DNA of 63,163 bases from Candidatus Micrarchaeota archaeon. Lineage in GTDB: Archaea; Micrarchaeota; Micrarchaeia; Micrarchaeales; CABMGC01. Position 1 is the stretch's first letter. Every line of letters begins with the position of its first letter. The position numbers and the translations under genes were made by a program. Under the pieces are notes generated by a model, which saw nothing but the letters and a program-made list of their open reading frames with translations, ran no database searches and was not told the DNA's origin. The stretch lies in NCBI GenBank assembly GCA_028867435.1, contig JAGWGI010000004.1, positions 1 to 63,163 of the forward strand, written 5' to 3'. Shown here piece after piece: positions 1 to 63,163 of this stretch.

Positions 1-61
1 TGCCATTCTCCTCCATTACGACGTAACTTTTCCATTTTCCAAGGTCTATTGCTATGTTCAT
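1..61 (-). mobile_element. IS110-family recombinase/transposase, N-terminal 20 aa (runs off the window)
   Basis: Reverse strand reads MNIAIDLGKWKSYVVMEENG, matching the IS110 DEDD/RuvC N-terminal pattern (xGIDLxKxxSxxxVxDxxG); GGTGA RBS just upstream. Not in the ORF track. Confidence 0.7.
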
Positions 62-269
62 TTCTTCACCAATACAACAGCGCACCGCAAACTATTGACT
101 TATTGCGGTGCTAGGTTGCGAGGATGAGAAATCAACATGTTATACGCCCCTTATAAGGGAAGTAACTTATCTAGAGCTACTTGGTTCAATACAATTTTTC
201 TTTTTGAAGGTAAGCGATATGGCGGGGCCTAAACAATACTCTTAAAAATAGGAGATTGGATATTATAGC

Positions 270-1052
270 ATGGCTATCAGAATCAGGTTAGCGCTACCGC
301 TGCTTTTGCTTGCAGCGCTCCTGCTGCCAAGCGTAAATGCGTACTTCAATGCTACATACCTAAACACCACGGTGGTGCTAAACCCAAACAACAGCGCGCA
401 CGTTGTCGAGTCTGTCAATCTCTACATCAGCAACACCTCCTTCACCCAGTACGCCCAGGACAGGCAGGCGATAAACTTCACGCTCTCCAACTGGCAGAAC
501 GCAGTAAACACCAACCTGCTTGTCGAGCACATACTAAACCCAAAGTCCAGCGTCTACGGATTCACCTTCCTTCCCGGGCCCATAACCTCATACGGTACGT
601 TTGGGGATGCACAGCTCACGCTTAGCTACTATGTAAAGAACATAACCACTTCCTCAGAGATATCTCCAAGAAGATTCGAGTACACATTCAACAACAGCGT
701 ATTCAACTTCCTCCATACCGCAAGCGGCCAGACTCTGCCTGCAAACGCTAGGCTAAACATCATAGTGCCAAGCGGAGCGCAGATAGTCGCCATCTACCCG
801 GTGCCAGACTCCCCAAGGCTGAGCTTCATAAGCAACTACACAGGTTCCACAACCTTCTCTTGGTACAGCGCAGACCCTCTTTCCTCATTCACTTTCTCGT
901 ACATACTGGTGCAAACCCCAGGACAAGAGGTCTCAAAGTTCTTCTCGAACATTTTCTCGAACTATAGCGACCTGATCTTCCTGCTGGCCGGCGCGCTAGT
1001 GCTAGTACTCCTTGTCTATCTGTACATAAGGGTGTCCAACGCCAAGGTGTGA
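270..1052 (+). CDS. Secreted, C-terminally membrane-anchored hypothetical protein
   Basis: Signal peptide, Asn/Ser/Thr-rich beta-type body with many N-x-S/T sequons, C-terminal TM helix; overlaps the pheS start. Confidence 0.75.
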   Translation: MAIRIRLALPLLLLAALLLPSVNAYFNATYLNTTVVLNPNNSAHVVESVNLYISNTSFTQYAQDRQAINFTLSNWQNAVNTNLLVEHILNPKSSVYGFTFLPGPITSYGTFGDAQLTLSYYVKNITTSSEISPRRFEYTFNNSVFNFLHTASGQTLPANARLNIIVPSGAQIVAIYPVPDSPRLSFISNYTGSTTFSWYSADPLSSFTFSYILVQTPGQEVSKFFSNIFSNYSDLIFLLAGALVLVLLVYLYIRVSNAKV

Positions 1053-2530
1053 ACTTGCATAGGTACGAACTCGCAGTGCTAAAAGCCCTACAGTCAGGTG
1101 AGATGCTCTCGCTAGAAGAGCTTGTGGTCAGATCGGTTCTAGGCAAGGACGCAGTTCTGTGGGCAATAGAGAATCTCTCAGGCTGCGGGGCGATAGAATC
1201 AAGACGCGAGTCTCACGATGAGGCGGTCCTTACAGAAGAGGGGGCAAGGTATGCAAAGGGGTCGCTGCCAGAGAGCGATATGATAAGCAGGGCGCAGCTT
1301 GAGCCGATTGCTGTGCAGTCCTTAAAGGACAACGAATCAAGGATAGGCCTTCAGTGGGCCAAGATGCAAGAGCTGATAACAATCGACAAAGGGATGATTA
1401 CAATAACTGCAAAGGGCAGGGCAGCCATAAAGTCTGGCATACCAGAAGAGCAGGTGCTAAAGAGGCTCTTGAAAGATTCCGGAGCCGTCGCCAGCCTGCT
1501 AAAGAGCAACAAGGTGCAGATTGAGAACCTCTCAAGGCGCAGGCTGATAGTAATCTCAAGCAAGAGTGCGATAGGCGGCCTGAAGATAACCGCAAAGGGG
1601 ATGGAGATGCTGGGTGGCTCGCCAAAGGCTGAGGAAATCGAGGCCTTGGACAGGAAGATGCTCTCCACAGGCTCCTGGGCAGGCAAGAAATTCAAGAAGT
1701 ACGATATATCAGTAGCAGTGGAGCGCGAAGCGGCAGCAAAGAAGCATCCCCTGCGAGGCATGATCGAGCGGATGAGGGATGTGCACATAGCAATGGGCTT
1801 CAAGGAGTTCTCCGGCCCTACCGTAATACCGGCGTTCTGGAACTTCGACACGCTGTTCACGCCGCAGGACCATCCGGCAAGGGAGGCCCAGGACACCTTC
1901 TACGTTTCACACCCATCCTCTCTTGCTCTCGGCCCTGCAGGCTTGGTCTCGCAGGTCAAGACTGCGCACGAGACCGCATGGCACGATGACTGGCTTGCAA
2001 AGGTGGCTATGCAGGCAGTGCTGCGCACCCACACCACCAGCCTCTCAGTCCAGCAGCTCTACAATCTGGCAAGGTACAAGGACTACAAGATGCCCCTCAA
2101 GCTCTTCACCATAGGAAAGGTGTTTCGTAATGAGAACGTGGACTACAAACACCTGCTGGATTTCTACCAGGCCGACGGCATAATAGTTGGCGAGAACCTA
2201 ACGATGGCAAACCTGTTCGACACGCTCATAAAGCTCTACAAGTCCCTTGGGATGAAGGTCAGGTTCAAGCCTGCGTACTTTCCGTTCGTCGAGCCAGGTG
2301 CAGAGGTCCAGGCTTTCTACGAGCCAAGGAAGGAGTGGCTCGAGGTCGGAGGCACTGGGATACTAAGGCGCGAGATAACAGGCATAACCAAAAAAAGCGT
2401 CACAGTGCTGGCATGGGGGCTTGCGCTTGAAAGACCCCTTATGATAAAGGACGATTCGATACAGAGGCTAACAGACATGTATAATGGTGGCATAGGATGG
2501 CTGCGGCAGAGGAGGTTGCAGAAATGGTGA
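1049..2530 (+). CDS. pheS: Phenylalanine--tRNA ligase alpha subunit (archaeal long form)
   Basis: WNFDTLFTPQDHPAREAQDTFY, VLRTHTT, FRNE, YFPFVEP, AWGLALER motifs. Confidence 0.97.
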   Translation: MNLHRYELAVLKALQSGEMLSLEELVVRSVLGKDAVLWAIENLSGCGAIESRRESHDEAVLTEEGARYAKGSLPESDMISRAQLEPIAVQSLKDNESRIGLQWAKMQELITIDKGMITITAKGRAAIKSGIPEEQVLKRLLKDSGAVASLLKSNKVQIENLSRRRLIVISSKSAIGGLKITAKGMEMLGGSPKAEEIEALDRKMLSTGSWAGKKFKKYDISVAVEREAAAKKHPLRGMIERMRDVHIAMGFKEFSGPTVIPAFWNFDTLFTPQDHPAREAQDTFYVSHPSSLALGPAGLVSQVKTAHETAWHDDWLAKVAMQAVLRTHTTSLSVQQLYNLARYKDYKMPLKLFTIGKVFRNENVDYKHLLDFYQADGIIVGENLTMANLFDTLIKLYKSLGMKVRFKPAYFPFVEPGAEVQAFYEPRKEWLEVGGTGILRREITGITKKSVTVLAWGLALERPLMIKDDSIQRLTDMYNGGIGWLRQRRLQKW

Positions 2531-4161
2531 ATGCCACCTTTAGCAAGGCATACCTATTCAAGCTGCTGGGCAGCGAGCTTGCCGACAAGAGGCTTGCAGA
2601 TCAAATATACAAGATGGGCCTTGACCTAGAGGCGTCAAGCGATGAGGAGATAACAATCGATTTTCCTGCAAACAGGCTGGACCTAATCGAGATCGTGGGG
2701 TTTGCAAGGGCCCTGCGGAACTTCATGCGCAAGGGAAAGGCGGCAAAGTACGAAATAAAGGGTGTGCATATTGCGGCGCAGATAGAAGTGGACCCTTCTC
2801 TTAAGGATATTCGACCTTTCATCTCTGCGATGGTGGTAGAAGGGATAAAGTTCAACGAGCAGAGCCTAAAGCATTTGCTCAACTTCGCAGAGAAGTTCAC
2901 GTTCACATACGGCAGGCAGAGAAAGAAGCTCGCCCTCGGCCTGCATAACCTGGACACAATGGGCACAGATCTTAGATACGAGGCGGCCAAGGACGAGGAG
3001 TTCGTGCCGCTCAACTCAAAGAGCAAGATGCATTTTAGCGAGGTTCTCAAGAAAACAGAGAAGGGAGCAGCATATTCCGGCACGATTGGCGGCGCATCAG
3101 CAAAGTCATATCCTGTGCTAAGGGACTCAAAAGGCGTCATCTCCCTTATTCCCATAATAAACTCTGAACGGACAAAGGTGGACGTTTCCACCAAAAACCT
3201 TTTCATCGAGATAACAGGCACGTCAAAGTACACCGTTGAGAAATCCGTAGATCTATTTGCAGCCCTCTTTATTGACATGGGCGCGAAGGTCTCAAGAGTC
3301 AAGGTCTCCTACAAGGGCACAACCTCGCTTCTTCCAAGGCTGCAATCCGCAACTATGGACATACCGCTGCTTGCAATCGAGGGGAACATAGGGGTGATAA
3401 TAGGTTTCAACAACGTGATTTCGCTGGCCAACAAGATGGGCTACAAGGCCGGACTTGTCGGGAAGAAGGTCCGTTTTTGGATCCCAGAGTATCGGCTCGA
3501 CATACTAAACCAGCAGGATGTGATCGAAGACATAGCAATAGCGTACGGCTATGACTACATCCAGCCAGTGCCAATATACGCCGAGCAGGCGGGTGAGTAT
3601 GAGCGCTCCACAATCAGGAACCAGAGGGTCTCTGAGTTGATGATGGGGCTTGGTTTTAGCGAGGCCATGAACACCCACATGACCAACGAGGCATCAAACT
3701 TTTCCGACATGCGCCTCAAGGCGTCAGACCACGATCACGTAACAGTGAGGGATGCCAAGGTGCAGAACATAACAATGCTAAGGACCTGGCTGCTACCCTC
3801 GCTGCTAAGGAACCTTGGTGCATCAGCTCATGAGAAGATGCCGCAGAAGATTTTCGAGTTAGATCTCACGTTCATTGTGAGTAGCATGGGTGTGGAGGAA
3901 AAATACAAACTTGCCGGTGTAATCACAGATCCAAAATCAAATTTCAACCAGATGAAAGCGATAATCGAGGAGATACTCTACGATTTGGGCTCAACCTTTC
4001 AAGTAAAGCAAAATCTGCACAGCAGTTTTATAGATGGGCGGTGTGCAAGCGTTAGGGTTGATGGAAGGGAGATTGGAGTGTTCGGCGAGCTGCATCCAGA
4101 GGTTCTGGGCAACTTCGGTATAGAGGAACCCTCAATCGCCTTTGAAATCGAACTGTGGTAG
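2524..4161 (+). CDS. pheT: Phenylalanine--tRNA ligase beta subunit
   Basis: ANRLDL, B3/4 domain, YRLDIL..DVIEDIAIAYGY, GELHPEVL motifs; follows pheS. Confidence 0.96.
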   Translation: MVNATFSKAYLFKLLGSELADKRLADQIYKMGLDLEASSDEEITIDFPANRLDLIEIVGFARALRNFMRKGKAAKYEIKGVHIAAQIEVDPSLKDIRPFISAMVVEGIKFNEQSLKHLLNFAEKFTFTYGRQRKKLALGLHNLDTMGTDLRYEAAKDEEFVPLNSKSKMHFSEVLKKTEKGAAYSGTIGGASAKSYPVLRDSKGVISLIPIINSERTKVDVSTKNLFIEITGTSKYTVEKSVDLFAALFIDMGAKVSRVKVSYKGTTSLLPRLQSATMDIPLLAIEGNIGVIIGFNNVISLANKMGYKAGLVGKKVRFWIPEYRLDILNQQDVIEDIAIAYGYDYIQPVPIYAEQAGEYERSTIRNQRVSELMMGLGFSEAMNTHMTNEASNFSDMRLKASDHDHVTVRDAKVQNITMLRTWLLPSLLRNLGASAHEKMPQKIFELDLTFIVSSMGVEEKYKLAGVITDPKSNFNQMKAIIEEILYDLGSTFQVKQNLHSSFIDGRCASVRVDGREIGVFGELHPEVLGNFGIEEPSIAFEIELW

Positions 4162-4167
4162 ATTTGT

Positions 4168-4689
4168 TTGCTTGTTGCGACAAAGAGGTTTGCTACAATA
4201 GACACTAGCATGCCTGACTGCATCATGAGGCCAGTCAAAAACGCTCCGCTTGGGGCAACTCACTCAATCAACAGACTTTACCTCCATGCAATCCCAGTCT
4301 TCGATTCAAGTTCGTACTTCACATTCAATTCAGGATATGCCTTCTCTACCGATGGCAGGATTGCAGGTTCTATATATAGGCTGATGGTCGGCTCAGAGCA
4401 GCGTGGTTCGATAACCATAATGCCAATAAGTGCCTTGGAAACAAAAGGTCTTGTGGATACGATTAAGCTCAATACAAGCGGTTCAGCCATCTCGATGCAT
4501 GAGCTTCTCCACAGCCCCAAGCGCATAGCGTATGACGGTATCAACACCGACGATCTGATAATCGCGCACCAAAGGTTTGCTGTCACGAACAAAATTGACC
4601 CTGGAGAGAGCATCGGCCTGATTCCAGATCCGATAAGGCAGAGCGTGGGCCAGGACCTGCTCTTTAGAGGTGAGCTACGCCTAGGATGA
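4168..4689 (+). CDS. Hypothetical protein
   Basis: 173-aa ORF filling the gap between pheT and the convergent rfcL; no motif recognised; start uncertain. Confidence 0.45.
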   Translation: MLVATKRFATIDTSMPDCIMRPVKNAPLGATHSINRLYLHAIPVFDSSSYFTFNSGYAFSTDGRIAGSIYRLMVGSEQRGSITIMPISALETKGLVDTIKLNTSGSAISMHELLHSPKRIAYDGINTDDLIIAHQRFAVTNKIDPGESIGLIPDPIRQSVGQDLLFRGELRLG

Positions 4690-5901
4690 GCCTGTTATAG
4701 CCTTCATGTCGTCTTTGTCAAGGTTGTATGTCCTCTCAAAGAAGACTTCCATCTCCTCGCTTCCGACCTCTTTCTGCCCCTCTTTGGCCATCTCACGGAG
4801 CAGCTGTATGTAACCGTTGAAGATGTCCTTCTTGTGTGCATGCAGCACGTAGACAAGTTTGCTCATCACGATGTTCATCGCACCCCTGCTGGACTTTGAT
4901 TTGCTCAGCTGGCGTATGTTGTTGGGGAATGCGTAGCTCCTCATGTCTGCCACCTGTCCGTTAGCTGAGAGCGAAACGCCGCAAGACATCAGTATCCCAG
5001 AGTACCTTAAGTATCCGTAGTAGCTCTTGCGGCTTGCCTGGCCTAGAAAGAAACTCGCCTTGGCAAGATTCGCATAGGCATTGATCACATCCGACCTCCA
5101 GGAGTACCTGTTTGGTATATTCTCATCTATCCAGTTAAGCAGCATGTCGCTGTCAAGGTCCGTGTTGTTGTAGGCTTCTCTTGCCATCTCAAAGCTTCTG
5201 GTCATAAATATATTGTCGAGAACCCCATACACTTCCAGCTTCCTGTCTCTTCTTCCCAAATTCTCAAGCAGCTCTAGCTTCGCACCCACCATCAGTTCAA
5301 GGTCGTTTATCGCGCCGCGCAAATCCCCATTGCATCTGCCCACTATCTCGCCGAGCACATCCCAATCCATGCTCTTCCCCTCCTTTGCAAGTATCCCTTC
5401 CAGCACTTTTTTGATCTCTTCCCGATTAACCCTTTTGAACTCGAGTCTCTCCACAATCTCACGAAGAAAAGTTATCTTTCTGTCCCAGTAGTCGTTTGCA
5501 ATAAGTATTATCGGGTGGCGCGATTCCTTTATCAGCTGTGTGATCACCTTCTCGGAACCGGAGTCGAACTTGTCGGAGCGCTCGTCTATCTCGTCGAGTA
5601 TTATTATCTGGTGTTTGTTGAAAAGACCAGAGGATTTGCCAGCAGGCAGAAGCGTTCGATTCAGTGTCTCAGAGTCCCTGTAGTCGCTCGCGTTTAGTTC
5701 TATTATGTCAAAGCCGTTTGAGTGGGCCAGGGCATGGGCCGCCGCGCTCTTTCCGGTTCCAGAGGGTCCATATATCAGAATCGGTTTCAGCCTCTCCTTT
5801 CCATGCGCCCGTATGCCAAAGTCAACAAGCCTCCCTACAGCCGATTCGTTGCCGGCTATCTGGTTTAGCGTGGTCGGGGCATACTTTTCTGAGAAGGGCA
5901 T
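4681..5901 (-). CDS. rfcL: Replication factor C large subunit
   Basis: EKYAP, Walker A GPSGTGKS, ELNASD, LDEID, GDLRGAINDL, WIDEN motifs. Confidence 0.93.
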   Translation of the reverse strand: MPFSEKYAPTTLNQIAGNESAVGRLVDFGIRAHGKERLKPILIYGPSGTGKSAAAHALAHSNGFDIIELNASDYRDSETLNRTLLPAGKSSGLFNKHQIIILDEIDERSDKFDSGSEKVITQLIKESRHPIILIANDYWDRKITFLREIVERLEFKRVNREEIKKVLEGILAKEGKSMDWDVLGEIVGRCNGDLRGAINDLELMVGAKLELLENLGRRDRKLEVYGVLDNIFMTRSFEMAREAYNNTDLDSDMLLNWIDENIPNRYSWRSDVINAYANLAKASFFLGQASRKSYYGYLRYSGILMSCGVSLSANGQVADMRSYAFPNNIRQLSKSKSSRGAMNIVMSKLVYVLHAHKKDIFNGYIQLLREMAKEGQKEVGSEEMEVFFERTYNLDKDDMKAITGSS

Positions 5902-5962
5902 TAAATCACAAAAGTTAATAAGCAGTTCAAATATATATTATCGCTAAGGGATAAATCCCTAT

Positions 5963-6037
5963 GCTCCTGTCGTCTAGTCCGGTCAAGGACGTTAGCCTCT
6001 CACGCTAGAGACCCGGGTTCAAATCCCGGCGGGAGCA
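5963..6037 (+). tRNA. tRNA-Glu(CTC)
   Basis: GCTCCTG/CGGGAGC acceptor stem, anticodon arm TTAGC-CT CTC AC-GCTAG, T-loop GGTTCAAATCC; CCA not encoded. Confidence 0.95.
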
Positions 6038-6157
6038 AAATTTTCCCTTGAAAATCGACTCTAGTTCCATACTGGTGTGGTTCAAGTGCCAGTGTTACGC
6101 GTGTTTACCTAAATTTACTAGGAAAGATTTAATACCTTGAATGTGCATAATACTATT

Positions 6158-6367
6158 ATGGAGAGGATGAAGTACAGGGTAATGATAGAAAGAGACGAAA
6201 ACGGCATGTATGTAGCTAAGATGCCAGACCTTCCGGGCTGTGCCACGGAGGGCAAGACCCGCAAGGAGCTAATGAAGAACGCCAAGGAAGCCATACAGGC
6301 TTATCTAGAAACACTAAAGAAACACGGAGATCCAGTGCCAGTGGAAATGGTGCAGGTAAGTGTCTAG
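6158..6367 (+). CDS. hicB: HicB-family antitoxin
   Basis: YRVMIERDENGMYVAKMPDLPGCATEGKTRKELMKNAKEAI is the typical HicB RNase H-like domain. Confidence 0.9.
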   Translation: MERMKYRVMIERDENGMYVAKMPDLPGCATEGKTRKELMKNAKEAIQAYLETLKKHGDPVPVEMVQVSV

Positions 6368-6618
6368 GCTGGTACCTCTAAACTACGACAAAGTAATCAA
6401 AACCCTTACCAAGCTGGGTTACATAATGATTCATCAGAAAGGCAGTCATATCGTAATGCAGCTTGCTGACAAGAGGAAATATACATCTATTTTTAGAGAG
6501 AAACCCCGAAAGTATGATAGTGGTTCCAGCCCACAGACCGATAGGTAAGGGCATGGTTAGAACTATAATGCGTGAAGCAGACTTAAGCGTGGACGAGTTT
6601 AACAGACTTGCGGATTAA
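6360..6618 (+). pseudogene. hicA: HicA-family toxin, interrupted by a +1 frameshift
   Basis: N-half with LGY..HQKGSH in one frame; C-half MIVVPAHRPIGKGMVRTIMREADLSVDEF in the +1 frame from about 6502 to TAA at 6616-6618. Confidence 0.85.
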
Positions 6619-6692
6619 CGTATTTGACTTAAGGATTGCAGGTTCTTTGCGGAGAGGCTTATACAATTAGACGGAGAAAAAGAATATGTAAA

Positions 6693-7367
6693 ATGCCCAA
6701 ATACACTTCAAACGAAGATAAAAATCGTTTTAAAGATGCAATTATTCTACTGATAACTTTAATCATACCTTTGACTGTATCTGTAATTGCCATTTATGCA
6801 GGTTACTATATCCCTTCCACTGCAAGTTTAGCTGCTCAGCAAAATTGCCATGCTGGCAATACTACGTGCGTGCAGCAACAAACTTATACTACAACCTCAA
6901 ATGAATTCACGAATCTGGGCAGATACCTGGGTCAAGCATTTATCATTCTTTTTGTTTTGGTTGCAGTGCTTGTATTCTACGTCCTTTTTGCTAATGGCCG
7001 GCTAGTCTATATAGCCGAAATTGCCATGGCCATTCTATTAATCTGGGATTTTCTGTTTCTCATTTCCCTCGCATACTTTAACGGCGCAGTATATACGCCA
7101 ATTGTAAACGGAAGCAACGGTGTGCCTGTGAACAGTGTAGCTGGAAGTATATTTGGTATCGCAATATGGGTATTCCAACAGACTGGCAAACTGATAACCG
7201 GCCAATTTATTTTTTGGTATATCGTTCTATTCTTTGTGATGTTCTTAGAATTAATAATTTATACTCTAATAAGAGCTAAGAGTAGGAAGCAAGGCAAAGG
7301 TCAGGTAGAAATAACCCAAGCAAAGAAGATACATAAGACAAAGGTAGGTAGTGGTAATGAACGATGA
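6693..7367 (+). CDS. Multi-pass membrane hypothetical protein
   Basis: About 5 hydrophobic segments; AT-rich DNA inside the tRNA-Glu islet. Confidence 0.7.
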   Translation: MPKYTSNEDKNRFKDAIILLITLIIPLTVSVIAIYAGYYIPSTASLAAQQNCHAGNTTCVQQQTYTTTSNEFTNLGRYLGQAFIILFVLVAVLVFYVLFANGRLVYIAEIAMAILLIWDFLFLISLAYFNGAVYTPIVNGSNGVPVNSVAGSIFGIAIWVFQQTGKLITGQFIFWYIVLFFVMFLELIIYTLIRAKSRKQGKGQVEITQAKKIHKTKVGSGNER

Positions 7368-8040
7368 TAGAAATACAGACGAACTTACAAAGAATATAAA
7401 GAAATTTTTAGATTACGCTGAACAGGGCCAGAAGAAATTTGGTGGCCCAAGCAAATATTTCTATTCTAAAATAATTGGCTGCCATGAGAACAATTCTTTA
7501 AAAGAGCTACTGGATGACGATAAATTTTACGAATATATCTATGCGACTCTTATCTCTTGGGGAATGCATAGAATGGGAAAGAGAGGAGCAAAAATGCGCG
7601 ATTTTTGTCCATTCAGGGAAAGTATTCAGGATTGTAAAAGTGAGCTGCTAAAATTGGATAAGAAAGCTCTAGAAAGATTGATGCCAGACCAAATAAATCA
7701 AACCCAAAATGCCCTTCTTACAATATTTCACAAATTAAAGATAATGAAAACAAATTCGAAGATAGTTAGCACTTCAAAGACTCTCCATTTTATTCTACCA
7801 GAATTAGTGGTGCCAATAGATAGAGAATACACTCTGAGATTCTTTGGAGAGAAGAACCTGACATCAAAAAACGAAGAAAAAATATTTGTAGAACTATTTA
7901 ACAGATTCTATAAAATTAGCCAAAAGTTAAAACTCGACGAAGTTAATTTTAAGAAAAGCAAGTTTCAACCTTCTGTTGCAAAACTAATAGATAATGCAAT
8001 AATTGGTTATGTTGCAGAGAATAAAAGAAGAGCGGATTAA
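7351..8040 (+). CDS. Hypothetical protein (possibly helix-hairpin-helix glycosylase-like)
   Basis: AT-rich 229-aa ORF with YATLISWGMHRMG and SKTLHFILPELVVPIDR motifs; fold assignment is inference. Confidence 0.7.
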   Translation: MVMNDDRNTDELTKNIKKFLDYAEQGQKKFGGPSKYFYSKIIGCHENNSLKELLDDDKFYEYIYATLISWGMHRMGKRGAKMRDFCPFRESIQDCKSELLKLDKKALERLMPDQINQTQNALLTIFHKLKIMKTNSKIVSTSKTLHFILPELVVPIDREYTLRFFGEKNLTSKNEEKIFVELFNRFYKISQKLKLDEVNFKKSKFQPSVAKLIDNAIIGYVAENKRRAD

Positions 8041-8226
8041 GCCCTTACTTTATCGAAAGAGTAGATAAAAGATAACTGATTAAGGGTTCAGATATTCTAC
8101 AAATCTGAGCCGCGCTTGCTTATATAGCTTGCTTGGGAAATGCTACTGTTCAGAAAGCTGGAATCGTTTATGTTTGTTTTGGTGTTTTGAGGGTGCTAGA
8201 ATGAAGCTAGAAAAGGACGACAAACT

Positions 8227-8285
8227 CGGCCAAGGATGTGGGGGCTTTCAGCCCTAAAACTCGGGTCCAAATCCATGTGAGGGTA
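8227..8285 (+). pseudogene. Degenerate tRNA-Glu(TTC) fragment
   Basis: CGGCCAAGGA D-loop half, GGGG-CT TTC AG-CCCT anticodon arm, decayed T arm CGGGTCCAAATCCA; no 5' acceptor strand. Confidence 0.6.
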
Positions 8286-8343
8286 AAACTCAAGCACAGC
8301 GAAAAATAGATAAAACTGCCAGCATAATCAATGATGTGGTAAA

Positions 8344-8739
8344 ATGTCCAATTCTCTAATAAAGGCTGCAAAGGAGTTCAAGGATTTCGTTTCGCAGGGA
8401 AATGTTGTAAGCCTTGCAACTGCCGTGGTGTTCGGAGTGGCTTTCAACGCGATAATAACTTCTTTCATAACCAACATAATCACCCCGATACTCGGAATAC
8501 CGGGGCATATCAATGTTGCTAACATGACCCTTACGCTGAACGGTAGCACGATATCCTACGGGCTTTTCATAAACGCTGTGCTCAACTTCATAGTGATAGC
8601 CGCAGTGCTATTTTTTCTGGTTATAAAGCCGCTTTCAAAGCCTCCGCAGACAAAGGACTGCCCTTACTGCTACTCCAAACTGCCAATGAAGGCTACAAGA
8701 TGCGCCTTCTGCACCTCAAAGTTGCCAAAAATGGCCTAG
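8344..8739 (+). CDS. mscL: Large-conductance mechanosensitive channel with C-terminal zinc ribbon
   Basis: KEFKDFVSQGNVVSLATAVVFGVAF, YGLFINAVLNF; CPYC..CAFC tail. Confidence 0.92.
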   Translation: MSNSLIKAAKEFKDFVSQGNVVSLATAVVFGVAFNAIITSFITNIITPILGIPGHINVANMTLTLNGSTISYGLFINAVLNFIVIAAVLFFLVIKPLSKPPQTKDCPYCYSKLPMKATRCAFCTSKLPKMA

Positions 8740-9428
8740 TGAGAACGCGAGTTCCTGAAGATCTGCCTCATCTCTGTGATTTCAAACTGCCCTGGAGCAG
8801 TGGGCCTGTCAATATAAGCGTAAGTCATAGGCCCCCTGCCTTCAATTACGCATAGCACGCGGGATATGGAGCCGTAGTAGCCCATTGCAAAAGCTACAAG
8901 TTCCAGTTTTCTTGCAGTCTCATATAGCTTTAGAATCTGCATTACGTCATATGTGCCATTTGCCATGGTGACTATCTTGACCACATCCCCGTCCCTGCTT
9001 GCGTATGAGAATATCTGCTCAAGTTCGCTATGTGAAGGAGTGCGCAAGAAATCGTGCCATGATACAATCTTCTTTGCATCAAGACCCTTGAGCATTCTGG
9101 CTATGTCTATCTCCACATCAACCATCCCAGGTTTTACGATGGCCACCACATCTGCGAGCAGGGCAGATCTTTCCTTGGCGCTTCCATAGAATTTGCCCCC
9201 TTGTTCCACTGGCCTGTTCGTGATTATGATTCTTTTCCTCAAGTCCTGGGCAAGGTTTTTGAGCATCCTTATGCTATCAGAAAATTCAGTCCTCTTGAGA
9301 AGATCCAGCCTGATCTCCACCCTATCTGCTCCCTTCTGGAATGCACTAATTATCTGGCTCCTAAGGCTGCGCTCAGTCCCAGCAGAGAGGGAACCTACGA
9401 TCTGGGAGGAATGCGGTATCCTGAGCAT
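8736..9428 (-). CDS. aroD: Type I 3-dehydroquinate dehydratase
   Basis: VEIRLDLL, TNRPVEQGG, VSWHDF..TP, VVKIV, FAMG..G.ISR, TAPGQ motifs. Confidence 0.9.
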   Translation of the reverse strand: MLRIPHSSQIVGSLSAGTERSLRSQIISAFQKGADRVEIRLDLLKRTEFSDSIRMLKNLAQDLRKRIIITNRPVEQGGKFYGSAKERSALLADVVAIVKPGMVDVEIDIARMLKGLDAKKIVSWHDFLRTPSHSELEQIFSYASRDGDVVKIVTMANGTYDVMQILKLYETARKLELVAFAMGYYGSISRVLCVIEGRGPMTYAYIDRPTAPGQFEITEMRQIFRNSRSH

Positions 9429-9523
9429 AACATCTATTAAATAACTGCCCTACAAACCATTAATACTTTTCGATAGGGCACGCAATAGTTTAAAATACTA
9501 CTCCGGCGATTATTTAACAGGCC

Positions 9524-9808
9524 GTGATTAAAATGCAGTTAGACCAAAAATTTGTGAACAAAATCGGATGGATTGCATCGGTAACTGCCATATTGCTGTA
9601 TTTTTCATATATTGACCAGATACGGCTCAATCTCTCAGGCCATCCAGGGTCGGTATTGCTGCCGATAGTCACAATATTCAATTGCTGCTTTTGGGTGGCG
9701 TACGGCTTCCTTCTCGAGAAGAGGAACTGGCCACTAATCGCATGCAATCTTCCTGGGATATTTTTTGGTGCAATCACTGCAATAACGGCAATACTTGGAA
9801 CAATATAA
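9524..9808 (+). CDS. SemiSWEET (MtN3/PQ-loop) transporter
   Basis: Three TM helices; SYIDQI, NCCFWVAYG, NWPLIACNLPG pattern. Confidence 0.8.
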   Translation: MIKMQLDQKFVNKIGWIASVTAILLYFSYIDQIRLNLSGHPGSVLLPIVTIFNCCFWVAYGFLLEKRNWPLIACNLPGIFFGAITAITAILGTI

Positions 9809-9862
9809 CCCAAGCAAACTACTGAAATGATTATAAAGGTAGTAACGCAAAGGTAATACCAT

Positions 9863-9986
9863 GCCAGGGTGGCGGAATCCGGTAACGCGCCGGTCTTGAG
9901 TTTACTCAAGAGCTGATCCTCGGAGATGATGCGACAAGCAAACCGGTTCCCTTACGGGATTTAGGGTTCAAATCCCTACCCTGGCG
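9863..9986 (+). tRNA. tRNA-Ser(TGA) with a 40-nt intron (9901-9940) at position 37/38
   Basis: GCCAGGG/CCCTGGC acceptor, G73, long variable arm TCCC-TTAC-GGGA, anticodon arm CCGGT-CT TGA G^A-ACCGG; CTTG/CAAG central helix of a bulge-helix-bulge. Confidence 0.92.
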
Positions 9987-10003
9987 AATCTTTAACCCCC
10001 ACA

Positions 10004-10058
10004 ATCCTACATGTCCCTGCATTTGCTTCAAAAGTGGTATCTGCAGGGACGAAAGGAT
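10004..10058. repeat. Inverted repeat / hairpin between convergent tRNA-Ser and the Cys-rich gene
   Basis: GTCCCTGCA (10013-10021) / TGCAGGGAC (10042-10050) plus outer ATCCT/AGGAT. Confidence 0.6.
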
Positions 10059-10079
10059 AAAAAGACTCACAACCTACTT

Positions 10080-10325
10080 CTACTTTCCGCAGCCGCAGTC
10101 CTTTCCTGCGCATCCACACGACTCGCCACTACAAGTCGAGCACTGGCAACTCCCACTTTGGCATCCCTCCGTAGAGTTTAGCTGCCTAAATGCCATTCTC
10201 TCACCCATCATGTATCCCTTGATGAATGCTCGAAGTTCCTTCTCGCTCAGCGAGTTCAAAAGCTCTTCCCTCTTTTTCCACATCTGCATCCTTTTTTCGT
10301 AAAATTCGTCCTTTTCATCTTTCAT
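10080..10325 (-). CDS. Small protein with a metallothionein-like Cys-rich tail
   Basis: Charged helical N-part, then GCQSGSCQCSTCSGESCGCAGKDCGCGK (8 Cys). Confidence 0.7.
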   Translation of the reverse strand: MKDEKDEFYEKRMQMWKKREELLNSLSEKELRAFIKGYMMGERMAFRQLNSTEGCQSGSCQCSTCSGESCGCAGKDCGCGK

Positions 10326-10395
10326 TCAATTACCTATAATATTAACCTGTTTAAGCTTATATACTCCCACCCCTTATTACCAAAGCTGATATCAA

Positions 10396-11163
10396 ATGAA
10401 TTGCAAGATAATCTTCCGGTTCCACAAACAGCTGGGGGTATGCCAAAACAGGTTAGAGCTTCTTCATAAGCTAAATCCAGAAATGGGAATCTATTGCATA
10501 GGCGAACAAAGCAACTACGACCAGGCAAAGAAGCTGTTAGGGGATCTGGTCGAAGACATCTACTTCCTCAAAAACAAGAGCAAAAAATGGAAATGGATGA
10601 ACGGAGATCTATCCCTCAGGCAGTGGTACATAGACAGGGGCAAAGAGCTCAAGTTCGACTTCGTTTACAACATTGAATGGGACATGCTCTTCTTGAAACC
10701 CCTTGCCGCATTCTGCAAAAACGTTCCAAAGGACGGCCTCGCCCTGAGCGGCCTTATAAGATTGGGCGGGGTCGAGAAGAGATGGTATTGGACAAAGAGA
10801 GAGCGAAAAAAAGAATGGCATGAGCTTCTTGGTTATGCGAAGTCGAGGTTCAATTACCGCGGCACACCCTACGCCTCCATAGGCTCCGGCTTTCGCATAC
10901 CGCGCAAATTCCTTGACTTTTACTCCGAGATAGAGGTTCCGCAGCTCTGCCATGACGAGCTGCGCATGCCGCTCTTCGGTCAGCTCTGCGGCCTTAAGCT
11001 CTATGACACACGCTTTTTCAAATGGTTCGACACCAAGGGATACAAGTTCTTCAACGCCATGAAAAATCCGATAAAGCGCGGCACCATAGAAAAGGAGCTG
11101 GCAAAGCCAGATGGCAGGAGGGCGTTCCATCCATACTACTCAAAATGGGCAGAAGCGCCATAG
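10396..11163 (+). CDS. Hypothetical protein, possibly glycosyltransferase-like
   Basis: 255-aa aromatic-rich ORF with NGD..W and FDFVYNIEWDML (DxD-like) segment; function is inference. Confidence 0.65.
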   Translation: MNCKIIFRFHKQLGVCQNRLELLHKLNPEMGIYCIGEQSNYDQAKKLLGDLVEDIYFLKNKSKKWKWMNGDLSLRQWYIDRGKELKFDFVYNIEWDMLFLKPLAAFCKNVPKDGLALSGLIRLGGVEKRWYWTKRERKKEWHELLGYAKSRFNYRGTPYASIGSGFRIPRKFLDFYSEIEVPQLCHDELRMPLFGQLCGLKLYDTRFFKWFDTKGYKFFNAMKNPIKRGTIEKELAKPDGRRAFHPYYSKWAEAP

Positions 11164-11217
11164 ACTACATCAATACCCTTAAATCTTTTGGCTGGCAATA
11201 TCTATAACTGGGGTTAG

Positions 11218-12939
11218 ATGGCAACTGATTACACTCTCTTCTTCGGCGAGGGCGCCAAGGGCGTTGTTGTTGAGAACTTTAGCGACGAGGATGAGAAGGC
11301 ACTTGGCTCCACAGTAACCAATCTTGAGGACAATATCTTTGCATGGAAGCTAACCGATGACTTCACCCCAGAGCAGGCAGGTGCGCTCCTCTCGCGGTAC
11401 AGCAGGACCTCGCTGACGAGCAGGAGGCTCTTCATAAAGGAATTCTATCCCAACAAGAGCCGCGGCAGGGAGTTCTTCGATGCATGGCTGGTTGACTACG
11501 GCGACGATTCGATACAGGAGATGGCAGGAGGGCTTCCGGTGTCATGCGAATACGTCTCAAACGTCGCGGTAAAGGACATAGAGGACTGCAGATTCGGCTC
11601 ATATATTGAGAAGTCGACAAGGTACGTTGCATTCGACAAGAAGCTGCCAAACGGGGACTACATGTTCTACAAGGATCCTCAGATACTTGCCTCAAGGCAC
11701 GCAGAGAGTTATCTGGACCTGATGGGCAGCCTGTTCGACTCATACTCAAGGCACATGGAGGGAATGGTAAAGTACATAGCAGACACAAACCGCATAGAGG
11801 ATATAGGCTTTAGGATAGGCAACAGGCTTGTCAGGATAAACGAGATGAACAGTGCAATAGAAGAGCAGTTCGGGATAACTGAAGCAGACCTACAGAAGTC
11901 ATACGAGAACGCAATAAAGGCAAATGCGTTGGACTTTCTACGCGACTTTTTGCCGATGTCCACGCTCACGCACGTAGGCATAAGCATGGACGCAAGATCG
12001 TATGAAAACATGATCAACAAGATGCTCGCCTCGCAGCTCCTAGAGTCAAGATTCATAGCAAAGAGGCTATGTGCAGAGCTCAAGAAGCTGGTGCCATCCC
12101 TGGTAAAAAGGGTGGAGGACAGCCACGGGATTGAAATGCAGGAATTCTTCAGGGAGAGAAACGAAAGCGCAGCCACAATGGTATCTGGTATTTCAAAAGG
12201 CATTGTCTCAAAGGGCGAGGGCATAGAGCTCAGAGAATATGCAGGCGAAGGCACGGCAAACCCAGATGTTAGAGCCCAGACAATAATTGCAACCATGATA
12301 ATCTACAAGTTCTCAAGGGGCACCAGCATCTCGCAGGCTGCCGAACTTGCGGCCAAGATGGGAGACTCCGAAAGAAAGAGCCTGATAAACACATATGTTG
12401 GAAGCAGGAAGAACAGGAGGCACAAGCCAGGCAGGGCATTTGAGAATCTGGATTACACCTTCGACCTAAACGGCAGGATAGGCATCTACCGGGACATACA
12501 ACGGCATAGAATAGGCACCCAGGAGAGGCAGAACTTCGGGGTAGAGCTCGGATACGACACAAGAAGCGCGTTCAAAGAAGTCGGGATAGAAGACGATTAC
12601 AAGCAGAAGATGTCCGAGGTCACAAAGCTATACAACAAGATATTCGAGAAGATGCCACATCAGGCCCAGTACGTTGTCACCTTGGGATTCAACATAAGGT
12701 GGTACTACAAGCTCAACGCCAGGCAGCTATACCATCTCTGCGAGCTTCGCTCAACGCACCAGGGCCATCCTGACTACAGGAAGCTGGTCCAGCAGATGGC
12801 GATGAAGGTCAAGGCAGTGCACCCTAGCGTGATGGAGCCGATGATATATCTGGATATGAGCGAGAAAACCCTTGGAAGGCTAGACTCCGAAATACGTATG
12901 GCAGTCAAGAAAAGCCAGTTGAATAATACTAAGAACTAG
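11218..12939 (+). CDS. thyX: FAD-dependent thymidylate synthase, long two-domain form
   Basis: SRYSR, YGDDSI.E, YIEKSTRYV, RDIQRHR, ELRS..GHPDYR motifs. Confidence 0.92.
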   Translation: MATDYTLFFGEGAKGVVVENFSDEDEKALGSTVTNLEDNIFAWKLTDDFTPEQAGALLSRYSRTSLTSRRLFIKEFYPNKSRGREFFDAWLVDYGDDSIQEMAGGLPVSCEYVSNVAVKDIEDCRFGSYIEKSTRYVAFDKKLPNGDYMFYKDPQILASRHAESYLDLMGSLFDSYSRHMEGMVKYIADTNRIEDIGFRIGNRLVRINEMNSAIEEQFGITEADLQKSYENAIKANALDFLRDFLPMSTLTHVGISMDARSYENMINKMLASQLLESRFIAKRLCAELKKLVPSLVKRVEDSHGIEMQEFFRERNESAATMVSGISKGIVSKGEGIELREYAGEGTANPDVRAQTIIATMIIYKFSRGTSISQAAELAAKMGDSERKSLINTYVGSRKNRRHKPGRAFENLDYTFDLNGRIGIYRDIQRHRIGTQERQNFGVELGYDTRSAFKEVGIEDDYKQKMSEVTKLYNKIFEKMPHQAQYVVTLGFNIRWYYKLNARQLYHLCELRSTHQGHPDYRKLVQQMAMKVKAVHPSVMEPMIYLDMSEKTLGRLDSEIRMAVKKSQLNNTKN

Positions 12940-12942
12940 CAG

Positions 12943-14289
12943 TCACATCTCTATGCCTTCATAGAGCGGGAACCTGCTGCATAGTTCAATCACCTGCGTC
13001 CTGACCTCCTGCACCTTTGCATTCGACACTACCTCTCTCCTGAACCTGTTTATCTCCGCAGTTCTCTCCTCCCTGTCCTTTCCTATGCTGTAGTCCTTAA
13101 CCTGGTCCACAACATCGCCTATCATGTTTCCTATGGCCTCCATCTCGGGCTCCTTCATCCCCCTTGTGGTTATAGCGGGTGTGCCTATCCTTATTCCGCT
13201 TGGATAGAAAGGCGAGGACGGCTCTGCAGGTATTGTGTTCCTATTTACTACTATCCCTACCAGATCAAGCGCCTCTTGAGCGAAGATACCCATGCCCTTC
13301 CCGTAAGCTGTCAAATCGACGAGCACCATGTGGTTGTCTGTGCCTCCTGTGACCAGATGCAACCCGCGCCTCTTCAAAGATTCACCCAGTGCACGGGAAT
13401 TCTTTACCACCTGCGCTGCATACTCCCTGAACTGCGGCTGCGAGGCTTCAAGTAGGGCTACCGCAATCGCTGCCGTCGTATTATCATGGGGCCCCCCCTG
13501 GAGCCCTGGAAATACCGCCTTGTCTATCTTGTCAGCAAGATCAGGATCCTTTCTGAGCCCTTTCTCCGTGACCATTATCATTGCGCCTCTTGGCCCGCGA
13601 AGGGTCTTGTGGGTTGTTGTAGTAACTATGTGTGCGTAATCCACAGGGCTCTTGTGCGCGCCGCCTGCGACCAGCCCCGCAATGTGGGCTATGTCGGCAA
13701 CAAGGTATGCGCCCACCTCGTCCGCCACCTTTGCCATCTCCTCGAACGGGAATTCCCTGACGTATGCGCTTGCGCCCACCCAGATCAGTTTAGGCCTGTT
13801 CTCAACTGCAAGCCTTCTCACTTCATCGATGTCTATGTACCCGTCAGGCTTAACATGATAAGGTACGCTCCTAAAGAACTCGCCTGTCACGCTGGTCTTC
13901 CAACCGTGGGTCAGGTGTCCTCCGTCAGTTAGGTTCTGGCCCATTATGACCTCTCCTGGCTTGCACAGCGCAGCATACACCGCGAAGTTTGCAGGCGAGC
14001 CAGAGTATGGTTGCACATTCACATGCGGGACATTGAAGAGTTTCCTCGCCCTCTCTATGGCAATGTTTTCAATCGCGTCTATGTTCTCGTTTCCACCGTA
14101 ATACCTCTTGCCTGAATAGCCCTCAGAGTACTTGTTGGTGAGCCAGGTGCCCAAAGGAAGTATCACGTCCCAGCTGGCGAAGTTCTCTGAGGGTATCATC
14201 TCGAGGGTCTCGCGCTGTCTCCTAAGCTCCTTATTGATGGCATTGAAGATCTCAGGATCCTTAGATTTAAGCGTTTTGAACCCCCCCAT
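12943..14289 (-). CDS. glyA: Serine hydroxymethyltransferase (bacterial type)
   Basis: IPSENF, NKYSEGY..RYYGG, GGHLTHG, TTTTHKTLRGPRG, VFPGLQGGPH, SGIRIGTPA; start uncertain. Confidence 0.97.
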   Translation of the reverse strand: MGGFKTLKSKDPEIFNAINKELRRQRETLEMIPSENFASWDVILPLGTWLTNKYSEGYSGKRYYGGNENIDAIENIAIERARKLFNVPHVNVQPYSGSPANFAVYAALCKPGEVIMGQNLTDGGHLTHGWKTSVTGEFFRSVPYHVKPDGYIDIDEVRRLAVENRPKLIWVGASAYVREFPFEEMAKVADEVGAYLVADIAHIAGLVAGGAHKSPVDYAHIVTTTTHKTLRGPRGAMIMVTEKGLRKDPDLADKIDKAVFPGLQGGPHDNTTAAIAVALLEASQPQFREYAAQVVKNSRALGESLKRRGLHLVTGGTDNHMVLVDLTAYGKGMGIFAQEALDLVGIVVNRNTIPAEPSSPFYPSGIRIGTPAITTRGMKEPEMEAIGNMIGDVVDQVKDYSIGKDREERTAEINRFRREVVSNAKVQEVRTQVIELCSRFPLYEGIEM

Positions 14290-14349
14290 ACTCTCAAGAA
14301 CCATATGCGCTCTGAAGGCATAAATTGCTTTCTGCACCAATGTGCGCTT

Positions 14350-15240
14350 TTAGTACATCTTCTCCAGTCTTGCTATCCTCTCCTCTATCGGAGGGTGTGT
14401 AGAGAAGAGGTTCATTAGGCTTCTGCCTGTGAACGGGCTTGAGAAGTAGAGTGAGCCAGTCACCTCGTTGGCGTGTATAATCTTCTGGGCATCGGGCGCA
14501 GAGGTGTATGCCTGTATCTTCTTGAGTGCATTTGCAAGTGCGCCGGGGTCTCTGATTAGCCTTGCACCGTTGGCATCTGCCATGTACTCCCTTCTCCTGG
14601 AAATTGCAAGCCTTATCAGAAGCGCGAAGAGCGGGGCGAGAAGCCCTATCACGAGCGCTATGATCATGAGGATCCCTCCCCTCCCCCTGCCGAATCCTCC
14701 GAAAAAGAAGAGCCCCCTTATGAAGGCAGCAACAAGTCCTATCACCCCTGCAAAAGCGATTGCAACTGTCATTACCAGTACGTCATTGTCTGCTACATGC
14801 GACATCTCATGTGCCAATACACCTTCAAGCTCGCTCCTGTTCATCATGCTTAGCAGGCCTGTTGTTACAGCAACAGAGGCCCTTCCCCTCCTACCTGTAG
14901 CGAAAGCATTTGGGTTTGGATCATCGATGATATACACCTTTGGCATCTTGACCTGTGTTGCAGATGCAAGGCCCTCTACTGTAGAGTAGAGCGTCTGGTA
15001 CTTATCACTGTCAGCTTCCTTGGCCCTAGATATTGCAAGGACCACCTTGTCACCAGTATAATATATCAGTATGGCGTAGATTACCACTGCCGCCATCCCA
15101 AGAGAGAAAGCAAATGGCCCACCTCCGAAGGCATAGACCAAGATATAAATGAGAACTGCAAAGAAGGTCCCAAAGATGAAAAGCAAGAGAAGTGACTTTA
15201 GCCTGTTCCTTGCTATCTCATCGAAGAAACTGGCCATCAA
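14350..15240 (-). CDS. htpX: HtpX zinc metalloprotease (M48)
   Basis: PNAFATG, ELEGVLAHEMSH, SRRREYMAD, STHPPIEERI. Confidence 0.95.
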   Translation of the reverse strand: MMASFFDEIARNRLKSLLLLFIFGTFFAVLIYILVYAFGGGPFAFSLGMAAVVIYAILIYYTGDKVVLAISRAKEADSDKYQTLYSTVEGLASATQVKMPKVYIIDDPNPNAFATGRRGRASVAVTTGLLSMMNRSELEGVLAHEMSHVADNDVLVMTVAIAFAGVIGLVAAFIRGLFFFGGFGRGRGGILMIIALVIGLLAPLFALLIRLAISRRREYMADANGARLIRDPGALANALKKIQAYTSAPDAQKIIHANEVTGSLYFSSPFTGRSLMNLFSTHPPIEERIARLEKMY

Positions 15241-15248
15241 AACACTTC

Positions 15249-15857
15249 TTACTTCTTCTGCGCCCCTGCGGACTTTTGCTTGGGATCTGGCGCAGAATCA
15301 TCGCTTGTCAAATCGACCTTCACCGGCTCCTTCTCGCCCTCGGGGGCCTGGAAGTAGTCCATCTTTTGGAAGTGCATAGGCCCTGCGAACATATTGCCAG
15401 GCACCTGCTGTATCGCATTGTTGTAGTCCATTACGTAATCGTTGTACGATGTCCTAACGAAGGCGATCTTGTTTTCAGTGTCCTCAAGCGCCTCCTGGAG
15501 GTTCTTGTATGTTTCTGAGGCCTTTAGATCAGGGTAATTTTCAGCCACCGCAAAGATGCTCTTTAGTGCCTGGCTCAACTGATTGTTCGCCGTAGCCTTG
15601 TCCTGTACGGAGCCAGACATGATAGAGGTCCTTAGTGCAGTCACCTGAGTGAGCACTCCTTTCTCGTACTTCATGTAACCCTTGACGGTCTCAATCAGGT
15701 TCGGTATCAGGTCGTATCTCCTCTTGAGCTGCACGTCTATTTGAGCCCATGCGTCCTGCACCCGATTTCGCCTGGAAATCAACCCATTGAATACCGTTAT
15801 CACAAAAAGAATGATTATTACAACTACTGCGATTGCCCCTATTTCTAGAAGAACCAT
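15249..15857 (-). CDS. lemA: LemA family protein
   Basis: AWAQIDVQLKRRYDLIPNL, AVAENYPDLKA; adjacent to htpX. Confidence 0.95.
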   Translation of the reverse strand: MVLLEIGAIAVVVIIILFVITVFNGLISRRNRVQDAWAQIDVQLKRRYDLIPNLIETVKGYMKYEKGVLTQVTALRTSIMSGSVQDKATANNQLSQALKSIFAVAENYPDLKASETYKNLQEALEDTENKIAFVRTSYNDYVMDYNNAIQQVPGNMFAGPMHFQKMDYFQAPEGEKEPVKVDLTSDDSAPDPKQKSAGAQKK

Positions 15858-15932
15858 ATAATCACAAACACATAACCAGTCAAGATATATAAATGGTAAA
15901 GCCATAATCTAAAATCCTGAAGTGGGGGTTAG

Positions 15933-16571
15933 ATGCCTAGAAAAGAGAGCGGCAAAAAAGGTAGGTTCATAGTGTTTGAAGGCATAGACGGCTCAGGCAA
16001 GAACACTCAGTCCAACCTCCTCTACGATGTGCTTTGCGCAAAGGGCCGCAAATGCCTCCTTACATCCGAACCCTCAGGCGGGGAAATAGGGGTATTCGCG
16101 CGGGAAGAGCTCGGCAGGAGGCTCGGAGGGATCGATATGCGCACCCTGCAGTTCCTCTTCATGGCAGACCGCTCAGACCATGTGGAACGCGTGATAAAGC
16201 CAAACCTCAGTCAAGGTATAGATGTAATTTCTTCGAGATATTTCTACTCCACGGTTGTCTATGGCGCGGCATTCGGCTCACGGTTTGCAATGGACATGAA
16301 ATGGCTGCTAGAGGCGAACACGCTCTTTCCAAAACCCGATGTCGTATTCTTCATAGATGTTCCCCCCGAAGTGGGGTACGAGAATGTGAAGCGGCGCGCA
16401 GGGAAGAAGGAGCGATTCGAGGAACTCGGGGATCTAAAGCTGACCTGCGAGTACTATCGAAAGCTATCTAGAAAAGTTTCTGGCACCAGATGGATAAGGA
16501 TAAATGGCAACAGGCCAAGGGCCGTAGTCGCAAAATCCATAACGAAAGAATTCGAGGAGCTCGGCTTGTAA
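15933..16571 (+). CDS. tmk: Thymidylate kinase
   Basis: FIVFEGIDGSGKNTQ P-loop, LFMADR, PKPDVVFFIDV. Confidence 0.93.
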   Translation: MPRKESGKKGRFIVFEGIDGSGKNTQSNLLYDVLCAKGRKCLLTSEPSGGEIGVFAREELGRRLGGIDMRTLQFLFMADRSDHVERVIKPNLSQGIDVISSRYFYSTVVYGAAFGSRFAMDMKWLLEANTLFPKPDVVFFIDVPPEVGYENVKRRAGKKERFEELGDLKLTCEYYRKLSRKVSGTRWIRINGNRPRAVVAKSITKEFEELGL

Positions 16572-16576
16572 TCGTT

Positions 16577-17197
16577 TCACATCTTTTTTGTAAGGCTCCG
16601 TATCCCAAGGGTTTGGGCAAGTTCCACATCCCCAAGCCTGTTGCCCGACTGTATGTAATAAACCCCGTCCTTGTACCTCTCGCTTGAAGGTTCGCCTTCC
16701 ACCATGACCTTTTCACGTTGCTTGCCATCGTCGCTGTAGACGTCGCAGGTATGGACCAGTTTTGCTTCAATCTCAACCTGAGGGATGTTCAAGCTCTTCA
16801 CAAGATTTCCAAGCGCCTCTTCCTGCACCTTCCTGTTGTACTCCTCTATCTCTGAGATGCTCCCGAATTTTCTGTCCTTGAAAAAGCTTACTACTTCTGT
16901 CTCGAACTCTCTGTTGCACTCCCTCCTTCCTTCGATATCCTCCTTGATCGCCCCCATCGCAGCGCATCCTTTCACATGCCTTTTTTCCGATCCATCGTGT
17001 ACGATCACGACGATGCTACTGATGTTTCCTGATTTGAGCATTTTCGAGAGCCCAGCCTCCAGCCCCTTCACATGCCCTCCCGCATTTCTGAAGAAGAGCG
17101 TTTTTCCGTCGTTGTAGTTCTCGTTGAGGTATGCATTCAGCCTGAAATCCATGCAGGCTATTACGATTCTTCTAACATTTTCCATGTTCCCGCCCAT
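16577..17197 (-). CDS. Divergent beta-carbonic-anhydrase-like protein
   Basis: IACMDFRL, RNAGG and a downstream H...GCAA zinc-ligand pattern. Confidence 0.65.
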   Translation of the reverse strand: MGGNMENVRRIVIACMDFRLNAYLNENYNDGKTLFFRNAGGHVKGLEAGLSKMLKSGNISSIVVIVHDGSEKRHVKGCAAMGAIKEDIEGRRECNREFETEVVSFFKDRKFGSISEIEEYNRKVQEEALGNLVKSLNIPQVEIEAKLVHTCDVYSDDGKQREKVMVEGEPSSERYKDGVYYIQSGNRLGDVELAQTLGIRSLTKKM

Positions 17198-17198
17198 A

Positions 17199-18086
17199 TC
17201 ATCTCTTCATGCGCCCTTTCATTGGTGTATCGACAGTCGGCCTTGGCTGCCTTTCCCTACCTTTCCATTCCCTGACCATGAGAGCATCTAGTTTTGTCCT
17301 CCCACCAATCTGCGATAGCGCATCCTGCGCGTCAGCAATCCTGCCAGCCTCCTCCTTGAGCGCCTGCACTCCAGAGAAAGCCACAAAAACATCCGAAATT
17401 CCCAGAGTCTTAAATACCTTCAATCCTAAAGAGGCGTCCTTCTCATGTACCGCAAGATGATATGTGCAGTAGGTGTTGCCTTCCTTATACTTTGCCGCAT
17501 CCCCAAACTTCTGCCCCGGAGCCAGCGGCTTGCCCACAACTAAATTAAACTCCGAATTCCCAGAATTATGATCGCATTTGTCGGTGTCTGTGAGCTCTGT
17601 TACAATCGATATCCCTGTAGTCATTATCCCAGTTCTGTTTTGGATGTCAGTTAGCATCCGCCTCAAATTAGCCTCTTGTTTTGGCAGATTAAACTGCTCC
17701 AGTCTCCTGGCGGCGTCCTCCCTATGGAGTTTTGGGCTCCCCATATATCCCTCCACATCGATTTTGAAATCTTTGAACTGGTTGACAAGCTTTTCCATTA
17801 TCTCCCAGTCGACCTGCTTATCACCCATTAAAACGCTCAGCGTCATATCTAGTGCCTTGCATCCTGTATGCCCACGTATTGTAATTGCTTCTATCCTTGT
17901 CGTTCCGTCGCTTCTCAAATTGCCCAATATCTCGCTTTCAATCGTGCTTTGAATTCCAAGTATGTTTCCCGCCTCGCATCTTACGCGAATTGCCCCCCAT
18001 CCCCTAGAATCAATGCGGCTGTTTAACCTTCTGTCCCCGCAATCAATCTCAATCTCCAAAGGTCTCTCGTCCAAAATTTCTGCCAT
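17199..18086 (-). CDS. Divergent beta-carbonic-anhydrase-like protein
   Basis: DCGDRR, RCEAG and GHTGCKA (CxDxR ... HxxC). Confidence 0.55.
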   Translation of the reverse strand: MAEILDERPLEIEIDCGDRRLNSRIDSRGWGAIRVRCEAGNILGIQSTIESEILGNLRSDGTTRIEAITIRGHTGCKALDMTLSVLMGDKQVDWEIMEKLVNQFKDFKIDVEGYMGSPKLHREDAARRLEQFNLPKQEANLRRMLTDIQNRTGIMTTGISIVTELTDTDKCDHNSGNSEFNLVVGKPLAPGQKFGDAAKYKEGNTYCTYHLAVHEKDASLGLKVFKTLGISDVFVAFSGVQALKEEAGRIADAQDALSQIGGRTKLDALMVREWKGRERQPRPTVDTPMKGRMKR

Positions 18087-18207
18087 ACTCTCATCATGCC
18101 AAAATTAGAAAGCAGCATCCAAAAATCAATGGAACAATATGCTATTATCTCTTTCCAGTCTATATAAAAACGGGTTAATATTTAAACTTAACCCATCAAT
18201 CGTTTCC

Positions 18208-18792
18208 ATGGAGAATCTTCCCGAAGAATCACTCAAGAAATACAACCAGCTGTATCTAGCGATAATACTGCGATATAAGGACTACATAGAAGAGAAGGAG
18301 AAGCTCAATGTTGCCGAACTCCCAAAGTTGATAACTCCACAAGACGAATCCGTAGCTGCCATATCAAATCGTATAAAGAGCGCATTCCAAAACTACTCCT
18401 ATCCGCGTGACTTCGAGGCAGCTGCGAGGTTCGCATTCGAGTACGTGAAGAACGAAATCTCCAACGTTTCATTGCCCATAGAGTTCTGGCTGATGCCCAG
18501 CGAAACGATAAAGTCCGAGGCAGGCGATGTGTTCGACAGGGCCACGCTGCTCTGCAGCATCTTCCTAGCCCTTGGGAACGTATCCTCAAAAGTGGTGATA
18601 GTGACAGGCTCCACTGCAAGGAAGTTCATAGTCTACGCTGAGCTGGGCCAAAAGATTATCTCACACGATCTTGAGGACGGTCCCCGTCAGTTCCCAGACA
18701 AAGAGGCTTTTATCAAGAGCCTAAGGCTAGATTCGGACGACGAATTGACGGCCTACGAATTCAGCGACAAGATGTACAACAGCCTCGCCTGA
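18208..18792 (+). CDS. Transglutaminase-like fold protein lacking the catalytic Cys
   Basis: AFEYVKNEI..FWLMPSETI..GDVFDRATLLCS resembles W..P.ET...GDC.D.A.L with Cys replaced by Val. Confidence 0.6.
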   Translation: MENLPEESLKKYNQLYLAIILRYKDYIEEKEKLNVAELPKLITPQDESVAAISNRIKSAFQNYSYPRDFEAAARFAFEYVKNEISNVSLPIEFWLMPSETIKSEAGDVFDRATLLCSIFLALGNVSSKVVIVTGSTARKFIVYAELGQKIISHDLEDGPRQFPDKEAFIKSLRLDSDDELTAYEFSDKMYNSLA

Positions 18793-19134
18793 CTACATGA
18801 TTTTTTTGAGGTCTACCCCAAAATAGGTAGTGACGTTCTTTCTCGCAAAGTAATAGAGTATGACCACCGGGATTACTATGGCAATGAAATTGCGGCTTAG
18901 CAGACCGAGCGCTATCGTTAAGCTGTAAACTACCACCCCAAACCACCAGGACAATCTAACCCCCTTCCATAGCCCATACCCAAGAACAAGATATAATACC
19001 GAGTAGGCAAGCTGCTCGAATGGGAGGGCGAATAGCAATCCCGATACGAAAAATAGCAAAATGCCAAGTACCCCTCCGCCAATCATGAGTCCAGAAAGAA
19101 TCGTAATGCCCACTGGCGCATGCGGCTTTGGCAT
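18793..19134 (-). CDS. Small four-TM membrane protein
   Basis: PVGITILS, GYGLWKG..W; hydrophobic throughout. Confidence 0.7.
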   Translation of the reverse strand: MPKPHAPVGITILSGLMIGGGVLGILLFFVSGLLFALPFEQLAYSVLYLVLGYGLWKGVRLSWWFGVVVYSLTIALGLLSRNFIAIVIPVVILYYFARKNVTTYFGVDLKKIM

Positions 19135-19142
19135 ATCTCTTC

Positions 19143-19256
19143 CTACTTCCTGTTTAGCTTCATCTTCTTTCTTGCCCTTGTCTTGAGCCTGATCGCCTTC
19201 TTGTGCCTGTAGTGCTTACCTATTTTTCTCGTCTTTCCCTTTACGTGTATTTGCAT
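19143..19256 (-). CDS. 37-aa Lys/Arg-rich microprotein
   Basis: MQIHVKGKTRKIGKHYRHKKAIRLKTRARKKMKLNRK*; fills the gap between two same-strand genes with 8-nt spacers on each side; below the ORF-track cutoff. Confidence 0.65.
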   Translation of the reverse strand: MQIHVKGKTRKIGKHYRHKKAIRLKTRARKKMKLNRK

Positions 19257-19264
19257 GCCAATAC

Positions 19265-19798
19265 CTACTCTATTTTTATCGGCAGGCTCCTCTTTGAAGG
19301 CCTACCATTTAGCATTGTTATCTCCAAAATTCCGTTCGTGTACTTTGCCTTTGCGCCCCTTGCCCCAGTGCCCTCTGGCAATGCAATCTCCTTTATATAG
19401 CTCCTGCCAGACACCTGCGCGTTTGCGACTATGCGCAGCTTGGCATCCTGGCAGCTGAGTTCTATGTCCCTTTTCTCTGCTCCTGGTACCTCGGCTATTA
19501 TAACTGTTTTCTCCCCTCCAGTTATTACCTCGAAAAGCGGCGCGCGCTCCTCGTACTCCCTTGAGGTGTTGCTCCTAAGGCTGCCGAACTGCTCGACCGT
19601 TGGCACTCCGTCCTTGACAGTCATGTTTATACCATAGACAAGCGGCGAGGTGCCCTTTCTCTGCTCCTCCAGGCTATTTGCCAGATCCTTAACCAGAGCA
19701 CGGAAGAGCTGTCGCATGCTCTCGTCGTTTGAGAAGAGTTCATTGAAGACTTTGAATGGGTCCTTGTTTGGAGTTTTCGCCATGCTAAGAGTTCTCAT
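19265..19798 (-). CDS. hsp20: Archaeal small heat-shock protein Hsp20
   Basis: PLVYG...G.P.V..FG, IIAEVPGAEKRDI, AKAKYTNGILEI. Confidence 0.88.
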   Translation of the reverse strand: MRTLSMAKTPNKDPFKVFNELFSNDESMRQLFRALVKDLANSLEEQRKGTSPLVYGINMTVKDGVPTVEQFGSLRSNTSREYEERAPLFEVITGGEKTVIIAEVPGAEKRDIELSCQDAKLRIVANAQVSGRSYIKEIALPEGTGARGAKAKYTNGILEITMLNGRPSKRSLPIKIE

Positions 19799-20853
19799 AA
19801 CCAGCTATTTATACCTTTTTGACCGGAGCCGTGTCGAACCTCAAGCAGCTTGTCGGCGTATTTGCCGATCCTCTCTTCCGAGAACTCGTGCTCGCTGCAT
19901 AGGAACCTGATTATCGCGCCCCTGTCCGGTTTCGAGCCGGAGATCACCTTCTCGAGCTCTGCTGATTGTATCTCTATCGTATCCGGCTCGAGGAAGAATC
20001 GCTCAACCTCGTAAGGGTCTGCGTCGAACTCCTTGTTGTATTTCTCCTTCACGTATGCCACAATCTCATCTAGCGAACCATGCTCCTTAACAATTTTTAG
20101 CGCAGTCTTGGGCCCCACTTTCTCAATCCCCTCGTTGAAGTCTGTGCCGACAAGCATCCCCATCCAGATCGCCCTTTTCCTGTCAATCCCGAAGTGCGAG
20201 AGGAACTTGTGCAGCAATATGCGCTCAATCTCCACGTTTACGTATATGTTTTTCCCAGGGAGCTTTCGCCTCCCGGTAACCGTTAGGTTCCTTATTATAA
20301 CATCAGAGCCGAAGAGGAAAAGATCGTAATCCTGACTTGCCGCTGCGTATGCGGTTCCCTCCATAACCATCCGTGCTGCCTGTGCCTCGCCCTCGCTTGG
20401 CGCCTGTATATAAGGAACTCCCATGTAGCCTAAAAGCTCCTTGCTGCTCTCGATTATCCACTCGTTGATCTTGCTGCTAGCCATCGCGTAGCCCCTCGCC
20501 TCCTCAAGCTGCCCTTTTGCCCTGGCCTGTTGCCATCCCCTATATGCCTCCTCCCTCTGATTCGCCCTTGCCTCAAGAGTGCGCTGCTTGAGCAAAGGCG
20601 GTTTGCCATCGAAGATGAAGATTGGCACTATTCCCTTCTCGAGCACATTTATCGTCCTGTAAAAAAGCCCGGAGAGGTGACTTGTGACCCTGTTCTTCGA
20701 GTCTGTTAACGGCGTGCCGTCAGGGCCCCTGATTATCGAGATGAACTGGTAGATCGTGTTGTAAGCGTCTATGGCTAGCCTCCTGCCTGCAAGCTCCTCC
20801 ATCTCTATCTGCTCCTTTACCTCGCCCACGAGCTTGCCAAAGTCTACGGCCAT
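19795..20853 (-). CDS. fen: Flap endonuclease 1
   Basis: AIDAYNTIYQF, TSHLSGLFYR, APSEGEAQAA, SQDYD, GTDFN.G...GPKTA. Confidence 0.97.
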   Translation of the reverse strand: MAVDFGKLVGEVKEQIEMEELAGRRLAIDAYNTIYQFISIIRGPDGTPLTDSKNRVTSHLSGLFYRTINVLEKGIVPIFIFDGKPPLLKQRTLEARANQREEAYRGWQQARAKGQLEEARGYAMASSKINEWIIESSKELLGYMGVPYIQAPSEGEAQAARMVMEGTAYAAASQDYDLFLFGSDVIIRNLTVTGRRKLPGKNIYVNVEIERILLHKFLSHFGIDRKRAIWMGMLVGTDFNEGIEKVGPKTALKIVKEHGSLDEIVAYVKEKYNKEFDADPYEVERFFLEPDTIEIQSAELEKVISGSKPDRGAIIRFLCSEHEFSEERIGKYADKLLEVRHGSGQKGINSWL

Positions 20854-21326
20854 TACTCTTCCCCTTTCTCTATCTGCTCCTTCGTGAATGCTGCGTCCCC
20901 GAGCGTTATCGGCCTATTCCTTTCCAAACCCCCTGTAATGTTCTCGCCCTGAAGCTTTGATGTCAGCTTTATTCCAAGCTCCTTCTCTATCTTCTTCCTG
21001 AGCTTGTCTGTGGGCAGGCCTTTCTCCTTTTCAATTCTCTCAAGCGTGCTCTCCTTTTCCGCTATCCTCTCTGCAAGCACCCTAACCGGCAGCCCAAGCT
21101 TCTCCCTGGCCTTTCGTATCTGTTCCCCGTAGTGCTCAACCACTTCCTCCTCGTCTGCGCCAACCCCGATCTTCGGTGCAGGCGAATTACTCCCTTTCTC
21201 AAGGTTCACGCTTTTGATAATCTTCTTGCCCCTTGAGCAGGACTCGCAAACCCACATGTTCGCTTCCTCTATCCGCGCAAGGTATATTTTTTCCGTGTTC
21301 TTCCCGCAAATTTCGCAGCTTTCCAT
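20853..21326 (-). CDS. mbf1: Archaeal multiprotein bridging factor aMBF1
   Basis: N-terminal CxxC..CxxC zinc ribbon, HTH IRKAREKLGL, TLGD tail. Confidence 0.9.
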   Translation of the reverse strand: MESCEICGKNTEKIYLARIEEANMWVCESCSRGKKIIKSVNLEKGSNSPAPKIGVGADEEEVVEHYGEQIRKAREKLGLPVRVLAERIAEKESTLERIEKEKGLPTDKLRKKIEKELGIKLTSKLQGENITGGLERNRPITLGDAAFTKEQIEKGEE

Positions 21327-21393
21327 CTTAACCCCTTTTATAAGTTGAGTGACAAGTTATTTAAGCGGTTTATACCACTTAGACACTGGTCCT

Positions 21394-22869
21394 ATGCCAA
21401 CGAAAAGCGACGCGATTAGAAGCAAGGTTAATACTTTCATAAGCGTAGTGCTAATACTCTTCGAGCTTGCATTCATAGTCTATCTAGCCAGATACAGCAC
21501 CTTATCTGCGCTCTGGGACTGGGTGTATGGCCTCATCTCGCTTGTCATACTAAGTTGGCTGGTCACAAGGCTCAACAATTTCAGGAAGATGTCCATCTTC
21601 TATTTAGTCGGAAGTAGTCGCGGAATAAACTTCATCGACTCGCTCTCCAAAAGATACCAATGGTTCTGGAGGGCGATGGCCGACTGGGGGTTCGTAGTAA
21701 GTCTAGGGCTGCTTTCACACTTTTTCTTCGGGCAGACCGATAAGAAGACCCTCGCAATCGGAATAATAACTGCAATCGGGATATTCGTTCTGATCTTTCC
21801 ATACTACACCATTGCTTTCCAGTTCATAAATCTCCCCCAGTTGACCTCCATCACCGTTCAATCCACATCGGCATCTGCCGCAGCGCCGCAGTCTGTTCAT
21901 TACTTTGTGATCGGCATAATCCTACTCCTGCTCCTAATCGGCGGATTCGCCCTACTGATAACATCCCTGATAATTTATGTTGCTGCAAGCACGCTGTATG
22001 GGATAGCAAGCTTCCTTGGGAGCGTAGCATCGCACGCTCCAAATGTGGCAGCCCTCTCGGCATATCCGCCGGGAGTTGCGCCGCTGCTTCCCGGGATAGA
22101 CCTTCCATTCTTCGCAGGCATAGTCACATTCATAATTTTGCTAACCGTACACGAATCCTCTCACGGAGTGCTCGCCAGAATGGCAAAAGTGAGGCTCAAG
22201 GAGATAGGCGTACTGATGTTCGGTGCCATACCAGTGGGCGCATACGTAGAACCGGACGATATGCAGGTGAAAAAGCTCAAGGCCAAGATCCAGAACAGGA
22301 TACTGATTGCAGGGATCGCCTCGAATCTGCTTGTAGGCATAATCGCCTTTATCTTTGTCCTGATTTTCGCCACGCATATACTACCAGAAGTAATGACCAC
22401 GACACTCACGATTTCAGCGTTGGTTCCAAATTCCCCAGCTACAGGCGTGATTCCACCAGGTGCCAAGGTGCTTTCCTGGAACAACATAAGCGTAGGGAGG
22501 GGGTTCAACCTCTCACAGATAGCCGCAGATCGCAAGCCGTTTTCAGTAGTCAATCTAGTTACGAGCAAGGGGAACTTCTCGGTCCCGACCAACGCGACAG
22601 GGAAGATAGGTGTATTTTTAAGTGAAAGCAGCACTCCGATACACGGAAGCATTGTAAGTAGCATCGCATACTTCCTCTACGTAGTGCTCTCGCTCTCCTT
22701 CCTGTTCAATCTTCTGGTTGGAATAGCGAACCTGCTCCCGATTCCCGGGCTTGACGGCTGGCAAATCTACCAGCTCAGGGTAAAGAACAATAAACTCCTC
22801 AAAGTGCTATCATACACAACCATCATCGCGCTTCTAATAACGATTTTGCCATGGATCTGGACGATCTAA
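21394..22869 (+). CDS. Site-2 protease family (M50) membrane metalloprotease with PDZ-like insert
   Basis: VHESSHG (HExxH), GAYVEPD, NLLPIPGLDG. Confidence 0.9.
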   Translation: MPTKSDAIRSKVNTFISVVLILFELAFIVYLARYSTLSALWDWVYGLISLVILSWLVTRLNNFRKMSIFYLVGSSRGINFIDSLSKRYQWFWRAMADWGFVVSLGLLSHFFFGQTDKKTLAIGIITAIGIFVLIFPYYTIAFQFINLPQLTSITVQSTSASAAAPQSVHYFVIGIILLLLLIGGFALLITSLIIYVAASTLYGIASFLGSVASHAPNVAALSAYPPGVAPLLPGIDLPFFAGIVTFIILLTVHESSHGVLARMAKVRLKEIGVLMFGAIPVGAYVEPDDMQVKKLKAKIQNRILIAGIASNLLVGIIAFIFVLIFATHILPEVMTTTLTISALVPNSPATGVIPPGAKVLSWNNISVGRGFNLSQIAADRKPFSVVNLVTSKGNFSVPTNATGKIGVFLSESSTPIHGSIVSSIAYFLYVVLSLSFLFNLLVGIANLLPIPGLDGWQIYQLRVKNNKLLKVLSYTTIIALLITILPWIWTI

Positions 22870-22870
22870 G

Positions 22871-23371
22871 CTACCAGGGAACCGCCTTGAGCCTCATTCT
22901 GTGGGCTGCAATATTTGTGAAAAGGTGCAGGGCCCCAGTTATTACGAGTATGAACACGACTCCGTAGAGCGAGGGGGTGTGGGCAAGCGGGTATGCCAAT
23001 AGCAGCGCGAATATCACGAATAGGTACTGATCCATTATCTGTGAGCTCTGGCCAGGTCCCTGCCCCAGCCTGCGCTTAATGAAACTTCCTAGAAGATCCC
23101 CAATATGCGTCCCAAGACTCAGCACTATACCTACGAGTATCATGTAAGGAAATACTGGGGATTCGGCGAGCCCCACAAGTGAGCCTGCAAGGATCCCTGT
23201 CAGCAGCCCCCTCACGGTCTTGTTCTTTCCAAATATCGGGTTGCCCCAAAGTTTTCTGCCTGCGTCTATCGCCCGCCCACCTCCGAAGAGTACAGGCGCA
23301 CCGTTGGCCACATAGGCTGGCAGTATGTAAAGTATCGGATATACCACGATCGAATAGAGATAGTCCATCAA
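22871..23371 (-). CDS. carS: CDP-archaeol synthase
   Basis: PAYVANGAPV, IDAGR, GKNKTVRG, GDLLGSFIKRR, DQ motif, LK.VPW end. Confidence 0.92.
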   Translation of the reverse strand: MMDYLYSIVVYPILYILPAYVANGAPVLFGGGRAIDAGRKLWGNPIFGKNKTVRGLLTGILAGSLVGLAESPVFPYMILVGIVLSLGTHIGDLLGSFIKRRLGQGPGQSSQIMDQYLFVIFALLLAYPLAHTPSLYGVVFILVITGALHLFTNIAAHRMRLKAVPW

Positions 23372-23377
23372 AACAAC

Positions 23378-26065
23378 TTACTTTGCAATCTTACCTTCTG
23401 CAGCCTTCTTTGAGCCTCCACCGACAAATCCCTTCTTGCCGAGCTTCTCTTTTGCGTATTCTATCGCGCTTTTGCCTGAGGCCTCACCGCATGCGCAGAA
23501 AACCTCTCCGGAAGAATTGGCCAGCAGCACAACCGCCTTCTTGTTTTTGTCTACTATTGATGATGCGATCTTCCTCATCATCTCCTTTGGCGCCTTTCCA
23601 AGCTCCATTTCCACACTATCCTTTGCCGAGAACTGCTCTGCAAAGATATTGGCTATGGCCTCATTGGCAAGATTGAGCTTCTTGAACATCTCCGCATACG
23701 CCTCGCGCGAGGCCTTCACTGCACCAAAGCTCTTCATCCTCTCTACATTCATCTCCTGCGCGATTGCGCCAAGCTCGGCGTTCTCCTTGTCGAAATAGTC
23801 AAGGGCAGCAGGCCCTGCAACGAATTCGACCCTGTCCACACCATCATGTATTCTTAAAGTGTCTATTATGCCCACCATTCCTATTCTGCTCTCCCTCCCG
23901 ACAAGGTGAAGCCCACCGCATGCCTGTGCGTCGAACACCTTGCCGCCCTTATCAGCGATGGTGACTATTCGCATCTTCTTTGCAGGCACTCCGTGCCCCT
24001 GATAAATCACAAATCCAAATCTGGACTCTGCATCTCCCCTGTCAAGCCACTCCACATCCACCTTTATCCCATCTGCTATATGGCCATTTGCAACTCTCTC
24101 TATTCTCAAAACCTCATCATTGCTTAGCTTGTCGTAGTGCGTGAGGTCTATCCTCGCCTTTGCGTAGTCCTTGAGCGTTCCCTCCTGCCAAATGTGCTTA
24201 CCAAGCACCTCCCTTGAAGATGCGTTCATCAGATGCGTAGCGGTGTGGTGTATCATAAGCCTATTTCTCCTGTCCTCATCAACAATCGCCTTCACCATTG
24301 ATCCCGCGGCAAATTTTTTGTCATGACCCACATCTTTCTCCATTACGTGAACCACAATATCCCCTATCTTCTGCGCGTCGATCACCTTGGCCTCTGCTAT
24401 TGTTCCATGGTCTGCAAGCTGCCCTCCGCCTTCAGGATAGAACGGCGTCTTGTCTAGCGCTACATAGTTCTTGCTTGCAAAGAGCACCTTTGCATCAGCC
24501 TTGAGCGCGTAATCGTAGTAGAGCTGCTCGGTTTTTGCAAGCTTGGGCAACTCTATGCCGATTTTTGTGGCCTTGACCTTTTTTGCAAAATCGCCTTCAA
24601 GTATCGATTCGTACCAGTTCTGCGGCATCTCAAGATGCATGCCCCTTTGCGCAGCAACTTCGATTAGCAGTTCCGGAGTCACGCCATAACTCTCGTAGAG
24701 CAATCGCAGCTCCTTTGGCCCGAACTTCTTGTTCTTGGAAAGCATGCCCTCTATTATCTTTGAGGAGTTCTGCTTGCTCCTTTCGTACCTCTCCTTCTCG
24801 ATTGCGACAACCTTTTCAAGTGTGTCAAGGCTTCTGGAGAGTTCAGGATACAGGGGCAGTAGCGATTGTGCCTCAAGTCTTGCTATCTCGGTTATGCTCA
24901 CGTCGAATCTGTACTTTTCTATGAATCCCAGTGCCCTCCTCAGTATTATCCTAAGGTTATAGCCTCCACCGATGTTCGAGGGCAGCGCCCCGTCGGAAAT
25001 CGCAAAGAGCAGGCTCCTTGTATGGTCGAGTATCGCATAGAAAGCATGCAGGGGTTTGAGCCTCTTTTCGTAATCATCTAGCTTTATCCCCTCCTCCTTC
25101 AGTATCTGTACAAGCCTACTCTTTGCCTCCTTTGCCTCTGTTATATCTAGCTCGCCTGAGACCGCTGCAAACTTGCGAAACAGCGGGTCGTCAAAATCAA
25201 GATTCAGCCTCTTCCCAAATTTTTCTATCTCGCCGCTAAATACCGCCCTGTAGGCATTGTCATATCCAGTGTAGAACCACAGTAGCCTGTCAAATCCCCA
25301 TCCAACATCCACCACCCTTCCCTTCAGCTCGCTTATCTTTCCGTTAACGCACTCGAACTGCGTGAAAACGCTGTTCACCAACTCTATCCCGTTTGCAAAG
25401 CTCTCAAGGCATGGACCAAACTCCGAGAAGTCCCCCATAGCCCAGACGTCCTCATGATACACTAAGTCACCTTTCTTAACCCCTAGTACCTCTGTGAGGA
25501 ATTTGTAGTTGAGCTCTATGCACTTCTCCCTCCAGTATCCGTTGTTCGGATAGTCAAAGGAGTGCTGCCCTGCCATCATGAATCCTGTGAAGTGCTTTCC
25601 TGTGACTCCCACATTCTCTATGTCGCTGAACCTAAGGCAGATCTGCGGCACAACCAGAGGATTTGCAGCATACTCGAATCCCATATTGCCGTTTTCTATC
25701 CTCTGGAAATCCTGTATGCTTGCAATCGTGAAATATAGATCCTGGCGCCACCTGCTAACCACAGGGTATCTTGGAACTTCGGTGTGCCCGTTTTTCCTAA
25801 AGAACTCCGCATACTTCTTCCAGAACTCAACGTAGCTTATCTTCACCGGCTTTGCCTTGAAGAAGCTGTAGGCTTCATGCTCTCCGCACGCATCCCTCTT
25901 TTTTGTGCTCCAGAAGTTCTTGCCGCACTTTAAGCACTTGTATCTTTCGAATCCCTCCTTCCCGAAGAGCTCTACCCAGTAGTACTCCTTGTAACTCTTG
26001 CCAAACTCTGCCCTGAGCGAGTCCTTGTCAAGTTTTTCCACTTTTGGTATCATCCCTTCCACCAT
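23378..26065 (-). CDS. alaS: Alanine--tRNA ligase
   Basis: FTIASIQDFQ, QICLRF.DI.NVG.TG.H, DHTR, HHTATH editing motif, CGGLH, GGG end; start 26065 or 26053. Confidence 0.96.
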   Translation of the reverse strand: MVEGMIPKVEKLDKDSLRAEFGKSYKEYYWVELFGKEGFERYKCLKCGKNFWSTKKRDACGEHEAYSFFKAKPVKISYVEFWKKYAEFFRKNGHTEVPRYPVVSRWRQDLYFTIASIQDFQRIENGNMGFEYAANPLVVPQICLRFSDIENVGVTGKHFTGFMMAGQHSFDYPNNGYWREKCIELNYKFLTEVLGVKKGDLVYHEDVWAMGDFSEFGPCLESFANGIELVNSVFTQFECVNGKISELKGRVVDVGWGFDRLLWFYTGYDNAYRAVFSGEIEKFGKRLNLDFDDPLFRKFAAVSGELDITEAKEAKSRLVQILKEEGIKLDDYEKRLKPLHAFYAILDHTRSLLFAISDGALPSNIGGGYNLRIILRRALGFIEKYRFDVSITEIARLEAQSLLPLYPELSRSLDTLEKVVAIEKERYERSKQNSSKIIEGMLSKNKKFGPKELRLLYESYGVTPELLIEVAAQRGMHLEMPQNWYESILEGDFAKKVKATKIGIELPKLAKTEQLYYDYALKADAKVLFASKNYVALDKTPFYPEGGGQLADHGTIAEAKVIDAQKIGDIVVHVMEKDVGHDKKFAAGSMVKAIVDEDRRNRLMIHHTATHLMNASSREVLGKHIWQEGTLKDYAKARIDLTHYDKLSNDEVLRIERVANGHIADGIKVDVEWLDRGDAESRFGFVIYQGHGVPAKKMRIVTIADKGGKVFDAQACGGLHLVGRESRIGMVGIIDTLRIHDGVDRVEFVAGPAALDYFDKENAELGAIAQEMNVERMKSFGAVKASREAYAEMFKKLNLANEAIANIFAEQFSAKDSVEMELGKAPKEMMRKIASSIVDKNKKAVVLLANSSGEVFCACGEASGKSAIEYAKEKLGKKGFVGGGSKKAAEGKIAK

Positions 26066-26946
26066 ACCTTGCACTCTTTGCCGTAGAATCTGCAGAAGTT
26101 GCACTTCCACGACTCCTCTGTCACGACAGGCCTTGCGGGGCGCTCCCCGGTCCAGTAGCCCATCGCGTCAAACAGAATCTTATCGAAATCATCTTTATTA
26201 TACTCTACGCTGACCGTGGCGAACTTCTCCCCGGTCTGCCTGTCAACGTAAGAGAGTTCCAGAGTGTCGCTTATCTGCGGGAGTTTTGCAATCTGCTCAT
26301 ATACCATCCCGTAAATGGTATTGAAGCCGCGTATGCCCTTGTCTATCCCGAGCAGATCTAGCTGCGAGAGGAACTTATCCGAAAGCTTCATCTTGGCTAT
26401 GCCATATGCGTTGTAGAAGTTCTGGTAGGTGTAGTTTCCATTCTTGATATCATCGAGCAGCCTCCTGTATAGCATTATCTGAACCTTGTGCGTCCTCATA
26501 GTGGTCTCGCTTATCTCCCTCGCGTTCTTTGTGGATCCCAATTTTGCGTTGAGGGACTTTGTCTTGGTCTCAACTATAACCACCTTGCCCCCGACTTTGC
26601 GCAGCTCGTCTATCTTGCCTGATATCTTGAAGCCGTTTATCGAGCCGTAGACCTTTATCTCCCTGCCGATGCCCTTCTCGTTTAGGCTTTTGAGCGAAAG
26701 GTAGTTCTCATAAGCCTCTTTGTATAGGAAATCTGCGTAGCCCTGCGGTTCGATGCTAATAGTGGTTGCCACCTCGTCCTGGAGCTCCTTGTGCACCTTC
26801 TTCCCGCTCTTCATGGCCTCGGTGAACTCTCGCCCGTGGATGTAGCCAAGCTCCATCTGCAGCTCGCACCAGAACTGGCCGGCTATGTCGGTAGAAGAAA
26901 TGCTGTTTTTCTTTAGCCTATCAAGCACGCCCCTCTTAGCATCCAT
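26050..26946 (-). CDS. Solo Cas4/Exo5-like PD-(D/E)XK nuclease with Fe-S cysteines
   Basis: FWCELQ, G..H, GKIDEL..IVETKT, Q.MLY, C-terminal CNFCRFY..EC. Confidence 0.8.
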   Translation of the reverse strand: MDAKRGVLDRLKKNSISSTDIAGQFWCELQMELGYIHGREFTEAMKSGKKVHKELQDEVATTISIEPQGYADFLYKEAYENYLSLKSLNEKGIGREIKVYGSINGFKISGKIDELRKVGGKVVIVETKTKSLNAKLGSTKNAREISETTMRTHKVQIMLYRRLLDDIKNGNYTYQNFYNAYGIAKMKLSDKFLSQLDLLGIDKGIRGFNTIYGMVYEQIAKLPQISDTLELSYVDRQTGEKFATVSVEYNKDDFDKILFDAMGYWTGERPARPVVTEESWKCNFCRFYGKECKVWWKG

Positions 26947-27059
26947 GCAAGCACCATACTGGCATACAATCACAGCAAAAGCCTGGGCGATTGCCTTTCG
27001 CCCTCGTCACATCAGATTTCGGTAACTAAGCTTAATAGTCTTTGCGAGCTCTAATCCGC

Positions 27060-27290
27060 GACACTGTACCACAATACGAATGATATCAACGTCAAATGAG
27101 AATTGATGTATTCCGTTGACTGTTTTATCGGAATTCCCATCGATCGGTTTCATACTTTTCATCGTTATACTCGATGAGGCCTGCCTTTTTCAATGGGGTC
27201 ATGCTTAGTGACATGTGATCCCTGATAAAGTTGTAGTAGATCAGGAGCATGTTCACCTGCAGCAGGCCCCTCCTGCAGCCTGCCATGCGG
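27060..27290 (-). mobile_element. Decayed IS6-like element: terminal IR plus 3' transposase fragment
   Basis: GACACTGTACCACAA terminus; reverse strand encodes IYYNFIRDHMSLSMTPLKKAG; about 83% identical (hand count) to 63018-63163; 1-nt deletion gives an early stop. Confidence 0.8.
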
Positions 27291-27297
27291 CTACCTT

Positions 27298-27714
27298 CTA
27301 AATCTTCTGCATCTCTTCGACCATCCTCTTCGCGGCCTCAACTGCCCTTTGCGCAGATGGTTTTATCCTCTGCTCTGCCTGTGAGTGGGTCATATCAGGG
27401 CCGGTGATCCCAAGAGCCACGGGTTTTCCGCGCTTTACTGAGATCATCGCAATTGCATTTGCTGTGGAATTCGCAATCAGCTCGTCATGCTTTGTATCCC
27501 CCTTTATCACCGCCCCTAGCATAACCACTGCGTCAATCTCCTTCTTTGAAAGCAGCGCATCCACAATAAGTGGCATGTCAAATACTCCCGGAACCTTTGA
27601 GATACAAAAAACCTCTATTCCAAGCTCCCCCGCTTTCTCAAGCGCTGCATCAAGCATTTTTAGCGTTATCTCATCATTGAACTGTGCGACAACAATCCCA
27701 ATTTTAATAGCCAT
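27298..27714 (-). CDS. ribH: 6,7-dimethyl-8-ribityllumazine synthase
   Basis: IGIVVAQFN, VPGVFDMP, LGAVIKGDTKH, KPVALGITGP. Confidence 0.95.
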   Translation of the reverse strand: MAIKIGIVVAQFNDEITLKMLDAALEKAGELGIEVFCISKVPGVFDMPLIVDALLSKKEIDAVVMLGAVIKGDTKHDELIANSTANAIAMISVKRGKPVALGITGPDMTHSQAEQRIKPSAQRAVEAAKRMVEEMQKI

Positions 27715-27743
27715 TACAATCACATATCCTGCTCCAAGAAATC

Positions 27744-28340
27744 TCATAACCTTTTCCTAGAGAGTGCGTACTTCCTGAGCACGTCGGTTTCGATGTTCAC
27801 GATGTCTCCTACCTTTCTTGATGCAAGGTTGGTCACCTTCATCGTATGGGGTATTATTGCAGTCGATAAGAAATCCCTTCCGCAATCAACAACCGTAAGG
27901 CTGATCCCATCGACAGCTATCGATCCCTTACTTACTGCAGCCCAGTAGAGCTCCTTTGGAAGCTCTATCCGGATCATGGTCTGGTTTTTCTGCTTCTGGA
28001 TTTTTGATATCTTGCCTGTTCCATCCACATGCCCGAGCACGAAGTGTCCTTCAATCCTCTGTCCCGGTCGCAGGCTCCTCTCTATATTGACCTTTGAGCC
28101 AGGTACAAGACCTCCTATATTCGTCCTTTTGATTGTCTCACTCATCACTTCGAAAGTCGCCATATCATTGCTGGTTCTTATCGCGGTTAGGCAGACTCCG
28201 TTGATTGCGACGCTGTCCCCGTCATGTAGCCCCAGGGAAGACTTGCCAATGGCTACGCTAAGTATCATTGCACTACCGTGCCTTTTCCCCCTCTCCACCT
28301 TGCCGACCTTGCCAAGGCACTCCACTATACCGGTAAACAT
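27744..28340 (-). CDS. ribE: Riboflavin synthase, bacterial/eukaryotic trimeric type
   Basis: MFTGIVE, GDSVAINGVCLT, VNIERS, GH.V.GHVDG, KGSIAVDGISLTV. Confidence 0.95.
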   Translation of the reverse strand: MFTGIVECLGKVGKVERGKRHGSAMILSVAIGKSSLGLHDGDSVAINGVCLTAIRTSNDMATFEVMSETIKRTNIGGLVPGSKVNIERSLRPGQRIEGHFVLGHVDGTGKISKIQKQKNQTMIRIELPKELYWAAVSKGSIAVDGISLTVVDCGRDFLSTAIIPHTMKVTNLASRKVGDIVNIETDVLRKYALSRKRL

Positions 28341-28376
28341 ACCGCTCCACGCACCAGTTAGAACTTAGAAAGATTG

Positions 28377-28431
28377 TCAGACCGCCTATCAATCGTCACA
28401 GCAAAAGCTCAGCGATTACCTCTGTCATCAC
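28377..28431 (-). ncRNA. Box C/D methylation-guide sRNA
   Basis: GTGATGA (C) - 12 nt - CTGA (D') - GCTTTTGCT - GTGACGA (C') - 12 nt - CTGA (D), with canonical archaeal spacing. Confidence 0.85.
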
Positions 28432-28467
28432 TCGTATTTTTATTTGTTAATAAGATTAATAGACCTT

Positions 28468-29106
28468 ATGCACTCTTTGCTTGATGATTTTGACCTGTTC
28501 ATCTTCGACTGGGACGGGACGCTCAGCACATCCACGGCACTGGTTAGGGTGAGCCACTTCTTCAAAAGACGGTACAACCCCCAATACATACGGAGACACC
28601 TTGATGAGTTCAGGCAGCCAAAGAGGATAGACGCGCAGTTCAATGCCGAGCAGGCCCGAGCAGCTGACTTTGCATATACGATATACACTTTTTTCGTCAG
28701 GCCGAGGCTTAGGGAGGGCGCGATAGAGGTGCTTGAGACCCTCAAGAGAAAAAACAAGAAGGTAGCGCTCTTCAGCGACGGCGCAAGGCAGCGGGTGGAG
28801 AACGAGGTGAGGAATCTGGGAGTAGAAAAGTACTTCGATTTCATCGTCAGCGCCCAGACTCTAAACGCGTACAAGCCCAACCCCACCGGCATAGAAGCTG
28901 CGATAAGGGAGGCCAGCATCAGGAAAGCGAGAAGCCTCTACCTCGGAGATATGGCAATAGACATCTTCACCGCGAGGTTCGCAAAGGTGAAGTGCTGTGC
29001 AATAGGAAATGGCCTGGACCCCTACGATAAGCTGGTCGCATGCAAGCCAGATTACATCTTCCAGAGCACCCACGCCCTGCTTAAGAGCCTTGGGAAGGAG
29101 AAGTAG
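28468..29106 (+). CDS. HAD-superfamily hydrolase (phosphoglycolate phosphatase-like)
   Basis: FIFDWDGTL, KPNPTG, YLGDMAID. Confidence 0.9.
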   Translation: MHSLLDDFDLFIFDWDGTLSTSTALVRVSHFFKRRYNPQYIRRHLDEFRQPKRIDAQFNAEQARAADFAYTIYTFFVRPRLREGAIEVLETLKRKNKKVALFSDGARQRVENEVRNLGVEKYFDFIVSAQTLNAYKPNPTGIEAAIREASIRKARSLYLGDMAIDIFTARFAKVKCCAIGNGLDPYDKLVACKPDYIFQSTHALLKSLGKEK

Positions 29107-29409
29107 GACGGCAAGCTTTAAAACATTCAACCCCGCCCAAAACCTTTCCGCATCGGTGACACTCAACTACCTTAGCCGGCCTGTGCAAAACAAAAGATGG
29201 GAGGAATGGTCCTAATAGCAGGCTTCACAAACAATCTGGGCTACTGGCCATTCGAGCCATTCTTCAAGCAGACTTCCTGCAAAGTGAGGACAGGCAGGCT
29301 TCTCCTCGGCAAATCGCGATACCGATAGATTTATAAAGCAGAAACCACCTAATAAATTTGAGTAGGTAAAGCGTGTCAAAAGCGCTAATTCTACAGAGGA
29401 AAAATAAAT

Positions 29410-29784
29410 ATGGACAGAGACAGCGGTATGGGCAGAGACAGATATGAAAGAAGGTCAGGCGGAGGAGAAAGGAGAGGAGGAATGGGCATAAAGCCAAACT
29501 ATTTCCTACCCAAGCCTGTGAAAGTGGGCGACGTGGTCGACGTAACAATCGAGGCGGTCGCATCCAAGGGAGACGGCATTGCAAAGAAGGACGGTTTCGT
29601 TATCTTTGTAGCAGGTGCAAAGCAGGGTGACACAGTACAAGTGAAGATCACCGATGTCAAGGCCAGGTTCGCAATAGGCGAGATGACCGGAACAGCAGCA
29701 TCTGCACCAGCAGCGGCACCTGAAGAGCCTTCAGGAGAGGGCTCGGAAGAGTCTTCAGAAGAATCGGAAGAAGCAGAAGCATAA
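29410..29784 (+). CDS. Single TRAM-domain RNA chaperone with RGG-rich N-terminus and acidic tail
   Basis: KPVKVGDVVDVTIEAVASKGDGIAKKDGFVIFVAGAKQGD. Confidence 0.9.
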   Translation: MDRDSGMGRDRYERRSGGGERRGGMGIKPNYFLPKPVKVGDVVDVTIEAVASKGDGIAKKDGFVIFVAGAKQGDTVQVKITDVKARFAIGEMTGTAASAPAAAPEEPSGEGSEESSEESEEAEA

Positions 29785-29827
29785 TTTCTTCTCTTCTTTT
29801 TTATTTTTTTATTTTCTCCTTTTATTT
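29785..29827 (+). terminator. Oligo-T archaeal terminator
   Basis: Long T tracts immediately after the TRAM gene stop codon. Confidence 0.65.
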
Positions 29828-29853
29828 AAAATCGAGGTAGCGCAAGCCTTCAC

Positions 29854-30972
29854 TCAATGCATGCTTCTTATGCTCGCCTTTATCAATTCGCTCTGGCCGA
29901 CGAAGTTCTTGTTGAGCGTCTCAAAATCCTCAGCGTCCATCGCCATCCAGACATTGTTCCTATAGTCTACGATCTCACCGAGGTATATGTCCTCGATGCT
30001 GTTTAGGTGGGCCATATAAGACCTCATGGTTTTCCTAAGTGACTCCTGCACAGTCAAGTCGGCAATCTGCATACAATCCCTAAGTCCGCTAATGTTTCTA
30101 ACAAGTCCCAAAGCTATCTCTTCCACTTTTTTGTATAGCGCATGGTCAATTGACGCTATCTCCTCGGAAACCTTTTTGCCCATCGCTTCATAGTCAAATT
30201 TTTTAACGCTCCGGTCCCTTGCCAGCAAGGCCTCTGCGGCATCGCGCAGCGCATCAGGCAATCCGGAGGCTTCTATGCCTATCTGTTCATGGCATGACTG
30301 CTTCCACTTGACTATCCCCTGCCTGTTGTTGACGTATGTGACTGTGGCCCTGCTCCTCTCATCGTTTGTCGCTGTGAAAGGCTCGCCCTTTGGTCCCTCG
30401 CTTGCAATCTCGCTCTTGAGTGTAGGAGTCAGCGATACGACATAGTGGTTCACTCCCCCCTCAACAGACACCCTCTCGCCTGCCGACTGCACAACAATTT
30501 TCTCCCCATCATCCCCAAGCATGTACCATACGCCAGTACCTGATACCATATGGAAGTTAACAGAACCCGGATGCGAATGTCCGCCCCTTGCGTACCCCGG
30601 ATTTGTAACAAGGAAGTTGTAAATCTCAACCCCCCTATACTCTGCAATGTAGATGCCACCTCTCTCATCTTTCTGTACTTCTGAAATCCTGAGCAGAGGT
30701 GCATCCTTCCTTTCCCCCTTGAGGGGTTCTGCGTACTTGAAATTGTATCCTAGGACGCTATCTCCGCTCGCCCAGATGGCTATTGCCTTAATTCCACTGC
30801 CTGTTGCCTTAAGGTCAAATACCCTCGTGCCATTGAAGATTATCTGATAAGTGGTATCATGCCACCAATCTGATACCCTCTTTGCCACGAACAATTCCGG
30901 TTTCTGCCCCGATCCGATCGCCCTGGCCTCACCGAACTCTGGCGCAATCCTTTGCCTCGCACTGCCCTGCAT
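29854..30972 (-). CDS. Cupin-domain hypothetical protein
   Basis: RGGHSHP..NFHMVSG.G and GERVSVEGGVNHY cupin motifs in the centre of the ORF. Confidence 0.6.
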   Translation of the reverse strand: MQGSARQRIAPEFGEARAIGSGQKPELFVAKRVSDWWHDTTYQIIFNGTRVFDLKATGSGIKAIAIWASGDSVLGYNFKYAEPLKGERKDAPLLRISEVQKDERGGIYIAEYRGVEIYNFLVTNPGYARGGHSHPGSVNFHMVSGTGVWYMLGDDGEKIVVQSAGERVSVEGGVNHYVVSLTPTLKSEIASEGPKGEPFTATNDERSRATVTYVNNRQGIVKWKQSCHEQIGIEASGLPDALRDAAEALLARDRSVKKFDYEAMGKKVSEEIASIDHALYKKVEEIALGLVRNISGLRDCMQIADLTVQESLRKTMRSYMAHLNSIEDIYLGEIVDYRNNVWMAMDAEDFETLNKNFVGQSELIKASIRSMH

Positions 30973-31054
30973 TTGATCAAGATGCTTCTAATTTGGCATT
31001 TTAAATAGCTGCCTCATTGTTCGTCTAATTAGAAGCTATGAGAAGAAGATAAGT

Positions 31055-31313
31055 GGCAGCGGCTAGCCTTGCATTACACAGCCCTGAAGAGTTTACCACG
31101 CATCCACTCCGCCCCGTATCTCTAGAGCATAGAAGGCATAGACTTAGGGTTGCTCCTTCCGGCCTGGCCCGGTTCGAATATGCAACTACCACTAGAGGCG
31201 AAACATCGACGCTTCAGCGTGGGCTCCGCAGCACCGTGCAACACTCGACTAGCATTAGGCCCGCCTGAAGGGGATTTGCGGATGGGAAACCCCTAGCTTC
31301 CCGCCCTGCTGCC
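31055..31313 (-). ncRNA. ffs: Signal recognition particle (7S) RNA
   Basis: Helix-8 signature GGGCCAGGCCGGAAGGAGCAACCC; complementary ends GGCAGC/GCTGCC. Confidence 0.92.
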
Positions 31314-31426
31314 AATACTATTTGCGCTCAAGCATTTAAGAAGTGTTGGTTTTAGCGGAACTGTGCAATTATACGAAAGTGTAGTTGAGTTATTTATAGT
31401 CTAAAGTGCCAGCACATCATGGGTAC

Positions 31427-31675
31427 ATGACAAAGAGTGCACTTCATATTTATGTGAAGAAGAGCTCCGGAAAGGAGTACGTCTACGGCCAAGTTAACGG
31501 CGTGGAGAGATACCTCTATCCCAAGGGTGGGTTGCAAAAGCTCAACAAGAAAAATCTGATGCGACTAGTCGAGGCGCTAAATGCGAAGGAAGGTTTTGAA
31601 CTAAAGGAGAACAAAAAGGCCAGAAACCAGCTCCTCTCGCTCTTTTCAGGGGCAAAAAGGCCAAGCACTCAATAG
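31427..31675 (+). CDS. Small basic hypothetical protein
   Basis: YVKKSSGKEYVY..ERYL beta-hairpin-like motif; TTTATA box upstream. Confidence 0.55.
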   Translation: MTKSALHIYVKKSSGKEYVYGQVNGVERYLYPKGGLQKLNKKNLMRLVEALNAKEGFELKENKKARNQLLSLFSGAKRPSTQ

Positions 31676-31722
31676 TAGAATGCTTTATTAACCTTAGAAG
31701 CGATATTATTTGAGGGTTTTCT

Positions 31723-32136
31723 GTGGATACAAACTACGAGAAGCTACTGGACAGGGCGTTCGCCAAACTGCCCAGCCTATCTGCTGAGAACGTCGATTTC
31801 AAGATCCCCGTCGCGGACTCGATAGTGCAGGGGCCCAAGACTGTGCTCAAGAACTTCGGACAGATTGCAGATGTAGCGAGGAGGGACAAGGAGGATATAG
31901 CAAGGTACATGACCAAGGAGATGGCAGCACCGGTGGTGGTGGAAGAGCAGAGGCTGATAATCAGCGCGAAGGTGAATCCCGAAGTGGTGAACGCAAAGAT
32001 TAAGAAGTACTTCGAGGTATATGTCATCTGCAAGGAGTGCCACAAGCCCGACACCCACATCGAATCAGTCACAAGGGGCTTCCTCACAATAGTGTGCGAG
32101 GCCTGTGGAGCAAGGTACACAATCAAGCATTCTTAG
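31723..32136 (+). CDS. eif2b: Translation initiation factor aIF-2 beta
   Basis: YEKLLDRA, KTVLKNF, YVICKECHKPDT..CEACGA. Confidence 0.95.
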   Translation: MDTNYEKLLDRAFAKLPSLSAENVDFKIPVADSIVQGPKTVLKNFGQIADVARRDKEDIARYMTKEMAAPVVVEEQRLIISAKVNPEVVNAKIKKYFEVYVICKECHKPDTHIESVTRGFLTIVCEACGARYTIKHS

Positions 32137-32143
32137 TGTTTTA

Positions 32144-32446
32144 ATGAGTTTCCAGAAAAAGAACCAGAACGTTGAGTACAGCACTCCCATGCCAAGGCCT
32201 GACGAAGTCATAGGAAGCGTGAGGAGGGCTCTCGGGGCATCGAAGTTCGAGGTTGCATGTTCTGACGAGAACATCAGGGTCTGCTCCATCCCGGGAAGGC
32301 TAAAGAGGCGTTTTTGGGTGAAGGAAGGGGACGTGGTGCTTGTAAAGCCCTGGGTGGTGCAGAGCAACGAGCGCGGGGACATAACATGGAGATATAGCAT
32401 AATGGACAAGGAGAAGCTCAAGGGTAGGGGTATAAAGATACCCTGA
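32144..32446 (+). CDS. eif1a: Translation initiation factor aIF-1A
   Basis: LGASKFEVACSD..RVCSIPGRLKRRFWVKEGDVVLV.PW..GDI.WRY. Confidence 0.95.
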   Translation: MSFQKKNQNVEYSTPMPRPDEVIGSVRRALGASKFEVACSDENIRVCSIPGRLKRRFWVKEGDVVLVKPWVVQSNERGDITWRYSIMDKEKLKGRGIKIP

Positions 32447-33247
32447 CTAGCCAACCATCTTGCTAAGCTGCTGCCTCACTATATCACTGTATATCCCGTA
32501 CCAAGTTGTCTTGTCCCTCTCGATCCTGGCCCCAGGTATGCGTTTTAGCTCCTTCATCATCTTCTTTAGCTGCTCCATGTTCTTCTTGGCTTCAAAAGGG
32601 TTATCTGGTTTATCAAAGGCACGTGGCATCTCTATGTAGCGATCGCACAGGCTGTTCATGTTCTTGATCCCAAACTCTTTTTGCAGCTTCTCTGCATTCA
32701 TATCGCCCATAAGGACAAGAAACACCCTAGGATTTTCCTGGTGCATTATCTCCATCTTTCGAACCTTGAGCAACTCCTTTTGCCTTGCAAATTTCTGCCT
32801 TGCCTGATCCCCATGTATCTCCTTTCCCCGTATGTGCTCGAAACCCTTTGCCTCTATCATGAGGATTTTATTTCTTGTAACCTGATCGTTTTCGCCTCTC
32901 TCCCTTATTATCGCGTTCAATCCCAGATCTATCCTGCAAATCCTGCCAATACTCTCTATGTAAAAAGGAACCGGCTGGTAAAGGAGAGAAAAACCGGTGC
33001 GCATTGCAGCCTCGCTTATCTTCATCTCTACTACGCTTCTAGGGCGAGCGTTTGTCTTGCCGGTTATTATGTTGCTCCCCGAAAGCAAAAGCCTGTTTGA
33101 CTCAGGCGCGATTTTCGCGATAATGTCTAGGGTCTCCTTCCTCTGAATCTTGCTCAAGAATCTTGGGGAATTAGGTGCATCGGTGTAGAGCTCAAGCAAG
33201 GTGGCTCCTCGCCCCCGCCTCCTTGCCCCAGAGACGCCTGTGCGCAT
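32447..33247 (-). CDS. Hypothetical protein, possible PD-(D/E)XK nuclease fold
   Basis: E...YQP...RIDL...LMIEAKG pattern; otherwise unrecognised. Confidence 0.55.
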   Translation of the reverse strand: MRTGVSGARRRGRGATLLELYTDAPNSPRFLSKIQRKETLDIIAKIAPESNRLLLSGSNIITGKTNARPRSVVEMKISEAAMRTGFSLLYQPVPFYIESIGRICRIDLGLNAIIRERGENDQVTRNKILMIEAKGFEHIRGKEIHGDQARQKFARQKELLKVRKMEIMHQENPRVFLVLMGDMNAEKLQKEFGIKNMNSLCDRYIEMPRAFDKPDNPFEAKKNMEQLKKMMKELKRIPGARIERDKTTWYGIYSDIVRQQLSKMVG

Positions 33248-33269
33248 ATGAAATATTTGATTGAAAACC

Positions 33270-34049
33270 TTATAAGCTGTATGTCTTATTTTTTCCAGTC
33301 ACGTAGTCGTACGCACCTTCAGGATCAGTTTCGAACCTATATTTTCTCTGGAAGTATTTGGTTATGTTGTAGACGTCCCTTCGCAAAAACATCATCGCGT
33401 TAGGGTGCTTTGCGATCACAGCCTGTCCGAAATCAATCATGTAGGGCACTGCATCCTTCATCAAGATATTGTACTCGCTCACGTCCGCATGGACAAGCTC
33501 GTATTCGTAGAGCTTCTTGATGTCCTTTATTATCGCCTTCAGAACCCGCTTGGGGTTCTCGACAAAAACGTCCTTGAGCTTGGGTGCAAGGTTGTCTGAG
33601 TCGCCAAGGAACTCCATCGCGAGCACGTTGCCAGCGAAATAATAAGGAATGGGGGCGTGAATCTTTGCCGCATGGGCGATCTTGAGGTTACCGAACTCCT
33701 TTTTGCACCACTCGTTGACTATCCAGAAGAGGCTTTTCTTTATCTTCGGGAAGCGCGGGTCACCTATCATGTACTCAACCCTGTTGTGGAAGCTAGATGT
33801 CTCTATCCTGAAGATCTTGACCGCAACGTATTCGGCTTTCACCTCCTCACCTGCATTTCCGAGATAGACGTTTCCCTCCTTCCCTTTTGCTATTATGAAC
33901 CTGAGCGCAGAGATTATCTTGTGCGTGAAGAGTTTGCTGAGCATCATCATTGTCCTGTTGTCGAAGACACCCTCCTCTATCTTGAGCTGCTCGCTGAGCA
34001 TATAGTCCTCCCTGCCAGACCTCTTCCTCTTGCTCACCCTGCGGGCCAT
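33270..34049 (-). CDS. rio1: RIO1 serine/threonine kinase
   Basis: GKEGNVY, AVKIFR, KEFGNL, VHADVSEYNIL, IDFGQAV. Confidence 0.95.
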   Translation of the reverse strand: MARRVSKRKRSGREDYMLSEQLKIEEGVFDNRTMMMLSKLFTHKIISALRFIIAKGKEGNVYLGNAGEEVKAEYVAVKIFRIETSSFHNRVEYMIGDPRFPKIKKSLFWIVNEWCKKEFGNLKIAHAAKIHAPIPYYFAGNVLAMEFLGDSDNLAPKLKDVFVENPKRVLKAIIKDIKKLYEYELVHADVSEYNILMKDAVPYMIDFGQAVIAKHPNAMMFLRRDVYNITKYFQRKYRFETDPEGAYDYVTGKNKTYSL

Positions 34050-34134
34050 AAAATCAAGATATACGATAAGTCTGCTTCTAGAGTTATAAAGCAATTGGAT
34101 AGGCATTTATGTTTTAATGGGGTAATGGCACAGT

Positions 34135-34779
34135 ATGCAGCCTCCTAAGATAATCATAGACAACAGGGAGAGGAACCTTGACATAATACAAGGCCTGGAG
34201 GAAAGCGGGGCGATGCTCACTTTTGCGCAGCTCCCTGTGGGAGACTACATACTGTCCAACAGAATCTGCATCGAGAGGAAAACCACATCTGATCTGGAGG
34301 GATCGATAATAAATGCGAGGCTCTTCGACCAGCTAGAGAGGCTCAAGGCGAGTTTCGAGAAGCCCATGGTAATCATAGAGGGGAACGGATTCAGGCTAGG
34401 GAGCAATGTCATACTCGGAACCGCCCTGAAAGTCTACATAGACTACGGTATACCGATCCTCTGGTCGAATGACGCGATGGAAACAGCTGACATTCTCGCC
34501 GCCATATCCCGCAGGGAGCAAGAGCACAAGCAGCACGAGCCCAGGATTTCAGGTTTGAAGAAGGCACATTCGGAAGGTGAGTGGCAACTACTTATTCTAA
34601 GCTCAATACCAGGGGTCGGGCTGAAGCTCGCCAGGAACCTGCTGGGCCGCTTCAAGAGCATAAGAGGCATAGTCACCGCAGACATCAAGGAGCTCACCGA
34701 GACTGACAAGATAGGCGAGAAAAAGGCTCAGAGGATATACCAGATACTCAACGCCGAGTATGGCTCAGGGGAAAAATAA
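34135..34779 (+). CDS. xpf: Short-form XPF/ERCC4 nuclease with (HhH)2
   Basis: IIDNRE, LPVGDY, IERKT..DL, SIPGVG and KIGEKKA HhH motifs. Confidence 0.88.
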   Translation: MQPPKIIIDNRERNLDIIQGLEESGAMLTFAQLPVGDYILSNRICIERKTTSDLEGSIINARLFDQLERLKASFEKPMVIIEGNGFRLGSNVILGTALKVYIDYGIPILWSNDAMETADILAAISRREQEHKQHEPRISGLKKAHSEGEWQLLILSSIPGVGLKLARNLLGRFKSIRGIVTADIKELTETDKIGEKKAQRIYQILNAEYGSGEK

Positions 34780-35223
34780 TCAGGAATCAAGTATCGGAGT
34801 TATGGCAACCCTTGGCGCGATCTCTTTGCCCGGCACAAGCCCCACGAATCTGGGATTTTTTACATTCGCTATGCCCATGAACTCTCTTGCAACCCTCCTG
34901 CTGCTTGCAAGGCAGAGAAAATAGGAGGAGCTTGCAATCCCGCACTCCCTTATCGCGTTTGAGACGTTCATCTTTCCACTAACAAGCATCAGGATCTCCT
35001 TTGCAACGCTTTTCGATCTGAGAATGCCCTCATGGCGCCTTACCATTGCGCCAAGATACGCCGGTAGTAACCTTGGATAGATCTCAGCTCTTGCATCGAA
35101 GAGCTCTACGAAGCCCTCCTTTTGGGAGAGCTCAGCTGCGTATTTTATCAGCTCTGCTATGCCCATCTCCGAGGAGCCTGTAAAGCACACTGGCGTGCCG
35201 AGTTTAACTAGAGACATTGCCAT
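34780..35223 (-). CDS. cgi121: KEOPS subunit Cgi121-like protein
   Basis: ELFDA..A...A....G..RSKSVAKEILMLVSGKMNVSNAIRECGI pattern; start moved downstream from the ORF-track call. Confidence 0.65.
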   Translation of the reverse strand: MAMSLVKLGTPVCFTGSSEMGIAELIKYAAELSQKEGFVELFDARAEIYPRLLPAYLGAMVRRHEGILRSKSVAKEILMLVSGKMNVSNAIRECGIASSSYFLCLASSRRVAREFMGIANVKNPRFVGLVPGKEIAPRVAITPILDS

Positions 35224-35445
35224 TACCAAAAGTATCGTGCGAATAGGGTGCAGACTAGAGAAGATTAGACATTGAGGGTAAAGTACCCCTTTCCAATGCT
35301 CCGGTGGCGGTTCCCATACACTATAGTGTGAAATCTTGATTATATAGTCCTTCTCTCCAACTTCGCCGCGCCATATGAAAACGGTTATATTTCTTTCCGA
35401 GCATATAATATATGGCTTTTTATTAAGCCTGTTTTGAGTGATTAG

Positions 35446-35838
35446 ATGAGTCAGTTCGGTGTGCAGTTGCACACAAAACCCGCGCGAAAGCTATCGGGTT
35501 CGGGAAAGGGCAAGGTGTCTGGCAGGCACAGGAAGAGATACGAGGTCGGGGGGTACTTCATAGCCACGAAGCTTGGCGAGAAGAACGTAATAAAGCATGT
35601 AAGGGAAAGGGGAAGCACAAAGAAGGCCAAGCTCCAGCATGCAGGTTTTGCTAATCTGCTCACCAAGAACGGATACAAGAAGGTAAAGATAACTGCCGTC
35701 CTTGAATCAAAAGATAACAGAAACTTTGCAAGGCTCACGATAATAACCAAGGGTGCCGTGATCGACACAGAGCTTGGGAAGGCGATAGTAACCAACAGGT
35801 CTGGACGCGAAGGTAACGTCAACGCTCGCCTACTGTAG
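35446..35838 (+). CDS. rps8e: 30S ribosomal protein S8e
   Basis: RKRYEVG, KITAVLES..N.NFAR..IITKGAVIDTELGKAIVTNRSGREGNVNA. Confidence 0.95.
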   Translation: MSQFGVQLHTKPARKLSGSGKGKVSGRHRKRYEVGGYFIATKLGEKNVIKHVRERGSTKKAKLQHAGFANLLTKNGYKKVKITAVLESKDNRNFARLTIITKGAVIDTELGKAIVTNRSGREGNVNARLL

Positions 35839-36221
35839 TGGTGGCAATGCCTGCAAGAGTATACGTAGCGCAGATCTCAAAGCAGCAGGAACTGCGCAAG
35901 CTGGTTGCATACGACCCGTACCTAGACAATGCATTAAAAGAGGAAGACCTAAGCAAGATACGCGACGATGAGATGGCAAACATCATATTCGCAAGGCAGG
36001 ACTGCGTGATAAAGGAGGGGGCAGCTCTCAACCTCGAGAGGGAAAAGGTATATCTCTACATAAGCGCGACTGACGAATTCCTGGAGAAAGCCGACAAAAA
36101 GCTCAAAGCCCAAATTGAGGGAATTGAGCGCGCGGATCAGGAGATAGAGCAGAAGATAATAGCTACGATAAACGAGGAGCAGTCAAAGGCCGAGAGCGGT
36201 TTCGGGTTCATATTCGGCTGA
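35838..36221 (+). CDS. Hypothetical protein
   Basis: 127-aa acidic ORF coupled to rps8e, ending ESGFGFIFG. Confidence 0.75.
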   Translation: MVAMPARVYVAQISKQQELRKLVAYDPYLDNALKEEDLSKIRDDEMANIIFARQDCVIKEGAALNLEREKVYLYISATDEFLEKADKKLKAQIEGIERADQEIEQKIIATINEEQSKAESGFGFIFG

Positions 36222-36225
36222 TATA

Positions 36226-37131
36226 ATGATGCACTTCCTTAGCGCAGATGATGTTTCCAAACAGCAGGTGGAGGAAATATTCAAGATTGCCGACGAGCTC
36301 AAATTCGGGAAGACGGGACTTGAGCTAAAAGCCGGTGCAATAGCAGTTCTGCTGTTTGAAAAACCTTCCACAAGGACCATGATCTCATTCGAGGTCGCGA
36401 TGGCGCAGCTTGGCGGCAACTTCATCTACGTTGATTCTAGGACCACGCAGCTATCAAGAGGAGAGAGCTGGGCCGATACCTCCAAGGTCATGAGCAGCTA
36501 TGTAGACTTCATAATCCCAAGGCTGTTTAGGCACGACGATTTGCTCGAGATAGCCGCAAACTCCTCGGTGCCAGTGATAAACGCACTCACCGACCAGGAG
36601 CATCCCACTCAGGCCCTCGCAGACATCTACACGATAAGAGAGATAAAAAAGAGTCTCAAAGGCCTCAAGATTGCGCTGCTGGGCGATATAGGCAACAATA
36701 CCTTCAATTCGCTGATGATGATTGCCACAAAGCTGGGGATGGAAGTGGCGCTAATCGGGCCCAAAGGCTATTACCCCAACGCCAAGTTCCTCACCAAGGC
36801 GAAGGAGTACGGAATAGCAAAGGTCTATGACTCCATAGAAGAGGGGGTAGAGGGGTCAGACGTGCTCTACACCGATACGTTCATAAGCATGGGCGAGGAG
36901 ACCGAGGCCACCTTGAGAAGGAAGCTCTTCATGCCATACCAGCTCAACTTAAATGTTCTTGCGCTCGCAAACCCCAAGGCGGTAGTGATGCATCCGCTTC
37001 CAGCGCACAGGGGTGAGGAGATAACCGCAGAAGTGATCGACGGAAAGCAGAGTGTTGTCTTCCAGCAGGCAAAGAACAAGCTGCTGATTGAGAAGGCGAT
37101 AATACTCTACATTGCAGGCAAGGAGCTCTAG
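36226..37131 (+). CDS. argF: Ornithine carbamoyltransferase
   Basis: FEKPSTRT, HPTQALAD, YTD..SMG, MHPLP. Confidence 0.9.
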   Translation: MMHFLSADDVSKQQVEEIFKIADELKFGKTGLELKAGAIAVLLFEKPSTRTMISFEVAMAQLGGNFIYVDSRTTQLSRGESWADTSKVMSSYVDFIIPRLFRHDDLLEIAANSSVPVINALTDQEHPTQALADIYTIREIKKSLKGLKIALLGDIGNNTFNSLMMIATKLGMEVALIGPKGYYPNAKFLTKAKEYGIAKVYDSIEEGVEGSDVLYTDTFISMGEETEATLRRKLFMPYQLNLNVLALANPKAVVMHPLPAHRGEEITAEVIDGKQSVVFQQAKNKLLIEKAIILYIAGKEL

Positions 37132-37666
37132 GACCTCCCCCTGAAGTATTCCTTCATCATCGTCTTAAATCCGCCATCATGTTCTTTTTTCAGGGCCTTC
37201 TTCAATTCGCCTAAGGTGCAGAACTTTACAGATATTATCTCCTCTTTGTCTATTTTTAGATCACTAATCTTGTAGTCGCCCTTCACTTCGTAGAGCGTGG
37301 AAAATCTATCGTTCCTATGGCCTTTATCCCCACTTACTAAATGTTTCTTTGTTATTCTTTTGAATCTGTTGCGTGCTATTCTTATACCAAGTTCCTCTTT
37401 TGTCTCACGCATGGCCCCGTCCAAATAAGACTCATTGAATGGAAAGTGGCCTCCAGCCGAATAGTCTAGAAATTTGGGAAACCCATGCTCTTATCGTCCC
37501 TCGTCTGCACGAGCACCTCCCCGAGCCTGTTCACCAATAGTACCCCAACTTCCCTATGCAGCATTCCACCTGCATGGTTTTTACGCACATGCCTGCCTAT
37601 TACTCTATCATTCTCGTCGACTATCGCTATAATCTCTTTAGGATCATGGGGCGTGCTATTCATCAT
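37128..37666 (-). CDS. NUDIX hydrolase (IDI/YfcD-like) split by a -1 frameshift; pseudogene or recoded gene
   Basis: IVDEND.VIG..HREVGVLL..QTR in frame 0; LDYSAGGH..ESYLDGAMRETKEELGI (Nudix box) in the -1 frame. Confidence 0.8.
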
Positions 37667-38385
37667 TCTCCCCAGACATCAGCCTTGATATTTTTCTTGT
37701 CAACTCCAAGAGAGATCAGCGCAGCTTCTATTGCTTTTGTGAACTTGAGCGGCCCGCAGATATAACAGGTCCTCTCAGCTGCGTCTAGGACGTGGCGCTC
37801 TATCATCTGCGCGTCTATGTGCCCGTGCTCGCCCTGCCACCGCATGTCTTCATCTGTCTCCTGCCTTGTCACAGATACTACGTAATTAAAGTGCATAGAC
37901 TTCTTGTAGTCCTCAAGCTCCTGCTTTCGTATTATTTCTTCCGGGTGCCTTATGCTGTATATAAGTTCAACATCGGTATCGTACTTCTTTTCCCCTATCA
38001 GCCTGAGCATCGAGAGGAACGGGGCAAGCCCAGTGCCTCCTGCCACGAAGAGTACCTTTTTGTTCTCTGCGGGTGTGTACTTAAACTGGCCGTAGGGCCC
38101 CGTCACAAAGTATACATCTCCAATTTTCGCGTCATCGAGCTTTGAAGTGAACTTCCCATGTATCATGCTTATCGCGAACTCAAGCTCCGTGTCATCGGGC
38201 CTTGAAGCGAGGGAGAACGCCCTGCCAATCTCCTCACCAGTCTGCGGATTTCTGTAGTGGAGCATTATGAACATCCCAGGATCAAAGCTCAGAGTGGAGC
38301 CGTCCTGGGCCCTGAACCTGAAAAGTGTAACGTCAGGCGTCTCTTTGGCTATCCCAGATATCACATAAGGCTTCTTGTTTATCAT
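37663..38385 (-). CDS. FAD/NAD(P)-binding oxidoreductase (FNR-like)
   Basis: RAFSLAS, GPYGQF, AGGTGLAPF, YICGP. Confidence 0.9.
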   Translation of the reverse strand: MINKKPYVISGIAKETPDVTLFRFRAQDGSTLSFDPGMFIMLHYRNPQTGEEIGRAFSLASRPDDTELEFAISMIHGKFTSKLDDAKIGDVYFVTGPYGQFKYTPAENKKVLFVAGGTGLAPFLSMLRLIGEKKYDTDVELIYSIRHPEEIIRKQELEDYKKSMHFNYVVSVTRQETDEDMRWQGEHGHIDAQMIERHVLDAAERTCYICGPLKFTKAIEAALISLGVDKKNIKADVWGE

Positions 38386-38431
38386 AAAACCAATCCGATT
38401 AAGGGCCAACAATATATATTACTTTTCTGTT

Positions 38432-38737
38432 CTACTCCACGTCCCTGAATGCGTCGTAGACGTCCTTCCAGTTCAAGGCCCGCCTCTGCGCCCTGTCCTG
38501 CGCCTCAAAGATCATCACGTACTTGGACGCTGTGACCTTGTTCACGTTGCATTTACGCTCCACATAATTAACGCTAGGATCCTGATCGTAGGCTCTGCGC
38601 AATGCCTTCACATCCACCCTATTGGGCCTTGCATTCTTTGCCTCGTGGCTATCTAGGTTTGCCCGCTGCTTAGGCGTAAGGCTGAGCGTATAAACACCTA
38701 GAATAGTATTGTGCTTGCAAGGTATAAATACTTTCAA
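38432..38737 (-). CDS. Hypothetical protein
   Basis: Short ORF with a possible HTH; start unclear. Confidence 0.4.
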   Translation of the reverse strand: MKVFIPCKHNTILGVYTLSLTPKQRANLDSHEAKNARPNRVDVKALRRAYDQDPSVNYVERKCNVNKVTASKYVMIFEAQDRAQRRALNWKDVYDAFRDVE

Positions 38738-38754
38738 TTGGATTTGTAGATAGT

Positions 38755-39228
38755 ATGAAACTAGACCAGCTTGATCTCAAGATACTAAGGCTGCTTCAGG
38801 ATCCTGAGATGCTCACCCCCAAGCTCACAAAGATAGCAAAGTCCGTGGATTCGACCAACGCCACCATATACAGAAGGATAGAGGTTCTCAAGAAGGAAGG
38901 GGTAATAGTCGGTCACACCACGCAGATCGACATGAAGCTGGTGGGCAAGAACATAGAGGCATTTCTCTGCGTTCGTCTTGTAAAAGGGGTAGAAAAGGCC
39001 GAAGCAGATAGGATCACCAGGAAAATTTCAGAACTGGAAGGTATCGAGGCCGTGTATCTTCCTATAAGCCACTGGAACTATCTTGTAGTAGCAAGGTTCT
39101 CCAATATAGAGCAGCTAAACAAGCTGGTACAGGAAGAGCTGCGCAAGCTGCCGATAGAGGAAGTTGAAGTCGAACTGCTTTCAAAGACTGCAAAAGAAGG
39201 CGCAACGATCTCAAATTTGGATAGGTAG
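38755..39228 (+). CDS. Lrp/AsnC family transcriptional regulator
   Basis: LDQLDLKILRLLQ, HTH IYRRIEVLKKEGVI, C-terminal RAM domain. Confidence 0.92.
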   Translation: MKLDQLDLKILRLLQDPEMLTPKLTKIAKSVDSTNATIYRRIEVLKKEGVIVGHTTQIDMKLVGKNIEAFLCVRLVKGVEKAEADRITRKISELEGIEAVYLPISHWNYLVVARFSNIEQLNKLVQEELRKLPIEEVEVELLSKTAKEGATISNLDR

Positions 39229-39555
39229 CTAATTGCCGCCCAGACCCTCAACTATCCTCTCGAACTTCTCCACTGACTTTATCACATCCTTTAGCTTCGG
39301 GTTTATGCTGTATCCGAGCCCGTAGCCCCTGTCCGTCCTGATGTGCGTTGGTTCGAGCACGTTGAGCTGCATCGAGAGGTCTCTTAGGGTTATTATCAGG
39401 GTCTTTCTTGTGAACTTTCCTCCAAGCTTCTGATAGAGCTCTCTTGTAGTCCTTGGGGACTTTTCCATAAGCAGTTTGAGGACCGCATAATTGGGTCTAC
39501 TGAGCAATTTTCGTACTTTCCAGATTTCGTCCTGTTCCCTCTCCTTTCCAACCAT
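39229..39555 (-). CDS. Winged-helix DNA-binding protein
   Basis: LLSRPNYAVLKLL..TRELY..TL...LRDL helix pattern; divergent from the pilus cluster. Confidence 0.65.
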   Translation of the reverse strand: MVGKEREQDEIWKVRKLLSRPNYAVLKLLMEKSPRTTRELYQKLGGKFTRKTLIITLRDLSMQLNVLEPTHIRTDRGYGLGYSINPKLKDVIKSVEKFERIVEGLGGN

Positions 39556-39707
39556 AGCTATACATTCCCATCAAGTTATATAAAGATATATTTATTTTAG
39601 AGCGAGAAACTATTGTCTAATTTTTGCATTACTTTTAGAAAGGTATAAAAGGATTGTTCTATATATCATAGTATCATAATATATACTTAAGTAATCAAAT
39701 TGATATT

Positions 39708-41219
39708 ATGAAATACTTTCCTTTCCTGGCATTTAGGAATAAGCGGGTGCCCGAAGGCAGAAGTAGCGCCATTAGCTTCAGGCTTCTTCGGGAAAACCTC
39801 ACCTCGGTTTACGAAAAAGTGGATTTTCCCATAACCCACACGATAGGCAGAAGCAGCAACCTGAATCTTTATCTGGTGGGCCAAGAGCTTGGAGAATTCA
39901 GCACGCAGGCTTTGCAGAAAATGGGGGTTGCAAAGGCTAAGGTGATAGACCTGATGTCCCAGACCTGCGGGGTTTCCCTTCCAGAGAGCATGGAGAGGGC
40001 AAAAGGGATTGCATTCTCAGACTTGTCCAAAAGTCTTGGCCTTGAGCTCTCAGAAAAGCTTGCCTTGGCAGTGGCCCACGACACTGCGGGTTACGGTCCC
40101 CTGAGCCTGCTGCTGGAAGACAAACAAAATATAGAGGAGATTGAGATTAACACCCCAGATTCCCCAATCTACATCTACCACTGCAGGTACGGAAGATGCA
40201 AAACCAACTTGAAGTTCGAATCAGAGCAGGCGTTCCGCCAGTCTATAAACAAGCTGCTCTATGATACCGAAAAAGAGCTCAACGACTCGACACCAATAAT
40301 TGACGTCCAGGTGGGCGGGGCCAGAATTCACGCGCAGATAAGACCTTATGCAGTAAATGGTGCATGCGCAACTATAAGGCTGGGGGACAGAAAGGAGAGT
40401 GGTTTAGCATATCTATCTAAGAAGCACGTAGCAAATTTCGATACCCTTGCATACCTCTGGCTGGCTTTGGAATCGAAAATGAACCTGGTGATATCAGGGG
40501 CTCCAGCATCTGGGAAGACCACACTACTCATAGCACTCCTCTGTTTTGTGCCAAGGTATAGCAAGGTCATAACCATAGAGGAAGATGTCAACGAGCTTAA
40601 ATTCTATTCAAATGTGATAAGCACGGTGTCGCTTCAGGGATCGCGCTACGGCAATTCTGTAGGAACTAGGGAGCAGGTGATAAACTCACTTAGGATGAGG
40701 CCCGACCTGCTTGTTGTTGGAGAGATTCGCGGGGCTGAGACCAAGGAGCTTTTTGGCGGGGCGAATTTCGGGATACCCTTCATGACAACTATGCATAGCA
40801 ACGACGGTGGTATCTCGATAATCAAGAGGATGCTGACCAGGCCGATGAGCGTGGAGCCTGAAGCTATAAGCTCTATGGATATTTCGGTACAGATGAGCCA
40901 CAAAGACATTGAATCAAGGCAGATCGACGAAATGACAGAGTACAGGTGGCTGAGCAGGGCAGAAATTCTGGGTGGGGGGATCCAAGTAGGCGATGACATG
41001 GTGAAACTGGATACGATCCTCACAAATTCCTCGATCAACCCCAGGGCTCTCGCGGAATCAAAGGTGATCCAGAAATATTCAAAAATAACCGGCGTATCCA
41101 AGGCCAAAGCGCTAGAGGAGCTGCGAAACAGGTCAGAGTTTCTTTCTAAACTAGTCTTGCAGAGCAGGCCCACCCTAGAGTTAATCGAAGCAATACAGAG
41201 CTACTGGGTGCCTAAATGA
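39708..41219 (+). CDS. Type IV pilus/secretion ATPase (TadA/FlaI/VirB11 family)
   Basis: GYGPL..LLED..IEEI, GAPASGKTT, TIEE, LRMRPD..VGEIRG.E, TTMHS. Confidence 0.92.
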   Translation: MKYFPFLAFRNKRVPEGRSSAISFRLLRENLTSVYEKVDFPITHTIGRSSNLNLYLVGQELGEFSTQALQKMGVAKAKVIDLMSQTCGVSLPESMERAKGIAFSDLSKSLGLELSEKLALAVAHDTAGYGPLSLLLEDKQNIEEIEINTPDSPIYIYHCRYGRCKTNLKFESEQAFRQSINKLLYDTEKELNDSTPIIDVQVGGARIHAQIRPYAVNGACATIRLGDRKESGLAYLSKKHVANFDTLAYLWLALESKMNLVISGAPASGKTTLLIALLCFVPRYSKVITIEEDVNELKFYSNVISTVSLQGSRYGNSVGTREQVINSLRMRPDLLVVGEIRGAETKELFGGANFGIPFMTTMHSNDGGISIIKRMLTRPMSVEPEAISSMDISVQMSHKDIESRQIDEMTEYRWLSRAEILGGGIQVGDDMVKLDTILTNSSINPRALAESKVIQKYSKITGVSKAKALEELRNRSEFLSKLVLQSRPTLELIEAIQSYWVPK

Positions 41220-41908
41220 GAAGCGAGATAGTAACCACACTGGCCTGCTCCTGTCTCCTCTCCCTGTTTCTAATTTATCTCAACCGCCCGGCTCCACTCA
41301 CGACCATGATTATGCTTGGGTCCCTTTCGACCCTCTTCTGCTTAACAGTGCTCATGCTCCGCAGGTCTGTCATCCGCTCCTATGATAGCAATCTACTCTG
41401 CGAAGACCTTTTTGGCTTCATAGGCCGCATAGCGCACTACAAATCCTGTGGGGTCACTACCCCAAACTCGATTTCGAACTCGATTGCACAGTCACATACG
41501 GCAAAGACAAAGGGCGCATTCCTCAGAATATTGCGCATGATAAGGCTGGGAGAGGATTTCCAGTGCGCTTCAATGATTGTATTAGCCTCCCTAGGCTCCC
41601 CCTACCAACCGATCAGCATCGGAGAATCGCACATCCAGCTACAGCAGGCATTCAACTCTTATAGCGAAATGAAGCGAAGCAGGGCTTCTACAGCGCTTGA
41701 CACCCTTCAAAGAGGCGCAACAATAAACATGTTCCTCTCAACAATACTGCCCTCTTTCCTGCTTTTCATATTTGTCGGCTCTGCAGTGCTTTCAGAATCT
41801 GGGGGCAGCATTATTGCGGTATCCATAGCCCTATTGATACTGGTTCCACTGTTCTATGCATTTAGCAATGCTATTTTTGTACGGGGATTTATTGAAGTTA
41901 CAAGATAG
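41216..41908 (+). CDS. TadB/TadC-like pilus platform membrane protein
   Basis: TM pairs flanking a soluble GspF-like region; coupled to the ATPase. Confidence 0.6.
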   Translation: MRSEIVTTLACSCLLSLFLIYLNRPAPLTTMIMLGSLSTLFCLTVLMLRRSVIRSYDSNLLCEDLFGFIGRIAHYKSCGVTTPNSISNSIAQSHTAKTKGAFLRILRMIRLGEDFQCASMIVLASLGSPYQPISIGESHIQLQQAFNSYSEMKRSRASTALDTLQRGATINMFLSTILPSFLLFIFVGSAVLSESGGSIIAVSIALLILVPLFYAFSNAIFVRGFIEVTR

Positions 41909-42542
41909 GATATCGCAATTGCTGGCCAGCACAAGATATTCGCAGCCAAGCCCTGCAATACTCGTGGAAAGCGTGTTCCAGAGCTACCTGGCCTGCGGTA
42001 AACCGATAAAAGCGCTCGAATCCGCAATTGCCGCCTGTCCAAGTTATAAGTGGCTTAATCCAATTCTCGCAAGGTGGAAGATGGGTGACTTTTCATATGA
42101 TAAGGAAGGGATGACCGACGAGCTTGGGGAATTGCTTGGGATAATAACTGTTGGTGCTTCCAGCGGCGCGCGAATAAAAACTGCACTGGAGAATCTATGC
42201 GCAAATCTTGCCTTGAGCAGCGAATTAGATAGAAAGATCAAGGGGAAGGTAAATGGCATGCAGACTATTTCCATGGCCGGCTTGGTTTTCTTCTTCCCAA
42301 TATTTGGCGGAATAACCGCGACAATAATGCAAAGCACCATTTCGGGCCAGCAGTCAGTCACAATCTCGCACTACATGGTGCTTGCCGGAATCGGATACGT
42401 CCTCCTGATGCTGCTTCTCAACACCCTTATGACCAAACCAGACAAAAGCAGAGCCTCTCTGGCTAGATCTGTGATCCCCCCATTCCTGTTTTCCATGGCC
42501 CTCGAACTGCTTACTTACCATCTTGCATCTTACGCTATATAG
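41856..42542 (+). CDS. TadC/GspF-like pilus platform membrane protein
   Basis: SSGARIKTALE.L..FFPIFGG plus C-terminal TMs; start uncertain. Confidence 0.6.
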   Translation: MHLAMLFLYGDLLKLQDRISQLLASTRYSQPSPAILVESVFQSYLACGKPIKALESAIAACPSYKWLNPILARWKMGDFSYDKEGMTDELGELLGIITVGASSGARIKTALENLCANLALSSELDRKIKGKVNGMQTISMAGLVFFFPIFGGITATIMQSTISGQQSVTISHYMVLAGIGYVLLMLLLNTLMTKPDKSRASLARSVIPPFLFSMALELLTYHLASYAI

Positions 42543-42616
42543 GTGAAAAAATGAGCATACGAATACATCCAGCATTCCTGACAGAAGGGAAGGCGATACT
42601 CGCAGTTGCGAGGTCG

Positions 42617-42808
42617 ATGAAGGGACAGGGCTCCTTGGAGTACATAATGATGCTTGCTGCCGCAAGCCTTGTCATAGCCGTCGCGCTTGCAATGGTGGTA
42701 AAGCTAAAAGGAGCTGCGATATCCAACATGACCTTGAATGGAACGTCCATGAGCGTATCTGGCGCCATCTCACACGAGCTCTCCTCCATAGGGGCAAACG
42801 CGGTGTGA
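42617..42808 (+). CDS. Class III signal-peptide pilin (probable major pilin)
   Basis: MKG^QGSLEYIMML with +1 Gln and +5 Glu, then a hydrophobic helix. Confidence 0.85.
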   Translation: MKGQGSLEYIMMLAAASLVIAVALAMVVKLKGAAISNMTLNGTSMSVSGAISHELSSIGANAV

Positions 42809-42811
42809 ACG

Positions 42812-43180
42812 TTGAGAGCCCAGCTATCTTTCGAATTTCTTGTCTACCTCTCCCTAGCTGGGCTATCCCTTCTGTTTTCCGTCTCCCTGCTCAGCACAAG
42901 TTCCCACTCCATATACAATAAGGCTGGCTACTACTGGGCATCCGCACTTGCTTACAAGATAAACGATGCCATATTATCTGGCCCATACTTGAATTTCAGC
43001 ACGTTTCTTCCGCAGGGAATGTGCAATTCCTCAATAAATGGAGCGGTTCTGCATACGGAATATGGGGACTTTAACATTGCGAGCAAGGTTCTGGCAGAGG
43101 GCAAAGTTTTCTGCCCCGATGGTACAGAGGCGAATTTTGAAATGGGCTTCGCCAACGGCACAAGGCTGATCAGGGTGTAG
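42812..43180 (+). CDS. Prepilin-like protein
   Basis: RA^QLSFEFLVYL class III signal. Confidence 0.8.
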   Translation: MRAQLSFEFLVYLSLAGLSLLFSVSLLSTSSHSIYNKAGYYWASALAYKINDAILSGPYLNFSTFLPQGMCNSSINGAVLHTEYGDFNIASKVLAEGKVFCPDGTEANFEMGFANGTRLIRV

Positions 43181-43182
43181 CT

Positions 43183-43401
43183 ATGTTCCTGCAGGTAAGC
43201 GTAGAGGTGCTGTTATCGATGTCCGTGGTACTTGCAGTAGTACTCTTCGCAGCCGTGATGATGCACAGCATGCAGCACTATTCAGATAGCTACAAATCAG
43301 CGCTCTCAAATTATTCATGCGAATCAGAGTCTTATCTGCAAGGCCTATACCGTACATGCTCATTGTGCATAATCTGGGAAAGTGGTGGTAGTGCATGCTA
43401 A
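43183..43401 (+). CDS. Prepilin-like protein
   Basis: QVSVEVLL plus hydrophobic helix; atypical residues before the cleavage site. Confidence 0.6.
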   Translation: MFLQVSVEVLLSMSVVLAVVLFAAVMMHSMQHYSDSYKSALSNYSCESESYLQGLYRTCSLCIIWESGGSAC

Positions 43402-43751
43402 GAAATAAAGGAATGCTTGTGTCCCTGGACCTGCTAGTATCGCTTCCGGTGATTTCCGCCTCACTACTGCTAATATATCATGGTCTGGCAGGCGGCCTTT
43501 TGCAGGTGCAGGCCATTGCCAAGTCCCAAACTGCAACTCTTAACCTATATGAAAAGTCGCAGGTGGCAATCTTGCTAAGCCAGCAAGCCACTCTAAATCT
43601 TTCCGGTTTCTCTCTCTACCTATCCTATCTCAACTCTGGCGGCCTGAACTTCTCACTAATCGCCCAGTATCCGAACTTTACTTGTCCCTACAGTAGCGTA
43701 TGCCGAATAATCGTTCTCAGGGGCAAGGCTTACTTTATGGTGGCTAAATGA
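43395..43751 (+). CDS. Prepilin-like protein
   Basis: NKG^MLVSLDLLV class III-like signal. Confidence 0.65.
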   Translation: MLRNKGMLVSLDLLVSLPVISASLLLIYHGLAGGLLQVQAIAKSQTATLNLYEKSQVAILLSQQATLNLSGFSLYLSYLNSGGLNFSLIAQYPNFTCPYSSVCRIIVLRGKAYFMVAK

Positions 43752-45019
43752 AGATGCAGACCAGCTTGGAATTCATAATACTGCTAAGTGCGGTGAGCAT
43801 GCTAAGCCTTTTTGTCATTACCTCATACAAGACCAGCATAATTGGCAATGAGAAGATATTAGGTTCACTGTTACAGAACGGTACGCCAAGCCACAATGCA
43901 AGTGCAGGGGCTGTGGCGCAGAATATCTTGATGGACTTCTATATGCCCACAAGCTCCTACATTGGAAAGCCAAATAACATGCAGTTTGCAATCTTTGGCT
44001 GTGGCAATGGAAATTTTTCAATAAGTTTCCATTCCACTTCCATCACAATTCCAGACAATTCCCTACAATCAAACCTATCCGGACTTGGTTTATACTCACT
44101 ATACTTCACCCCCATGTATTCCGGTTACGATACAATAAACGCATCTGGGATGATTTCCTGCGGCAACCTCACCAGAAAGATATCCTCAAGCCTTATCACC
44201 TATGCAATTGTCCAGAATTCGGCTCCGTCAAACGGCTTCCCTCAAGTCTCTGCACTTATATCTGGCAGAAACGAGTCAGTAGCCTACAAGATACGCAGTA
44301 CCTCCAGCCTGATGGGCATGGAAGAGAGCAACCATTGTACTGAGCGCAATGTCTACGGGGTGCTTCCTGACAGCGCACAGTGCGGAATAGGCTCCTGGGG
44401 CTATTCAGTATTCTCCGAATACTGCTATACCGAGAGTAACTACTATACTATGACCTACTGTGTCGATCCAACTCCTATCAACTATTCTATCGGGATGATA
44501 AGCCAGGATTCCTTGCTTGCCTATAAATTCAACCTTACAATCTCCTCAGGTGACTTCTCGGCAGAGGGGCAAATATCTAATAGTTCTAACGAAACAATGT
44601 ACTCAAGAGGGCAAGCTGTAGGCTATGCTAAGGTCATCAACATATCCTTACTCGGCAACCAGCCCAACGCATATTTCCTGATAGGCAAGTCAAAAACCAA
44701 TCTTACAAGTCCCAGCGCATACCAGAACTATGTCCAGGCAGAGAACAACATGTATGCCACTATGGGCTTCTATAACGGTTCCTATGTCTCTACCGACACG
44801 CAATCCATGCTCGAAGAGTCTGTCAGCGCATATATCCAGGCCCTTGATACTCTTCTGAACACAACAGAAAGCCCAGTCGCCTGCAGGCTCATGGAAAATA
44901 CTTACGCATGCAATCCCGAAAGCCCCTTCATGTACCTGATAAATTCTACTTTGAAAGGGGTGGGCTCGAACTCTACTGCGGAGTATCTCGGCTCAGTGGT
45001 AAATGTCAGGGAAGGGTGA
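43748..45019 (+). CDS. Large prepilin-like protein (candidate adhesin)
   Basis: KM^QTSLEFIILL; Asn/Ser/Tyr-rich, several Cys, many N-glycosylation sequons. Confidence 0.75.
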   Translation: MKMQTSLEFIILLSAVSMLSLFVITSYKTSIIGNEKILGSLLQNGTPSHNASAGAVAQNILMDFYMPTSSYIGKPNNMQFAIFGCGNGNFSISFHSTSITIPDNSLQSNLSGLGLYSLYFTPMYSGYDTINASGMISCGNLTRKISSSLITYAIVQNSAPSNGFPQVSALISGRNESVAYKIRSTSSLMGMEESNHCTERNVYGVLPDSAQCGIGSWGYSVFSEYCYTESNYYTMTYCVDPTPINYSIGMISQDSLLAYKFNLTISSGDFSAEGQISNSSNETMYSRGQAVGYAKVINISLLGNQPNAYFLIGKSKTNLTSPSAYQNYVQAENNMYATMGFYNGSYVSTDTQSMLEESVSAYIQALDTLLNTTESPVACRLMENTYACNPESPFMYLINSTLKGVGSNSTAEYLGSVVNVREG

Positions 45020-45419
45020 TCAAATAAAAGCTCAATTCGCATTCATAGAATCATTAATCTCCCTCGTCCTTGTAATCACTTCCCTATATTACATCTCCAT
45101 GGGCATTAGCAATGCGGTATCTGCATGGTATTCAGGAAAGCAAGAGCTCTCCGCCAATGTGGCCATATACGATTTCTCCTACGAAACTGCACAGAACAGC
45201 TCAATGAACTCCTGCATTTCCTCAATTTTTTCAACCCCGAATCAGAGTTGCATAAATCACTACATCTCCGAATACAAGAAAATCTACGGAATCAACTTGC
45301 TTGAACTAAAGGCGCCCAGGGCAGCATTTGGAGACCAGGTAAAGCACGGGGTAACGGGCTGCCTTGCATTTAGTGAAAGCAATTCAATCGAGCCATTATG
45401 CATAATCATAGGTGTATAG
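45003..45419 (+). CDS. Prepilin-like protein
   Basis: KA^QFAFIESLISL class III-like signal. Confidence 0.7.
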   Translation: MSGKGDQIKAQFAFIESLISLVLVITSLYYISMGISNAVSAWYSGKQELSANVAIYDFSYETAQNSSMNSCISSIFSTPNQSCINHYISEYKKIYGINLLELKAPRAAFGDQVKHGVTGCLAFSESNSIEPLCIIIGV

Positions 45420-45695
45420 ATGTCGGCTTATGGCATGTTCCTCCTCATAACTGCGGTTTCCTGTGTAATTTTGGTCAGTGAAGTCTATGGCAGCCTGCAG
45501 TCTCTATCAAGCATCCAAATCGATTACAGTTCCCTTGCCTCAATTGTAAGGTTAGGATATCTTCACTCCACATCCCTTTCGTCTAATAATTCAACATACT
45601 CCGAATATCTCCTCGAGATGGATTCCCAGGGAATTTCATACACTCAAAACCATGCATATGCAGGAGGTTACGGAAACGCTAAAAATACCACATGA
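45420..45695 (+). CDS. Small membrane or pilin-like protein ending the pilus cluster
   Basis: N-terminal hydrophobic helix; directly abuts the previous gene. Confidence 0.55.
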   Translation: MSAYGMFLLITAVSCVILVSEVYGSLQSLSSIQIDYSSLASIVRLGYLHSTSLSSNNSTYSEYLLEMDSQGISYTQNHAYAGGYGNAKNTT

Positions 45696-45731
45696 CTTAA
45701 GACTAATAAACCCCAAGCTCAATATCATCTC

Positions 45732-46220
45732 ATGAAATATGCCCTCCTTTCCGACTCCCATGACAACCTTACAAACCTCCAGGGAGCAATAAGGATCGCA
45801 AAAGGGCTAAAACCCAAAGCCCTGATCTTTCTGGGTGATTTCTCAACATCCGCATCTTTCGACTGCCTTTCACAGGCAGGGTTGCCGCTATACTTCGTTT
45901 TCGGCAATGTCGAATCCGAAGTGGAAAAGATAGTAAACAAGGCAAAGCTGATGGATAACATCAGATTTGGAATGGAGATACTGGAGTTCCGTCTCGACCA
46001 GAGGAATATTGCAATATGCCACAAGCCTGAGCGCGCATACGAGCTTGCATTCTCAAAGAATTACGATGCCGTGTTCCATGGTCACACCCACAAGGCAAAA
46101 TCCGAGATGGTTGGGAATACCTTGCTTGCAAATCCGGGAGAGATATTTGGAAGACTAGGGAATCCAAGCCTCGGAATCTACGATTCAGCAGAAAACAGTA
46201 TCAAAATAATAAAATTCTGA
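45732..46220 (+). CDS. YfcE/MJ0936-family metallophosphoesterase
   Basis: SDSHDN, LGD, VFGN, HGHTH, NPG. Confidence 0.92.
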   Translation: MKYALLSDSHDNLTNLQGAIRIAKGLKPKALIFLGDFSTSASFDCLSQAGLPLYFVFGNVESEVEKIVNKAKLMDNIRFGMEILEFRLDQRNIAICHKPERAYELAFSKNYDAVFHGHTHKAKSEMVGNTLLANPGEIFGRLGNPSLGIYDSAENSIKIIKF

Positions 46221-46251
46221 GCCGTCTATCCAAAAGTATTTTTATTGTGTA

Positions 46252-46986
46252 ATGCAAGAAAGATGCGATAAGATGCCAAAAGAGCCCTATGCAGAATTTG
46301 CATATTTCTACGATAAGACTATCCCAGACAAGTGGTATCTTGGCTACTATAGAGTCATAAAAGGCCTCTTCAACAACCTCAATCCAAAGCCAAGAAGAAT
46401 ACTGGAACTAGCATCCGGAACAGGCCGCATGCTTAAGTTGCTATCAAAAGGTGGCTACGATGCAGAAGGGCTTGACCTCTCTAAAAGCATGCTGAGCGCA
46501 GCCCGCAAAAAAGGTCTGAGAGTGCATTATGGCAATATGCTTAGATTTAAACTCAAAAAGGAGTACGATGCAATTCTATGCCTGAATTACTCTCTTAATG
46601 AAATAAAAAGCGCCCGGGATTTAAGTAAGGTCTTCCAAAATGTAAAGGAGCATCTTGCACCAGATGGCGCTTTCATATTCGATATTGAGACTACAGAATC
46701 TGCGGGGATTGGTAACAAAAAGGTAGAGGTGAGTACAAGCGAATCTGGAGGTCTAATCATAACATTCTCTAACGTCGCCAAAGGAAGCGCCAGGAAAATA
46801 ACATTCGATGTTTCAGATAAGTATTCCAACGGGAAACGCTATCATGTAGAAATAGTGACGAGGGCGTACCCAAAGAAAGAAATAATGCAAATATGTCGCA
46901 AGAACGGCCTCAAGATGCGCAGTATAAAATCTAAGTACGACAACCTCTTCATTTGCATAAATCCAAGAAGTTCTACAGCTCTATAA
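46252..46986 (+). CDS. Class I SAM-dependent methyltransferase
   Basis: ILELASGTG, GLDLSKSML, HLAPDGAFIFD. Confidence 0.9.
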   Translation: MQERCDKMPKEPYAEFAYFYDKTIPDKWYLGYYRVIKGLFNNLNPKPRRILELASGTGRMLKLLSKGGYDAEGLDLSKSMLSAARKKGLRVHYGNMLRFKLKKEYDAILCLNYSLNEIKSARDLSKVFQNVKEHLAPDGAFIFDIETTESAGIGNKKVEVSTSESGGLIITFSNVAKGSARKITFDVSDKYSNGKRYHVEIVTRAYPKKEIMQICRKNGLKMRSIKSKYDNLFICINPRSSTAL

Positions 46987-47512
46987 ACATTGGCTTCCTG
47001 TTGCGCATAGCTTGTTCTATAACCTCTTTCACATCCTTTTCCACTATGGCATTGATGAAGATGGCATAGCCAAGCATGTGTGCCTTTTCTAGGTTCTTAA
47101 CACCCCTGAGATCTGCCCCTAGAAAGTAGGTCCCACCAAGGAATGCGCCATCGAAATCAGAGCCATTAAGCTTGGTCCTGTTGAAATAAGTATTGCACAG
47201 GTAGGAGTTCTTGAATAGAGCATCTTTGGCTTCGGCATCTTCAAAGTTTGCACCCCTGAGGTCAGTCTTTTCGAATTTTACACCATTAAGAGCAGACCTA
47301 TTAAATTCCGCATCGCGCATGTAACTACCATCCAAAGCTCCCCCCGTAATTTTTGATTCTATCAGCGAAACATCACGCATGTCCAGATTCTTTAGGGCGA
47401 GTCCCTTGAGGTTCATCGAAACCTGAAAATCTGTTTTGGAGAAATCTTTTCTCCCCACATTTATCTGCCTCAAGAATTCTTCCTTTCCCACCTGTTTCGC
47501 AACTTTTTGCAT
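46973..47512 (-). CDS. Pentapeptide-repeat protein
   Basis: Repeated A(D/N)(L/F)xx units such as TDLRGANFEDA and ADLRG. Confidence 0.85.
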   Translation of the reverse strand: MQKVAKQVGKEEFLRQINVGRKDFSKTDFQVSMNLKGLALKNLDMRDVSLIESKITGGALDGSYMRDAEFNRSALNGVKFEKTDLRGANFEDAEAKDALFKNSYLCNTYFNRTKLNGSDFDGAFLGGTYFLGADLRGVKNLEKAHMLGYAIFINAIVEKDVKEVIEQAMRNRKPMFIEL

Positions 47513-47541
47513 GAGCTCACCAATAGAATGTCATTTCTTTA

Positions 47542-48140
47542 TCAGGATAGCATCCCTTTCTCCTTAAGCGATTCGTATATGTGGCTGTATATAGCGTGGG
47601 TGGCACAGTTCTTGTATCCACCCTCCATCCCCAGCCTGTAATACATATACCTGTCATACACGCACCCCCCGCGGCATTTTGCAAACCATGGGCAGCCCTT
47701 ACACATTTCCAAGCTTTTCAACTGCTTGCCTATCGCAGCCCTTTGCTTTTCCACTGTAAATACCTCGTCAAAGGAGTCAATTTCGTTTATCCTTGTGATC
47801 AGATGCTCCGAATTTGAATACGCCCTTGGATATTTGTCACAAGGCTGGATTGTACCATCTGGGTATAGAGTAAACACCGCATTCGCACACACTCCCTTGC
47901 CTATCTGGCAGATCTTCGATACCCTACCTGCAAGCGTCCTTATTATATCTTCAAACAGCATGATGTGCACTTTCGGATCATCAAGGCTGAACCACGCATC
48001 GAAAAGATTTTTAAGGAAAATTGAATATCCCGGTGAAAAATATATGTCCTCAGTCAACTGTTTTCCGTCGCGTCCAAATACTGGTTCCTGCGGTATGAAA
48101 TCGAATGTGTTTATGCCATTCCCAACAAAAAAGTTGAAAA
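47542..48140 (-). pseudogene. 5'-truncated radical SAM/SPASM protein
   Basis: SPASM cysteines (CQIGKGVC, PDGTIQPC, CKGCPWFAKCRGGC) but no CxxxCxxC core; 5' boundary approximate. Confidence 0.75.
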
Positions 48141-48157
48141 GTGGCCAAATTATCAAT

Positions 48158-48433
48158 ATGCTAGAGGATAGAATTAAACTCAAGGCAGGATACTATGATC
48201 TGGGTCTGCATCAATTCCAAAAACTGGTTCTTGAAGAGGGAACCGAACTAAACATAGCCATAGTAAACGACTACAAACTAGGCGCCGAAGCTTGCATGAT
48301 AATATTCCTAGGAGAAAAAATGGATATCACACAAACGCTTAATATACTCCTAAGCTTGCGGGGCGACGTCGAACTCCTAGAGGCCACAAAATCTTCTGCC
48401 AATAAGATTGCAAATATGGCAATGGGTAGGTAA
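48158..48433 (+). CDS. Hypothetical protein or gene fragment
   Basis: 3' part of ORF 47726-48433 from ATG at 48158; AT-rich; converges on tRNA-Ala. Confidence 0.4.
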   Translation: MLEDRIKLKAGYYDLGLHQFQKLVLEEGTELNIAIVNDYKLGAEACMIIFLGEKMDITQTLNILLSLRGDVELLEATKSSANKIANMAMGR

Positions 48434-48473
48434 ACCCATAATTTTAGTAGACTCGTGAAGGATTAATTGTGAA

Positions 48474-48545
48474 TGGACTCCGCGGGATTCGAACCCGCAA
48501 CCTCCTGCATGCCATGCAGGCGCGCTACCGTTGCGCTAGGAGCCC
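48474..48545 (-). tRNA. tRNA-Ala(GGC)
   Basis: GGGCTCC/GGAGTCC acceptor with G3:U70, CCTGC-AT GGC AT-GCAGG anticodon arm, GGTTCGAATCC. Confidence 0.96.
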
Positions 48546-48577
48546 AACTATGCTAATTTATTCTCAATGTTTTTATA

Positions 48578-49237
48578 TCAGACACTCAGAACTCCATACC
48601 TGTCGATGTATCCCTTCACGCTTTTGTTATTTATCTGCCCCGGCCTTATTGAGGCGTTGCCAAAGATCCACTCTTCTATCTTGAATGCGTCGCCTTTCAT
48701 CTTTGCATAGTCCTTATCGCTTATCCTGTGCCTCTCTTTGAGATCATCGAGCCTGTGCCCCAGCCCGGTAACCCCCATCGGCCAGACCCTCAGGTCGGAG
48801 TAAAAGCAGATCTTGAGCTCCACGTCACCGCTTGCGAGCACATCGAATTCAAGGTCGCTCATTTCTCCAAGTATGCGCATCAGCCTGCGGCTTACTCCAA
48901 GTTCCCCGGCCATCAGTATAGTGGCCCTGTGGTCGTCTGTTCCGTAGCGGGAAACCGCACTCTTCTTAACCTGCTTCCACTGCTTGATCCTTTTCCGATC
49001 CCCTCCAAGCATCTTCTTTCCAAGACTAGAGTCGAAGTCGACAACCACTATGTTGCCAAGGTCATGGAGTAGCAGCGTTGCGACTACATCCCCCTTGTTT
49101 ATGCCCTTGCCTTTCCAACTATCACAAATCTGCTCCCCGACCGCAGCTACCCTAAGCATATGCAACCTAAGGTTCGGCAGCGTGCTGAAATTGTCATAAA
49201 TAGATTGTATGGAGCTTATTACTTCCAAGCTCTCCAT
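48578..49237 (-). CDS. HD-domain protein
   Basis: HMLRVA...LLHDLGN...H...YSDLR. Confidence 0.8.
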   Translation of the reverse strand: MESLEVISSIQSIYDNFSTLPNLRLHMLRVAAVGEQICDSWKGKGINKGDVVATLLLHDLGNIVVVDFDSSLGKKMLGGDRKRIKQWKQVKKSAVSRYGTDDHRATILMAGELGVSRRLMRILGEMSDLEFDVLASGDVELKICFYSDLRVWPMGVTGLGHRLDDLKERHRISDKDYAKMKGDAFKIEEWIFGNASIRPGQINNKSVKGYIDRYGVLSV

Positions 49238-49244
49238 ACCACCA

Positions 49245-49466
49245 CTATACTGGTGATACGAAAAGTATGTTACCTCCGCGTAGCAGTATCGTACCGAGCT
49301 TGGCCTTCAGGTTGCCACCCTCAAGCTCCTCAGCGTTGTCTAGCACTATGTTCATGTGTATGTCAAAAGCCGTGACCTTTCCCCGTATGTCGGTCCCGTT
49401 CTTCAACCTGATCAGTACCTGCTGCCCTATAGCCTTGTTCAGAAGATCGAATGGTCTTTCTTGCAT
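49245..49466 (-). CDS. Archaeal Sm-like protein (SmAP1/Lsm)
   Basis: RPFDLL..GKVTAFDIHMNIVL..LLRGGNI. Confidence 0.95.
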   Translation of the reverse strand: MQERPFDLLNKAIGQQVLIRLKNGTDIRGKVTAFDIHMNIVLDNAEELEGGNLKAKLGTILLRGGNILFVSPV

Positions 49467-49523
49467 TGCTTCACCAAATAAAATAAAAGCATAAGTAGTT
49501 AGGAAAGCAGCTTATTATAACCT

Positions 49524-53130
<3,607 letters not shown>

Positions 53131-53134
53131 AGAA

Positions 53135-54964
53135 TCACTCCTTGAGTTTCAACCTCGGGAAGATGTGCATTGACTTTATCTCATCTAACAGCAGCTTGAA
53201 TGCGTAGCTTATCTCAACTTCGGACAACGAGTTTCCCCCGCAAATCGGGCAGACCACGCTTCTCTTTATGTAGTCATAGTAGCCGATGTTGCCGCAGTCC
53301 TTGCAGATTAGCACCGACGCCTTGTCGCTCTGGTCGAGCAGCCTCTCCTTTAAGAGAAGGCTCGCTCCGTAGCCCACGAGCACGTCTCGTTCCATCTCTC
53401 CGAATCGCAGACCCCCCTGCCTGGCCTTTCCTTCAGTCGGCTGGTGGGTAAGTATCTGCACAGGCCCCCTGCTTCTTACCTGCAGCTTGTTTGAGACCAT
53501 GTGGTAGAGCCTGTTGTAATATACTATCCCGTTGAATATCTTGGCGGTGAACCTCCTCCCTGTTATCCCGTCGTAGAGGACCTCGTCCCCGAACTTGTCG
53601 AATCCGTTCTCCTCAAGCGTCTTTCCATAATCTGAAATCCTGTCCGACCCCTTTTCTGCGAACGCAGTGCCGTCGATGGCATTTCCTGAAACCGCGCCTG
53701 CCTTGCCTGCAAGCTCCTCAAGCAGATGCCCGAACGTGAGTCTGTTAGGAACCGAGTGCGGGTTGAGCAGAAGGTCTGGAACTATTCCCTGCTCGTTGAA
53801 AGGCATGTCCTCCTGCGGAACTATGTATGCAGCGACTCCCTTCTGTCCCTGCCTGCTTGCAAACTTGTCCCCCTTCTCCGGGATCCTAAGGCTCTTGATC
53901 CTGACCTTGACAACCTTTGTCGCTCCTGTAGACTCGGTGAATACCACGCTGTCGATCACTCCCTTCTCTCCAGCCTTTAGCGTGGTGGAATCATCTCGTA
54001 TCTTCTCTTCCAGCCCGCTTGCGCTGATGCTCTCCTCAAGGAACCTTGGCGGTGCCACCTTCCCTATGAGCACATCCCCCTCGTTTACTATTGTCTCTGG
54101 CTCTATTATGCCGTCCTCGCTGAGCTTTGAATAAGCATGCTCCCCTAGATATCCCTCTGCGGTTGGGGAAGGGACCTTGAAGACGTCCTTTTGTCCTCCG
54201 GGGTACCTTCTCTCCTCGTCAGTGTAGGTCTTGTAGAACATGCTCCTACCAAGACCCCTGTCCACTGCGCCCTTGTTTAGCACTATCGCGTCTGCCATGT
54301 TGTATCCGTAGTAGGTGGTCAGCGCGACCACGAAGTTCTGCCCGCTCGGGTGCCTTTGCATGTTGGCAGACCTGAAGACTGCGGTTGAAACTATCGGCGC
54401 CTGCGGGTAGAACAGGAGATAGGACCTCGAATCGAACCTAAAGTTGAAGTTTGTGGCGTAGAGTCCCTGGCTCTGCTTTATGAAATTGGAGAGCATCGCG
54501 TGCCTTGCAGCGTTGTTGTGCTCAGGGAAGGGCGAGACGTTTAGCGTGAAGCCAAATAGCGAGGTCATGTCAACCTCAATGTGGGTCGTCTGCTCAGTTA
54601 TGCCCTTCTCGCTAAACACCACCAGCGTGTTCTCCTCCTCCTCAGCATCGAGGTACTCGATTATCCCATGCCTTATCAGGTAGCCAAAGTCAATCTCCTT
54701 GTTCTTTAGCTTCTCACGCAGTTCAGCTGTGAGCTTGGACTTGCCGCCCTCAACCACTATGTACGGCTTTCTTATCCTGCCGTTGTCTGTGTTGATGTGG
54801 ACCGCATTGAGCTTCTTTATGTATGCGACGTTCACCTCGCCTGAAAGTATGCCGCTGCGCCTTGCTGTGCGTATCTCCTTGGCGTATGCGCTGCCGTCCT
54901 TTACATATCCTAGTATCCTGCCGTTTATGTAAATGTAGCATTTCTCATTGATCTGTTTTGCCAT
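53135..54964 (-). CDS. rpoB1: RNA polymerase subunit B' (Rpo2C)
   Basis: GDKFASRQGQKG, LYHMV, GGLRFGEMERD, C-terminal zinc finger. Confidence 0.98.
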   Translation of the reverse strand: MAKQINEKCYIYINGRILGYVKDGSAYAKEIRTARRSGILSGEVNVAYIKKLNAVHINTDNGRIRKPYIVVEGGKSKLTAELREKLKNKEIDFGYLIRHGIIEYLDAEEEENTLVVFSEKGITEQTTHIEVDMTSLFGFTLNVSPFPEHNNAARHAMLSNFIKQSQGLYATNFNFRFDSRSYLLFYPQAPIVSTAVFRSANMQRHPSGQNFVVALTTYYGYNMADAIVLNKGAVDRGLGRSMFYKTYTDEERRYPGGQKDVFKVPSPTAEGYLGEHAYSKLSEDGIIEPETIVNEGDVLIGKVAPPRFLEESISASGLEEKIRDDSTTLKAGEKGVIDSVVFTESTGATKVVKVRIKSLRIPEKGDKFASRQGQKGVAAYIVPQEDMPFNEQGIVPDLLLNPHSVPNRLTFGHLLEELAGKAGAVSGNAIDGTAFAEKGSDRISDYGKTLEENGFDKFGDEVLYDGITGRRFTAKIFNGIVYYNRLYHMVSNKLQVRSRGPVQILTHQPTEGKARQGGLRFGEMERDVLVGYGASLLLKERLLDQSDKASVLICKDCGNIGYYDYIKRSVVCPICGGNSLSEVEISYAFKLLLDEIKSMHIFPRLKLKE

Positions 54965-54972
54965 AAAAATCC

Positions 54973-56445
54973 CTATATCTGCTCAATCTTGCCCATGTCC
55001 TTGAGCTTCTGCTCAGTCAGCCTCTCGTCCGCCCCGACAGTCACCTTTGCCATTACTGCAAGGTACTTGGTGAGCCCTACCTCTTGTCCTTCTGGGGTTT
55101 CTGAAGGGCAGATTTTTCCCCACTGGGTTCCATGCACATCCCTTGCGCGGAAGTGCGGGTGCTTCTTTGCCAGAGGAGACTTTATCCTGCGTAGGTGTGT
55201 GTAAGTGCTTATCAGGTTTGTCCTGTCCAAAACCTGCGAGACTCCTGTCTGCCCTGCAACCCATGTGCCTGTGCCCATTGCATAGTTGATCTTCTCTGTA
55301 AGCGTGTCTGGGCTGATTATCGTCTGTATCGTCATCTTCCTGCCCCTCGCGCTTGTCCTCTCTATCTGGTACTTGACGTCCTTGACGAAGAACCTGAATG
55401 CGTATGCGAAGAGCTCCTCCATGAGCTCGCCTGCGAACTTGACCCTCTTGTTGGCGTAGTGGTCCTTGTCGTCCTGTTTCACAGACCTGCTGGCTACCAG
55501 CGAGGCTTTCTTCGCCATCTCTATTAGGTATCTGGCCTTTTCCTTCCTGGCTGCAGGGTCTGTGCCCAGGTGCGGCAGGAGGTATGTGTCTATCTGCGTC
55601 TCTGCACGCTTCTGCTGGTACTCCTTTGCCTGGCCTGGAGCAGCAAGCTTTCCTATCTCTAGTATCGCCTCTGTAGGTCCCATGTCCGAGGCTTCGTTGA
55701 CCTCTATATTAAGTATCATGTCGTTCTTGACGATTTGGATATCCGAAACTATCTCCATCATCTCCTTTGGCTGCAATCCCAAGGCCCTGAGCATCAGTAT
55801 GTAGTTTATTGCCTTGGTGGCTGTCGGGAAATTCACGCTTAGGTTTCCGTGCTGATCCCTTGTTACCACGCACCTTGCCCTAAATCCCGCCGCAGTGGAG
55901 AAAACCTTGCTGACTGTCTCTGCCCCGCTTTTCTCCTTTGTGGTCATTATCCTGTTTGGTGCAAGGTCTTCGAGCCCTATAAGCACCCTTTCTGTGCCCT
56001 TTATCACAAAGTATCCTCCCGGGTCGTCGGGATCCTCACGGTTTTCCTGGAGCTGGGAGCGTGTCATGGTCTTTACATGACAGATGCTACTCCTGAGCAT
56101 TATCGGAAGCTCCCCAACAAAGACCTCTCCATAGGAAGCCGGTTTTTCAATTCCCCTGACCACTGGAACGAATTCAAGAAACATGGGGGCAGCATAGGTG
56201 AGATTCCTGAGCCTTGCCTCGTTCGGGAAGACGTTTCTTCTCGAGCTGTCCGCTTCGATTATTGAAGGCTTGTCGAGCCTTATCTTGCCAAGCTTGAGGG
56301 AGAATCCCTCCACATTGGGTTCTATTGAACCCTGTTTGTCCACAATCTTTTGCAGCCCGAAATCAAGGAACCTGTTGAAGCTCTCGATCTGGTGCTGCAT
56401 CAATGATGTAGAAGTAATGTATGACTCGATAAGTTCGTTGCCCAT
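54973..56445 (-). CDS. rpoB2: RNA polymerase subunit B'' (Rpo2N)
   Basis: PNEARLRNLTY, DPGGYF, DDKDHY.NKR, ICPSETPEG. Confidence 0.97.
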   Translation of the reverse strand: MGNELIESYITSTSLMQHQIESFNRFLDFGLQKIVDKQGSIEPNVEGFSLKLGKIRLDKPSIIEADSSRRNVFPNEARLRNLTYAAPMFLEFVPVVRGIEKPASYGEVFVGELPIMLRSSICHVKTMTRSQLQENREDPDDPGGYFVIKGTERVLIGLEDLAPNRIMTTKEKSGAETVSKVFSTAAGFRARCVVTRDQHGNLSVNFPTATKAINYILMLRALGLQPKEMMEIVSDIQIVKNDMILNIEVNEASDMGPTEAILEIGKLAAPGQAKEYQQKRAETQIDTYLLPHLGTDPAARKEKARYLIEMAKKASLVASRSVKQDDKDHYANKRVKFAGELMEELFAYAFRFFVKDVKYQIERTSARGRKMTIQTIISPDTLTEKINYAMGTGTWVAGQTGVSQVLDRTNLISTYTHLRRIKSPLAKKHPHFRARDVHGTQWGKICPSETPEGQEVGLTKYLAVMAKVTVGADERLTEQKLKDMGKIEQI

Positions 56446-56461
56446 ACTTAACACCGGATGT

Positions 56462-56743
56462 TTAACCCTGAATCACAATCCTGTAGTAGAGGTATCCGCC
56501 TGAGGGGTCCTCCCTGTATATCTTTACAATCTGCCCTGGTTTCGCTTTGCCTGCAAGAGCCGGGTCGCCATCAAAAATCCTGGGCAGTTTTTCAGCCGTG
56601 GTATGTAACTCCTCGAGCACTTTTCTAGCTTCCGCATCGCTGAGTACCTCATGTTTGGGCACCATCAGATTTTCATAAGATGTTATAGAACGGTCTTTCT
56701 CTCCCGCCAAGAATTCACCTAAAACCAGCACTACCTCTAACAA
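56462..56743 (-). CDS. rpoH: RNA polymerase subunit H (Rpo5)
   Basis: VPKHEVLS..KLPRI..DPA..GQIVKI.R..YYRIV; true start probably downstream of 56743. Confidence 0.92.
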   Translation of the reverse strand: MLEVVLVLGEFLAGEKDRSITSYENLMVPKHEVLSDAEARKVLEELHTTAEKLPRIFDGDPALAGKAKPGQIVKIYREDPSGGYLYYRIVIQG

Positions 56744-56954
56744 AGGTATATCCGATAAGCTATTTATATATCAAAAAGTTTATATACGTTCACTCAAAGC
56801 CCCACACCATTACTACAAAGTTCCTGCAATGCCAATCCAAAAACTTGTAAAAGATACCAAAAAGATGCCCGCAATTTTCATGGCAAGGGCATAAAATTTC
56901 CGAAAGAGATAAAAGCCCCCCTACCCACAAGTTAGATTGTTTCTGGCTGGTTTG

Positions 56955-57725
56955 ATGAACAGATCTGTGATAGTCTACATTTCGATACTCGTGATTCTTG
57001 CAATCTTCGCGTTCTTCACATATTCCCAGGCCACGCAAGGTGGAGGGCTGCTGGGCGGGCCAAAGTCCTCGACCTCCACATCTACGGCACCGAGCACGCA
57101 GACAACCACAATACTTGTGGGCAGCAATTCATCAACCACCACAATACCGCCACAGGGCAGCTGCCTTTCAAGCGCAAGCACGGCGCAGATACTAAACGGC
57201 AACTTCTCAACAGGAACTTTCCTGGGATGGAACCAGACTGGAGGGGGCTTCGGCACAGGACCCACGAACCTGACGTATGCAAATGAGAATCATGGATATT
57301 ACAACCACACCTGGACAAATTACAATGGCGGCTTCTTTGCCAGCACATACCACGGTGGTCTTGGCGTGCAGCCAGGCAACCTCACATCAGATTCATTCCA
57401 AGTCACAGAGCCGTACCTGAACTTCAAGATAATTTCTGCAGCCAACTCCGGCCTGTATGTCCAGGTGCTACAAGGCAACCAGACCGTGGCCGCAACCCAT
57501 TACAATACATATATACAGGGCAATCCCTACCCGAGCAGCCAGTTCCTAAACGCGAGCATCCCACTTTCTACAGTGCTCTGCGATAAGGTGAGGATAAGGG
57601 TGGTGGCAAACGTGGTCGGCAACATACAGGTCAGAAACCAGTACATTGCAGTCGGTGACTTCTACCTTGGCAAGTCTCCCTCTCCCAACGCCAACCTGAT
57701 AATCGTCAACCAGACTGTAGGATAG
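56955..57725 (+). CDS. Membrane-anchored secreted protein with Thr/Ser linker
   Basis: N-terminal TM, STSTSTAPSTQTTT linker, NGNFSTG..GW carbohydrate-binding-like start. Confidence 0.75.
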   Translation: MNRSVIVYISILVILAIFAFFTYSQATQGGGLLGGPKSSTSTSTAPSTQTTTILVGSNSSTTTIPPQGSCLSSASTAQILNGNFSTGTFLGWNQTGGGFGTGPTNLTYANENHGYYNHTWTNYNGGFFASTYHGGLGVQPGNLTSDSFQVTEPYLNFKIISAANSGLYVQVLQGNQTVAATHYNTYIQGNPYPSSQFLNASIPLSTVLCDKVRIRVVANVVGNIQVRNQYIAVGDFYLGKSPSPNANLIIVNQTVG

Positions 57726-59183
57726 GTGCTGCACTTGCTCACTTTATACAACACCCTTGCGCATAAAAAGCAGAAATTCAATCCAATCAGCGGCAAGCAG
57801 GTCAACATGTACTCCTGCGGTCCCACTGTGTACAGCGTGGCCCACATAGGAAATTTCAGGGCTTATCTTGCCCAGGACATCCTCAAAAGGGCTCTTCTTC
57901 ACGAAGGCTACATAATAAAGCATGTGATGAATATAACAGACGTGGGGCACCTAGTCGGCGATGCTAACCTCGGCGAGGACAAGATAAAGCTCGCAGCAGA
58001 AAAAGAGCACAAGACCGCAAGAGACGTGGCGAATTTCTACACAAAGATATTCCTTAAAGACATGAAGCTATTTTGTATAATCGAGCCAGAGAGAATGCCA
58101 AAGGCGACAGACCACATACCAGAAATGCTTGCGCTTATCCAGTCTCTTGATGACAAGCAGTACCTATACACGGCCGAGACCGGAATATATTTCGATACCT
58201 CGCGGCTAAAGGACTACGGCAAGCTCTCCAAGATGACTTTTGCAAAGCTGAGCAGGTACCTGAAGGCCGGGGTCAGGGTCGAGCGCGCTTCAGGGCTTAA
58301 GAACATAACGGACTTTGCGGTCTGGCGTTTTAGGAAGAGGGAATCCGAGAGCGACATGATCTGGGACTCGCAGTGGGGGCAGGGGTTCCCAGGCTGGCAC
58401 ATAGAATGCAGCGCAATGAGCCTGAAATACCTTGGCAACACTTTCGACATACACTGCGGCGGCATAGACCATATACCGATACACCACACCAACGAGATCG
58501 CGCAGTCCGAGGCCGTTACAGGGCAGCAGTTCGTGAACTACTGGTTCCACAACAACTTCCTGACTGTGGATGGCATGAAGATGGCAAAGTCTTTGCGCAA
58601 CATATACTCCCTTGGCGATCTGATGGAAAAGGGCTTCAAGCCTGCCGATGTCAGGTACATGCTAATCTCTGGGCACTACCGCAAGAAGCTCAATTTCACC
58701 ATTGAGGCGTTGGAAAACGTCTCGAATACAGTCAGGGGAATCTACTTGTTCATGCAGAGGCTAAAGGAGATCAAAGGCAAGGGAGACGGTACAAGGGAAT
58801 TTGCAAAGAAAGTTTCTGCTGCACAAAAGGGATTTTTCAGGGCCATAAACAACGACCTCAACGTTCCTGCTGCACTCTCTTACATGCACCTGCTGGTAAG
58901 CGAGGCGAACAAGAGATCTTATGTAGGTTCGCTTGGCGCAAAGGATGCAAAGCTTGTGGCTAAGGTGATGCTCGATTTCGACAGCATCCTCGGCCTTGGG
59001 CTGGAAGAGCACTACCTAAATGCCCAAAAGAAGATCCCCCCTGAAGCAATGCGTCTTATTGACGAGAGGGAGGCAGCGCGCAGGTCCAAAGAATTCAAGC
59101 ACGCAGATTCCATAAGGGCTGAGCTAAAAGAGAAGTTCGGAATAACGATAGAGGATACAAAGGATGGTGTAAAATGGCACTGA
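57726..59183 (+). CDS. cysS: Cysteine--tRNA ligase
   Basis: YSCGPTVY..HIGN, PGWHIECSAM, HHTNE, KMAKS. Confidence 0.97.
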   Translation: MLHLLTLYNTLAHKKQKFNPISGKQVNMYSCGPTVYSVAHIGNFRAYLAQDILKRALLHEGYIIKHVMNITDVGHLVGDANLGEDKIKLAAEKEHKTARDVANFYTKIFLKDMKLFCIIEPERMPKATDHIPEMLALIQSLDDKQYLYTAETGIYFDTSRLKDYGKLSKMTFAKLSRYLKAGVRVERASGLKNITDFAVWRFRKRESESDMIWDSQWGQGFPGWHIECSAMSLKYLGNTFDIHCGGIDHIPIHHTNEIAQSEAVTGQQFVNYWFHNNFLTVDGMKMAKSLRNIYSLGDLMEKGFKPADVRYMLISGHYRKKLNFTIEALENVSNTVRGIYLFMQRLKEIKGKGDGTREFAKKVSAAQKGFFRAINNDLNVPAALSYMHLLVSEANKRSYVGSLGAKDAKLVAKVMLDFDSILGLGLEEHYLNAQKKIPPEAMRLIDEREAARRSKEFKHADSIRAELKEKFGITIEDTKDGVKWH

Positions 59184-59749
59184 GAAAGCCCGCCGGCAAG
59201 ATTCCAAGGAACGCAAAACTTGCTTACAACGGGCTGATATTCAAAGTCTACCAGTGGAAACAAAAGCAGTTCGACGGCTCATACCGGAAGTGGGAGGCCA
59301 TAAAACGCCCCGATACAGCGCTGGTGATTCCGGAGTATAGAGGAAAAATTGCCCTGGGCATACAGTCAGAGCCCAGGGCCAAGAGCAGCATAAATCTTCT
59401 GGGCGGAAGGGTTGAGGAGGGTGAGTCGGCACTCTCGGCAGCAAAGCGGGAGCTCCTTGAGGAATCCGGGCTTTCAAGCAGTGATTTCAAGCTGCTCGCG
59501 GTTCTGGAACCCAGCGCCAAGATAGAGCACAAGGTGTACATATTCGCCGCGAGGAATTGCAGAAAAACCTCTGGACAAAAGCTCGATGCGGGCGAGAGGA
59601 TCTCGCTGATTTACGTGGATTTTCCGAGATTTCTCAGGTTTGCCAAGAATTTTAGTCCGCTCGAAGCCTATTATTTCTACAAGATGATGGAATCAAAAAA
59701 GGGCCTGCGGATGCTAGAGGGCAGTATCCTGGGTCTCCCATCGCTATAG
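59174..59749 (+). CDS. NUDIX hydrolase (ADP-ribose pyrophosphatase-like)
   Basis: GGRVEEGESALSAAKRELLEESGL Nudix box. Confidence 0.9.
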   Translation: MALRKPAGKIPRNAKLAYNGLIFKVYQWKQKQFDGSYRKWEAIKRPDTALVIPEYRGKIALGIQSEPRAKSSINLLGGRVEEGESALSAAKRELLEESGLSSSDFKLLAVLEPSAKIEHKVYIFAARNCRKTSGQKLDAGERISLIYVDFPRFLRFAKNFSPLEAYYFYKMMESKKGLRMLEGSILGLPSL

Positions 59750-59754
59750 CAAAG

Positions 59755-60273
59755 TCATGCTGCTACATTCTCGCCTTCCATCTTCTTTTCCTCCTGCGAT
59801 ATTATAGGCTCTTTTGGGATCTGCTCTGCCTGCGCAAGCTGCGAAGCCTGTCTGCCTCCGCGCTTCTGCTGTTTTTGCATCTTCGCGTTAGCAAAAAGTA
59901 TCTCTACCTTGTCCTCGCTGGCTGCATCTATCCAGCTCTTTATGTACACCGAGACGTTCCTAAGTGGCTTGGAGTACCTGTCAGTGAAAGAGTAGGCGCT
60001 GGATTCATGCTTGAGTATCCCGACGTTCACTCCGAAATCAAGATATCTCTTCCATGTTGCAAGGGGAAGATCCTTTGCGCAGTCCTTGAGCCTGAGGCTG
60101 CCGCGCTTCTTGACCTCAGAGAGCGCCCTGGCAAACCTGTACGCTTTGGTCTCATTTTCAAAATATATCTTGGCGACTTCCTTGACGTTCGGGTTCTTGA
60201 GCTTCTCCCTAAGCGGCGCATCCTCGTATTCCCAGTACTTTATGCCCAACCAATCGCCTACTATATGGCGCAT
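59755..60273 (-). CDS. Hypothetical protein, possible winged helix
   Basis: 172-aa ORF co-oriented with the GTPase gene. Confidence 0.65.
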   Translation of the reverse strand: MRHIVGDWLGIKYWEYEDAPLREKLKNPNVKEVAKIYFENETKAYRFARALSEVKKRGSLRLKDCAKDLPLATWKRYLDFGVNVGILKHESSAYSFTDRYSKPLRNVSVYIKSWIDAASEDKVEILFANAKMQKQQKRGGRQASQLAQAEQIPKEPIISQEEKKMEGENVAA

Positions 60274-60282
60274 TATAACTTC

Positions 60283-61392
60283 TTAATTGTTTTGATGAAC
60301 CATCGTGAGTATATCCTCATCGGCAAGTACGTGCTCCTTGCCCACCTTCTGCCCTCGAAACTTCACGCTCTTACCTGTGACGTAAGCGTACTTCAGGCTT
60401 TTCACAAGGTCTGAATGGAGCTTCTTTGCCACTTCCACAACAGTGCTGCCCTCCCTCACTATTAGCGGCCTAGAGTAGTCAGGATCCTTGTCCTTTGGCT
60501 TGAGGTATATCCTGCTCAGGTGCAGAGCCTTGAATATTCCGGACTTCAGCTCCTCGATGTTGAGCTTCTTGAGCGCGCTTATCGGTATCACCTGCATTCC
60601 AGTCACGCCCTCTATCTCGGCCTTCACCTGCATATAGCTCCCATTAACATCGATTTTGTTGAGCGCAACTAGCGCGTCTATGTAAGCGTCGTTCTCCGCA
60701 AGACAGTCTATCAGTTCGTCCTCGCTTGAATCGCTCAAGAAATGCACCAGGCAGTTGTATACTCCGAACTCGTTGAGCACCTTAGCAACGCTCTGCTTGT
60801 CTGGCACCTTGTGCCCTGGGTTCTCTACAACTATCCCTCCGGAATTCTTCCTCTCGACCCTTATCTCGGGGCGCCTTCTACCAGCATGTATGCCAAGGTC
60901 GTTTAGTTCCTTGATTAAGGTGTAGAGATTTTGCGGGTTTCCAGAGTCTATTACAAAGACAAGCAGGTCTGCCACGCGTATTGTGCTCGCAATCTGCGCT
61001 CCTCCTCCCTTGCCCATATGCGCTCCCTCTATCAGTCCAGGGAGGTCGAATATCTGTATGCTGGCACCATTGTACCTTAGCATCCCCGGTATCGCATCGA
61101 GCGTGGTGAAAGCGTAGTCCGCCACCTTGGAATCTACGCTTGTGAGCAGTTTCTGCAGCGATGATTTGCCTGCATTCGGAAAGCCGACCAGAGTCACCGT
61201 GGCATCCCCCGTCTTCTTAACTGCAAAGCCCCTACCTTTCTTGCTCTTCCTCTCAACCATTTTTTTCTTGGTGCTAGCTATCTTCGCGCGCAGAATTCCC
61301 AGGTGCACATTAGTTGCCTTGTTGTGCTTTGTCTTTGAGTACTCTTTCTGCAGTTCCTCTAGCTTCTTTTGAAGCACCTCTTTTTCCGTCAT
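60283..61392 (-). CDS. drg: DRG/Obg-family GTPase with TGS domain
   Basis: KTK.NKAT..H.G.L.AK, GFPNAGKSS, YAFTTL, DLPGLIEGA, NKID. Confidence 0.93.
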   Translation of the reverse strand: MTEKEVLQKKLEELQKEYSKTKHNKATNVHLGILRAKIASTKKKMVERKSKKGRGFAVKKTGDATVTLVGFPNAGKSSLQKLLTSVDSKVADYAFTTLDAIPGMLRYNGASIQIFDLPGLIEGAHMGKGGGAQIASTIRVADLLVFVIDSGNPQNLYTLIKELNDLGIHAGRRRPEIRVERKNSGGIVVENPGHKVPDKQSVAKVLNEFGVYNCLVHFLSDSSEDELIDCLAENDAYIDALVALNKIDVNGSYMQVKAEIEGVTGMQVIPISALKKLNIEELKSGIFKALHLSRIYLKPKDKDPDYSRPLIVREGSTVVEVAKKLHSDLVKSLKYAYVTGKSVKFRGQKVGKEHVLADEDILTMVHQNN

Positions 61393-61512
61393 AAAAATCA
61401 TTTGCGGCAATAATAGGCTGAATAAGATTATTTATGTGCCTGCATGTTTATTTCCACTCGCTCTAAATACTTTTCTACAGCATATTTTTAAATGTTCACA
61501 AAAGGGAATAAA

Positions 61513-61593
61513 ATGGCTATGAAAAAAAGAGCGAAGAAGACCTCCCGAAAAGGAAGTAAGGGTGGGGCTAAGCGCAAGAAAGCGAGAAGGTAA
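61513..61593 (+). CDS. 26-aa highly basic microprotein
   Basis: MAMKKRAKKTSRKGSKGGAKRKKARR*; AT-rich promoter-like region upstream and oligo-T tract directly downstream. Confidence 0.6.
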   Translation: MAMKKRAKKTSRKGSKGGAKRKKARR

Positions 61594-61641
61594 AAAGGAA
61601 TTTGTTTTTGTTTTTTTCCTTTTTCCCTCTATTTTTACATT

Positions 61642-62946
61642 TTACATTTTAGGCATAAATTTCGAAAGCTTCCTTTTCATGTCCCTGTCGTTCTGTAGTG
61701 CTCCCATCATCTTTTTCATGTTAGCAAAATCCTTCAAGAGTTCCCTGACATCTTTCTCTGTTGTCCCGCTCCCGGCTGCAACCCTCCTCATCCTCTTCTG
61801 GTCGTGTATCAACTTGTCATCTAGCCTCTCCTCCCTTGTCATGGACCCTATTATCGACTTGTACTTCCTCAGCTTTCCCTCGCTCTGCTCCAGGGCTTCT
61901 TTTGGCACATCGGCCATCCCCATCATGCCTAGCATGTTCTTTATCGGGCCCATCTTTGACATCGCCTTGAGCTGGGTGTAGAACGCGTCGAAGTTGAGCT
62001 TTGTTACCTCCATCTCCTCTGGCTTAAGGTTTGCCTCCTTTACCGCTTCCTGCACGTGAGTTATCAGGGATTCGATGTCAGGTATGCCTAGCAGCCTGCC
62101 CACGAATTTCTTGGAATCGTAGAGCTCGATGTTGCCGAGCTTCTCGCCAACTCCGGTGAATGTTATGTTGACTTTTGCTGCGTTTACCGCGCTCAGGGCT
62201 CCACCTCCCTTTCCCGAGCCGTCCAGCTTTGTGACTATGACTCCAGTGAGCCCTACTGCCGAGTCGAACTCTCTCGCCTGCTTGCCGGCGACCTGCCCTA
62301 TGTCCGCGCTTATTACAAGCATCCTCTCATCAGGCTTCACCTCGTCGTTTATCTCCTTTAGCTCAGCTATTAGCTCCCTGTCAAGCGCGTTCCTACCGCT
62401 GGAGTCGAATATCACTACCTTCTTGTCCTTGAGTGCCAAAAGCCCTTCTTTCACTATCCTCCTAACACTTTTCTCCCCCTTAATCCCGAAGAATCCGACC
62501 CCCGCCTGTTTTGCGAGAGTCTCAAGCTGCTCGTACGCCGCAGGCCTTGCCACGTCGCAGCAAACCAGCCCTGCACTCAGCCTCCTGTCCTGGTAGAACT
62601 TGGCGAGCTTAGCTGAAGTGGTGGTTTTCCCTGAGCCGTAAAGTCCAAGAAGAAGTATCCTCTTGGGCCTAAGCTCTGGTTCGAACTTCTTGCCCATAAG
62701 CTTGACAAGCTCCTCGTAGACCAGGTTTGTTATGTAGTCCTTCGGACTCACGTCGGTAGGTAGCTTGGATTTGAGCGCAGCATCCTCTATCTTTCTAGTA
62801 AGGGTCAGCACAAGGCCAACCTCAACGTCGCTACTAAGCAGCGCCTTTTGCAGCTCCTTGTTGAATTCCCTTATTGTCTTCGAGTCTATTATAGTCGCTC
62901 CGCTAAGCCTTGCGATCGCCTTCCTCAAGCCCTCTCCTAAATCCAT
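61642..62946 (-). CDS. srp54: Signal recognition particle protein SRP54
   Basis: GLYGSGKTTT, RPAAYEQL, TKLDGSGKGGGALS, M domain SMTREER..RVAAGSG. Confidence 0.97.
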   Translation of the reverse strand: MDLGEGLRKAIARLSGATIIDSKTIREFNKELQKALLSSDVEVGLVLTLTRKIEDAALKSKLPTDVSPKDYITNLVYEELVKLMGKKFEPELRPKRILLLGLYGSGKTTTSAKLAKFYQDRRLSAGLVCCDVARPAAYEQLETLAKQAGVGFFGIKGEKSVRRIVKEGLLALKDKKVVIFDSSGRNALDRELIAELKEINDEVKPDERMLVISADIGQVAGKQAREFDSAVGLTGVIVTKLDGSGKGGGALSAVNAAKVNITFTGVGEKLGNIELYDSKKFVGRLLGIPDIESLITHVQEAVKEANLKPEEMEVTKLNFDAFYTQLKAMSKMGPIKNMLGMMGMADVPKEALEQSEGKLRKYKSIIGSMTREERLDDKLIHDQKRMRRVAAGSGTTEKDVRELLKDFANMKKMMGALQNDRDMKRKLSKFMPKM

Positions 62947-63017
62947 TATAGCACCGAAAAGAAGCAATACCATATTGGAATCTTAGGAATATATAATTAC
63001 GCTTGAAGGCGTCATGC

Positions 63018-63163
63018 GGCACTGTACCACAATACGAATGATACTAACGTCAAACAGAAATTGATGTGTTCCGTTGCTTGTTTTATCAGGAATTTCCATC
63101 TGTCGGTTTCATATTTTTCACCGTTATACTCGATAAGTCCTGCCTTCTCTGCAGGAGTCATGC
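63018..63163 (-). mobile_element. IS6-family-like element: terminal IR and transposase C-terminus (runs off the window)
   Basis: GGCACTGT terminus as in IS26/IS6 IRs; reverse strand is open: MTPAEKAGLIEYNGEKYETDRWKFLIKQA... Confidence 0.78.

What the first reader, a model, noticed from the sequence alone, without database searches (positions are those of the whole stretch)
9863..9986. tRNA-Ser(UGA) intron appears to encode a half box C/D guide aimed at its own wobble U34
Seen: the 40-nt intron (9901-9940) contains ACTCAAGA (9904-9911), then G, a perfect D box CTGA (9913-9916), a mini-stem TCC-TC-GGA and a C-like box GATGATG (9925-9931), i.e. a K-loop-type D'/C' unit. ACTCAAGA is the exact complement of TCTTGAGT (9894-9901), the anticodon loop plus the first intron base. 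The fifth base upstream of the D box (A9908) pairs with T9897, which is U34. Established: C/D guides methylate the base paired to N+5, and the euryarchaeal pre-tRNA-Trp intron guides Cm34/Um39 in this way. Inference: this is a much smaller, single-guide version on a different tRNA. The guide duplex competes with the splice helix (CTTG with CAAG 9935-9938), so it could act as a methylate-then-splice switch, or the excised intron circle could act in trans. I do not know of this being described for tRNA-Ser.
Basis: partly seen in the sequence, partly recalled or inferred. Interest (0 to 1): 0.88.

Follow-up and report, generated by a model that had tools for sequence, protein, structure and literature searches.

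The report
Self-targeting half guide in tRNA-Ser intron
The short intron of a serine tRNA in this tiny archaeon (Micrarchaeota) carries a conserved stretch that pairs with the tRNA's own anticodon, next to a single protein-binding kink; it most likely directs a methyl mark onto the first anticodon base before the intron is cut out, a stripped-down form of a trick proven so far for one tRNA.

Summary
Confirmed. The tRNA-Ser(UGA) gene (9863-9986) has a 40-nt intron carrying guide, box D (CUGA), a loop and box C' (UGAUG). The fifth base before box D pairs with U34. The module is in 57 of 60 relatives, and no intron-less gene turned up in 247 genomes of the two families. Across 166 distinct copies the boxes and the pairs to 31-33 and 35 are kept while linkers vary. 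In Ser(CGA) genes the wobble partner switches A to G in 54 of 64. Met and Trp introns use the same register. The duplex is only 6-7 bp and its linker folds as a hairpin, favouring action in cis before splicing over an excised circle. Against: no biochemical data; an engineered one-box guide methylated non-specifically; 10 CGA genes mismatch; Nop5 here lacks its fibrillarin-binding domain. Best reading (0.62): a single-kink, self-targeting box C/D guide for Um34. It is a new variant of the tRNA-Trp intron guide, not found in my literature searches. The scan noted this family before on other DNA (e1-7114378).

The parts
9863..9986 (+). pre-tRNA-Ser(UGA) gene with a canonical 37/38 intron
   Evidence: Rfam RF00005, 46.9 bits; ARAGORN intron call; identity read from the sequence
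9863..9900 (+). 5' exon, positions 1-37
   Evidence: sequence
9894..9900 (+). target strand U31-G37; U34 = 9897 is the predicted 2'-O-methylation site; 9895-9898 is also the 5' strand of the splice helix
9901..9940 (+). 40-nt intron (31-50 nt in relatives)
9901..9904 (+). loop of the target-guide hairpin; variable linker in relatives, usually extending the hairpin
9905..9911 (+). guide; conserved core 9906-9911 pairs with 36-31; A9908 = N+5 opposite U34
9912..9912 (+). N+1 G, not paired to the target, pairs with C9932
9913..9916 (+). box D (CUGA)
   Evidence: 165 of 166 copies, GUGA in 1
9917..9924 (+). 2-bp cap with CUCG tetraloop closing the kink; a plain short loop (K-loop) in most relatives
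9925..9932 (+). 3-nt kink bulge (9925-9927) and box C' (RUGAUGC, 9926-9932)
   Evidence: RUGAUG in 165 of 166 copies
9935..9941 (+). 3' strand of the bulge-helix-bulge helix (9935-9938) and 3' bulge (9939-9941) with the 3' splice site after 9940
   Evidence: sequence; C32-G pair in 166 of 166
9941..9986 (+). 3' exon, position 38 to discriminator G73, with long variable arm
   Evidence: sequence

Best explanation
The intron is a single-kink-turn box C/D guide that acts on its own pre-tRNA. SHOWN by sequence and comparison: the guide can fold back on U31-A36 as a hairpin, box D follows after one spacer base, box D and box C' form a kink-turn/K-loop, and the fifth guide base faces position 34. 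INFERRED from known box C/D biochemistry: L7Ae binds the kink, Nop5 binds the L7Ae-RNA complex, fibrillarin adds a 2'-O-methyl to U34 (C34 in CGA copies). INFERRED from folding energies: positions 32-35 must then leave the guide and pair with the intron 3' end to form the bulge-helix-bulge that the splicing endonuclease cuts, so methylation comes before splicing. How fibrillarin is recruited by a Nop5 without its N-terminal domain is unexplained.
For: Conservation: 57 of 60 relatives; pattern in 75 of 82 and 90 of 94 genomes of the two families against 4 of 223 in other orders and 7 reversed-control hits in 401; no intron-less Ser(UGA) gene in 247 genomes of those families. Fixed register in 166 distinct copies while linker (5-13 nt), loop (4-12) and tail (5-18) vary. 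N+5 tracks the wobble base: A in all 57 distinct UGA copies found without using the guide pattern, G in 54 of 64 CGA genes; the splice-helix partner of C34 pairs in only 20 of 55. One copy (G447) swaps both kink-stem pairs. Same N+5 = C34 register in 30 of 30 tRNA-Met introns and, with an in-register NNGA box, in 24 of 30 tRNA-Trp introns. For cis: at most 7 contiguous pairs with mature tRNA in 137 of 166 copies, against the nine-pair criterion of PMC6009581 and a 10-pair stand-alone Leu(CAA) guide in this genome; real linkers give a more stable hairpin than shuffled ones in 143 of 166. An engineered RNA of the same layout binds L7Ae, Nop5 and fibrillarin and is methylated (PMC1635284). Fibrillarin, Nop5, L7Ae and endonuclease genes are in the genome.
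Against: No RNA or biochemical data. In PMC1635284 the one-box complex was not site-specific and both box pairs were needed for specificity. The natural tRNA-Trp intron guide was found to act in trans (review passages). 10 of 64 CGA genes have a C34-A mismatch at N+5. The gene tree forces only 3-4 independent changes; the sign test gives p 0.25. Nop5 residue 20 aligns to Pyrococcus residue 124, and the fibrillarin-binding domain is residues 1-123 (PMC7962484); that domain's Pfam model found nothing in this 93.7% complete genome, though it rang in only 2 of 14 control genomes. Most Ser(CGA) genes of the order, this genome's included, lack the guide (63 of 248 genomes have it).
Confidence: 0.62

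Rival explanations
1. Same chemistry in trans: the excised (circular) intron, or the intron of a second pre-tRNA, guides Nm34, as shown for the tRNA-Trp intron. Circularised, the intron has the topology of a single-domain C-guide-D RNA.
For: Trans action of the Trp intron (review passages). Covariation with the isoacceptor fits trans action too. A-type guides in CGA introns could still serve tRNA-Ser(UGA). Small one-domain guides work in eukaryotes (passage; abstract).
Against: At most 7 pairs with mature tRNA in 137 of 166 copies; the C-to-D distance in the circle ranges 16-35 nt; in the pre-tRNA the guide is predicted to be taken up by its own target; linkers extend the cis hairpin.
Confidence: 0.13
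2. Non-catalytic role: L7Ae and the shortened Nop5 bind the kink and hairpin to fold, protect or delay splicing of the pre-tRNA; the guide layout is kept for protein binding, not for methyl transfer.
For: Nop5 lacks the fibrillarin-binding domain across the class and so matches Prp31 in extent. N+5 mismatches occur only where the hairpin is extended (9 of 22 against 0 of 33), as if stability mattered more than the target pair. Hairpin and splice folds lie within 3 kcal/mol in 118 of 166 copies.
Against: Fibrillarin is kept in 41 of 41 class genomes and sits beside Nop5 in the two loci inspected. Three tRNAs with different anticodons put position 34 at N+5. No UGA copy has G at N+5 although G-U would keep the hairpin (0 of 111). 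Stand-alone two-box guides in this genome also aim at N+5 sites.
Confidence: 0.14
3. Loose methylation guide: the one-box particle methylates one or more riboses among positions 32-35, not only 34.
For: Non-specific methylation and only partial loss on a position-5 mismatch by the engineered one-box complex (PMC1635284); tolerated C34-A mismatches.
Against: The spacer is invariant in 166 copies; a SpoU/TrmJ-family gene that could serve position 32 is present (assignment recalled, not tested).
Confidence: 0.08
4. Neutral relic: an inverted copy of the anticodon loop or a decayed sRNA, conserved only by descent or by splice-site needs.
For: Kin are not independent; few independent changes are proven.
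Against: Boxes and guide core invariant while flanking intron parts change in length and sequence; double compensatory swap in G447; the guide pairs with C34 more often than the splice helix does (46 against 20 of 55).
Confidence: 0.03

Closest known systems
Box C/D guide in the euryarchaeal pre-tRNA-Trp intron (Haloferax volcanii; Pyrococcus sR50)
   Same: Guide inside a 37/38 tRNA intron, aimed at position 34 of the host tRNA by the N+5 rule (review passages, PMC7994747 and PMC4090602; the primary papers were not read).
   Different: About 65 nt or more with two box pairs and two targets (C34, U39), acting in trans. Here 31-50 nt, one box pair, one 6-7-bp guide, tRNA-Ser, probably in cis.
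Engineered hemi-RNA of Hardin and Batey 2006 (PMC1635284)
   Same: Target joined to guide by a short loop, followed by a single C/D kink; assembles L7Ae, Nop5 and fibrillarin and is methylated.
   Different: Synthetic and not site-specific; here natural, built into a pre-tRNA whose anticodon stem holds the target end, with a fixed N+5 register.
Nanoarchaeum equitans tRNA-Met intron (PMC3491384)
   Same: DPANN tRNA intron with box D and a box C variant, proposed as a guide.
   Different: 66 nt, tRNA-Met; the passages read name no target or cis hairpin. The figure could not be seen.
Stand-alone archaeal C/D sRNAs for wobble positions (Pyrobaculum sR26/27/45/46, PMC6009581; Sulfolobus U34 of tRNA-Gln, PMC7668247)
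   Same: 2'-O-methylation of C34 or U34 guided by N+5.
   Different: Separate genes, two box pairs, nine or more pairs, in trans.
Single-domain eukaryotic C/D RNAs (minimal Drosophila guide as cited in PMC7994747; mouse tiny SNORDs, bioRxiv 10.64898/2026.07.28.740266, abstract only)
   Same: One kink and one guide suffice for methylation.
   Different: Order C-guide-D closed by a terminal stem, trans-acting, eukaryotic proteins; here guide-D-loop-C' inside the substrate.

Membership tests
archaeal box C/D methylation guide sRNA | box D (CUGA) and box C (RUGAUGA-like) forming a kink-turn or K-loop | tested here: met
   CUGA 165 and RUGAUG 165 of 166; stem pairs kept, one double swap
archaeal box C/D methylation guide sRNA | two box pairs (C/D and C'/D') on one RNA | tested here: not met
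   One pair only in the window intron and none further seen in the printed introns
archaeal box C/D methylation guide sRNA | antisense element of nine or more Watson-Crick pairs | tested here: not met
   6 conserved pairs; 9 contiguous pairs (G-U allowed) with mature tRNA in 4 of 166; criterion from PMC6009581
archaeal box C/D methylation guide sRNA | target paired to the fifth base before box D, Watson-Crick | tested here: met
   111 of 111 UGA and 46 of 55 CGA distinct copies
archaeal box C/D methylation guide sRNA | L7Ae, Nop5 and fibrillarin encoded and complete | tested here: inconclusive
   All three present; Nop5 lacks the fibrillarin-binding domain
archaeal box C/D methylation guide sRNA | binds L7Ae and directs 2'-O-methylation | not testable with these tools
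   needs bench work
pre-tRNA-Trp intron guide (sR50 type) | guide nested in the 37/38 intron, aimed at host position 34 | tested here: met
pre-tRNA-Trp intron guide (sR50 type) | tRNA-Trp host, two guides (34 and 39), sequence homology | tested here: not met
   Ser host, one guide; no Rfam sRNA match at E up to 10 in 9800-10050
archaeal bulge-helix-bulge tRNA intron | 4-bp helix between two 3-nt bulges at 37/38 and a splicing endonuclease | tested here: met
   4 of 4 helix pairs in the window; 3 or 4 pairs in 162 of 166 copies; 383-aa endonuclease, best hit 4fz2 at E 1e-156

The most novel reading that the evidence does not exclude
Micrarchaeales run a minimal methylation particle: one kink-turn, a 6-bp self-hairpin inside the substrate and a Nop5 without its fibrillarin-docking domain, achieving site-specific wobble methylation in cis, with the hairpin-to-splice-helix refolding acting as a checkpoint that holds splicing until methylation is done.
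Probability: 0.3. Interest if true: 0.85.

Novelty: new variant of a known kind. Interest (0 to 1): 0.68.

Why it matters
Most archaeal tRNA introns have no known job; the one proven guide intron (tRNA-Trp) is a full two-box RNA acting in trans. In vitro work concluded that archaeal guides need two box pairs for site specificity. A natural one-box, self-targeting guide kept across two families would be a direct test of that rule, would give a reason for keeping the intron, and would show how a reduced genome replaces a separate sRNA gene with about 25 bases. It can be tested with short transcripts and recombinant proteins, and the named complete genome ARM-1 (AP024486.1, L096), a cultivated strain according to the abstract of PMC8784108, carries it.

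Tried and rejected
Relaxed ARAGORN scan: flooded with false calls, not used. Stand-alone sRNA for Ser position 34 in the class: 35 of 191 genomes, no family enriched, three hits are the intron itself; not found in those searched, and none in this genome. Same module in Lys/Leu/Gln/Ile U34 tRNAs of the class: 9 of 191 genomes against 6 control hits, none tRNA-like by eye; the wider claim in earlier notes was not reproduced here with this pattern. Off-tRNA pattern hits L202-L209 checked as possible free guides: no flanking boxes, chance. Five genomes without the pattern showed no diverged copy and four of the order's searches no intron-less one; probably unassembled. RNA runs for L096: no RNA holder listed. 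Complex prediction for Nop5 with fibrillarin: tool not available. Separate Nop5 N-terminal gene: none by PF21572, none obvious between the two genes in two loci; the homolog search returned only short forms, so no profile of that domain could be built. Gene tree too poorly resolved to count origins. Sigma-70 promoter scan uninformative for an archaeon. One search was out of frame and not used. The first parse misplaced the boxes in about nine rows; guide, box, energy and linker figures are from the corrected, splice-helix figures (unaffected).

Full report
Observation. The gene is a tRNA-Ser(UGA) with a 40-nt intron at 9901-9940 whose ends form a bulge-helix-bulge: C32-G35 (9895-9898) with 9935-9938, bulges 9899-9901 and 9939-9941. 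A9908 is the fifth base before box D and faces U34. None of 2,000,000 shuffles of the intron reproduced guide, box D and box C' together. Two details need correction: the eighth guide pair and the TCC-TC-GGA stem would each close a 2-nt loop. The foldable forms are a 7-bp hairpin and a 2-bp cap with a CUCG loop. Rfam has no sRNA match here. The flanking genes (MtN3-like transporter upstream, unassigned ORFs downstream) show no link to the element.

Lineage. Named records carrying the element are titled Micrarchaeota, Micrarchaeia, Micrarchaeales or Micrarchaeaceae in nearly all cases. A DNA search found a full-length intron-bearing gene in 58 of 61 genomes of the order, own genome included. 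A target-plus-guide pattern matched 75 of 82 genomes of the own family, 90 of 94 of the sister family, 0 of 1 of a third family and 4 of 223 in other orders, with 7 hits of the reversed control in 401. Three of those four outside hits were checked and are not tRNAs, as is the only hit in G126. A search for Ser(UGA) genes with no intron or one under 25 nt found only G037, the third family, plus one chance hit, in 248 genomes. In 80 mostly other-order genomes the Ser(UGA/CGA) genes that the pattern caught were intron-less or had introns without the module. The intron is therefore a fixed trait of two families.

Anatomy across copies. I parsed 228 loci into 166 distinct anticodon-arm-plus-intron sequences, 111 UGA and 55 CGA. 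Part of the UGA set was selected by a pattern containing the guide; the 57 distinct UGA copies found by DNA similarity alone show the same picture. Pairs N+2 to N+4 are Watson-Crick in 166 of 166, N+6 in 165 (one G-U), N+7 in 155, N+8 in 77. Box D is CUGA in 165, box C' RUGAUG in 165, and the base before D pairs with the base after C' in all 166. The exception, G447, changes both stem pairs together. The spacer is always one base, while linker, loop and tail vary in length. G003 and G050 are marked unpublished; they supply loci L005, L009, L061, L244 and L267 and rows in the tallies, and no conclusion rests on them alone.

Covariation with the wobble base. A survey not conditioned on the guide found 67 matches in 248 genomes; I dropped 3 as non-tRNA by eye, leaving 64 Ser(CGA) genes in 63 genomes, all with the module. 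N+5 is G in 54 and A in 10. In UGA genes it is always A, never the G that would give a G-U pair. The splice-helix partner of C34 pairs in only 20 of 55 distinct CGA copies, so the guide tracks position 34 more closely than the splice site does. Limits: a gene tree with these positions masked is poorly resolved, forces only 3-4 changes on supported branches and gives 3 independent pairs (on average 2.5 the same way, 0 opposite, p 0.25). The nine distinct mismatched copies all have the hairpin extended at position 37 (9 of 22 against 0 of 33; kin not independent).

Sister introns. The best 30 of 45 tRNA-Met matches all have guide, one spacer base, an NNGA box, a GC stem-loop and a C'-like box, with N+5 opposite C34. 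The best 30 of 36 tRNA-Trp matches have a conserved guide between two kink modules in D-then-C order; 24 have an NNGA box in the N+5 = C34 register (counted by eye). Other introns of this genome (Tyr, Ile-UAU, Ser-CGA, Ser-GCU, Leu-UAA) show no such module by inspection. A pattern for Lys, Leu, Gln and Ile U34 tRNAs gave only chance-level hits in 191 class genomes.

Cis or trans. With mature tRNA the guide makes at most 7 contiguous pairs in 137 of 166 copies, below the nine used to accept a trans target (PMC6009581, section read). A stand-alone two-box sRNA candidate in this genome makes 10 pairs with tRNA-Leu(CAA), N+5 at C34. Real linkers stabilise the cis hairpin more than shuffled ones in 143 of 166 (mean -7.0 against -5.2 kcal/mol). 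In a circle the C-to-D distance would range 16-35 nt. Hairpin and splice folds exclude each other; the hairpin is favoured in 133 of 166, median -1.6 kcal/mol, -17.1 against -14.9 for the window. These energies ignore kink-turn and protein contributions.

Machinery. Fibrillarin, Nop5, L7Ae and a 383-aa endonuclease are encoded; the endonuclease's best solved relative is 4fz2 (recalled as the ARMAN-2 epsilon-2 enzyme, whose tolerance of relaxed motifs is described in passages of PMC12397907). Nop5 is 271 aa and its residue 20 aligns to Pyrococcus residue 124; the fibrillarin-binding domain there is 1-123 (PMC7962484 passages). The short start is class-wide: in 120 of 120 listed homologs the conserved motif lies a median 54 residues from the start. 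Fibrillarin is kept in 41 of 41 class genomes.

Mechanism. Most likely (0.62): L7Ae binds the kink, Nop5 and fibrillarin load, U34 is 2'-O-methylated in the self-hairpin, the RNA refolds to the splice helix and is cut. The pairing layout is shown by comparison; binding, methylation and order are inferred. Methylation aimed at 34 in either mode is about 0.75. The closest experiment is the engineered hemi-RNA of PMC1635284 (abstract and Results read): same layout, active, only partly sensitive to a position-5 mismatch, but not site-specific. That both supports feasibility and warns that specificity needs an extra anchor; the anticodon stem next to the duplex could supply it (inference).

Literature. 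Searches. None listed a paper on a guide in a tRNA-Ser intron or in Micrarchaeota tRNA introns; the term 'C D box' scored zero in every listed paper, so that search is weak. Passages read: PMC7994747, PMC3491384, PMC7668247, PMC4090602, PMC3218864, PMC6009581, PMC7962484, PMC12397907. PMC3239211 had no occurrence of Ser, box C, methylation or snoRNA in its main text. The tiny-SNORD preprint was seen as abstract only, PMC8784108 as a search listing. The primary Trp-intron papers were not read (PMC92551 not held). No supplements were read; those of PMC3239211 or tRNA databases may list these introns, and subscription journals are not covered.

Earlier scan notes. e1-7114378 describes this family on another genome, and several notes describe like modules in other tRNAs; I saw them after my own conservation tests. 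They are unchecked AI notes and add no support.

Verdict. Real, conserved and not chance. It works like the tRNA-Trp intron guide but fails two defining features of archaeal C/D sRNAs (two box pairs, nine-pair guide), so it is a new variant of a known kind. Interest 0.68.

Noticed in passing
window 28377-28431, - strand: Candidate two-box C/D sRNA. Its D guide makes up to 11 contiguous pairs (G-U allowed) with the 16S decoding region in 2 of 5 relatives' rRNAs, N+5 on the C recalled as the C1402 equivalent. This genome's 16S is not assembled.
   Followed up: partly
G000:C33:16047-16095 +: Candidate two-box C/D sRNA whose D guide makes 10 pairs with tRNA-Leu(CAA) on C15, N+5 at C34; no target found for its D' guide.
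   Followed up: partly
L072:509-1324 - (G000:C13): Nop5 lacks almost the whole fibrillarin-binding N-terminal domain, as do its class-wide homologs.
   Followed up: partly
L195 (G000:C14:6855-6975 +): tRNA-Met(CAU) intron with the same single-kink half guide aimed at C34, in 30 of 30 loci examined.
   Followed up: yes
L196 (G000:C23:52820-52962 -): tRNA-Trp intron with two kink modules in D-then-C order and one conserved guide between them, a permuted two-box, one-target layout; the second module decays in several relatives.
   Followed up: partly
L198 (G000:C44:1165-1252 +): tRNA-Ile with a UAU anticodon and a 13-nt intron, miscalled Ser by ARAGORN.
   Followed up: no
L199, L200, L201, G000:C40 near 40075 and G000:C15 near 2555: Non-canonical introns: Ser(CGA) in the anticodon stem, Ser(GCU) and Leu(UAA) in the D arm, Leu(CAA) in the T arm, Ser(GGA) apparently with two introns.
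   Followed up: no
L301 (G447:C65:4896-4957 -): Ser(CGA) intron with both kink-stem pairs swapped, a natural double compensatory change.
   Followed up: yes
L071:30-620 +: Partial ORF near fibrillarin that looks like the C-terminal part of the RtcB tRNA ligase (motifs recalled, not tested).
   Followed up: no
L146 and loci titled Marsarchaeota: Contigs with these titles carry the Micrarchaeales-type gene; likely mislabelled or mis-binned records.
   Followed up: no
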